From: Geobacter sulfurreducens PCA
GTDB lineage: Bacteria; Desulfobacterota; Desulfuromonadia; Geobacterales; Geobacteraceae
DNA length: 32,000 nt
Assembly: GCF_000007985.2 (NCBI RefSeq)
Contig: NC_002939.5
Span: 3,690,001 to 3,722,000, forward strand
Reading direction: 5' to 3'
A program made the translations under genes and the position numbers. The notes beneath the pieces are model-generated. The model searched no databases. It was not told the origin of the DNA and saw only the letters and a list, made by a program, of their open reading frames with translations. Below, piece after piece: positions 1 through 32,000 of this stretch. How positions within the stretch are numbered: the stretch's first letter is position 1; the number at the start of each line of letters is the position of its first letter.

Positions 1-115
1 GGACCCTCACCACCCGCGTTCCGATCATGGCCACGATGGTATGATTGTACACCGCCCGGCACTTGGTACAGCGCGCCTCTATGATATCTCCTGCTGAAAT
101 CGGTCTGCCGCTCAT
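1..115 (-). CDS. N-terminal part of a small hypothetical CxxC protein (continues beyond window start)
   Basis: Own translation of the minus strand. ATG at 115..113 gives MSGRPISAGDIIEARCTKCRAVYNHTIVAMIGTRVVRV... GAGGA (complement of 124-128) lies 8 nt upstream. Open to the window edge. Family not recognised. Confidence 0.3.
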   Translation of the reverse strand, partial: MSGRPISAGDIIEARCTKCRAVYNHTIVAMIGTRVVRV

Positions 116-248
116 CGTTGGTATCCTCGTGGCCACTGGCCGTTAGTCCGTTTTGCCGACGCCTGCAAAGGGAGGAGGTTATAGCACTTCGCCCGGATTG
201 AGTCAAGGATGTTCCCCGAACGTGCCGGAGGAGGTATGGACCTGCCCG

Positions 249-277
249 TTGAAATCATGCTATGGTTGAAACATATT
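249..277 (+). promoter_or_regulatory. Candidate sigma-70 promoter for the AAA ATPase/M16 operon
   Basis: TTGAAA (249-254), 17-bp spacer, CATATT (272-277). Pattern match only. Confidence 0.3.
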
Positions 278-299
278 CGCAACGAGGTTGGACAACGCC

Positions 300-1361
300 A
301 TGAATGTCGAACAAATGAAGGCGGTCCTGCGAGAGATCCTCGCCAGGACCGACCTGACGCCGTGCATCGTCGGCCACCGGGGGGTCGGCAAAACCGCCGG
401 CATCATACAGCTCTGCCGGGAGACCGGCCGCCGTTATCAACCTATTCGCCTTGGCCAGATGGAAGTGGGGGACCTGGTGGGCATCCCCTATCGCGAAAAG
501 GACGTCATGTACTGGTCGCGCCCCTGCTGGTGGCCCGACGACGACGCTCCGGACACGGTCATCCACTGCGATGAACTGAACCGGGCCCAGCAGGAGGACA
601 CCCTCCAGGCCATCTTCCAGTTCGTGGAGCCCCCCTCCGAGGGAAACCGCCGTGCGCTCCACACCCACACTCTCCACCCCCGGCACAAGGTTGTGGTAAC
701 TATCAACCCGCCTGACGGCACCTACCAGGTGGCCACCCTCGACCGGGCTCTCATCGACCGGATGGTGATGCTCTACGTGGAGACCGACTACCAGTGCTGG
801 GCGCGCTACGCCGCGGCCAGGGATCTGGACCAGGGAGTGCGCCGGTTCCTGGCGGCCAACACCTCTCTGCTCGCCAGCCAGGGGAGCCCCCTGGAGATGG
901 TCGCCGAGCCCACCGAGCGGGGCTGGGAAATGGTGAGCATCCTGCGCCGGCAGTGCCGTTTTCCCCGGGAACTGGAGATGGAGATCTACGCCGGCATTAT
1001 CGGCAAAGAGGCTGCCATCGCCTTTCTGCGCTGGTGTGCCGACCATGCGGCCCGGCCCGTAACCGCCGGCGAGGTGCTGAATCACTGGGACCACGTGGCT
1101 GAGAAGCTCAGGGCCCAGCGGGACGACCAGCAGGCAGTCACCATGAGCGACATCGTCACCACTCTTGCGGGCAACGGGGCACTGGCGCCAGAACAGGAAG
1201 AAAACCTCGTCCGCTACATCGACATTCTCCCCCGCGACATGCGCTTCGGCCTCGTCAAGTCGTTGCTGCGCATTCCCCCCGTGGCCATGGCCCTCTCCCG
1301 CGACAAGTACGACGGGGTAGTATTAGACGCCATCCAGGCCATCAGCGCCGAGGCCCGATGA
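300..1361 (+). CDS. AAA_5-type (MoxR/McrB/dynein-related) P-loop ATPase with an unrecognised ~170-aa C-terminal domain
   Basis: The ORF 288..1361 opens with TTG and the first ATG is at 300 (MNVEQMK...). Walker A GHRGVGKT, Walker B VIHCDELNRA, LDRALIDRM sensor/Arg region. The stop overlaps the next start (ATGA at 1358-1361). Confidence 0.8.
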   Translation: MNVEQMKAVLREILARTDLTPCIVGHRGVGKTAGIIQLCRETGRRYQPIRLGQMEVGDLVGIPYREKDVMYWSRPCWWPDDDAPDTVIHCDELNRAQQEDTLQAIFQFVEPPSEGNRRALHTHTLHPRHKVVVTINPPDGTYQVATLDRALIDRMVMLYVETDYQCWARYAAARDLDQGVRRFLAANTSLLASQGSPLEMVAEPTERGWEMVSILRRQCRFPRELEMEIYAGIIGKEAAIAFLRWCADHAARPVTAGEVLNHWDHVAEKLRAQRDDQQAVTMSDIVTTLAGNGALAPEQEENLVRYIDILPRDMRFGLVKSLLRIPPVAMALSRDKYDGVVLDAIQAISAEAR

Positions 1362-2677
1362 CAGCAACCGCCCACCGGAAAACTCTCCCCAACGGCCTGC
1401 GTGTGGTGGCGGTGGAAATGCCCCACCTCCACAGTACCGAGATCGCGGTCTACGTACGCGTTGGCGGTCGCGACGACAGCCGCGCCACGGCCGGCCTCGC
1501 TCATTTCCTGGAGCACATGCTCTTTCGGGGCACCGCCGAGCACCCGACCAACCTGGAGCTGGAAGCCGCTTTCGAGGCCATCGGCGGCTGCGTAAATGCC
1601 GCGACCGACGCCGAATCCACCAGCTACTATTCCCGCGTCCACCCCGATCACGTGGCCGAAGGGCTGCGCCTGTTGGCAGCCATGGTCCTCACGCCGACCT
1701 TTCCGGGCATTGATATCGAAAAGCGGATCATCACCGAGGAAGCCCTGGAAGACATCAACGACCACGGCGACGACATCAACCCCGACAACCTCTCCAGCAG
1801 CATGCTCTGGCCCGACCACCCCCTCGGCATGCCGACCATCGGCTACCTCGACACCATCTCGGCTATCACCGAGGCCGACCTGAAGGGTCACATGACCCGC
1901 TACTACGTGCCCACCAACGCAGTGGTCGTAGCCGCCGGACGGGTCAGGGCCGACGACGTATTCGGGGCCGTCGCCGACGCTTTCGGCACCTGGGCGGGAC
2001 CGTCCGCCCCCGGCCGGCTGCCGCCGCCGTCAAACCAGGACGAACCCCGCTGCCTCTTTGTGAAGGACGCAGACAGCCAGGTGGATCTCCAGATAACCTT
2101 TCGCGGATTCTCCCGCCCGGACCCGCAGCTGGCGGCAAGCCGGCTCCTCCGGCGCGTTCTGGCGGGAGGCGGCTGTTCGCGCCTTCACCTGAACCTGCGG
2201 GAACGGCTCGGCATCGTCTACTCCGTGGACGCTCAGGTTGCCGCCTACGATGAGACCGGCTGCTTTTCCATCGAACTGTCCACTGCACCGGAAAATCTGC
2301 TCACTGCCGTGGAGGAAGTCCTTGGGGAGACCCGGAAACTCGCGGCGGAGCCGGTTGGCGCCGAGGAGCTGCGCCGGGTTCGGCAGGGATATTTCTTCGA
2401 CCTTGCCTACAGCGAAGATTCCACCTTTGAAATGCAGGTGCGTTACGGGTGGGGCGAACTAATGGGAATGGTCAAGGGGATCGACGAGGAACGGGCCGAG
2501 GTTGAGGCCGTGGATGAGGGCACCCTGCAGGCCGTCGCACGGCGGCTTTTTGCTCCGGCAGCCCTCAACCTCGTGGCCGTCGGGCCGGTCACCGCGACTG
2601 CAAAGCGGCGGATTGAGCAGTTGCTGCGGCGCTACGCCAAGGAATTTCCTACCTCATCTCAACCACCCGGGCCTTGA
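1358..2677 (+). CDS. M16 (pitrilysin/insulinase) family zinc peptidase, apparently cytoplasmic
   Basis: HFLEHMLFRG (HxxEH inverted zincin motif) near the N-terminus. 439 aa, a typical two-lobed M16 size. GAGG 6 nt upstream. No signal-peptide-like N-terminus (MTATAHRKTLPNGLRVVAVEM). Confidence 0.88.
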   Translation: MTATAHRKTLPNGLRVVAVEMPHLHSTEIAVYVRVGGRDDSRATAGLAHFLEHMLFRGTAEHPTNLELEAAFEAIGGCVNAATDAESTSYYSRVHPDHVAEGLRLLAAMVLTPTFPGIDIEKRIITEEALEDINDHGDDINPDNLSSSMLWPDHPLGMPTIGYLDTISAITEADLKGHMTRYYVPTNAVVVAAGRVRADDVFGAVADAFGTWAGPSAPGRLPPPSNQDEPRCLFVKDADSQVDLQITFRGFSRPDPQLAASRLLRRVLAGGGCSRLHLNLRERLGIVYSVDAQVAAYDETGCFSIELSTAPENLLTAVEEVLGETRKLAAEPVGAEELRRVRQGYFFDLAYSEDSTFEMQVRYGWGELMGMVKGIDEERAEVEAVDEGTLQAVARRLFAPAALNLVAVGPVTATAKRRIEQLLRRYAKEFPTSSQPPGP

Positions 2678-4130
2678 TCCTGCCGACCACGGCGGCAATG
2701 GCCGCCAGCCGGTCGGGGCTTTCCCCCTCAACCAGTTTCACATGCGAGGCATCGGCAGGAACCTGATCAAAAGTGGGGTCAACCTGCTGCCAGGCGCCAT
2801 CCACAAAAACCTCAGCCCAACTGTGATAGAGCAGGCCCTTTCCGTCCAGGGAGACAAGCCCTGATACGAAACGGGCGGGAATGCCCACAGCACGGGCCAG
2901 GGAGACGAAAAGGCGTGCATGCGACTGGCAGTTTCCCGTTCGCGAGGCAAGCGTGTCGAGGGGAGATGGGGCATCAGTGACACTGTCTTTCACGTAGCTG
3001 CTCACCCAGCTCACCAGTTTTACCAGCCGGCCCCGGGCGGAGACATCATCCCCGATAACCCGCCGGGCCGTAGCCACGATCTCGGGATGATCCGCCGGCA
3101 GGAGGTCGGTAGGGGCCAACCAGGGGGCCAGGGCAGCTCCAGCAACCGCAGGTGCGCTATCTCCACCCGCCGTAGCGGACGGCACCACCGGCTCCACCGT
3201 GACCTGCACGCTTCCGTCGCCCAGACGCCGCACGCTCTGCCCTCCCCCATCGGGTAGCGACATCTCCCGGGGGATTCCCTCAAGAGTGATCACGAGGCTC
3301 TTGAGTTCCCGGACCCGCTCAAGGGGAGGATTCAACCGGACAAGACTGAAGTCGAGGATCATGTCACGCCGGGCCAGGGTGGCTTCGGCCAGGAATCGCC
3401 GCCCTGCGTCGCCGGCCTCGGCCACGGTCTCCACCAGGCCGTCACGCACCGACTCGCGGAGGGTGTTCCCATCCCGGTCCACCCAGACTTCATTGTCGAC
3501 CATGGGGTAGAGGTCGTTCACCATGTGGATGGCCTGTATCCCGCCTGCCGCAGTATCCGCCCCCTGCACGGTGATGGCGACGCTTTTCAGGGAAACGCCC
3601 TCCACATCGAGCATGGTTACCTTGTAGCGCTTCCCCGCAACGGCCCCCTTCATGAGCGGATAGAGGTTCAGGGCCGGCGGCGGGTATACTGCCCCCTTGG
3701 TCTTGAGGAGCTTCTCCTTCCGGCTGCCTCCCCGTTCGAGCCGTACCTTCACTCCCGCCGGCGTCGCTTCACCCTCCAGTCGCTGGGGAGTACCGTCAAG
3801 CACCTGCTCCACCCGGAAGGAGCGGAGGGCGAGGTCACGTCCCACCCGATAGACCTCGCGGGAAGCCGCCTCGCGCGAGAAGCCGAGGACAACCATCCTG
3901 ACGCTCCCTTCCACTATCATCTCGTAGCCGTCGTCCACCGAGGTTGTCACCTGCCGGCCGAAACCGGTCCGTTCCCCCCCCAGGAAGATACCGAACCACC
4001 GCTCACCCAGGGGCGGTTTCGCGAGAGGAGGTACGGAAAGCCGGGAATCCCCGGCCCGAGCGATGGACTGAAGAAAAAACGTGACGAGGAAAACGACTAT
4101 GATCCTGACCAGGGTACGGGGCATATGCAT
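2649..4130 (-). CDS. Secreted/periplasmic transglutaminase-like cysteine protease-fold protein
   Basis: The ORF extends to 4325, but a signal-peptide-like start MHMPRTLVRIIVVFLVTFFLQSIARA begins at ATG 4130. C-terminal transglutaminase core: GNCQSHARLF (Cys), LLYHSWAEV (His), QQVDPT (Asp). Confidence 0.8.
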   Translation of the reverse strand: MHMPRTLVRIIVVFLVTFFLQSIARAGDSRLSVPPLAKPPLGERWFGIFLGGERTGFGRQVTTSVDDGYEMIVEGSVRMVVLGFSREAASREVYRVGRDLALRSFRVEQVLDGTPQRLEGEATPAGVKVRLERGGSRKEKLLKTKGAVYPPPALNLYPLMKGAVAGKRYKVTMLDVEGVSLKSVAITVQGADTAAGGIQAIHMVNDLYPMVDNEVWVDRDGNTLRESVRDGLVETVAEAGDAGRRFLAEATLARRDMILDFSLVRLNPPLERVRELKSLVITLEGIPREMSLPDGGGQSVRRLGDGSVQVTVEPVVPSATAGGDSAPAVAGAALAPWLAPTDLLPADHPEIVATARRVIGDDVSARGRLVKLVSWVSSYVKDSVTDAPSPLDTLASRTGNCQSHARLFVSLARAVGIPARFVSGLVSLDGKGLLYHSWAEVFVDGAWQQVDPTFDQVPADASHVKLVEGESPDRLAAIAAVVGRIKARVVEMR

Positions 4131-4206
4131 GGCGTAGTGGGCTCGAAACGGCGGTGAGAACGGCGCGCCGTCAGACTCTCGTCGAACGGCACGCAATGGT
4201 GGATAT

Positions 4207-4419
4207 CTATTCCGTGAAAATCGGCTCCTTGGCCGCTTCAGGGCGCTTCTCGCTCTGGGGTACGGAACAGCGGTTCTCGGGGGCAGGGTTGTCCGGCTCG
4301 CTCCTGTCCAGTTCCTGCCGCACAAGCACGGCGGCGTGATCTAGCAGGCTCTTTCTGCCGCTGTCCGACAGCCGCCGGAATTCGATGATGAGTTTATGCT
4401 CGTCCAGGCTCAGGTCCAT
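4207..4419 (-). CDS. Small hypothetical protein (70 aa), probably co-transcribed with the transglutaminase-like gene
   Basis: Internal ATG at 4419 (MDLSLDEHKLIIEFRRLSDSGRKSLLDHAAVLV...) is preceded by GGAGAACCGAC. The upstream part of ORF 4207..4548 looks non-coding. No family recognised. Confidence 0.45.
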   Translation of the reverse strand: MDLSLDEHKLIIEFRRLSDSGRKSLLDHAAVLVRQELDRSEPDNPAPENRCSVPQSEKRPEAAKEPIFTE

Positions 4420-4468
4420 GGTCGGTTCTCCTTCGGGGATGGGATTCCCCTCCACGGGGGTTGTGGAG

Positions 4469-4497
4469 GTTATACCACAATCGCAGGGGGGTCGCAA
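4469..4497 (-). promoter_or_regulatory. Candidate sigma-70 promoter for the small ORF/transglutaminase operon
   Basis: Minus strand: TTGCGA (4497-4492), 17-bp spacer, extended -10 TGG-TATAAC (4474-4469). Confidence 0.4.
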
Positions 4498-4590
4498 TCG
4501 GGCCGGACCGGTCGGCAAAGGTACGCCGGCCCACAAGAGACTACACATGAAAAGCTCTTCAAATACAGTAAATTATCTTCTCCTATTTAC

Positions 4591-4619
4591 TTGCAGAGGC
4601 TGGATGATCGCGCTATAGT
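4591..4619 (+). promoter_or_regulatory. Candidate sigma-70 promoter driving a short non-coding transcript or leader
   Basis: TTGCAG (4591-4596), exactly 17-bp spacer, TATAGT (4614-4619), in an AT-rich context. Confidence 0.5.
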
Positions 4620-4625
4620 TTACTT

Positions 4626-4704
4626 AGAAAAAGAGTTGCGAGGGTCGAGAGATCCTCATTATGCCCTAGTCGACTTTCCCTCCTAGTCGCTAGGGTGTTT
4701 TTTT
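4626..4704 (+). ncRNA. Predicted ~80-nt sRNA or terminator-containing leader upstream of the sigma-54 activator gene
   Basis: Bounded by the promoter at 4591-4619 and the intrinsic terminator at 4664-4704. The only ORF inside is ATG-CCC-TAG. The terminator loop UUUCCCUCCUA contains an anti-Shine-Dalgarno CCUCCU. Confidence 0.35.
4664..4704 (+). terminator. Rho-independent terminator (plus-strand specific)
   Basis: CCCTAG(T)CGAC pairs with GTCGCTAGGG: 10 bp with one bulged T and an 11-nt loop. It is followed by TG and seven T (4698-4704). On the other strand the run precedes the stem, so it is not bidirectional. Confidence 0.6.
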
Positions 4705-4808
4705 GCCGCCAACCCACTGCGCCACATCTGGCACAGCGTATACTTTATGTGTCACTTATTGCACACCACCCCCTCAATAGTGTATGGTTCACATGTACAG
4801 GAGGCGAC

Positions 4809-7100
4809 ATGGAGCCGATAATTACCGACAAGGAAAAGTGCCGCAAGTGCTACTGCTGCGTCAGGAGCTGCCCGGTCAAGGCAATCAAGGTTGAAAAACG
4901 CTACACCGAAATTATCTTTGACCGCTGCATCGGCTGCGGCAACTGTCTGAGCAATTGCCCCCAACGGGCAAAGATGGTGGCCGACAAAGTGGGTGTTACC
5001 GAGAGTCTTCTCACCTCGGAAGACAAGGTAATCGCCGTGCTCGGATCATCATTTCCAGCCTTTTTTCACAATGTTGCACCGGGCCAGCTTGTGGCCGGCC
5101 TCAAGCGGATCGGCTTCCGTGAAGTCCACGAAGGGGCCTACGGTGCTGAACTGATCGCTGACGATTACGCCCGTATTACCGGCGATAATGACCGGACCTA
5201 CATTTCATCCCACTGCCCGGCCATCGTTGACCTGATCGAGCGACACTACCCGAAACTGCTCAGAAACCTGGTGCCCGTCGTTTCTCCCATGATCGCCATG
5301 GGCCGCTATCTCAAGGAAGTTCTGGGCCCCAAGACCAAGGTGGTCTACATCAGCTCCTGCATTGCCGCAAAGTTCGAAACCCAGATGACCGAAACGCGGG
5401 GAGCCATCGACATTGTTCTCACCTATCGGGAACTGGAGGGCATCTTCCGCAGCCGGCAGATTTCCCTCCCGGCCCTCGATGCGCTTCCCTTCGACGGGCT
5501 TGCGCCCACGGTGGGACGACTTTTCCCCATCAACGAGGGAACCTTCCGGTCGTTCTCCATGTCGGCGGACCCCCTTGACACTGAAATAGTCTCCGCCTGC
5601 GGCGAAGTAAACGTCATGGGCATCATCAGAGACTTGGCTGCAGGCAGGATCGCCCCCCGCTTTGCCGATCTGCGCTTCTGCTATGACGGGTGCATCGGCG
5701 GTCCCGGCCGCAATAGCGAACTGACCGAATTCTACCGCCGCAACCTGATCATTAACCATTACAAGCAGGACATCCCCTACGAGACGGCTCCGCACTATCT
5801 CTCCTCCCGTGAGCAGACCGGCCTGGACCGCTCTTTTGCCAGCAAGCACGCGCGCCTCGAGTCGCCAAAAACAAATGATATCAAGAAAATACTGCAAGCC
5901 ACCAGCAAGTACTCGGTCAAGGACGAACTCAATTGCCGCGCCTGCGGCTATCGCACCTGCCGCGAGTATGCCGTGGCGGTCTACCAGGGCTTGGCCGAGA
6001 TCGAGATGTGCCTTCCCTACAACCTCCAGCAACTGGAAGAGGATCGTGGTCGCCTGATCCAGAAGTACGAGCTCGCCCGTCGAGAACTCGACCGCGAGTA
6101 TACTGACGAGTTCATCGTCGGCAACGACCGCAAGACCTTGGAAGTACTTGATCTCATCAAGCAAGTGGGGCCGACGCCGACGACGGTTCTGATCCGGGGC
6201 GAGTCGGGAACCGGCAAGGAACTCACCGCCCGAGCCATTCATCGCTTCAGCAAGCGCAACGATAAGCCCCTGGTGACCGTGAACTGCACCACTATCACCG
6301 ACTCCCTTCTGGAGAGCGAACTCTTCGGACACAAGCGGGGGGCCTTCACCGGTGCCATCGCCGAGAAAAAGGGGCTGTTCGAGGCCGCCGACGGCGGCAC
6401 CATTTTCCTGGATGAAATCGGCGATATCACGCCGAAATTGCAGGCAGAGCTCCTGCGTGTCCTCGACATGGGCGAGGTGCGTCCCGTTGGGGGTACGACC
6501 GCCCGCAAGGTCGACGTACGCCTCATTGCCGCAACCAACCGGAACCTCGAAGAAGGAGTACGGGAGGGCTGGTTCCGCGAGGATCTGTATTATCGCCTCA
6601 ACGTTTTCACCATTACCATGCCGCCTCTGCGCAACCGGGTGGAGTCGATTCCGATCCTGGCGCACCACTTCATGGAAAAAGCCAGCACCAAACTGAACAA
6701 ACGGCTCTCAGCCATCGAAGAGCGGGCCGTCATCGCCCTCACCAAGTACCCTTGGCCCGGCAATATCCGCGAGATGCAGAACGTCATCGAACGGGCTGCG
6801 GTTCTTGCCCACGACGATGTTATCCACCTGGAGAACCTCCCCCTGGCCCTTTCGGAAAATCTGGCAGGAAGCCCGACCGCCGACCTGGATATCCGGGCTT
6901 CCTTCCGCGCGGAGCGCGAAAGGCATGTGGTCAAGCTCGAGAAGAAGCTGATCCAGCGCTATCTGGCCGAGGCAAACGGCAATGTGAGCCGTGCCGCGCG
7001 GCTCGCCAACATTCCCCGCCGAACCTTTTACCGCCTGCTCGACAAGTATCGCCTCAAAGACAAAGAGGTGCGGGATATGCCGCAGGGGGACAGACAATAG
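4809..7100 (+). CDS. Sigma-54-dependent transcriptional activator (EBP) with an N-terminal 2x[4Fe-4S] ferredoxin and [FeFe]-hydrogenase-like sensory domain
   Basis: ATG 4809 is preceded by AGGAGG (4799-4804). Two CxxCxxCxxxCP motifs lie at 4839-4961. H-cluster-like motifs: SSHCP (5205-5219), SSCIAAKFE (5352-5378), CYDGCIGGPG (5679-5708). Cx2Cx4Cx16C at 5934-6011. AAA+ module: GESGTGKE, ESELFGH, GAFTGA (6369-6386). C-terminal Fis-type HTH (NVSRAARLANIPRRTFYRLL). Confidence 0.92.
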   Translation: MEPIITDKEKCRKCYCCVRSCPVKAIKVEKRYTEIIFDRCIGCGNCLSNCPQRAKMVADKVGVTESLLTSEDKVIAVLGSSFPAFFHNVAPGQLVAGLKRIGFREVHEGAYGAELIADDYARITGDNDRTYISSHCPAIVDLIERHYPKLLRNLVPVVSPMIAMGRYLKEVLGPKTKVVYISSCIAAKFETQMTETRGAIDIVLTYRELEGIFRSRQISLPALDALPFDGLAPTVGRLFPINEGTFRSFSMSADPLDTEIVSACGEVNVMGIIRDLAAGRIAPRFADLRFCYDGCIGGPGRNSELTEFYRRNLIINHYKQDIPYETAPHYLSSREQTGLDRSFASKHARLESPKTNDIKKILQATSKYSVKDELNCRACGYRTCREYAVAVYQGLAEIEMCLPYNLQQLEEDRGRLIQKYELARRELDREYTDEFIVGNDRKTLEVLDLIKQVGPTPTTVLIRGESGTGKELTARAIHRFSKRNDKPLVTVNCTTITDSLLESELFGHKRGAFTGAIAEKKGLFEAADGGTIFLDEIGDITPKLQAELLRVLDMGEVRPVGGTTARKVDVRLIAATNRNLEEGVREGWFREDLYYRLNVFTITMPPLRNRVESIPILAHHFMEKASTKLNKRLSAIEERAVIALTKYPWPGNIREMQNVIERAAVLAHDDVIHLENLPLALSENLAGSPTADLDIRASFRAERERHVVKLEKKLIQRYLAEANGNVSRAARLANIPRRTFYRLLDKYRLKDKEVRDMPQGDRQ

Positions 7101-7120
7101 TGTGCACTTTTGGCCAAGCC

Positions 7121-7138
7121 TGTGCCAACCGTGACACA
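7121..7138. promoter_or_regulatory. Candidate upstream activator sequence (EBP binding site)
   Basis: Inverted repeat TGTGCCA-ACCG-TGACACA with arms matching 6/7. A further TGTGCAC half-site lies at 7101-7107. The repeat is centred about 115 bp upstream of the -12 element, with an AT-rich tract (about 7150-7225) in between. Confidence 0.35.
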
Positions 7139-7231
7139 AGGATGTATACGAAGATTTTTATTAGATAATTTTTATATTTAACTTAATAATGATTTCGACA
7201 GGTTATAATTTTTTTCTCCATCCTTCGGATC

Positions 7232-7247
7232 TGGCATGTATATGGCA
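7232..7247 (+). promoter_or_regulatory. Sigma-54 (RpoN) -24/-12 promoter
   Basis: TGGCATGTATATGGCA compared with the consensus TGGCACG-N4-TTGCW. GG at 7233-7234 and GC at 7245-7246 have the canonical spacing. It lies about 60 nt upstream of the small ORF start. Confidence 0.75.
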
Positions 7248-7305
7248 TAGTAACTACGCAAAATCGATATCAACGATGCCAATCAATACACGGAGGATAC
7301 CAGAC

Positions 7306-7494
7306 ATGGGAAGAATGAGAGAAAATCCGCGGTACAACGTTATCTCCATGAGGATCAGCGACGAAGAGCGTGATCGCCTGCAGGCAATCATGGAAGCCAC
7401 TCACAAGAGCGTGTCGGACATCATGAGGGAGGCTATGGAGCTTTTCTCCGTCCAACTCGAACAGTCTCAACCCGGAGACCAGAAGGCCGCCTGA
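7306..7494 (+). CDS. hgtR: 62-aa ribbon-helix-helix-like transcriptional regulator; locus matches my recollection of HgtR
   Basis: ATG 7306 is preceded by GGAGGA. MGRMRENPRYNVISMRISDEERDRLQAIMEATHKSVSDIMREAMELF shows a strand-helix-helix pattern. It sits downstream of a sigma-54 promoter and next to an EBP. The symbol is assigned from remembered locus context, not from a search. Confidence 0.65.
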   Translation: MGRMRENPRYNVISMRISDEERDRLQAIMEATHKSVSDIMREAMELFSVQLEQSQPGDQKAA

Positions 7495-7501
7495 TTTTCA
7501 C

Positions 7502-7535
7502 AAAAAAATGGGGCACCCCTCACCAGGGGTGCCCC
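7502..7535 (-). terminator. Rho-independent terminator for cysS
   Basis: GGGGCACCCCT / AGGGGTGCCCC is an 11-bp stem with a 4-nt loop (7510-7535). On the minus strand it is followed by A-TTTTTTT-G (complement of 7501-7509). Confidence 0.7.
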
Positions 7536-7554
7536 GCACATCGTCGGCACATGA

Positions 7555-7599
7555 AGCGAACCGGGCGGAATCAATCCGCGGCGATTCGCTTTTTTGTTT
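7555..7599 (+). terminator. Rho-independent terminator for the small regulator gene
   Basis: Outer stem AGCGAA / TTCGCT encloses inner stem GCGGA / TCCGC. It is followed on the plus strand by TTTTTTGTTT (7590-7599). Confidence 0.5.
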
Positions 7600-7607
7600 C
7601 AGCTCAT

Positions 7608-9053
7608 CTATTTCACCTTCCAGGTTGTTCCCTGGGCTGAGTCGAGGAGCAAAATCCCCTGGGCCGCCAAGGTATCGCGAATCTCGTCGGCACGACGAAA
7701 ATCCCGGGCCTTGCGGGCTGCATTTCGCTCCTCGATCAGGCGCTCGATCTCAGCGGCTTCAATGGGTAGAGCCGCCGCCTTGCGGCTTTTGAGCCGTTCC
7801 ACGAATGCGCCCGGCTCCGAGGTGAACAGGCCAAGCACCGCTCCCACCCGATCGATTGCCTCCCGCGCGCTCGCAAGTACGGCCCGGTCGATCTCACCCT
7901 CTGCGAGCACCCGGTTGACCGCCCGCACCAGATCAAAGACATAACCCAACGCCTGGGCTGTGTTAAAATCATCGTCCATGGCCTCACGGAAGCGTGTCGG
8001 TAGTCCGGCCGCCTTTTCGGCCAGCTCCTCGTCGATCCGCCCCGCCCCCGTGCCGTCTGCGGCCACTGCCTCGTCGATGCCGGCCAGGGCATTGTAGATC
8101 CGTTCCAGACCAGCTGCGGCCTCCTTCAGGTTCTGATCCGAAAAATCAATGGGGGAACGGTAGTGGGCCGACAGGAGGAAGAACCGGAGCACCTCGGCGT
8201 CATAGCTCTCCAGCACTTCCTTGATGGTGAAGAAGTTGCCGAGGGACTTGCTCATCTTCTCGGCATTGATGTTCACGAAGCCGTTGTGAATCCAGTAGCG
8301 GGCAAAGGGCTTGCCGTTGGCCGCCTCGGACTGGGCGATCTCGTTCTCGTGGTGAGGAAATACCAGATCCTTGCCGCCGCCGTGAATATCGAACGTCTCG
8401 CCCAGGTACTTCATGCTCATGGCTGAACACTCGATGTGCCAGCCGGGACGTCCCTGGCCCCAGGGGGAATCCCAGTAGGGCTCACCCGGCTTCGACCCTT
8501 TCCAGAGGGCAAAGTCCATGGGGTGACGCTTTTTCTCTCCCACCTCGATGCGTGCGCCGGCCTGCATTTCCTCAAGATTGCGCTTGGAGAGCTTCAGGTA
8601 CTGATCGAAGGCCTCAACGCTGAAGTAGACGTCTCCGTCGGCGGCATAGGCAAAACCCTTTGCCACCAAACGCTCGATGACCTGGATCATCTCGGCGATG
8701 TGCTCGGTGGCCTTGGGTTGATAGGTCGGCAGATCGAGCCCCAGAGCCGCCATATCCCGGTCGAACTCGGCAATGAAACGCTCGGAGATGACGTTGAACG
8801 GCACCCCTTCCTTGTTGGCCCGATTGATGATCTTGTCGTCTACGTCGGTATAGTTGCGGACATAGGTCACCTCGTAGCCTGCATGGCGGAGGTAGCGGTA
8901 GATCATGTCGAAGACCACGTTGGCCCGGGCGTGGCCGATGTGGCAATGATCGTAGACCGTGACGCCGCAGACATACATCTTCACCCGGCCCGGCTCAAGT
9001 GTGACGAAATCTTCCTTTGTGCCCGAAAGCGTGTTGTAGACGCGCAATGCCAT
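7608..9053 (-). CDS. cysS: Cysteine--tRNA ligase
   Basis: [16 protein letters not shown] start at ATG 9053. HIGH motif (CHIGHAR), KMSKS motif, 481 aa. Confidence 0.95.
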
Positions 9054-9085
9054 GGAAAGCCCTTTCAGATTCTTAATTCTACGTA

Positions 9086-10750
9086 TTACTTCTTGGCCCA
9101 CGAATCCCGCAGCGTCACGGTCCGGTTGAAGACCGGCGCGCCGGGCTGCGAATCGACGCGGTCAGCGCAGAAGTATCCCTGACGCTCGAACTGGAAGCGA
9201 TCCTCAGGTCGGGCCAGAGCCAGGGAGGGCTCCAGCCGGCAATCCCGAACGATTTCCACCGACAGGGGATTGAGAAGCTCCTTCCAGTCGTCGCCCGAGG
9301 GGTTGGGAACGGTGAAGAGCCGGTCGTAAAGCCTGACCTCGGCAGTCACGGCATGGGTCGCCGAGACCCAGTGAATGACCCCCTTGACCTTACGCTCCGA
9401 GCCGGGAAGGCCGCTGCGGGTCTCCGGATCATAGGTGCAGCGTACCGTGGTCACGTTCCCCTCGCCATCACGCTCCACCCCGGTGCATTTCACGATGTAC
9501 GCGCCCCGCAGGCGGATTTCTTCGCCCGGCGAAAGACGCTTGAACCCCTTGGGAGGGACCTCCATGAAATCGTCGCGCTCGATGAAAAGCTCCCGGCCAA
9601 AGGGGACCGACCGGCTCCCCAGGTCGGGACGCTGGGGGTGATAGGCAATGGTGAGATCCTCCGTCGCCCCCTCGGGATAGTTTTCGATCACCAGCCGAAG
9701 GGGCCGCAAGACCGCCATGACCCGGGGCGCGCGCTCGTTCAGATCCTGGCGTACGCTCTCTTCCAGAATGCTCATGTCGATCCAGCTGTCGCTGCGTCCC
9801 ACGCCGATGGTGTCGCAGAAATTCCGAATCGCCTCGGGCGTGAAGCCCCGGCGGCGGATGCCCATGATGGTCGGCATGCGCGGGTCATCCCAGCCGGTCA
9901 CATCGCCGTCCTTAACCAACTGGAGGAGCTTGCGCTTGCTCATGACCGCATAGGTGAGATTCAGGCGGGCGAACTCGTACTGGCGCGGCCGGTTCGGCAC
10001 CGGCAGGTTGTCCAGAAACCACTCGTAAAGCGGCTTATGATCTTCGAACTCCAGGGTGCAGATAGAGTGGGTGATCCCCTCAATGGCGTCCGACTGGCCA
10101 TGGGCGTAGTCATACATCGGGTAGATACACCACTTGTCGCCGGCATGGGGGTGCGGGGCATGGAGAATCCGGTACATGACCGGATCCCGCAGGTTGATGT
10201 TGGGAGAGGCCATGTCGATCCTGGCCCTTAACACCTTTGCCCCATCCGGGAACTCGCCGGCCCGCATCCGGCGGAACAGATCAAGGTTTTCCTCTGCAGT
10301 GCGGCTGCGGGAGGGACTCTCCTTGCCCGGTTCGGTGAGGGTGCCGCGGTAGGAGCGGATCTCATCGGCCGTCAGGTCGTCTACGTAGGCCTTGCCCTGT
10401 ATGATGAGGGATTCGGCCCACTGGTAGAGCTGCTCGAAGTAGTCGGAGGCGTAATAGCAATGCTCCCCCCACTCGAAGCCGAGCCAGCGGACGCTCTCCT
10501 TGATCGACTCGATGTACTCGGTCTCCTCTTTCACCGGGTTGGTGTCGTCGAAGCGGAGATGGCAGCGTCCGCCGAAATCCCGCGCCAGCCCGAAGTTAAG
10601 GCAGATGGATTTGGCGTGGCCGATGTGGAGATAGCCATTGGGCTCGGGCGGGAAACGGGTGACGATAGTCCGGTGCTTGCCGCTTTTGAGATCATCCTCG
10701 ACGATGGTTCGCAGGAAGTTGGTGACGTGGGCTGGTTCGGTGGTCGACAT
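9086..10750 (-). CDS. glnS: Glutamine--tRNA ligase
   Basis: ATG 10750 is preceded by GAGGA (the longer ORF opens with TTG at 10768). [14 protein letters not shown] and VMSKRKL motifs. Class I GlnRS length. Confidence 0.95.
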
Positions 10751-10780
10751 TAGGCTGTCCTCGCGCAATTCTTTGGGCTG

Positions 10781-11254
10781 CTATTTCTCTTCCATGAGCA
10801 CCACCGCATAGGCGGCGATCCCCTCGCCACGCCCCGCGAACCCAAGTTCTTCGGTGGTGGTCGCCTTGACGTTCACCCGATCGGGGTCCGCCATCAGGTC
10901 AGCGGCAATATGTTCTCGCATGAGGGGGATATGGGGGGCCATCTTGGGACGCTGGGCCACGATCGTGGCATCCAAGTTGCCGAGGTGGAATCCCTTCCGG
11001 GTTGCCAGCTCCATGACATGGCGGAGCAGTGCCCGGCTGTCGGCGCCCTTGTACCGGGGATCGGTGTCGGGAAAATGCTTGCCGATATCTCCCAGGGCCA
11101 GGGCACCGAGAATGGCGTCGGAGATGGCGTGGAGCAGCACATCGGCATCCGAATGCCCCAGCAGGCCCAGTTCGTGGGGAATGTCGACGCCGCCGACGAT
11201 CAGTTTCCGTCCCGCCACCAGGCGGTGGACGTCATAGCCGTGGCCGATCCTCAT
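10781..11254 (-). CDS. ispF: 2-C-methyl-D-erythritol 2,4-cyclodiphosphate synthase
   Basis: [12 protein letters not shown]...[14 protein letters not shown] 11254 has GAGAGG upstream (the ORF-track start at 11263 is GTG). Confidence 0.95.
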
Positions 11255-11297
11255 GGTATGCACCTCTCTTTAGCAACGCGCGGAGCCGGTCGCCCGC

Positions 11298-11996
11298 TCA
11301 CGCCGCGAGCTCCTTCAGAAACGCCTCGGCCAGGACCATGTCCTCGGGCGTCGTGATCTTGATGTTGCGGTAATCTCCCACGACGATCCGCACGCTGCGG
11401 CCCAGGCGCTCCACGAGCATGGCATCGTCGGTGCCGAGAAAGCGTTCCGCGTCGGCAATTTCGTGAGCCGCGCGGATGACGGCGTAGCGAAACGCCTGGG
11501 GCGTCTGGGCGAGCCAGAGGGTCTCCCGGGGAGGGGTACCGGTGATGATGCCGTCTTCAACCGTCTTCACCGTGTCTTTGGCCGGCACGGCAACAAGGGC
11601 TCCGTCGTCCTCCCGGGCCACCGCGGTTGCCCGGGCCAGCACGTCCGTACTGACAAAGGGGCGGACCCCATCATGGATAAGGATCACGTCGTCGTCCGCC
11701 ACAGTTCCCTCCATGGCCCGCAACCCGTTCAGGACCGAATGTTGGCGCTCCGCACCGCCGGCAACGATGCCGCGAACCTTGGTGAAGCCGTAGCGCTCAA
11801 CCACGTGGTCACGGCAGAAGGGAATCTCGTCCTCGGGAGTGATGACAAATATGCCGTCAACAAAGGACGCCCCCTCGAAAACACTCAGGGTATGGGCGAG
11901 GATCGGTCTCCCCGCCAGGATGAGGTACTGTTTGTTGATGGAGGCCCCCATCCGCTTACCCATGCCGGCGGCCGGGACCAGGGCGAAAACGGCCAT
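11298..11996 (-). CDS. ispD: 2-C-methyl-D-erythritol 4-phosphate cytidylyltransferase
   Basis: [17 protein letters not shown] start at ATG 11996, preceded by GGAGAAACC. IspD-family sequence throughout. Confidence 0.93.
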
Positions 11997-12037
11997 GGTT
12001 TCTCCTCTTGGCGCCGTGCTGAACGTCGCCACAAATA

Positions 12038-12075
12038 CGGCCCGGCCTGCGCGGAAAACGGCGCCGGTCGGGCCG
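12038..12075 (-). terminator. Imperfect GC-rich hairpin between selA and ispD (weak terminator or 5' UTR structure)
   Basis: Minus strand: CGGCCCGACCGGCGC / GCGCAGGCCGGGCCG pair at 13 of 15 positions with an 8-nt loop, followed by TATTTGT. A perfect TATAAT (complement of 12086-12091) lies just upstream of it on the minus strand. Confidence 0.3.
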
Positions 12076-12148
12076 GAATGAGCTGATTATACCGAAGGAT
12101 CGCTAAAAGACCAGCCAAAAGTAGTGCGAAGGATTGCCCCCGGCCCCG

Positions 12149-13555
12149 TCAGCTGGCCAGTTCCCGCAGGGCGGAGATAACCGCCGGGGCATCGTCGTCC
12201 AGGAGGGTCCGCGCATCGAGCAGGAAACGTCCCCGGTTGATGCGCCCGACCACCGGCACGGTCATGCGCCGGAGCCGCGCCTCCATCTCCTGGGGAGACA
12301 CCCCGTCCACGTCTACAGCGATGAGGGTCGTGGGCAACTCCAGGAGGGGATAGGCACCCCCACCCACCTGGGAAACGCCGTCAAGGGAAGCAAGCCGCAC
12401 GGAAGAAGGGACGCCGCGGCGCAGACGGCGCATGAACTGCCGGGCGCGGAGCCGCAGTTCCTCGGCCGAGGCGGTCAGCATCCGGAGGGTTGGAACCTCC
12501 GCCAGGGCCTGGCGTTCATCCCGGTAGAGGCGCAGGGTTCCCTCAAGGGCCGCCAGGGTCAGCTTGTCGATACGAATGGCCCGGAGCAGGGGATGCTTTT
12601 TCAAGGGATCCACATACGCCTTGCGCCCCACGATGATCCCGGCCTGGGGACCGCCCAGGAGTTTATCGCCGCTGAAGGTGACCACATCCACCCCGACGGA
12701 GACGAATTCCTGCACCGTGGGCTCCCCCCGGATACCGAAACGGGAGAGATCAATGAGACAGCCGCTGCCGATGTCGGCCATGACCGGCAGGCCCAATTCG
12801 CGGCCGATGGCGACCATCTCCGGGGCCGTCACCTCTGCGGTAAAACCGACCACCGCGAAATTGCTGGAGTGAACCTTGAGCAAGAGTCCCGTCTCGGAAG
12901 TTACCGCCTGGCGGTAGTCGCGTGAGTGGGTCCGGTTGGTGGTTCCCACCTCGCGGAGAACGGCCCCGCCCTGCTGCATGACGTCCGGGATCCGGAACGA
13001 CCCGCCGATCTCCACCAGTTCTCCCCGGGAGACAATGACCTCTTTTCCGCCGGCCAGGGCGGACAGAGCCAGGAGGACCGCCGCTGCGTTGTTGTTGACC
13101 ACGAGCGCGGCCTCTGCGCCGGTCAGTTCACAAAGAAGCTTCTCCACATGGGAGTATCGGCTCCCCCTCTCGCCCCGCTCCAGATCGAATTCCAGGTTGG
13201 AGTAGCCGTAGGCGGTGTCGTCGACACGTTGCCGCACCCGCTCTGCCAGGGGAGAACGCCCCAGGTTCGTGTGAATGACGACGCCGGTGCCGTTCACCAC
13301 CCGGCGAAGACTGCACGCCGTGCTGCGGGCCACCTCGCGACCGACTCGGCCGGCAACCGCACCGTCTGCCAGGTCTTGCTCACGTAGCGATCCTGCGCGG
13401 GCCTCGGCGCGCAAGGCATCGAGCGCGGTGCGAACGGCGGCGAGAACCGTGGGTCGAGGATGGTCTGCCAGCAACCGCCTGACTTCGTCCTGTTCAAGGA
13501 TGCGGTCAACCTTGGGAATGCGGCTAAAGATGGTCACGGTAGTCTCCCCGGGCAC
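12149..13555 (-). CDS. selA: L-seryl-tRNA(Sec) selenium transferase
   Basis: IPKVDRILE N-terminus and the PLP-lysine motif FSGDKLLGGPQAG. 468 aa. The start is GTG at 13555, or GTG at 13537 (MTIFSRIPKVD) with GGGGAG upstream. Confidence 0.9.
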   Translation of the reverse strand: MPGETTVTIFSRIPKVDRILEQDEVRRLLADHPRPTVLAAVRTALDALRAEARAGSLREQDLADGAVAGRVGREVARSTACSLRRVVNGTGVVIHTNLGRSPLAERVRQRVDDTAYGYSNLEFDLERGERGSRYSHVEKLLCELTGAEAALVVNNNAAAVLLALSALAGGKEVIVSRGELVEIGGSFRIPDVMQQGGAVLREVGTTNRTHSRDYRQAVTSETGLLLKVHSSNFAVVGFTAEVTAPEMVAIGRELGLPVMADIGSGCLIDLSRFGIRGEPTVQEFVSVGVDVVTFSGDKLLGGPQAGIIVGRKAYVDPLKKHPLLRAIRIDKLTLAALEGTLRLYRDERQALAEVPTLRMLTASAEELRLRARQFMRRLRRGVPSSVRLASLDGVSQVGGGAYPLLELPTTLIAVDVDGVSPQEMEARLRRMTVPVVGRINRGRFLLDARTLLDDDAPAVISALRELAS

Positions 13556-13806
13556 AAAAATGGCGGCGCAAAGCCAGCTTAGACCTCAGTACCAGATTGA
13601 CTCAGGGCTGTCAAGGCGGGTGAAGGGAAGGTGAACGGGGTATCGTCAACCCGTCCGGTGTCTCGGTTGGTAAATCCTTGGGGAAAATTGTGAGGTATTG
13701 TGATTGTGGCGGCGACACAGACCCAGTCCGGCCACGCCAAGGAGCCGCAGCGCCGGCTGCGGCTAAAAGGACCTCGAGTGCGAGAAGAAACTAACCAAGC
13801 GGGACA

Positions 13807-14514
13807 CTAGATATCAAGTTGCAGGGCAGCAGCCTGTTCGGCAGGTTTGAGAGGAGGTGCGCCGTCGGTTTCCTGCATGAGGACCCGGCCTCCGTACTCA
13901 GCGTTCTTGCGGACAAGGGTTTCGGCCATGTCGGCATTGCGGGACTGAAATGCCTCAATGATCCGTTCGTGCTCCTTCACGGAAATATGCATCCGACCGG
14001 GCAGGCTGAGGGAGGCGTAGCGAAGCCGCTGAAACTTCCGGACAAGGTTGGTGACGAGCTCCGAGAGCTTCTCGTTATCGGCCGCCCGAAGGAACAGCTC
14101 ATGAAAATCGTTGTGAATCCGGAAAAAGTGGCGTACGTCACCCTCATCCGCCAGGTGGCGCAATTTCTCGTTGATGGTTCGAAGCTTCTCGATTTCCTTG
14201 TCCGTGAGCTTCTCACAGGCGCGGCGGGCCGCATACCCCTCAAGAATGCTCTTGATGGCGTAAAATTCCTCCACATCACGGGGAGAGAAAAACGTGACAA
14301 CCGCTCCTTTGCGCGGGATCACGGTCAGATATCCCTCCGACTCCAGCTGGCGGAACGCCTCCCGGATCGGTGTGCGGCTGATGCCGAACCGTTCGGCGAG
14401 ATCAGGCTCGGCCACTTTTTCTCCCGGCTTGAGGGCGCCGGTCATGATGGCATCGCGAATGGTTTCGAGGATCTTTTCCCTGAGGGTGAGGTGCTTCTCC
14501 ATCGGTTTTTTCAT
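13807..14514 (-). CDS. GntR family transcriptional regulator with a FadR/FCD-type C-terminal domain
   Basis: N-terminal winged HTH (LAERFGISRTPIREAFRQLESEGYL) and a helical C-terminal domain. GGAG 9 nt upstream of ATG 14514. Confidence 0.88.
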   Translation of the reverse strand: MKKPMEKHLTLREKILETIRDAIMTGALKPGEKVAEPDLAERFGISRTPIREAFRQLESEGYLTVIPRKGAVVTFFSPRDVEEFYAIKSILEGYAARRACEKLTDKEIEKLRTINEKLRHLADEGDVRHFFRIHNDFHELFLRAADNEKLSELVTNLVRKFQRLRYASLSLPGRMHISVKEHERIIEAFQSRNADMAETLVRKNAEYGGRVLMQETDGAPPLKPAEQAAALQLDI

Positions 14515-14540
14515 AAGTCCACTCCGGCGGGGGCTGACTT

Positions 14541-14568
14541 ATTGTATACAGTATACAGGGATTGTCAA
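14541..14568 (-). promoter_or_regulatory. Sigma-70 promoter of the GntR gene with an embedded palindromic operator
   Basis: Minus strand: perfect TTGACA (14568-14563), 16-bp spacer, TACAAT (14546-14541). The 15-nt palindrome TGTATAC-A-GTATACA (14543-14557) fills the spacer and -10 region and fits the GT-N-AC type GntR operator. Confidence 0.6.
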
Positions 14569-14624
14569 GCAGGAGTTAGCATGTTTTAAAAAAGAAAGGT
14601 CTGTTACAAAGCACCCTTACGCCC

Positions 14625-14653
14625 TTGCCATTTACGACACCGGATAGTATCCT
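14625..14653 (+). promoter_or_regulatory. Candidate sigma-70 promoter for the TIM-barrel gene
   Basis: TTGCCA (14625-14630), 17-bp spacer, TATCCT (14648-14653). It would give a ~130-nt 5' UTR. Confidence 0.25.
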
Positions 14654-14788
14654 TTGGCGCAAAGAACCTTAACCTCAGCGTCATCGGCCGGGGAAGCCGG
14701 AGGCAATTGCCGCGCTGGATCTCCTGGCGGCTTGTGACTCCTGCGCCGACACCACTCATAATAAACTCAAAGAAAGAGCTCTCTGACC

Positions 14789-15559
14789 ATGTCCGATCGC
14801 ATCCACGCCCATGTCCCCTACCCGATGCTGGCCGACAACCTGACGGCCGTCGCCGCCCGTGGGATCAATCCCGAAGTCCACTTTTCGGGTGAGGCCCTGG
14901 ACTCCCTTGTCCCGGAAAAACTGATAGCCGTTGCCGACACCCTGAACGCCACCGGGCTGCGCTCCACCATTCATGCTCCCTTCGTGGACCTGAACCCAGG
15001 CTCGGCCGAACGCCTCATCCGCGAGGCTACCCGTCATCGGCTCAACCAGGTGATTGACGCCGCGGCAATCCTCAGGCCCGACGTGATCGTCTTCCATCCC
15101 GGCTATGACCGCTGGCGCTACGGCGAGAACCAGGATATCTGGCTCGCCCACAGTATTGAGACGTGGCGGAGAGTGCTGGAGCGGACCGAACCCATTGGCT
15201 GTACAGTCGCAGTGGAAAACATCTTCGAGGAGGAGCCTTCAACCCTGCGAGCCCTGCTGGAAGAGATCGACCATCCCCGCTTCTGCCACTGCTTCGACGT
15301 GGGGCACTGGAATCTGTTTCACACGGTGGGGATGGAGGAATGGTTCGATGCCATGGGACGCTTCGTGGCGGAGGCCCACATCCACGACAATTTCGGCACC
15401 CGCGATGACCATCTGCCGCTGGGCGAAGGGGCCATCGATTTTGATCTCTTCTTTTCCCTCATGGCCCGGCACGCCCCCCAGGCCGTCTGGACCATCGAGG
15501 CCCACTGCCCGGCAGCTCTGGACAGGGCACTCGTTGCCATCGAGCGCTACCGGAAATGA
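14789..15559 (+). CDS. Xylose isomerase-like TIM barrel / AP endonuclease family 2 protein (sugar-phosphate isomerase/epimerase-like)
   Basis: 256 aa with metal-ligand-like motifs IHAPF, AVENIFEE, FDVGHWN, HIHDN. The specific function cannot be assigned from sequence alone. Confidence 0.75.
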   Translation: MSDRIHAHVPYPMLADNLTAVAARGINPEVHFSGEALDSLVPEKLIAVADTLNATGLRSTIHAPFVDLNPGSAERLIREATRHRLNQVIDAAAILRPDVIVFHPGYDRWRYGENQDIWLAHSIETWRRVLERTEPIGCTVAVENIFEEEPSTLRALLEEIDHPRFCHCFDVGHWNLFHTVGMEEWFDAMGRFVAEAHIHDNFGTRDDHLPLGEGAIDFDLFFSLMARHAPQAVWTIEAHCPAALDRALVAIERYRK

Positions 15560-15594
15560 CAGCGACCCGATACCGCGAGCCGTTGTAGCCAGGA

Positions 15595-17037
15595 CTACAG
15601 ATAGGGAGAAAAGAGCTTGGCCGTGGCGTCCCGCACTTTTTCAGGGAGTGGGCGGCCGTCCATCTCGGTCAGGCTCACCTGTCGCGAGCGGGCAACGGTT
15701 ACGGCGAAGTGACGGGAAAGGGTTCCGGCCAACTCCCGATCGTAAACCTCCAGATTGAGCTCGAAGTTGAGCCGAAGGCTGCGGGGATCCAGGTTGGCCG
15801 AGCCGATCATGCTCCAGAGGCCGTCGACGATGAAAAGCTTGGTGTGGGCAAAAGGGGGCGGCTGGTAAAACACTCTGATTCCCTGCTGGATAAGCTCCCA
15901 GAGATAGGCCCTGGTGGCCCAGTGGACAAAGGGAAGATTGTTCTTCTCAGGCAAAACGAGGGTGACCTCCACCCCCCGCAACGCCGTAGTGACCAGGGCC
16001 GAAACAAGTGAGCGGTCGGGGATGAAGTACGGTGTCATGATCTGAACCGTCCGAGTGGCGCACGACAGGGCTCCCATGATGATCCAATGGAGCGTATGGT
16101 ATTCCTTGTCGGGCCCGTCGCCGATGGGACGGGCCAGGGCATGACCGGCCGGCTGGATCGGAGGGAAATACCGGGTGTCATCAAGAAGTTCGCCGGTGAC
16201 GAAGTGCCAATCCTCAAGGAAGACCTGCTGAAGCCCCGCCACCACCGGACCCGCCACCGAGAAGTGAACATCCCGCGACACGGCGTCACCCGCCTTTTCA
16301 GCCACATGCCGGTCCCCGATATTCATCCCCCCCGTAAATGCCAGCTGGCCGTCCACCACCAAGACTTTGCGGTGGTTGCGCAGATTCATGTAGATCCCCT
16401 GTCGCAACGGCAGGAACCGCTCAACCCTGATTCCCGTCCCCTCCATGAGAGTCCTGGCACGGGGCCATGAATACTTTTCACCGACGCCGTCGACGATCAC
16501 CCGCACGATGACACCACGCGCCGCGGCGGCGGCCAGCGTAGTGATGAACCGGCGGCCGGTGCTGTCGGAATCGAAGATATAGGTAGAAAGGTGGACCGAG
16601 GATCGGGCATGGGCGATGGCTTCCAGCATGGCGGGGTACGCCCCTTCGCCACCATCCAGGGGGATTATACGGTTTCCCTGGACCAGAGGGGCTCCCACCA
16701 CCCGATCGGCCAGATGGCGCAGCTCGGAGAGGTATTCGGCCCCCGCCGGAGGAGTCGGCGCACTTTCATGCTCCTGGGCTGAGCGGAAGTGCTCTCCCCC
16801 AGCCAGACGGCGCCCTGTTTCCTGCCACTTGCGGGCCCGGCGGAAGATGCGGTTTACCCCCATGCTCCAGTAGAAAATGGGACCGAACAGCGGGACCGTG
16901 AGGCAGACAACGATCCACCCGAGTGCTGACCGGGGGTCTCGCTTCATGACAAGGGCATGACCGGCAGAGCCCACCGAAAGGGCAATCGCGATTCCTGCGC
17001 ACACAAATAAAAATACGTCATCCAAGTATGAAATCAC
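15595..17037 (-). CDS. cls: Cardiolipin synthase (PLD superfamily)
   Basis: Two HKD motifs (HRKVLVVD and HTKLFIVD) and two N-terminal TM helices. The likely start is GTG 17037 (VISYLDDVFLFV) with GAGGGA upstream. The ORF-track extension to 17292 overlaps the divergent promoter region. Confidence 0.85.
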   Translation of the reverse strand: MISYLDDVFLFVCAGIAIALSVGSAGHALVMKRDPRSALGWIVVCLTVPLFGPIFYWSMGVNRIFRRARKWQETGRRLAGGEHFRSAQEHESAPTPPAGAEYLSELRHLADRVVGAPLVQGNRIIPLDGGEGAYPAMLEAIAHARSSVHLSTYIFDSDSTGRRFITTLAAAAARGVIVRVIVDGVGEKYSWPRARTLMEGTGIRVERFLPLRQGIYMNLRNHRKVLVVDGQLAFTGGMNIGDRHVAEKAGDAVSRDVHFSVAGPVVAGLQQVFLEDWHFVTGELLDDTRYFPPIQPAGHALARPIGDGPDKEYHTLHWIIMGALSCATRTVQIMTPYFIPDRSLVSALVTTALRGVEVTLVLPEKNNLPFVHWATRAYLWELIQQGIRVFYQPPPFAHTKLFIVDGLWSMIGSANLDPRSLRLNFELNLEVYDRELAGTLSRHFAVTVARSRQVSLTEMDGRPLPEKVRDATAKLFSPYL

Positions 17038-17201
17038 GCCCCATCCCTCGGCGGCGGTGCGAAAACCTCGTCGCACGCGGGCTCCGGCCTGGCAGTGTAC
17101 AGCCGCCCCATTGCGGCATGCCTGCCGACCCTTTACTTTGTACCGTAAAAACAGCCCGCTAGCAACAGAGCCCCGCCGGCAGCCTTCGGCCACCGGTTTC
17201 C

Positions 17202-17231
17202 TTGCGGATGGGTTGCCGGCTGGACTATAAT
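17202..17231 (+). promoter_or_regulatory. Candidate sigma-70 promoter for the rsmB-rpe operon
   Basis: TTGCGG (17202-17207), 18-bp spacer, perfect TATAAT (17226-17231). Confidence 0.4.
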
Positions 17232-17294
17232 GAATCCTCACCCGCGCTTCGCAGCACACCGGCGCGAAATCCAGCTTGGACTCCGGGAGCATCC

Positions 17295-18641
17295 GTGAAC
17301 CAATCCACTGCCGACCCGCGCCGTTCGGCTTTTGATATCCTCGTCCGCATTGAACGGGAGCGAACCTTCGCCGAACCGCTCATCGACAGGGAATTGTCCG
17401 GTGGCGCCCTGAAGGGACCAGACCGGGGGCTCCTGACCGAGCTCGTCTATGGGGTGCTGCGTCGAACAGCGACCCTCGACTACCTGGTGGACCTGTTCTG
17501 CGCCACTCGCGCCGCCAAGCTGGAGCGATCAGTGCTGATCCTGCTCCGTCTGGGGCTTTACCAGATTTTCTTCCTTGACCGGATTCCGGTGTCCGCCGCA
17601 GTCAACGAAACGGTAACGCTGGCCCGTGAAAAATCACCACGGGCCAGCGGCCTCGTAAACGCAGTCCTGCGACGGTCCGACCGGGAACGGTCATCGATCG
17701 CCTGGCCTGACCGGGTGCGGGACCCGGCCGGCTACCTCGCCCTCCGTCACTCCCATCCCCGCTGGATCGTGGAAGGGTGGATCGCCCAGCTGGGGTTCGA
17801 AGAGGCGGAGGCGCTTGCCGAGGTCATGGCCGCGCCCCCTCCCCTGACCCTCCGGGTCAATACCCTGCGGACCTCCCGCGAGGCATACCTTGAACTCCTG
17901 CGGGAGGCAGGCACGGAAGCGGAGCCCACGCGCCATTCCCCCCACGGCATCCGTATTCTCTCACGGACAGCGGTGCCGGCGCTGCCGGGCTTTGGCGAGG
18001 GGCTCGTCATCGTGCAGGACGAATCCTCTCAACTGGCATCGCTCCTCCTGGAGCCCCGGAGCGGTGAACGGGTCCTCGATGCCTGCGCTTCCCCCGGCGG
18101 CAAGGCGACCCACCTTGCCCAGATCATGGCCGACAAGGGAGAGGTCATTGCCTGGGACGTGTCGGAGAAAAAGCTCTCTCCGATTGCTGAAAATGCCCGC
18201 CGTCTGGGCATCGGCATCATTCGGCCCGCCATGGCCGATGCCCGGAATCCGGAGCAGAACGCCGCTCCCTTCGACAGGATTCTGGTGGACGCCCCCTGCT
18301 CGGCACTGGGAGTGCTGCGCCGCACCCCTGAGGGGAAGTGGTGGAAGACCCCTGACGACGTGGCACGGCTGGCCCAGAGCCAGTGCCGGATACTGGCGGG
18401 GGCCGCCTCCCTGCTGAAGCCGGGCGGCACGCTCCTCTACTCCACCTGCTCCACCACAACGGACGAAAATGAGTCAATTATCGAGGATTTCCTTTCGCGC
18501 CGCGCCGATTTTATGTTAGAAGACTTGAATTATCTTTTCCCCGGCCTGTCAGAATGCATCACCGACCGGGGTATGTTCCGCAGCTGGCCCCACCGCCACG
18601 GCATGGACGGTTTTTTCGCCGCCCGCCTGCGTCGGGCCTGA
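17295..18641 (+). CDS. rsmB: 16S rRNA (cytosine967-C5)-methyltransferase
   Basis: NusB-like N-terminal domain and a SAM MTase core ([24 protein letters not shown]). GTG 17295 is preceded by GGGAG. Confidence 0.88.
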
Positions 18642-18676
18642 GGCGACAACGCTTAGAGCAGATCCCGGAGGTTCCC

Positions 18677-19342
18677 ATGAAAAAAATTGCCCCATCAATC
18701 CTTTCCGCCGACTTTTCCCGCCTGGGCGATGAAGTCCGTGCCGTGGCGGCGGCCGGGGCTGATTATATCCACGTGGACGTCATGGACGGGCACTTCGTGC
18801 CCAACATAACCATCGGCCCCCTGGTGGTGGAGGCGGTGCGCAGGGTTACCGAGCTTCCCCTGGACGTCCACCTGATGATCGAGCATCCCGACCGCTACAT
18901 CCCCGACTTCGCCGCCGCAGGTTCGGATATCATCGTGGTCCACGCGGAGGCTTCCACTCACCTCCACCGTACGATCCAGCTCATCAAGTCCCTGGGCAAG
19001 AAGGCGGGGGTTTCCCTCAATCCGGCCACTCCCCTCAACTGCCTCGACTATGTCCTCGAGGATCTCGACCTGGTGCTGCTCATGACCGTCAACCCGGGAT
19101 TCGGAGGCCAATCGTTCATCGAGGCCTGCATTCCCAAGATCCAGTCACTGCGGGCAATGCTCGACCGCCGCGGCTGCGAGGCGGAGCTTGAGGTGGACGG
19201 CGGGGTGAAGATCGACAACATCGCCCGCATCGCCCATGCCGGCGCCGACGTCTTCGTGGCCGGAAGCGCCATTTTCGGCAGCCCCGACTATGAAGCAACC
19301 ATAAAAGAGCTAAAGCGTCGGGCAAAAGAGCCGATACTGTAA
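18677..19342 (+). CDS. rpe: Ribulose-phosphate 3-epimerase
   Basis: [13 protein letters not shown]...[13 protein letters not shown] 18677 is preceded by GGAGG. 221 aa. Confidence 0.95.
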
Positions 19343-19346
19343 CTAC

Positions 19347-19373
19347 GCGGCCGTTGGCCGCTATTTGGCTTTC
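19347..19373 (+). terminator. Weak hairpin plus T-rich tail after rpe
   Basis: GCGGCC-GTT-GGCCGC (19347-19361) followed by TATTTGGCTTTCT. Possibly a partial terminator. Confidence 0.3.
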
Positions 19374-19387
19374 TGGAAACAACAGGA

Positions 19388-19969
19388 ATGGATGTACCGG
19401 GAATAACCGAACTTGCCGGACGGATTTGTACGACCCTGGCCGGGCGGACAAGGGTGCCGATGGCGCCGGGACCGATCCCGGCCGCGGTGTTGCTCCCCCT
19501 CTTCGAGCGGGACGGCGAAGTCCACGTTCTTTTCACCAAGCGGACGGAACACCTGAACCATCATCGGGGAGAAATCTCGTTTCCCGGCGGAGTGAGCCAT
19601 CCCGATGATGCCTCTCCCTGTGAAACAGCCCTGCGGGAAACTTGGGAAGAGATAGGCATTCCGCCCGGCGAGGTGGACATCCTCGGCGAGCTGGATGATT
19701 TTTATTCCGTCCACGACTACCTGGTGACCCCCTGCGTGGGAGTCATCCGGGGGGACCGCCCGCTGGTGGTGAACCCCGGCGAGATCGAACGGATCATTGT
19801 CGTGCCGCTGAAGCATCTGCTGCGGCCCGAGGCCTTCAGGACCGAAGATTGGACGTGGCGCGGACGGACGCACCCCGTTCACTTCTACCGGTACATGGAT
19901 GACGAAATATGGGGGCTCACGGCCGCCATACTCTCGCAGTTCCTCAACACGATATTCCCTCGGCCGTGA
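19388..19969 (+). CDS. Nudix hydrolase, CoA pyrophosphatase type
   Basis: The CoA-type motif VLFTKRTEHLNHHRGEISFPGG is followed by the Nudix box ALRETWEEIGI. An alternative start is ATG 19460. Confidence 0.82.
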   Translation: MDVPGITELAGRICTTLAGRTRVPMAPGPIPAAVLLPLFERDGEVHVLFTKRTEHLNHHRGEISFPGGVSHPDDASPCETALRETWEEIGIPPGEVDILGELDDFYSVHDYLVTPCVGVIRGDRPLVVNPGEIERIIVVPLKHLLRPEAFRTEDWTWRGRTHPVHFYRYMDDEIWGLTAAILSQFLNTIFPRP

Positions 19970-20022
19970 CCGGGGCGGGACGTTCCCACGGATTACCCAT
20001 CCGCGCGGAGAAGCATGAAACC

Positions 20023-20949
20023 ATGGCGATGACAGCCCTCGTAATCGACGATTCGGAAGTCCTGCGCGAGGAAATAGTGCGCACCCTCAAGGAGGCCCGG
20101 CTATTCGAGACGTATCTGGAAGCCCGGGACGGCCTCGAAGGATTCAAGACGCTCCTCAACAACAAGGTGGACCTGGTGCTCTGCGACCTGGAGATGCCGC
20201 GCATGGACGGGTTCCGTTTCCTGTCCATGACCCGGTCCCGGGGTGAGCTCCAGGACCTGCCGATCATCCTGCTGACCAGCCGGGAAGACCGGGACACGAA
20301 AATTCGCGGACTTGAGCAGGGGGCATCCGATTACGTCACCAAACCCTTCGACTCGGGGGAACTGGTTGCCCGGGTCCGGGTGCAGATGAAGGTAAAGGGT
20401 CTCCAGGACGAACTGAAGCGCTCCAACGAGCTGCTGCGCAAATTGTCCATCACCGACCCCCTCACCCACCTGCATAACCGTCGTCACCTGATGGAAATGG
20501 TGGACAAGGAGTTCCAGCGGGCCTCCCGCAAGGGGGGCGCGCTTTCCCTAGTCATTCTCGACATCGACTATTTCAAGAAAATCAACGACACCTACGGTCA
20601 TCAGGAGGGAGACAAGGTGCTGGTGGCTCTGGCAGACATCGTCCGCCTGCGGCTTCGCAGCTACGATGTTGCCGCCCGCTACGGGGGCGAAGAGTTCGTC
20701 CTGCTGCTGCCGGAAACCCCTCTGCAGGAGGCCCAGGCCATTGCCGAGCGGCTGCGGCTGGAGGTGCAGGATCACGTCTTCGACGGGAGCCTCCACGGAC
20801 AGGTCATCACCATCAGCCTGGGCGTGGCTACCTATCCATCACCCCGCATCGAGGGGACCGACTCCCTCTTCAGGCAGGCCGACGAGGCCCTCTACCGGGC
20901 CAAGCAGAACGGTCGCAACAGGGTGGAGCTCATGTCAGGCTCGACATAA
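20023..20949 (+). CDS. Response regulator receiver-GGDEF diguanylate cyclase
   Basis: REC domain (VIDDS..., CDLEMPRMDG acceptor Asp, KPF) and a GGDEF domain with GGEEF (20683-20697). An RxxD I-site (RSYD, 20656-20667) lies 5 residues upstream. Confidence 0.9.
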   Translation: MAMTALVIDDSEVLREEIVRTLKEARLFETYLEARDGLEGFKTLLNNKVDLVLCDLEMPRMDGFRFLSMTRSRGELQDLPIILLTSREDRDTKIRGLEQGASDYVTKPFDSGELVARVRVQMKVKGLQDELKRSNELLRKLSITDPLTHLHNRRHLMEMVDKEFQRASRKGGALSLVILDIDYFKKINDTYGHQEGDKVLVALADIVRLRLRSYDVAARYGGEEFVLLLPETPLQEAQAIAERLRLEVQDHVFDGSLHGQVITISLGVATYPSPRIEGTDSLFRQADEALYRAKQNGRNRVELMSGST

Positions 20950-21621
20950 CAGATGGAGTCCGCACTCGCCGCAACGGGGGCGGGTGGTGCAGTGCCGCTT
21001 GCAATGCTCCACGATGAGGGCGTGATATTCGTTGAACAGCGTAGTGTCTTCGGGAAGGTTGTCCATGAAGAGTGCGCGGACGGTCTCATAGTCGGTCGTC
21101 GGGGCCACGAGACCCAGGGCGGAAAACAGGCGTTTCGTATAGGCATCAACCACGAAGGAAGGTTTGCCTCCCGCATAGAGCAGGATCGAGTCGGCTGTCT
21201 CCCGGCCGATACCCCTTACCCCAAGCAGTTCCCGTCGCAGTTCCCGCCACTCTCCCGCAAACATCCGCTCCAGGCTACCGCCGAAGCGGCCGAAGAGAAA
21301 CCCGACAAAATCCTTGAGCCGGGCGCTTTTGACATTGTAGTAACCGGCCGGCCTGATCGTCTCCGCCAACTCGGCAACAGGTACATCGCGCAGCCCCTCC
21401 GGGGAGAGGAGCCCCGCAGCCTTGAGCCGGACAATGGCCTTTTCCACGTTGCCCCAGTTGGTATTCTGGGTCAGGATTGCACCGACGCAGACCTCGAAGG
21501 GGGTGTCTGCGGGCCACCAGTGGCGGGGTCCGTAGGCCGCGAAGAGTTGATCGTAGACCGCCATGAGCCGGTCACGCACCCCCTCAGGCCCACCCGCCGT
21601 TGTCACCGAGGATCCGCTCAT
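20935..21621 (-). CDS. Endonuclease III-related HhH-GPD protein (COG2231-like) with a C-terminal Cys cluster
   Basis: GAILTQNTNW, HhH GVRGIGRETADSILLY, VDAYTKR, and C-terminal CKRHCTTRPRCGECGLHLLC. The start is ATG 21621 (overlapping the glnE stop by 38 nt) or ATG 21564. Confidence 0.8.
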   Translation of the reverse strand: MSGSSVTTAGGPEGVRDRLMAVYDQLFAAYGPRHWWPADTPFEVCVGAILTQNTNWGNVEKAIVRLKAAGLLSPEGLRDVPVAELAETIRPAGYYNVKSARLKDFVGFLFGRFGGSLERMFAGEWRELRRELLGVRGIGRETADSILLYAGGKPSFVVDAYTKRLFSALGLVAPTTDYETVRALFMDNLPEDTTLFNEYHALIVEHCKRHCTTRPRCGECGLHLLCRA

Positions 21622-24600
21622 ACACCCGCCGGACCGCCTCGGTTACCTCTTCGTACTCCTTCATGAGGGCACTCCCCGGGTGCCGAAGCTTCGGGTCATA
21701 CCCCAGCCGGCGCGCCAGGGCGTCGAGGTATTTCTGGTCTCCCCCCAGGTCATTGATAGAGTAGTCGTGGATGAGCCGCAGCCGGTTTTCCAATCGGCGA
21801 AGGAACTTGTAGCCCGCCTGGAGGGTGACGATGTCGTCCTCGGCGAGGATGCCGAACAGGTGCATCGCCTTGAGCGCCAGGAGCGTATTGGTGCTGCGGA
21901 TTTCCGGGTGGGCATGCCCCTCGCGCAGCTGGAGGTACTGGACCAGAAACTCGATGTCGACTATCCCGCCCCGGCCGGTCTTGATGTTGAAGCTTCCCGC
22001 CTTCTCCTTGGCCAACTCGACTTCCATGCGGGTCCGCAGCCGGTGGATCTCCTTGCGCTCCTCTTCGCCGGCTCCGCTCCCGTACACCGTATTCTGGATG
22101 ACCTCCTTGATCTCTTTCCGCAGCCGCGTGTCGAGCTTATAGACATACCCTTCCCTGGTCTGGGTGGTGAGAATGGAGATGATCTTCTGGCCCAGTTTGG
22201 CGAAGTATTCATGATTGGATACCTGCCGCTCTCCTCCTTCGGTCATTCCCTGCTGGTCGTAGATGTAGATGATGTCCAGGTCCGAGTGGTAGTTGAGCTC
22301 GTTGCCCCCCATCTTGCCCATGGCAACCACGGCGAAGTGGGCCTGGCGCAGATCGCCGTCGGCATCCCGGTACATGGGCCGGCCGAACCGGGCTAGTTCC
22401 TTCTTGGCCATGCGGCAGGCCGCGGAGAGGCAGACCTCGGCGAGCCCGGTCAGTTGAAAGGTCAGCTCCGACTGTCCCAGCTTGCCGTAGATGTCGTTCA
22501 TGCCGATCCGGAGAAATTCCTCGTGGCGGTAGCGACGGAGGATGTCGAGACGCTCCTCGTAATCGTCCGCCGCGTCGAGCATCCCCTGCAATTCGGCCTC
22601 CATGACGCTTCGGCTCTTCATGTAGGTGGCGCCGGCCCGGGACACGAGGCTGTCCAGAAGTTCGGGATGGCCGATAAATATCTTGGACAGGAATTCGGAG
22701 GTCCCGAACAGGGAAATCAGGAGCTTGATGGTCTCACGGTTTTCGGCCAGAAGGGCATAGACGGACGAGCGGGAGCCCACCGCCCCCAGGAAGCGCTCCA
22801 GGTTGTTGAGGGTCAGGTCCGGGTCGGGCGAGCCGAAGATCTCCTGGAGCAGAAGCGGGGAAATTTTCTCCAGCAGCCGCCGGCCCCGTTCGGTCAGATG
22901 GGCCCGCGGCGGGCCGTCGCGCAGGAGCAGCAGGTTTTCGTAGGCAGTATCGACGTTCCTGAAGCCCCGCTCCGCCAGCATATCCTTGATCAGATCGGGA
23001 TCAGCGGCGCGGTCGAAAAAACTGTAGGTTTCGGGCCGGACCTCTTCCCGCAGGCGCTCGTCACGGGAAAGGAACAGGCCGCCGTAAACGGTCGATACAC
23101 GATCCCGGTGATGCTCAAGGGCCTCCCTGAACTTTTCCGGGCCGTTTTTGCGGAGAAAGCCGCAACGCCGGGCAAGGGCGAGCATTTCGTCGTCCTTCTT
23201 CGGCAGGGAATGGGTCTGCCGCTCCTGGACCACCTGAATGCGGTGCTCCACGGTCCGGAGAAATCGATAGGCCTCGGTAAGCGCCTGCGCATCATCCTCG
23301 CCGATGAGCCTGGCGTCCCTCAGCGAGGCCAGGGCCTTGAGGGAATTGCGCTCGCGCAGATGGGGATTTTTGCCGGCGTAGACAAGCTGCAGGGCCTGGA
23401 TGAAGAACTCGATCTCTCGAATTCCGCCGCGGCCCAGCTTGATGTTGCATTCGCTCTCCTGCTGCCGGGCGATGGAGGCGTCGATCTTCTTCTTCATGGC
23501 CATCATGTCCTCGATCAGGTTGTAATCGAGGTACTTGCGGTAGACGAATGGCTCGATGGCCCGGAGCACCTGGTTCCCCAGCTCGATGGAGCCCGCCACG
23601 GGCCGCGCCTTGAGCATGGCCGCCCGCTCCCAGGATTGCCCCCAGTACTCGTAGTATGTGGCGGCCGAGCGGAGGGAGCAGGCCAAGTCGCCGCTCTTCC
23701 CCTCGGGGCGCAGCCCCATGTCCACCCGGAACACGAACCCGTCGGCCGTCACCTGGGAGATTGCCTTGGTGACCATCTCGCCCATCTTCACGAAGAAGGC
23801 GTGGAGAGATATCCTGCCCCGCTCGCCCCCACGGCCGTCGTCGACCCCTTCCGTTTCGCCCTGATCCGAAGAATAAAAATAGATCAGGTCGATATCCGAG
23901 GAAAAATTGAGCTCACGGCCGCCGAACTTGCCCATCCCCATCACGGTGAACTCAGCCTCCCGGGAGCCTTCGGCGGTCACCATCAGGGGGCGGCCGTGAT
24001 CCTCCACAAGCTTGCGCCGCGCAGCGTCGCAAGCCACCTGGAGAGTCGCCGCCGCCAGGGCGGAAAGTTCGGCCGTCACCTCCTCCAGAGGGGCGAGGCC
24101 GTTCAGGTCGCGGGCGGCGATGCGGAGGATCTCCTGGAACTTGAACCGGCGCAGGACCGGAAAGAGGTCGGCATAGTCGACCCCCTTGGCCTGGGAGCGG
24201 AGCGTCGCCAGCATCTCCTGTTCACTGCGTCTGATATCGATGGCTCTGGTAACGAACAACTGGTGGAAGAAAGCGGGATCGCGGCAGAGGACATTGACGA
24301 GAAAAGGGGAAGAACCACACAGCATGAGCAGCTGCGCACGGCGCTCCTTGCGGCCGCAGACATCGATGAATTCCTGCCGGTCCGCTACACCACCGACCCG
24401 CTCGAGACCGTTCAAGGCCATGTCGGGCAGGGGGGTGGCAAGGGAGGCGTACGCCAGTTCCGCCACCATCCGATCGGATAGCGTTCCCTGGAGCAGCCGC
24501 AGGTTGGCTGCCGAGCGGGCCGGATAGATGAACCCTTCCTTTTCAAGGAGTTCCGTGAGGGGTTGATCGCTGCCGCTGTCCGTAGCGGCGGCCAGGGCCT

Positions 24601-24637
24601 CCTCGATCCGCCGGATGAACTCGCTGCCGCGGCTCAT
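21584..24637 (-). CDS. glnE: Glutamine synthetase adenylyltransferase/adenylyl-removing enzyme (GlnE); the C-terminal repeat is unusually short
   Basis: Two tandem NTase repeats: [22 protein letters not shown]...[12 protein letters not shown]...[13 protein letters not shown] and [22 protein letters not shown]...[10 protein letters not shown]...[13 protein letters not shown]. 1017 aa. Confidence 0.9.
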
Positions 24638-25674
24638 GGCGCCACGAGGCCCCGAAGGCCGGTGACGTAGTCACCGCTCACTACCCCCTGCTCGGTGATG
24701 ATGGCGGATATGTAGCGGGCAGGCGTCACGTCGAACGCCGGGTTACGAACCCGGATTCCCTCGGGCGCCACCGGGAACCCGTGCAGATGGGTCACCTCAC
24801 GGGAATGACGCTCCTCGATGGGGATCTGGTCGCCATTCTCCAGCGAGAGATCGAGAGTGGTGGTGGGAGCAGCCACGTAAAAGGGGATGTTGTTCTCCTT
24901 GGCCAGGACCGCCACGCTGTAAGTCCCGATCTTGTTTGCCGTGTCGCCGTTGGCGGCGATCCGATCGGCCCCCACGACGCAGCAGGCAATCTCGCCCCGT
25001 TTCATGAAAAAGCCGGCCATGTTGTCGGAAATGAGAGTCACCGGGATGCCATCCTTCATGAGCTCCCAGGCGGTGAGCCGCGCCCCCTGGAGCCACGGAC
25101 GGGTCTCGTCGGCGAACACCTGGATCTTTTTCCCAGCATCGTGGGCCGCGCGGATGACCCCTAGGGCCGTACCGTAACCGGCCGTGGCAAGCCCTCCGGC
25201 GTTGCAGTGGGTCAGGACCGTGGCCCCCTCGGGAATCAACGCCGCCCCGTGCCGACCGATGGCCTTACAGAGCTCCAAGTCTTCCTGCTCGATCCGGATC
25301 GCCTCGGTCTTGAGAATTTCGCGCAATTGGTCCAGGGGCTTGTCCCGGTTCTCGTCCGCCACCCGCTTCATTCGCTCAATGGCCCAGAAGAGGTTCACCG
25401 CTGTGGGGCGGGTGCGGGCCATGACATCGCAGACATTCTCCATCTGCCGGAAAAACGATTCGTAGGTGTCGGCGATGATCTCCCGGGCACCCAGAGCCAC
25501 CCCCATGGCCGCCGCCACCCCGATGGCTGGTGCGCCCCGGATGACCATCCCCCGTATCGCCTCGGCCACGCTCTTGTAATCGGCGTACTCGCAGTAGACC
25601 TCCTCGCCGGGCAGGCGGGTCTGGTCGATCATGACAACCTTGTCGTCGCGCCACTCTATGGTTCTGAAGGACAT
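24634..25674 (-). CDS. mtnA: S-methyl-5-thioribose-1-phosphate isomerase (eIF-2B-related family)
   Basis: [65 protein letters not shown]. The TGA stop overlaps the glnE ATG (ATGA). Confidence 0.88.
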
Positions 25675-25690
25675 GGGAACCTCGTCGTAT

Positions 25691-27130
25691 TTAGCCTTTC
25701 AGCTTCTTCATCAGCAGCTCATTCACCACCGCCGGGTTGGCCTTCCCCTTGGAGGCCCGCATCACCTGGCCCACGAAGAAGCCGAAGACCTTCTCCTTGC
25801 CGCCGCGGAACTCCTCAACCTGGCCCATGTTGGCGGCCATGATCTCGTCGATGATCTTCTCGATGGCCCCGGTGTCGGAGACCTGGACGAGCCCCTTCTC
25901 CTCCACGATGGCCTCCGGGGCCTTGTCGCTTTGCCACATCTCATCGAAGACGGTCTTGGCGATCTTGCCGGAGATGGTGCCCTTCTCGATCAGTTGCAGC
26001 AGCGCCGTGAGACGGGCCGGAGCAACCGGGCATTCGGCGATGTCCTTGCCAGCCTCGTTCAGGGCGCGAGTCACCTCTCCCATCACCCAGTTGGCCGCCC
26101 CCTTGGCCGGGGCGCCCGCGGCAAGGCAGTTTTCGAAGTACTCGGCCATCTCCCGGGTAGCGGTGAGGACCTCGGCGTCGTAGTCGGAAAGCCCCAGCTC
26201 GGAGCGGTAGCGGCTCCGCCGCGCATCGGGGAGTTCCGGGAGGGAGAGGCGCGTATCCTCGACCCAGTCGTTTGAGATGACCAGCGGCACCAGGTCGGGG
26301 TCGGGGAAGTAGCGGTAGTCGTGGGCCTCCTCCTTGCCGCGCATGGAGCGAGTTTCACCGGTATTCGGATCGAAGAGGCGGGTCTCCTGCACCACCTTCC
26401 CTCCCTCTTCGATCAGCTCGATCTGCCGCTCTATCTCGTGCTCGATGGCCTGCTTCACGAAGCGGAACGAGTTTACGTTTTTGGTCTCGGTACGGGTGCC
26501 GAAGGTCGTGGAGCCCACGGGCATGACCGACACGTTGGCATCGCAGCGGAAGCTCCCCTCTTCCATGTTGCCATCGCAGATACCCAGGTAGACCACGATC
26601 TGGTGGAGCTTCCTGAGATAGGCCACAGCCTCGTCGGCACTGCGGATGTCCGGTTCCGAGACGATCTCCAGCAGCGGCGTGCAGGCGCGATTCAGGTCCA
26701 CGCCGGAACCGCTCCCCAGGCCGGGGACGTCGGCGTGCACCAGCTTGCCGGCATCCTCCTCCATGTGGATGCGGGTAATGCCGATCCGCTTCACCTGACC
26801 ATCCACCTCGATGTCCAGGTGTCCATTCTGGCAGATGGGGAGCTCGTACTGGCTGATCTGGTAACCCTTGGGCAAGTCCGGGTAGAAATAGTTCTTCCGG
26901 GCGAAGACCGAGCGGGGCGCGATCCGGCAGTTGGTGGCCAGGCCGGCCCTGATGGCGAACTCCACCACCTTCTTGTTGAGCACCGGCAGGACCCCCGGCA
27001 TGCCGAGGCAGACAGGGCAGGTCTGGGAGTTGGGCGAAGCACCGAACGTTGTGGAGCAGCCGCAGAAGATCTTGGTGTCGGTCTTCAGCTGGACGTGGAC
27101 TTCTAAACCAATGACGGCCTGATAGTTCAT
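25691..27130 (-). CDS. gatB: Asp-tRNA(Asn)/Glu-tRNA(Gln) amidotransferase subunit B
   Basis: [25 protein letters not shown] start at ATG 27130 with GGAG 7 nt upstream. [11 protein letters not shown] motif and a C-terminal GatB/YqeY tail. Confidence 0.95.
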
Positions 27131-27146
27131 CGAAATCTCCGGAGAG

Positions 27147-28604
27147 CTAGAGTTGGGCTGTGTGCCGATGCCATTCCGTTGCCTGTTCAAAGGCATGGGC
27201 GGCCCGCAGGATGGTCTCCTCCCCGAAGGGACGACCGATGAGCTGCAGGCCGATGGGGAGACCGGCGGCGCTCATGCCGGCGGGAACGGAAATGGCGCAG
27301 GTGCCGGCAAGGTTCACAGGGATGGTGAAGATATCCGACAGGTACATCTGAAGCGGATCATCCACCTTCTCGCCGATCTTGAAGGCCGGGGTCGGCGCCA
27401 CCGGCGTGAGCAGGGCATCGACCTGCTCGAAGGCTTTCATGAAGTCCTGCATGATCAGGGTGCGGACCTTCTGCGCCTTCAGGTAGTAAGCGTCGTAATA
27501 TCCCGAGGAAAGGGCGTAGGTGCCGATCATGATCCGGCGCTTCACCTCGGCGCCGAACCCCTCGGCGCGGCTGCGACGGAACATGTCGATCAGGTTCGCG
27601 GCCCCGGCCGCCCGGTGCCCGAAGCGGACCCCGTCGTAGCGGGCCAGGTTGGAGCTGGCCTCGGCGGTAGCGATGAGGTAATAGGTGGCCACGGCATAGT
27701 CGGTGTGAGGGAGCGAAACCTCCACAAACTCGGCGCCGAGCCCCCGGTACGTCTCGATGGCGGCATCCAGTGCCCGCTTCACGTCCGGGTCAAGCCCTTC
27801 CAGGTAGTATTCCTTCGGCAGTCCCAGCCTGAGCCCCTTCACCTGGCCGGTAAGGGCTGCGGCGTAATCGGGCACCGGCAGATCGATGCTGGTGGAGTCG
27901 AGGGGGTCGTGACCGGCCACGGCTCCCAGCATGAGGGCGCAGTCGGTCACATCGCGGGTCACGGGACCCACCTGGTCCAGGGACGAGGCATAGGCGATGA
28001 CCCCGTAGCGGGAGACCCGGCCGTAGGTGGGGCGCAGCCCCACGCAGCCGCAGTGGGAGGCGGGCTGCCGGATGGAGCCACCGGTGTCGGTGCCGAGCGT
28101 GGCCGTTGCCGAGCGTGCCGCGATGGCCGCGGCCGAACCGCTGGACGAACCGCCGGGGATGCACGCCAGGTTCCAGGGGTTTTTGGTGGCGCCGAAGGCG
28201 CTGGATTCACCGGATGAGCCCATGGCGAACTCGTCCTGATTGAGTTTGCCCACGATGACCGCCCCCGCCTCCCGGAGCTTCGCCACGACCGTTCCGTCAT
28301 AGGGGGGAATGAAATTCCCGAGGATCTTCGAGCCGCAGGTAGTGCGAATCCCGCGGGTGACGAAGATGTCCTTGAGTGCAACCGGGACGCCGGTGAGGGG
28401 GGTCAGCCCGCCGGCGGCAATGCGCCGGTCAGCCGCTTCGGCGGCAGCAAGGGCCTCGTCGGGAGTAACGGTAATATAGGCATTCACCCGGGAGTCGGTG
28501 GCCTCGATGCGGGCGAGCAGCGCCCGGGTCGCCTCCACGGAGGAAACCTCCCGTTTCGCCAGCTTGTCATGCAGTTCGTGCAGGGTCAGCTCAAACAGCT
28601 CCAT
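27147..28604 (-). CDS. gatA: Asp-tRNA(Asn)/Glu-tRNA(Gln) amidotransferase subunit A
   Basis: Amidase signature [12 protein letters not shown]. 485 aa. GatA-type N-terminus [15 protein letters not shown]. Confidence 0.95.
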
Positions 28605-28626
28605 GTCGCTCTGTCTCCAGTCAGTG

Positions 28627-28646
28627 GGCCCGGCATTGGCCGGGCC
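28627..28646 (-). other. Perfect 8-bp intercistronic stem-loop between the Cys-knuckle ORF and gatA
   Basis: GGCCCGGC-ATTG-GCCGGGCC with no T-tract. It lies 4 nt after the upstream stop and 23 nt before the gatA ATG. Confidence 0.5.
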
Positions 28647-28649
28647 GGG

Positions 28650-28994
28650 TCATTTCTTCTTCAGCCGGTAAGGGGCCACTTCAATGGGGTACATGGTGGC
28701 GCCGCAACAGTCGCAGGCCTGGGGGCCGCCCTCCACCACAAGAAGCGCCTGGTTGCCGCATTCGGGATGGCAGACGGCGAAGCCCACCTCGATCTCGCGC
28801 GGCAGCACGACCTCCTCCGGATTCTGGTAGTCGACCGGTTCGGCATCGAAGCGGCCCAGGTTCTTCAGGCGATTGTAGAAAATCCGCTTCTTGCAGGTTC
28901 CCTCGGGAAGCTCGGCAAAACGGCGCCGCACCTCTTCGATGGCGGCCTCCAGCTCTTCACTCGTGGGATTTTTATTCGATGACTCGGGGCACAC
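28650..28994 (-). CDS. Hypothetical Cys-knuckle (zinc-ribbon-like) protein encoded between gatC and gatA
   Basis: Good Geobacter-like codon usage (third positions mostly G/C). GTG 28994 is preceded by GGAGGG 8 nt upstream. The C-terminal motif is CHPEC-x14-CDCC. The alternative ATG 29042 would overlap gatC by 71 nt. Confidence 0.6.
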   Translation of the reverse strand: MCPESSNKNPTSEELEAAIEEVRRRFAELPEGTCKKRIFYNRLKNLGRFDAEPVDYQNPEEVVLPREIEVGFAVCHPECGNQALLVVEGGPQACDCCGATMYPIEVAPYRLKKK

Positions 28995-29259
28995 GGAAGA
29001 AACCCTCCACTCTGTCAGGAGCGTTGGCCAGCGCGTTTTCAACGCCTATGGAAGGACGAACCTCGTCCTCCCGGAAGGCGTTTTCGACTGGAACGGCATG
29101 GGATGTGGGAATAATGCCGTCGGTGTCCAGCTCATTGAGCTTTTCCACGTAGGCGAGAATGGCGTCGAGCTGGCCGGTGAACCTGTCCTTCTCATCCTCG
29201 GTAAGCTCGAGGCGGGCAAGCGTTGCCACATGCTCGACATCGGTTCGCGTGATCTTCAT
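28972..29259 (-). CDS. gatC: Asp-tRNA(Asn)/Glu-tRNA(Gln) amidotransferase subunit C
   Basis: MKITRTDVEHVATLARLELTEDEKDRF... 95 aa. ATG 29259 is preceded by GGGAGA. Confidence 0.92.
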   Translation of the reverse strand: MKITRTDVEHVATLARLELTEDEKDRFTGQLDAILAYVEKLNELDTDGIIPTSHAVPVENAFREDEVRPSIGVENALANAPDRVEGFFRVPRVIE

Positions 29260-29302
29260 CGGGTGGTCTCCCTTGGGAAAAAACATGGGCGGTGAGCGGT
29301 AT

Positions 29303-29331
29303 TTTGTAGCACGATTGGGGGAAAATGACAA
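29303..29331 (-). promoter_or_regulatory. Candidate sigma-70 promoter for the gatC operon
   Basis: Minus strand: TTGTCA (29331-29326), 17-bp spacer, TACAAA (29308-29303). Confidence 0.35.
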
Positions 29332-29365
29332 GGCACGCGGGGCTTCTTCACATGCCGCGCGCGCC
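29320..29365 (-). terminator. Candidate terminator after the PLD-family gene
   Basis: Minus strand: an 8-9 bp GC stem (GGCGCGCGG / CCGCGUGCC, including one G-U pair) with a 13-nt loop, followed by TTGTCATTTTCC. Confidence 0.4.
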
Positions 29366-29374
29366 TACGTCGGC

Positions 29375-30952
29375 TCACAGAATCGGATCCAGCGGCAGGG
29401 ACTTCCAGAAGCGCATTTTGCTACGCTTGGCCGCCGAAGCGTACCGGTCGGGGTTGTCCGTGGCTGGATTCCAGCTGTTTTCCGGCAGCATGTCACGCTC
29501 GATCCGCTCTTCCACCCGCCGGGCCAGAGTCGGACTGGTGACCAGGATCCCGACCTCAGTGTTCAGGTTGGCGGAACGCGGGTCCAGATTGAAGGTGCCG
29601 ACGTAGAGAGTTTCACCGTCGATTACCAGGGTCTTGGCATGGAGAGCGAAGGTGGGGGGCTTTTTCTTCAGCTTCGGGTAACGGTCGATCAGTTCCTTTA
29701 GCACGGCCGGGTCGGGACGGAATTCCCGGATGGTGATCCCTGCCCGTAAAAGTTTTTCCCGCTGCTTTCGGTACCCGCTGAATGCCTGAAGGTTGTCGGT
29801 TGCAGCCAGGGAATTGGTGACGATCCGTACCTCTACCCCCCGCTCAACCAGCGCGCGGAACAGCTCCAACCCTCCCGCCGGCATCACGAGATAGGGAGAT
29901 TGGATGGTGACCCGCCGCTTGGCGCTGCGCACCGCTTCAACCAGGGCGGTAGTGCTCTGGCCGCCGCCCCCGAGCCCATCGCGGCCGCTGTTCTTGCCCG
30001 GCAGATCGGAAATGAAGCGGGCTTCGTCCCACACCATCTCCCGCAGCAGCCCGTCGAACCTGTCGGGCAGGTCACGCAGCGCCTGGCGCACCTCCGACGC
30101 AAAGTTCTCCGGCTTGCCGGCATAGGCGTGGAGATCGGCATAAACCCGGGCCGTCCGCTCCGGCGTCATCTTCTTCATACCCTTTTTCAGGAGCTTTTCC
30201 ACCGGTACCGCAAGGGGGCTTTCCCAGAACCTGGCGAAGCTGGCCTCCGCTTCGGCCACCGCCGGCCCCAGCATCAGGATGTCCCGGTCCCGGAAGGTGT
30301 ATTCCTGATCGTAATCGTAGTACTCGTCGGCCATATTGCGCCCGCCCGTGATGCCGACCACCCCGTCGAACAGGGCGGTTTTGTCGTGCATCCGCTGATT
30401 TACCGAGCGGAAGCCGGTCACCACATTACCGAGGCGCTTAACCTTCGAGGTCCCCACGGTCATTGTGGGATTGTAGATCCGGATATCGATCCGCGGGTGA
30501 CGGGCCAGGGCCAGGAGTGACTCAGGGGGGGCGTCGATCAACAGATCGTCCACCAGCACCCGTACCCTGACCCCGCGCTCCGCCGCCCGCAGCAGGGCTT
30601 CCGAGGCCAGGATGCCAATATTGTCAGTGCTCCAGATGAAATACTGGACATCAATGGTCTCCGTGGCGTGGTCGGCAAGCCACGCCCGGGCCAGCAGCGA
30701 CTCCTCCCCCTTCTCCAGAACATGAAGGCCCGTTTTCCCGGGATGGGCGTCCAAGAGCGGCTGGATGCTCCGGGACAGGGACGCCCCCTGCGTGACGCCA
30801 TCGGGAGCGCCCAGCGCTCCGCCCGGCCCGGGCGTGAGCAGTGCGACGGCAAGGGCCAGCAGCGCGGCGACGGCGAGCTGGAGTTGCCATACGGTTCCCC
30901 GCGGTGACTGCTTGGTGTTGCCGAAGGGCATGATCCTCTGCCTGCTTGCCAT
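29375..30952 (-). CDS. Exported phospholipase D-superfamily protein (two HKD motifs)
   Basis: HDKTALFD and HAKTLVID motifs. N-terminal hydrophobic signal-like segment WQLQLAVAALLALAVALL. ATG 30952 is preceded by GGGAGGGAG. Confidence 0.85.
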   Translation of the reverse strand: MASRQRIMPFGNTKQSPRGTVWQLQLAVAALLALAVALLTPGPGGALGAPDGVTQGASLSRSIQPLLDAHPGKTGLHVLEKGEESLLARAWLADHATETIDVQYFIWSTDNIGILASEALLRAAERGVRVRVLVDDLLIDAPPESLLALARHPRIDIRIYNPTMTVGTSKVKRLGNVVTGFRSVNQRMHDKTALFDGVVGITGGRNMADEYYDYDQEYTFRDRDILMLGPAVAEAEASFARFWESPLAVPVEKLLKKGMKKMTPERTARVYADLHAYAGKPENFASEVRQALRDLPDRFDGLLREMVWDEARFISDLPGKNSGRDGLGGGGQSTTALVEAVRSAKRRVTIQSPYLVMPAGGLELFRALVERGVEVRIVTNSLAATDNLQAFSGYRKQREKLLRAGITIREFRPDPAVLKELIDRYPKLKKKPPTFALHAKTLVIDGETLYVGTFNLDPRSANLNTEVGILVTSPTLARRVEERIERDMLPENSWNPATDNPDRYASAAKRSKMRFWKSLPLDPIL

Positions 30953-31619
30953 CAGTGCTCCCTCCCGCTGGTAGCGCTCACATCTCCTCTGCTCCCCGCC
31001 GGTTCCGCCATGAGCTTCTCGTGCCGATCACCGTCCCGCCGGCCGGCGGGGGGTTGACGTGGTGCCCAACTCCAGCCGGCAACCACACTAAGTACAGGCA
31101 CACAGTTCGGCAGCGTCATGCTTCATGGCCGACGACAGGCTTTCGCGAACTGATCTGGGGAGCATAACCATACTGAATGGCGACTGCTTGCTCGACACCA
31201 TGCCACGGGCCCCTCGCCCGGGGCAAGAAGTAATCACGGTGATCCTGCCTGTCGGAACCGGCTGGATATGCCGGGGACGCTGTCCCGCTCCGCCGTCAAA
31301 CACACACACGCAACAGCAGCACCTCACCGTAGACACAAAAAACACCACTGCATCCCGTACTCGCCGGCGAACCCTCCTTTCCTCAACAACGGCAGTAAGC
31401 CCGCAGCACCCATTGCATAGGGATTTTGCGGGATTTCCCTGGCCGGCAACGGGGATAAAAATGATAATTATGGATATTAAGGGGTTACATTTTCGCTCCA
31501 AACTGTTATTTTATTCTGCCGATAATAACGTATGCTTTTTTCGCTGACATTAAAATTTGTGCCCGCCCACGGCTTCAGGGCAGGTGATAACGCCGTTCTC
31601 GTCGGTTCACTCACGAATA

Positions 31620-31637
31620 ACGAACAAAGGTGTTCGT
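31620..31637. promoter_or_regulatory. Inverted repeat ACGAACA-AAGG-TGTTCGT upstream of pckA (candidate operator or 5' UTR hairpin)
   Basis: Perfect 7-bp arms ending 40 nt before the pckA ATG. An additional ACGAA direct repeat lies just upstream (31613-31617). Confidence 0.35.
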
Positions 31638-31676
31638 GGGACTTAAGTACACATTTAGACAGGGGAGGGAAGAGGA

Positions 31677-32000
31677 ATGAGTTATGAACTTCCGAACAAC
31701 GAAAAGCTTCTGAAGTGGGTCGAAGAGGTGGCGATCCTCTGCGAGCCGGACCGCATCCACTGGTGCGACGGTTCCCAGGAGGAGTACGACGAACTCTGCG
31801 AACTGCTGGTGCAAAACGGCACTTTCAGGAAGCTTAATCCGGAAAAGCGTCCCAATAGCTACCTGGCGTGGTCTGATCCCATCGACGTGGCGCGGGTCGA
31901 GGACCGTACGTTTATCTGCAGCCTCTCCAAGCAGGATGCGGGCCCCACGAACAACTGGATGAACCCCAAGGAGATGAAGGAGAAGCTTCTGGGCCTCTTT
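31677..32000 (+). CDS. pckA: Phosphoenolpyruvate carboxykinase (GTP), N-terminal 108 codons (runs off the window)
   Basis: Own translation: [41 protein letters not shown]...[25 protein letters not shown]...DAGPTNNW, a hallmark GTP-PEPCK N-terminus. A purine-rich RBS GGGGAGGGAAGAGGA lies upstream. Confidence 0.9.

Follow-up and report, generated by a model that had tools for sequence, protein, structure and literature searches.

A sigma-54 activator with a hydrogenase-like sensor module, GSU3363, probably heads a two-tier cascade in Geobacter sulfurreducens, in which it would sense H2 or a reduced state and drive the adjacent hgtR gene via RpoN, the product HgtR then repressing its own targets. 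The proposal is supported by the architecture of the sensor, which fits the group C/D [FeFe] hydrogenases as defined in the literature, by the linkage of activator and hgtR, and by enriched, positionally conserved dyads in the DNA around both genes.

The 32-kb stretch of DNA analysed here as a whole (the window) comes from the chromosome of G. sulfurreducens PCA and contains GSU3363 and GSU3364 (hgtR). Exact-sequence look-up found its 62-aa product to be AAR36754.2, residue for residue, a G. sulfurreducens record named 'Hydrogen-dependent growth transcriptional repressor', and its 763-aa product to be AAR36753.1, named 'iron-sulfur cluster-binding sigma-54-dependent transcriptional regulator, FehydlgC and FeS domain-containing'. 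A first-pass annotation had named the HgtR locus, which the identity to AAR36754.2 confirms; given both exact matches, the locus is that of Ueki and Lovley (Nucleic Acids Res 2010; PMC2817479). Their paper described HgtR as a 62-aa repressor with a predicted ribbon-helix-helix (RHH) fold, mapped the RpoN -24/-12 promoter of hgtR by primer extension, reported higher hgtR expression on H2 and a terminator downstream of the gene, and presented HgtR footprints along with deletion and overexpression phenotypes. HgtR represses gltA, nuoA, atpG, gntR and other TCA/energy genes; it turns the TCA cycle off in hydrogen-grown cells and is needed for growth on H2 (PMC2817479). The EBP upstream of hgtR was said there to carry an iron-only-hydrogenase domain and to be one that 'possibly senses hydrogen', and appears only as 'data not shown'. 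Since the RpoN promoter, the H2 induction and a proposed H2-sensing upstream activator are all in that paper, the activator-HgtR cassette is already known, and it is the whole H2-sensing hypothesis, beyond the repressor alone, that is already in print. PMC2817479 does not describe the substitutions in the sensor pocket, a third Fe-S motif, an atoC RNA or the dyads; the Fe-S motif (PF04060), the RNA and the conserved dyads also went without mention in the first-pass annotation. That annotation had called sensing by the activator undescribed, and 'GSU3363' indeed finds no paper in the searchable literature. Nie et al. 2019 (PMC6615313) list hydrogenase-domain sigma-54 activators simply as one combination of domains, and no paper in the searchable literature ties sigma-54 activators to sensory [FeFe] hydrogenases beyond one domain listing.

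GSU3363 (4809..7100, plus strand; RBS GGAGG at 4800-4804) encodes a 763-aa one-component sigma-54 activator. The three parts that the first-pass annotation had read in this CDS were recovered by Pfam and motif search, with Fe_hyd_lg_C, Sigma54_activat and HTH_8 all matched and the N-terminal part falling in a hydrogenase-like family. Along the plus strand, two [4Fe-4S] ferredoxin motifs (Fer4; CRKCYCCVRSCP at aa 11-22 and CIGCGNCLSNCP at aa 40-51; nt 4839-4961) are followed by the [FeFe]-hydrogenase H-domain (Fe_hyd_lg_C, aa 74-299, E=1.3e-45; nt 5028-5705), a Cx2Cx4Cx16C cluster within a PF04060 FeS domain (aa 374-403; nt 5928-6017), the AAA+ module (Sigma54_activat, aa 436-602, E=8e-69, with AAA_lid_14 also matched; nt 6114-6872) and a Fis-type HTH (HTH_8, aa 710-747; nt 6936-7049). 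The motifs GESGTGKE (464-471), ESELFG (502-507) and GAFTGA (511-516) are present, and the protein has the Walker A, GAFTGA loop and C-terminal HTH of a sigma-54 activator. Sequence matches in the PDB were to [FeFe] hydrogenases, as were all top Foldseek matches (E~1e-13), and Pfam found no PAS domain. The best NCBIfam likeness was to NifA, PrdR and NorR, in the AAA+ and HTH parts only and in each case below the equivalog cut-off.

All 16 cluster cysteines of the sensor, including Cys136/184/291/295 of the H-domain and Cys376/379/384/401 of the C-terminal Cx2Cx4Cx16C, are invariant in 121 Geobacteraceae homologues. Measured against the published definition of group C/D sensory [FeFe] hydrogenases, GSU3363 has the two N-terminal [4Fe-4S] motifs, the four H-domain cysteines and the C-terminal Cx2Cx4Cx16C, and has lost Cys299; Lys358, also part of the definition, is missing from its clade. 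Neither the PAS domain of group C nor the linkage to a group A hydrogenase operon was found, the protein having no PAS and the window no hydrogenase genes.

In [FeFe] hydrogenases, Lys358 (motif MPCxxKxxE) holds the di-iron subcluster and forms a hydrogen bond with one of the cyanide ligands there. In the Geobacteraceae clade the aligned residue is Ala, Gly or Ser, with a Lys shifted to position 359; the Met353-Pro354 pair is Ser-Ser, the Met497 position an invariant Arg, and the Cys299 position His in 120/121 homologues, giving an L1 motif SSHCP. The pocket residues (His135 and Ser182, each 120/121; Arg289, 121/121) exceed the mean H-domain conservation of 68% in these 121 homologues. Judged from this alignment, the H-cluster pocket of GSU3363 is non-canonical, and its four H-domain cysteines establish no more of the site than its [4Fe-4S] part. 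That the sensor carries a real, non-canonical H-cluster is a reading we find quite plausible, if just short of probable. A possible alternative, which we rate on the doubtful side, is that the domain has no di-iron subcluster and holds [4Fe-4S] clusters only, acting as a cytoplasmic redox sensor rather than an H2 sensor. Its signal would then be how reduced a ferredoxin, NAD(P)H or quinone-linked pool is, and H2 would induce hgtR indirectly, by way of the periplasmic Hyb [NiFe] hydrogenase over-reducing the cell. The substitutions at Lys358, Met353-Pro354 and Cys299, found throughout the clade, speak for such a redox sensor, as does the lack of maturase genes near the module in three genera: hydE, hydF and hydG are absent from the 32-kb window and, in two other genera, from the 10 kb around the module. 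Among the best 120 matches of a HydF search, none bore a Geobacter name. That the literature names only [NiFe] hydrogenases for G. sulfurreducens is a further point in favor of a cluster-only sensor. Physiology points the same way: blocking low-potential respiration strongly induces hgtR (>1000-fold up in a bccR mutant on Fe(III), for which no added H2 was reported), HgtR is active on acetate/fumarate as well, and G. metallireducens retains the module with its HgtR homologue although it is unable to grow on H2. The bccR result is compatible with H2 sensing, however, because over-reduced cells can make H2. Against the loss of the di-iron site, the pocket is under tight purifying selection, and its invariant Arg (Met497) and near-invariant His (Cys299) suggest that it still holds a ligand; moreover, relatives at 45% identity are co-operonic with hydGEF.

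Downstream of the activator gene lies the sigma-54 (RpoN) -24/-12 promoter of hgtR, TGGCATGTATATGGCA (7232-7247, plus strand). The first-pass annotation had placed it about 130 bp on and had outlined an RBS and a 62-aa ORF behind it; the element begins 132 bp after the stop codon, with the right GG/GC spacing, which predicts a start near 7258, and is followed by GGAGG (7292-7296, plus strand) and hgtR itself (GSU3364; 7306..7494, plus strand). As a bare match, the promoter pattern occurs once in 32 kb versus 0.61 expected, and 40/100 shuffles held at least one match. Its support comes not from pattern frequency but from TGGCA-N7-TGGC being invariant in six Geobacter loci and from the published primer extension (PMC2817479). 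Further upstream, a putative upstream activating sequence (7101..7138), near-invariant in the six loci, combines the conserved block TGTGCACTTTTGGCCAA (7101-7117) with a perfect dyad, TGTGCCAACCGTGACACA (7121-7138); the two lie about 120-157 bp before the predicted start. In 6/6 loci, the dyad precedes the hgtR ATG by 185-193 bp. Next to it is a lone GTATAC hexamer (7144..7149), half of the HgtR operator and kept in 4/6 loci, which has no significance on its own and could have a feedback role.

Copies of this 18-bp dyad flank the activator gene on both sides. Pattern search and conservation revealed dyad A, TGCGCCACATCTGGCACA (4718..4735), 91 bp upstream of the activator start codon, and dyad B, TGTGTCACTTATTGCACA (4748..4765), 30 bp after dyad A. 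The pattern TGTGYCA-N4-TGRCACA has three matches in the window versus 0.21 expected, a number reached by 0/100 shuffles. With up to two mismatches allowed, dyad A was found at the same relative position in five of the six Geobacter loci (the window, L001, L003, L004 and L005; L002 misses the threshold), and dyad B follows at the same 30-bp distance in the window, L001, L003 and L005. We infer from these sequences that dyad A is a predicted binding site of GSU3363 itself, pointing to autoregulation. A repressor, too, would sit where the dyads near the activator's own start codon are, and the 18-bp dyads might thus be operators of another regulator, be it HgtR or the nearby GntR-family protein, instead of GSU3363 sites. 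We consider this unlikely: GTATAC-N-GTATAC, the reconstructed HgtR operator, has an exact copy in the footprinted gntR probe and is unrelated to the dyad; the hgtR-side dyad is ~120-137 bp from the sigma-54 start, a normal enhancer distance; and an 18-bp TGT-N12-ACA dyad resembles known sites of activators with a Fis-type HTH, such as NifA and NtrC.

HgtR, the global repressor of predicted RHH type, has 29 columns invariant in 32 homologues. Its Pfam match to RHH_1 is borderline (20.4 bits, cut-off 20.5), with DUF6290 at 22.3 bits. In the AlphaFold (AF2) model (pLDDT 79.7), an extended N-terminus precedes helices 19-32 and 36-54, and the best Foldseek matches are RHH antitoxins with a TM of 0.6-0.75, but at E>1. 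Hairpin search and RNA folding revealed two tandem hairpins after the gene (7510..7600, plus strand; -48.7 kcal/mol, z=-4.9), where PMC2817479 has its terminator. The hairpin at 7510-7535 has a T-run on the minus strand and therefore also terminates the convergent cysS, while a plus-strand U-tract follows the one at 7553-7592. The published RpoN -24/-12 promoter and terminator thereby have counterparts in the window, the start itself being taken from PMC2817479. An HgtR operator, GTATACAGTATAC, is present at 14544..14556 in the promoter of a GntR/FCD gene (13807..14514, minus strand; GntR and FCD Pfam matches), as an exact match to the 13-mer dyad inside gltA primer -2T of PMC2817479. The gntR probe primers of the same paper map to 14444-14466 and 14849-14868, and we take the GntR/FCD gene, on these matches, to be an in-window target of HgtR. 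The 18-bp dyad is not the HgtR operator, GTATAC-N-GTATAC being unrelated to it.

Directly upstream of the activator gene, cmscan detected an atoC RNA motif (Rfam RF01733; 4612..4702, plus strand) at 98 bits versus a gathering score of 50 (E=1e-17). The same RNA is directly upstream of the activator gene in L001-L005 (59-95 bits). In line with the Rfam family, the motif scores above the gathering threshold and precedes a regulator gene in Deltaproteobacteria; the atoC seed of Weinberg 2010 includes NC_002939.4/3694623-. It forms two hairpins, the second of which (4681-4695, loop CUUUCCCUCCUAG), with its T-run, resembles an intrinsic terminator.

Every Geobacteraceae locus examined has hgtR behind the activator gene. 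Distant full-length homologues (38-46% identity) share the domain order of GSU3363, with neither hgtR nor an atoC RNA nearby. One of them, L006, is encoded directly behind hydG, hydE and hydF (NCBIfam equivalog cut-offs passed), and another, L055, has a PAS domain between its FeS and AAA+ domains. The Firmicutes homologues L013 and L015 precede a sigma-54 promoter and hydC-hydB-hydA, the promoter being canonical in L013 (TGGCA-N6-TTGCA) and a near-consensus site, TGGAATAAAAATTGCA, in L015; in L063, hydCBA also follows the activator homologue, but the spacer has no sigma-54 match. Distant homologues keep Gly-Pro-Cys-x-Ala-Lys-Lys, and Lys358 is therefore present in them. These comparisons bear on whether the adjacency could be coincidental, with another sigma-54 activator driving hgtR and GSU3363 controlling other promoters. 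The literature reports no genetic or biochemical GSU3363-hgtR link, sigma-54 activators can act at a distance, and bccR deletion affects hgtR. Nonetheless, we regard coincidence as very improbable in view of the gene order, spacing, dyad (-185 to -193 from the ATG) and promoter, all kept across Geobacter, Geomonas and related genera, of the Firmicute relatives in which the activator precedes a sigma-54 promoter and target operon, and of the same dyad occurring on both sides of the activator gene.

In the cascade that we favor, GSU3363 would be a cytoplasmic one-component sigma-54 activator with a complete sensory [FeFe]-hydrogenase module, which would lead by a short coiled linker directly into the AAA+ domain; in group C enzymes, PAS occupies that place. 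H2, or a strongly reduced state resulting from it, would shift the redox state of the H-domain site and the adjacent C-terminal cluster, releasing the AAA+ domain to form an active hexamer. As the conserved DNA suggests, the protein would bind the TGTGYCA-N4-TGRCACA dyads, of which the one at 7121-7138, with the block at 7101-7117, would be the hgtR enhancer, and those at 4718-4765 would probably autoregulate the activator gene. ATP hydrolysis would remodel RpoN-RNA polymerase at 7232-7247, a published promoter whose dependence on GSU3363 we propose, and hgtR would be transcribed as a monocistronic message. The last step is shown in the literature: HgtR binds GTATAC-N-GTATAC operators, such as that at 14544-14556, and represses TCA/energy genes. 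Counted against the cascade are the missing Lys358, the Ser-Ser pair at Met353-Pro354, the lack of nearby maturases, the description of [NiFe] hydrogenases only for G. sulfurreducens, the bccR result and the HgtR homologue of G. metallireducens.

Tentatively, we propose that GSU3363 and its relatives are one-polypeptide H2-responsive transcription factors, those of Geobacteraceae using a non-canonical H-cluster in which Arg (Met497) replaces Lys358 and His the proton-relay Cys, and signaling through the C-terminal [4Fe-4S] cluster. In the mirror reading, which is nearly as unusual, the protein may be the relic of a hydrogenase, with its clusters retained but its di-iron site gone, and now serve as a redox sensor. 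If H2-responsive, it would be the first system to test signaling by a 'putative sensory' [FeFe] hydrogenase in vivo, since the organism is genetically tractable and hgtR transcription gives a clean signal that H2 induces. The locus couples the sensor module to an output known to respond to H2, and the sensing question is therefore testable. The comparative data supply a putative binding site and pocket residues for mutation, and they suggest what the orphan atoC RNA motif might do; the cassette bears on bioremediation and current production by Geobacter.

Among known systems, the one-component sigma-54 activators NorR, NifA and FhlA have the same order of N-terminal sensor, AAA+ sigma-54 module and Fis-type HTH; the sensor of GSU3363, unlike theirs, is a multi-cluster hydrogenase module and not a GAF domain. 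The sensory [FeFe] hydrogenases of groups C/D (TmHydS of Thermotoga maritima, TamHydS of Thermoanaerobacter mathranii), whose role is still termed putative because physiological evidence is lacking, share the cluster layout of GSU3363 and the absence of Cys299, and group D, like GSU3363, has a hydroxyl residue at Met353. In contrast to both groups, the Geobacteraceae clade is without Lys358, has the invariant Arg at Met497 and no [FeFe] hydrogenase operon nearby, and GSU3363 has its sigma-54 AAA+ and HTH output in one polypeptide, whereas group C has PAS and group D no fused output. Unlike the Geobacteraceae clade, the hydrogenase-domain sigma-54 activators of Firmicutes and uncultured Deltaproteobacteria have Lys358 and hydGEF or hydCBA neighbors. 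The HgtR paper itself (PMC2817479) drew the comparison with the regulatory hydrogenase of Ralstonia eutropha, HoxBC with HoxJ-HoxA, in which a hydrogenase-type H2 receptor controls gene expression, as proposed for GSU3363. That system is of the [NiFe] type, is built of separate proteins with two-component signaling and has hydrogenase genes as its output, while GSU3363 would combine sensing and activation in a single polypeptide whose output is a repressor of central metabolism.

The two proteins of the cassette are AAR36753.1 (763 aa), a FehydlgC and FeS domain-containing iron-sulfur cluster-binding sigma-54-dependent transcriptional regulator, and AAR36754.2 (62 aa), annotated in G. sulfurreducens as the "hydrogen-dependent growth transcriptional repressor". 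Both match exactly, which places the window on the G. sulfurreducens PCA chromosome, around GSU3363-GSU3364, and the HgtR locus that the first-pass annotation had named is indeed the one present. The activator gene GSU3363 (4809..7100, + strand, 763 aa) is preceded by GGAGG at 4800-4804, and hgtR (7306..7494) by GGAGG at 7292-7296. The activator had been read as a multidomain protein with ferredoxin motifs, a hydrogenase-like part, a sigma-54 AAA+ module and an HTH, which Pfam and a motif search bear out: two 4Fe-4S ferredoxin motifs lie at aa 11-22 and 40-51, and GESGTGKE, ESELFG and GAFTGA were all found. The Pfam search also matched Fe_hyd_lg_C at aa 74-299 (E=1.3e-45), Sigma54_activat at aa 436-602 (E=8e-69), followed by the AAA+ lid, and HTH_8 at aa 710-747; a further match, absent from the original list, was the "putative Fe-S cluster" domain PF04060 at aa 374-403.

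HgtR has been described as a 62-aa protein with a predicted ribbon-helix-helix, higher in expression on H2 and required for growth on H2, which footprints the gltA, atpG, nuoA and gntR promoters and represses these genes; transcription of hgtR itself begins at an RpoN-type -24/-12 promoter, and a terminator lies 3′ of the gene (Ueki & Lovley 2010, PMC2817479). This published work supports the first-pass interpretation and means that the cassette is already known; the activator hypothesis is in print as well. How the activator senses its signal had been called undescribed, and no paper on this was found in the searchable literature: "GSU3363" gave no match in searchable papers, no characterization of the activator was found, later papers do no more than cite HgtR, and nothing specific emerged for Geobacter or sigma-54 activators together with sensory [FeFe] hydrogenases. 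The regulatory domains listed for clostridial activators by Nie et al. 2019 (PMC6615313) include Fer4, Fe_hyd_lg_C and FeS, as a bare domain combination.

The sigma-54 promoter proposed 5′ of the 62-aa ORF, TGGCATGTATATGGCA at 7232-7247, has the right sigma-54 spacing. Because 32 kb could well contain the bare pattern by chance (1 match vs 0.61 expected, not significant), the call rests on conservation and on the published primer extension, both of which back it. Between the convergent hgtR and cysS (7608..9101, - strand), a strong 11-bp hairpin at 7510-7535 with a T-run on the minus strand looks like the cysS terminator, while the other hairpin (7553-7592), whose U-tract is on the plus strand, would suit the hgtR terminator.

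From primers in Ueki & Lovley 2010 we reconstructed the HgtR operator as GTATAC-A-GTATAC. An exact copy, GTATACAGTATAC, lies at 14544-14556, 30 nt 5′ of a GntR/FCD gene (13807..14514, - strand). The gntR probe primers of that paper map around it, to 14444-14466 and 14849-14868, and this gene is therefore the published HgtR target, probably GSU3370 by gene order. The GSU3370 product also bound the gltA promoter. Lone half-operator hexamers occur in the cassette's own regulatory regions as well, GTATAC (4738, 7144) and GTATAT (7238), the last within the sigma-54 promoter spacer. Such hexamers could serve HgtR feedback, but their number is too small for significance, and only the one at 7144 is conserved (4/6 loci).

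When the spacers between activator gene and hgtR of six Geobacter loci are aligned, four elements stand out as conserved: the block TGTGCACTTTTGGCCA immediately 3′ of the activator stop codon, a dyad at 7121-7138 (TGTGCCAACCGTGACACA in the window), the TGGCA...TGGC promoter core, and the RBS. The window matches the 18-bp dyad pattern, TGTGYCA-N4-TGRCACA, three times (0.21 expected), a number reached by none of 100 shuffles. Its two further copies (4718-4735 and 4748-4765) lie 30 bp apart between an atoC RNA and the activator start codon. In the Geobacter loci, the hgtR-side dyad stands 185-193 bp 5′ of the hgtR ATG in 6/6 cases, and one or two activator-side dyads, 30 bp apart, stand 48-131 bp 5′ of the activator ATG. 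Since the dyad sits at about -120 to -137 from the sigma-54 start, we most simply read it as the predicted binding site of the activator itself, and the activator-side copies suggest autoregulation of the activator gene. The dyads were also considered as HgtR operators, which is ruled out: the reconstructed operator, GTATAC-N-GTATAC, differs, and its exact copy lies in the footprinted gntR probe. On inspection of 4700-4808, no sigma-54 promoter with correct spacing was seen 5′ of the activator gene; at a guess, TATACT at 4738-4743, between the dyads, might be a sigma-70 -10 box. No IHF consensus was apparent by eye in the AT-rich spacer at 7150-7225.

Of the regulatory elements of the cassette, the first-pass annotation had found the promoter but missed the atoC RNA motif (Rfam RF01733), which lies directly 5′ of the activator gene at 4612-4702 (+ strand) with 98 bits vs a gathering score of 50. 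It holds this place in 5/5 other Geobacter loci and is absent from the distant loci examined. In Weinberg et al. 2010 it is a deltaproteobacterial RNA, probably cis-regulatory, that lies 5′ of "oxidoreductase" and "response regulator" domain genes, and one G. sulfurreducens sequence in their seed starts at 3694623 (coordinate as listed). Its second hairpin with T-run is terminator-like, and the loop of this hairpin, CUUUCCCUCCUAG, includes a complement of Shine-Dalgarno sequences, CCCUCC. The motif may serve as a separate small RNA or as a leader. A putative 113-aa ORF (4207-4548, - strand), for which Pfam gave no match, lies between the atoC RNA and the transglutaminase-like gene (2649..4325, - strand).

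In the cascade that we propose, the sensor-activator GSU3363 would act on the RpoN promoter from which HgtR is made, and HgtR in turn occupies GTATAC operators. The last two steps are well supported, by the literature and the in-window operator, and the first two are strongly suggested by conserved synteny and the DNA elements. The first-pass finding is real, correctly interpreted, and already published.

The 2010 paper stated that an activator of this type was unknown in other bacteria (PMC2817479), which no longer holds because full-length homologues are present outside Geobacteraceae, as a scan with one genome for each species showed. In two loci of uncultured Deltaproteobacteria (L006 and L009; 44-46% identity), three same-strand genes lie immediately 5′ of the activator gene. 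Those of L006 are hydG, hydE, and hydF, passing the NCBIfam equivalog cut-offs (454 vs 312, 308 vs 255, and 416 vs 326 bits, respectively). In L006, these genes and the activator form a single abutting string on one strand (504-6265), and no apparent H-cluster client other than the activator occurs in this 10-kb locus. The ORFs of L009 are arranged alike (501-6259), its upstream genes being compared by layout alone. Downstream there is a convergent molybdopterin oxidoreductase gene. In the Firmicutes Fuchsiella, Frackibacter, and Mahella, hydC-hydB-hydA of a trimeric [FeFe] hydrogenase come after the activator gene, and in Thermovenabulum, likewise a Firmicute, the start of this operon does; the domain scan of 3′ genes left out L046 and L057. 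Spacers 3′ of Firmicute activators contain sigma-54 promoters, e.g., TGGCATAAAACTTGCA (L013) and TGGCACAATACTTGCA (L057), plus palindromes; the L063 spacer gave no sigma-54 match. One of two Fuchsiella alkaliacetigena activator copies (L012) has a canonical sigma-54 promoter downstream, TGGCATGAAAATTGCA at 6570-6585, and is followed by a formate/nitrite transporter gene (6581-7504), not hydrogenase genes. Cobalamin riboswitch aptamers occur a few kb 3′ of the activator gene in two uncultured proteobacterial loci (L007, 10116-10253; L011, 6540-6646). A PAS domain lies between FeS motif and AAA+ module in one Firmicute-group protein. The distant relatives keep Gly-Pro-Cys-x-Ala-Lys-Lys and therefore Lys358, and together with the hyd linkage this makes the family overall look like H2-sensing activators of hydrogenase genes. 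Within the loci examined, hgtR adjoins the activator in Geobacteraceae only, where the gene order activator-hgtR-cysS-glnS-ispF-ispD-selA-gntR is maintained across genera.

A PDB sequence search with the GSU3363 sensor matched [FeFe] hydrogenases only, as did Foldseek with its AlphaFold model (E about 1e-13). The model has a mean pLDDT of 65.6, with values <50 in the ferredoxin part and near the L3 loop; it confirms the hydrogenase fold at a confidence too low for pocket geometry. Across 121 Geobacteraceae homologues (68-98% identity), 16/16 cluster cysteines are invariant, although the four of them in the H-domain are proof of no more than the cubane part of the H-cluster site. The residues expected to surround the di-iron subcluster deviate from the usual ones but are very strongly conserved: the Cys299 position is His in 120/121 homologues, Met353-Pro354 are Ser-Ser, Lys358 is Ala, Gly, or Ser with a Lys shifted one residue along, and Met497 is Arg in 121/121. 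Lys358 is needed in standard enzymes for holding the di-iron site, and its loss argues against a canonical H-cluster in GSU3363; that a cationic pocket is so tightly conserved speaks for its still binding something. We favor, tentatively and at a little short of an even chance, a sensor with an H-cluster, because of the sensory-hydrogenase architecture and conserved pocket, the linkage of relatives to hydGEF and hydCBA, and the induction of hgtR by H2. That GSU3363 is instead a redox sensor with [4Fe-4S] clusters only is somewhat less likely. Besides the lost Lys358, this alternative draws on the lack of maturase genes near the module in three genera (no HydE/F/G genes within the window, and none within 10 kb of the module in Geobacter sp. 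OR-1 or Geomonas), on the description of [NiFe] hydrogenases only for G. sulfurreducens, on the >1000-fold rise in hgtR seen when a bccR mutant respires Fe(III), and on the retention of HgtR in G. metallireducens, which is incapable of growth on H2. With the HydF of L006 as query, the best 120 matches were mostly Firmicute proteins, none of them named Geobacter.

Beyond what is published, interest lies in the predicted binding sites and pocket residues of the activator, which are open to testing, in the atoC RNA, and in the link to sensory [FeFe] hydrogenases, a tie not made in the literature searched. The "putative sensory" group C/D enzymes are defined by two N-terminal [4Fe-4S] motifs, an H-domain, a C-terminal Cx2Cx4Cx16C, and loss of the proton-relay Cys299 (Land et al. 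2020). All four features are present in GSU3363, whose C-terminal motif reads C376-x2-C379-x4-C384-x16-C401 and whose L1 motif is SSHCP in place of TSCCP. Its Ser at the Met353 position is a substitution typical of group D (Land et al. 2020). Its AAA+ module is joined on directly, at the place that a PAS domain takes in group C.

Follow-up and report, generated by a model that had tools for sequence, protein, structure and literature searches.

We analysed a known sigma-54 enhancer-binding protein of Geobacter sulfurreducens (GsEBP) whose sensor, judged from its sequence, derives from ‘sensory [FeFe]-hydrogenase’ modules of the group-C type. Alignments and gene neighbourhoods indicate that the GsEBP clade kept the cubane ligands, rebuilt the 2Fe cavity and became unlinked from hydA and hydEFG. 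We give about an even chance to the reading that GsEBP is a redox sensor with four cubanes and without a canonical H-cluster. Its sensor probably responds to the redox state of the cell rather than binding H2 at a classical H-cluster. The activator gene, its hydrogenase-like domain and the idea of an H2 sensor were already published in 2009 by Ueki and Lovley (PMC2817479; PMC2725144). New here are the rebuilding of the 2Fe pocket throughout the Desulfuromonadales clade of GsEBP, set against the Lys358 that most related sensors retain, the contrast in hydA/hydEFG linkage between this clade and related loci, and a conserved palindrome, TGTGCCA-N4-TGGCACA, that flanks the activator gene.

Features of the activator are listed below in coordinates of the window, which is the whole 32-kb stretch of DNA that was analysed.

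4809..7100, plus strand: gene for GsEBP, a 763-aa sigma-54 enhancer-binding protein, directly 5' of hgtR/GSU3364
4818..4970, plus strand: 2x[4Fe-4S] ferredoxin-like domain at the GsEBP N-terminus (Pfam Fer4 families)
5028..5705, plus strand: [FeFe]-hydrogenase H-domain homolog, aa 74-299 (Pfam, PDB phmmer, AlphaFold/Foldseek)
5928..6017, plus strand: accessory Fe-S domain with Cx2Cx4Cx16C, C-terminal to the H-domain (Pfam PF04060, 8e-11)
6018..6101, plus strand: long linker helix, aa 404-431, from the Fe-S domain to AAA+ (helix in the AlphaFold model)
6114..6614, plus strand: sigma-54 interaction AAA+ domain (Pfam, 8e-69)
6936..7049, plus strand: Fis-type HTH_8 DNA-binding domain (Pfam, 6e-10)

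Public gene calls concur with a start at ATG 4809 and a length of 763 aa; the listed open reading frame began at GTG 4695. The order of modules is 2x[4Fe-4S] ferredoxin, [FeFe]-hydrogenase H-domain, Cx2Cx4Cx16C cluster, AAA+ and HTH. GsEBP has the parts of a bacterial enhancer-binding protein, including Walker A (GESGTGKE, starting at 6198), the GAFTGA loop (6339), Walker B (6405, FLDEI present) and a C-terminal HTH, and its gene is adjoined by a sigma-54 (-24/-12) promoter and a candidate upstream activating sequence. The modelled linker helix (aa 404-431) is presumed to be a signal-transmitting coiled coil. In histidine-kinase relatives, the same position runs into the HisKA helix.

A sequence-only reading had matched 5205-6011 to [FeFe]-hydrogenase motifs, and in-frame translation confirms that observation. 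SSHCP lies at 5205-5219 and SSCIAAKFE at 5352-5378; FCYDGCIGGPG is also present, although it occupies 5676-5708 and thus starts one residue before the position given for it, 5679, which is the Cys codon. The resemblance is real and not a matter of chance. Pfam detects Fe_hyd_lg_C (PF02906) over aa 74-299 (E=1.3e-45) and FeS (PF04060) over aa 374-403 (E=8e-11). Searched against the PDB with phmmer, GsEBP matches Thermotoga maritima HydA at 4e-23, with the pairs sSHCP/tSCCP, sSCiaaKfE/mPCtakKfE and fCydGCiGG/aCnyGCvGG. The AlphaFold model of GsEBP (pLDDT 82, pTM 0.80) resembles CbA5H, HydABC, DdH and CpI in Foldseek (TM about 0.6-0.68, E about 1e-21). Sequence and fold homology, together with the four [4Fe-4S]H cysteines, place GsEBP in the [FeFe]-hydrogenase H-domain superfamily.

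All four cubane cysteines recognised earlier are there: C136, C184, C291 and C295 (CpI C300, C355, C499 and C503) are invariant in 120 homologs. The cysteines of the C-terminal cluster are likewise invariant, and their exact Cx2Cx4Cx16C spacing (C376-x2-C379-x4-C384-x16-C401, 5934-6011), found in 120/120 homologs, is a hallmark of sensory [FeFe]-hydrogenase groups C/D (PMC8163306). The ferredoxin ligands (C11, C14, C17, C21 and C40, C43, C46, C50) are kept in 110-120 of the 120 GsEBP-clade homologs. Two N-terminal [4Fe-4S] motifs plus the C-terminal cluster make up the architecture of groups C/D, and the kinship with HydS-type sensors that had been proposed is borne out. The replacement of the proton-relay Cys299 by His (His135) also stands. 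Loss of Cys299 itself is usual in groups C/D, and the E279, E282 and S319 positions of the group-A pathway are unconserved as well; what distinguishes GsEBP is the His, where other sensors have A, P, S or T.

A strict anaerobe could also use a cytoplasmic regulator with four solvent-reachable cubanes and conserved ligands to report on Fe-S integrity, and so on O2, NO or iron status. By this FNR/IscR-type logic, cluster loss rather than reversible reduction would be the switch. We consider this highly improbable, as hgtR is reported to be induced under reducing rather than oxidising conditions and the electron-wire layout comes from redox enzymes.

The nearest database relatives of GsEBP are group-C-type bacterial sensors. 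T. maritima HydS (TmHydS; group C, M2f) resembles GsEBP in its N-terminal 2x[4Fe-4S], four cubane cysteines and C-terminal Cx2Cx4Cx16C, and both are without the relay Cys299 and the proton pathway (PMC8163306). The output of TmHydS is a PAS domain, whereas that of GsEBP is sigma-54 AAA+ and HTH. GsEBP has His at 299 and Arg at 497; in TmHydS, position 497 is Ser and position 353 is Gly. Unlike TmHydS, GsEBP has lost Lys358, Pro231, Pro354 and Ala230, along with the hydA/hydEFG linkage.

Thermoanaerobacter mathranii HydS (TamHydS; group D, M2e) shares with GsEBP three Fe-S modules and the absence of PAS, and has Ser in place of Met353, at the position of GsEBP Ser182 (PMC8163306). Unlike GsEBP, it is a stand-alone protein that binds the H-cluster, turns over H2 and is encoded beside a bifurcating hydrogenase (PMC8163306). 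We rejected membership of group D via Ser182: the sister lineages of the Geobacter clade carry Gly there, so the likeness looks convergent.

Sensors fused to histidine-kinase, GGDEF or sigma-54 outputs (L010-L034, P0122-P0270) share 35-43% identity with GsEBP over the 430-aa sensor and carry the same cluster motifs. The direct fusion to a sigma-54 AAA+ output, singled out by the sequence-only reading, is real but not unique, as it occurs in at least 14 other 50%-identity clusters, with Lys358 kept. Unlike GsEBP, the fused relatives retain GPCxAKKxE, including Lys358, and most lie within hydA-sensor-hydE/G/F clusters.

Eukaryotic Nar1/NARFL (IOP1) proteins are H-domain homologs that keep the cubane cysteines and function in cytosolic Fe-S assembly, not as transcriptional sensors. 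They are not known to hold a 2Fe subcluster, occur in organisms that are not known to have HydEFG, and lack the Cx2Cx4Cx16C domain. Nar1-type proteins nonetheless keep the lysine (PCxDKKLE), so Lys is an imperfect predictor in either direction. Their likeness to GsEBP appears to be functional analogy only, because database searches place bacterial sensors of group-C-like type closest to GsEBP. Another analogy, drawn in PMC2817479, is to HoxBC with HoxJ/HoxA of Ralstonia eutropha, in which a hydrogenase-derived sensor acts over a sigma-54-type activator when H2 is present. That system is a proven H2 binder, is unrelated to GsEBP in fold and cofactor, and is a multi-protein relay, whereas GsEBP is a single polypeptide.

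We compared GsEBP with the 2Fe cavity of CpI, using cavity residues taken from PMC10147833.

Plus strand, by alignment to the CpI cavity: remodelled 2Fe-cavity residues G79, S80, G109, H135 (5211-5213), S182, S183, A187 (5367-5369) and R289 (5673-5675)

Among the [2Fe]H-holding residues of groups C/D (K358, P231/S232, P324, P354, A230; CpI numbering), only S232 and P324 are kept, with K358 replaced by A, P231 by S, P354 by S and A230 by G. In 145 related sensors, by comparison, A230 is found in 120, P231 in 137, P354 in 140 and K358 in 131. The remodelled pocket extends across the Desulfuromonadales clade, whose pattern over 120 homologs is G79, S/C80, G109, H135, S182, S/T183, A/G/S187 and R289. 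His135 is present in 119/120, Arg289 in 120/120, S182 in 119/120 and Cys80 in 108/120 (GsEBP itself has Ser), and Lys at the 358 position in 0/120.

SSCIAAKFE had been aligned to MPCxxKxxE. Its Cys and Glu do align, and alignment to CpI upholds the homology of the cysteines; the match is incomplete because Ala187 occupies the position of the CN-binding Lys358. We rejected Lys188 as the CN-binding lysine: the C184-E190 spacing equals C355-E361 with no indel, which makes Lys188 the counterpart of CpI Lys359, not Lys358.

His135 and Arg289 stand in for C299 and M497, the residues that sandwich the adt bridgehead, and both are bulkier, while G79 and G109 enlarge the cavity. The strict conservation of His135 and Arg289 suggests that the pocket still has a specific role and was not merely filled. 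One such role would be a new ligand site beside [4Fe-4S]H, lined by His135, Arg289, Ser182/183 and, in most homologs, Cys80, where binding of a metabolite, small anion, gas or single metal ion is the signal. The new polar residues are strictly conserved at the counts given above, the two glycines widen the cavity, and a metabolic signal is plausible for a system whose output, HgtR, governs TCA-cycle genes (PMC2817479). We nevertheless find a ligand site decidedly unlikely: the sequence names no candidate ligand, G. sulfurreducens has Ser, not Cys, at position 80, and the inducing conditions share reducing power and no obvious common metabolite. A bolder form of the idea, to which we assign a very low probability, is that the H-cluster cavity gave rise to a new functional site, the His135/Arg289 pocket, serving either detection of H2 or a small reductant with a non-classical cofactor in a HydEFG-free organism or binding of an energy-status metabolite. 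If true, GsEBP would be the first homolog of hydrogenases in bacteria to have been converted into a non-H-cluster ligand sensor, with central metabolism under its control.

The same pocket bears on the proposal of Ueki and Lovley, by which GsEBP would be a genuine HydS-type H2 sensor with a complete or slightly variant H-cluster that, once reduced by H2, activates AAA+. The whole module layout is that of groups C/D, which are known H-cluster binders (PMC8163306). GsEBP retains the four cysteines and Ser232, Ser323, Pro324 and Phe417 (CpI numbering), and Arg289 could in principle restore the positive charge lost with Lys358. We think an H2 sensor of this kind unlikely, since Lys358, Pro231, Pro354 and Ala230 are lost specifically in the GsEBP clade and the adt bridgehead positions are taken by His and Arg.

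Gene neighbourhoods were compared between 10 GsEBP-clade loci (the window and L001-L009) and 25 comparison loci (L010-L034). hydA and/or hydE/F/G occur in the flanks of 20/25 Lys358-keeping loci and 0/10 GsEBP-clade loci (Fisher p = 1.6e-5), and hydA is adjacent in 17/25 and 0/10, respectively. No hydE/F/G gene turned up in the 32-kb window, nor in the L001-L009 flanks. In a rough neighbour-joining tree without support values, the clade is monophyletic and its sister lineages are Lys358-keeping sigma-54 fusions. These sisters look conventional, with hydFG adjoining (the sigma-54-fused L027 has hydF-hydG directly upstream), which speaks for an H2 sensor; the absence of hydA and hydEFG from all 10 clade flanks speaks against it, as does the report that the organism has only four hydrogenases, all [NiFe] (PMC7894505). 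A HydG search with the L022 protein as query gave hits of Margulisbacteria/Planctomycetes type only, among >8000 candidates, and was uninformative on Geobacter. Literature searches for ‘GSU3363’ and for hydEFG with Geobacter found no papers. The sequence-only reading had suggested that, if hydEFG are absent, the domain could carry only Fe-S cubanes. This gains strength from two observations: Lys358 and four further cavity residues are gone, and the gene is not linked to hydA/hydEFG. As a whole, its interpretation is partly supported.

The output of the system and its regulatory sites lie on either side of the activator gene.

4718-4735 and 4748-4765, no strand assigned: two copies of TGTGCCA-N4-TGGCACA, 44-91 bp upstream of the activator start
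7121..7138, no strand assigned: palindrome TGTGCCAACCGTGACACA, located 5' of the hgtR promoter at a distance of about 110 bp
7232..7247, plus strand: hgtR sigma-54 -24/-12 promoter TGGCATGTATATGGCA, conserved in six Geobacteraceae loci
7306..7494, plus strand: hgtR (GSU3364), a 62-aa ribbon-helix-helix repressor and the output of the system (homology and PMC2817479)

The palindromes were located by alignment and pattern search. The window contains 3 sites matching TGTGCCA-N4-TGGCACA, against 0.32 expected. The upstream pair overlaps the -35 region of a TATA-like -10 box and is a candidate autoregulatory operator; the start-proximal copy is kept upstream of the activator gene in the window and in L001-L009. 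The site at 7121..7138 is a candidate upstream activating sequence to which the activator may bind. A downstream palindrome occurs 13-84 bp past the activator stop in the window, L001-L005 and L007-L009, and the L006 contig stops at 33 bp. An inverted-repeat search of 7090-7240 missed the palindrome at 7121-7138. A minus-strand sigma-54-like match at 7112-7127 was rejected as a promoter, as it is the left-arm region of the palindromic site.

hgtR is the next gene after the activator in six Geobacteraceae loci. Experiments have mapped its RpoN promoter and 5' end, and a published primer matches 7306-7327 exactly (PMC2817479). For Desulfuromonas, we predict a sigma-54-dependent RNA of about 100 nt. 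HgtR represses gltA, nuo, atp and other genes (PMC2817479). That growth on H2 both induces hgtR and requires it favours an H2 sensor, and H2 is the sole directly published stimulus of hgtR, which counts against the redox-sensor reading (PMC2817479). Induction also occurs without added H2, which counts against an H2 sensor: deletion of bccR raises hgtR >1000-fold in cells on acetate/Fe(III), and hgtR is also up in formate and some acetate biofilms, a pattern termed a ‘thermodynamic response’. These inductions leave room for H2 as the signal because G. sulfurreducens can make H2 itself.

Under the redox-sensor reading that we prefer, the cofactors of GsEBP would be four [4Fe-4S] clusters, without a canonical [2Fe]H, and the signal would be how far the low-potential electron pool of the cytoplasm is reduced. 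Once reduced, the cluster chain would act by way of the C-terminal cluster and then the linker helix to release AAA+ assembly. GsEBP would then activate the hgtR sigma-54 promoter by binding TGTGCCA-N4-TGGCACA about 110 bp upstream of it, and it probably also occupies this palindrome where it recurs in the promoter of the activator gene.

HgtR toggles Geobacter central metabolism (TCA cycle, NADH dehydrogenase and ATP synthase) between acetate and H2/low-energy modes, and the signal that induces hgtR has been a question since 2009. The loss of H-cluster residues and gene neighbours in GsEBP shifts that question from an ‘H2 sensor’ to a ‘hydrogenase-derived Fe-S redox sensor’. The lineages also form a natural series for the loss or repurposing of an active site, from Lys358-keeping sigma-54 fusions with hydFG adjoining to the remodelled Geobacter clade.

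The motifs at issue fall within a single open reading frame for a 763-aa sigma-54 enhancer-binding protein (the activator; window 4809-7100, + strand). Its start is taken as ATG 4809 (MEPIITDKEKC...), as in public gene calls; the ORF lister gave GTG 4695. Pfam assigns the following domains.

Domains of the activator
aa 4-54: two Fer4 motifs
aa 74-299: Fe_hyd_lg_C (E = 1.3e-45)
aa 374-403: 'FeS' domain PF04060 (E = 8e-11)
aa 436-602: Sigma54_activat (E = 8e-69), with an AAA lid
aa 710-747: HTH_8

The gene that follows is hgtR: the primer that Ueki and Lovley published for cloning GSU3364 matches window 7306-7327 exactly, which identifies this as the hgtR locus of G. sulfurreducens and the activator as the gene upstream. 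Leang et al. (2009; PMC2725144) described a gene for an enhancer-binding protein upstream of GSU3364, and a predicted RpoN promoter. Ueki and Lovley (2009/2010; PMC2817479) mapped the RpoN promoter of hgtR and found hgtR to be induced by H2 and required for growth on H2. The activator gene is thus known and annotated, and its role as an H2 sensor has been proposed in print; as both the fusion and the H2-sensor idea appear in earlier literature, neither is new. We found no residue-level analysis of the sensor in the searchable literature.

A 487-aa antisense ORF (window 5205-6668, - strand) and several 80-140-aa ORFs overlap the activator gene. These look like GC-rich shadow ORFs, and public assemblies carry no gene call for antisense or overlapping ORFs within 4809-7100. 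A divergent 70-aa ORF without a Pfam match (4209-4421, - strand) is separated from the activator gene by a terminator-like hairpin (4681-4695).

The sequence-only reading sited hydrogenase-like motifs in 5205-6011, and in-frame translation places all of them as described, except that FCYDGCIGGPG starts at 5676 rather than 5679. HMMER alignment with solved hydrogenases pairs SSHCP with TSCCP, SSCIAAKFE with MPCTAKKFE, and FCYDGCIGG with ACNYGCVGG. Residues were numbered by the [FeFe]-hydrogenase CpI, using a reference sequence checked as identical to 1FEH/3C8Y.

CpI residues and their activator counterparts
C299: H135
C300: C136
C355: C184
C499: C291
C503: C295

All four H-cluster cubane cysteines are thus present, and His replaces the proton-relay Cys, as had been proposed. 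The C-terminal cysteine spacing is exactly Cx2Cx4Cx16C, a hallmark of putative sensory groups C and D (Land et al., PMC8163306). The proposed match of SSCIAAKFE to MPCxxKxxE holds for the Cys but not for the Lys: the C184-E190 interval contains no indel, which aligns Lys188 with Lys359 and puts Ala187 at the position of Lys358, the residue that touches the distal cyanide in CpI (PMC10147833). The lysine apart, the observation stands; its interpretation is supported in part. The AlphaFold model (pLDDT 82, pTM 0.80) has [FeFe]-hydrogenases as its top structural matches (TM 0.6-0.68, E about 1e-21).

We compared the cavity residues defined in PMC10147833 between 145 related sensors and 11 representatives of the Geobacter-type clade.

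Residues of the 2Fe pocket (CpI position: related sensors; Geobacter-type clade)
A230: Ala 120/145; Gly79
P231: Pro 137/145; Cys/Ser80
I268: Thr/Val; Gly109
C299: Ala/Pro/Ser/Thr; His135
M353: Gly 141/145; Ser182
P354: Pro 140/145; Ser/Thr183
K358: Lys 131/145; Ala/Gly187
M497: mostly Leu; Arg289

The S232, S323, P324 and F417 positions are kept in both groups. Many close homologs (59-74% identity) come from Geobacter, Geomonas, Geotalea, Citrifermentans, Desulfuromonas and Trichloromonas. Among 120 of these, the C299 position is His in 119, the M497 position is Arg in all, and the K358 position is never Lys (Ala 89, Gly 28, Ser 3). The P231 position is Cys in 108/120, giving most of the clade an extra pocket cysteine beside His135, and Ser in G. 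sulfurreducens (Ser80, window 5046-5048) and 11 others.

In CpI, C299 and M497 flank the adt bridgehead amine on two sides (PMC10147833). With the larger His and Arg at these positions and the cyanide-binding Lys gone, the pocket seems unable to take a canonical 2Fe subcluster. That His135 and Arg289 are strictly conserved would favour a rebuilt pocket that serves as a new ligand site, a reading we consider quite unlikely. Three histidine-kinase-fused proteins outside the clade (P0140, 647 aa; P0198; P0141) have His at the C299 position, and P0140 also has Arg at M497. All three keep Lys358 and so may be intermediate steps in the remodelling of the pocket.

When 1.8 billion representatives were searched exhaustively with HMMER, 688 proteins scored E <= 1e-30. 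Nearly all of the best 150 combine the same three Fe-S modules with a histidine kinase, GGDEF, PAS or sigma-54 output. Ueki and Lovley described this activator type as absent from other bacteria (PMC2817479); at least 14 further clusters (50% identity) are sigma-54 fusions, which rules out that restriction. In a rough neighbour-joining tree, the Geobacter-type clade is monophyletic and its sisters are sigma-54 fusions that keep Lys358. On that tree, sigma-54 fusion would have come earlier and pocket remodelling afterwards.

Gene neighbourhoods differ between the two groups. HydA (563-583 aa, with MPCTAKKFE and CPGGCxxGGGQP motifs) is encoded directly upstream of the sensor in 17/25 Lys358-keeping loci, and HydE, HydG and HydF downstream in many (NCBIfam equivalog matches well over cut-off). 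One sigma-54-fused sensor (L027, Peptococcaceae CEB3) has hydF-hydG immediately upstream. Flanking hydA and/or hydE/F/G occur in 20/25 Lys358-keeping loci versus 0/10 Geobacter-type loci (Fisher p = 1.6e-5): we found no hydA, hydE, hydF or hydG in the 32-kb window or in the flanks of the nine other loci of the clade. The hydrogenases listed for G. sulfurreducens are four [NiFe] enzymes (PMC7894505). A true H-cluster H2 sensor, as the retained cubane cysteines and H2 induction of hgtR might suggest, seems unlikely.

The order hydA, histidine-kinase-fused sensor, hydE/hydG/hydF is a conserved cluster in L011-L032 that spans many phyla (Bacteroidota, Planctomycetota/Kuenenia, Verrucomicrobiota, Calditrichota and others). 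The adjoining HydA often has TSCSPGW instead of TSCCPGW.

Examples of the hydA-sensor-hydE/G/F cluster
L011: 2737-11915
L018: 3357-13766
L027: 6882-12211

Induction of hgtR is not confined to H2. Its expression rose >1000-fold when a strain deleted for bccR reduced Fe(III) with acetate, and also increased in formate-grown biofilms and one acetate biofilm, where the authors termed the rise a thermodynamic response, not a hydrogen response. Taken with the rebuilt pocket and the lack of linkage to maturase genes, these inductions make a redox sensor of the low-potential pool, built on four [4Fe-4S] clusters, the most economical reading, and we regard it as having an even chance of being correct. 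The cluster chain would become reduced once the cytoplasmic low-potential pool is over-reduced, and the reduced state would pass from the C-terminal cluster through a long linker helix (aa 404-431 in the AlphaFold model) to the AAA+ domain. The equivalent helix in histidine-kinase relatives runs into HisKA. The four cubane and four accessory cysteines are kept in 120/120 close homologs, as are the eight ferredoxin-type cysteines in all with a complete N-terminus. A cluster-integrity sensor is, in our view, very improbable.

The gap between the activator gene and hgtR is ~200-260 bp in the window and five other Geobacteraceae loci. Alignment of these intergenic regions reveals a conserved -24/-12 element and, ~110 bp upstream, a conserved 18-bp palindrome, TGTGCCA-N4-TGGCACA, two more copies of which lie shortly before the start of the activator gene (three sites in the window versus 0.32 expected).

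Candidate regulatory sites in the window
4718-4735 and 4748-4765: palindromes before the activator gene
7121-7138: palindrome after the activator gene
7232-7247: -24/-12 element

Ahead of the activator gene the palindrome is kept in 10/10 loci (the window and L001-L009), and that after the stop codon in 9/10, the exception (L006) being a contig that ends 33 bp past the stop. The upstream palindrome occupies the place of a -35 box, preceding a TATA-like -10. We read the palindrome as a candidate site for the activator to bind; it would serve to activate hgtR, and the copies at the activator's own promoter would probably serve autoregulation.

In Desulfuromonas-type loci the activator gene is not followed by hgtR. 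A ~100-nt non-coding stretch comes there instead, preceded by the palindrome and a consensus sigma-54 promoter (for example TGGCACAGCCATTGCT in L009).

Coordinates in the Desulfuromonas-type loci
L005: 2575-2722
L008: 12487-12622
L009: 12464-12586

The non-coding stretch contains two conserved boxes, CAAGGGA(G/A)CA and CCUCCC, and an intrinsic terminator that is likewise conserved; Rfam gave only a sub-threshold mmgR match (22.5 bits versus a gathering score of 41). We regard the stretch as a candidate sigma-54-dependent small RNA standing in for hgtR.

To the known activator, our analysis adds a clade-specific rebuilding of the 2Fe cavity, a contrast in gene neighbourhood between the Geobacter-type clade and its Lys358-keeping relatives, a wider distribution of sigma-54 fusions, and a conserved palindrome as a candidate binding site.
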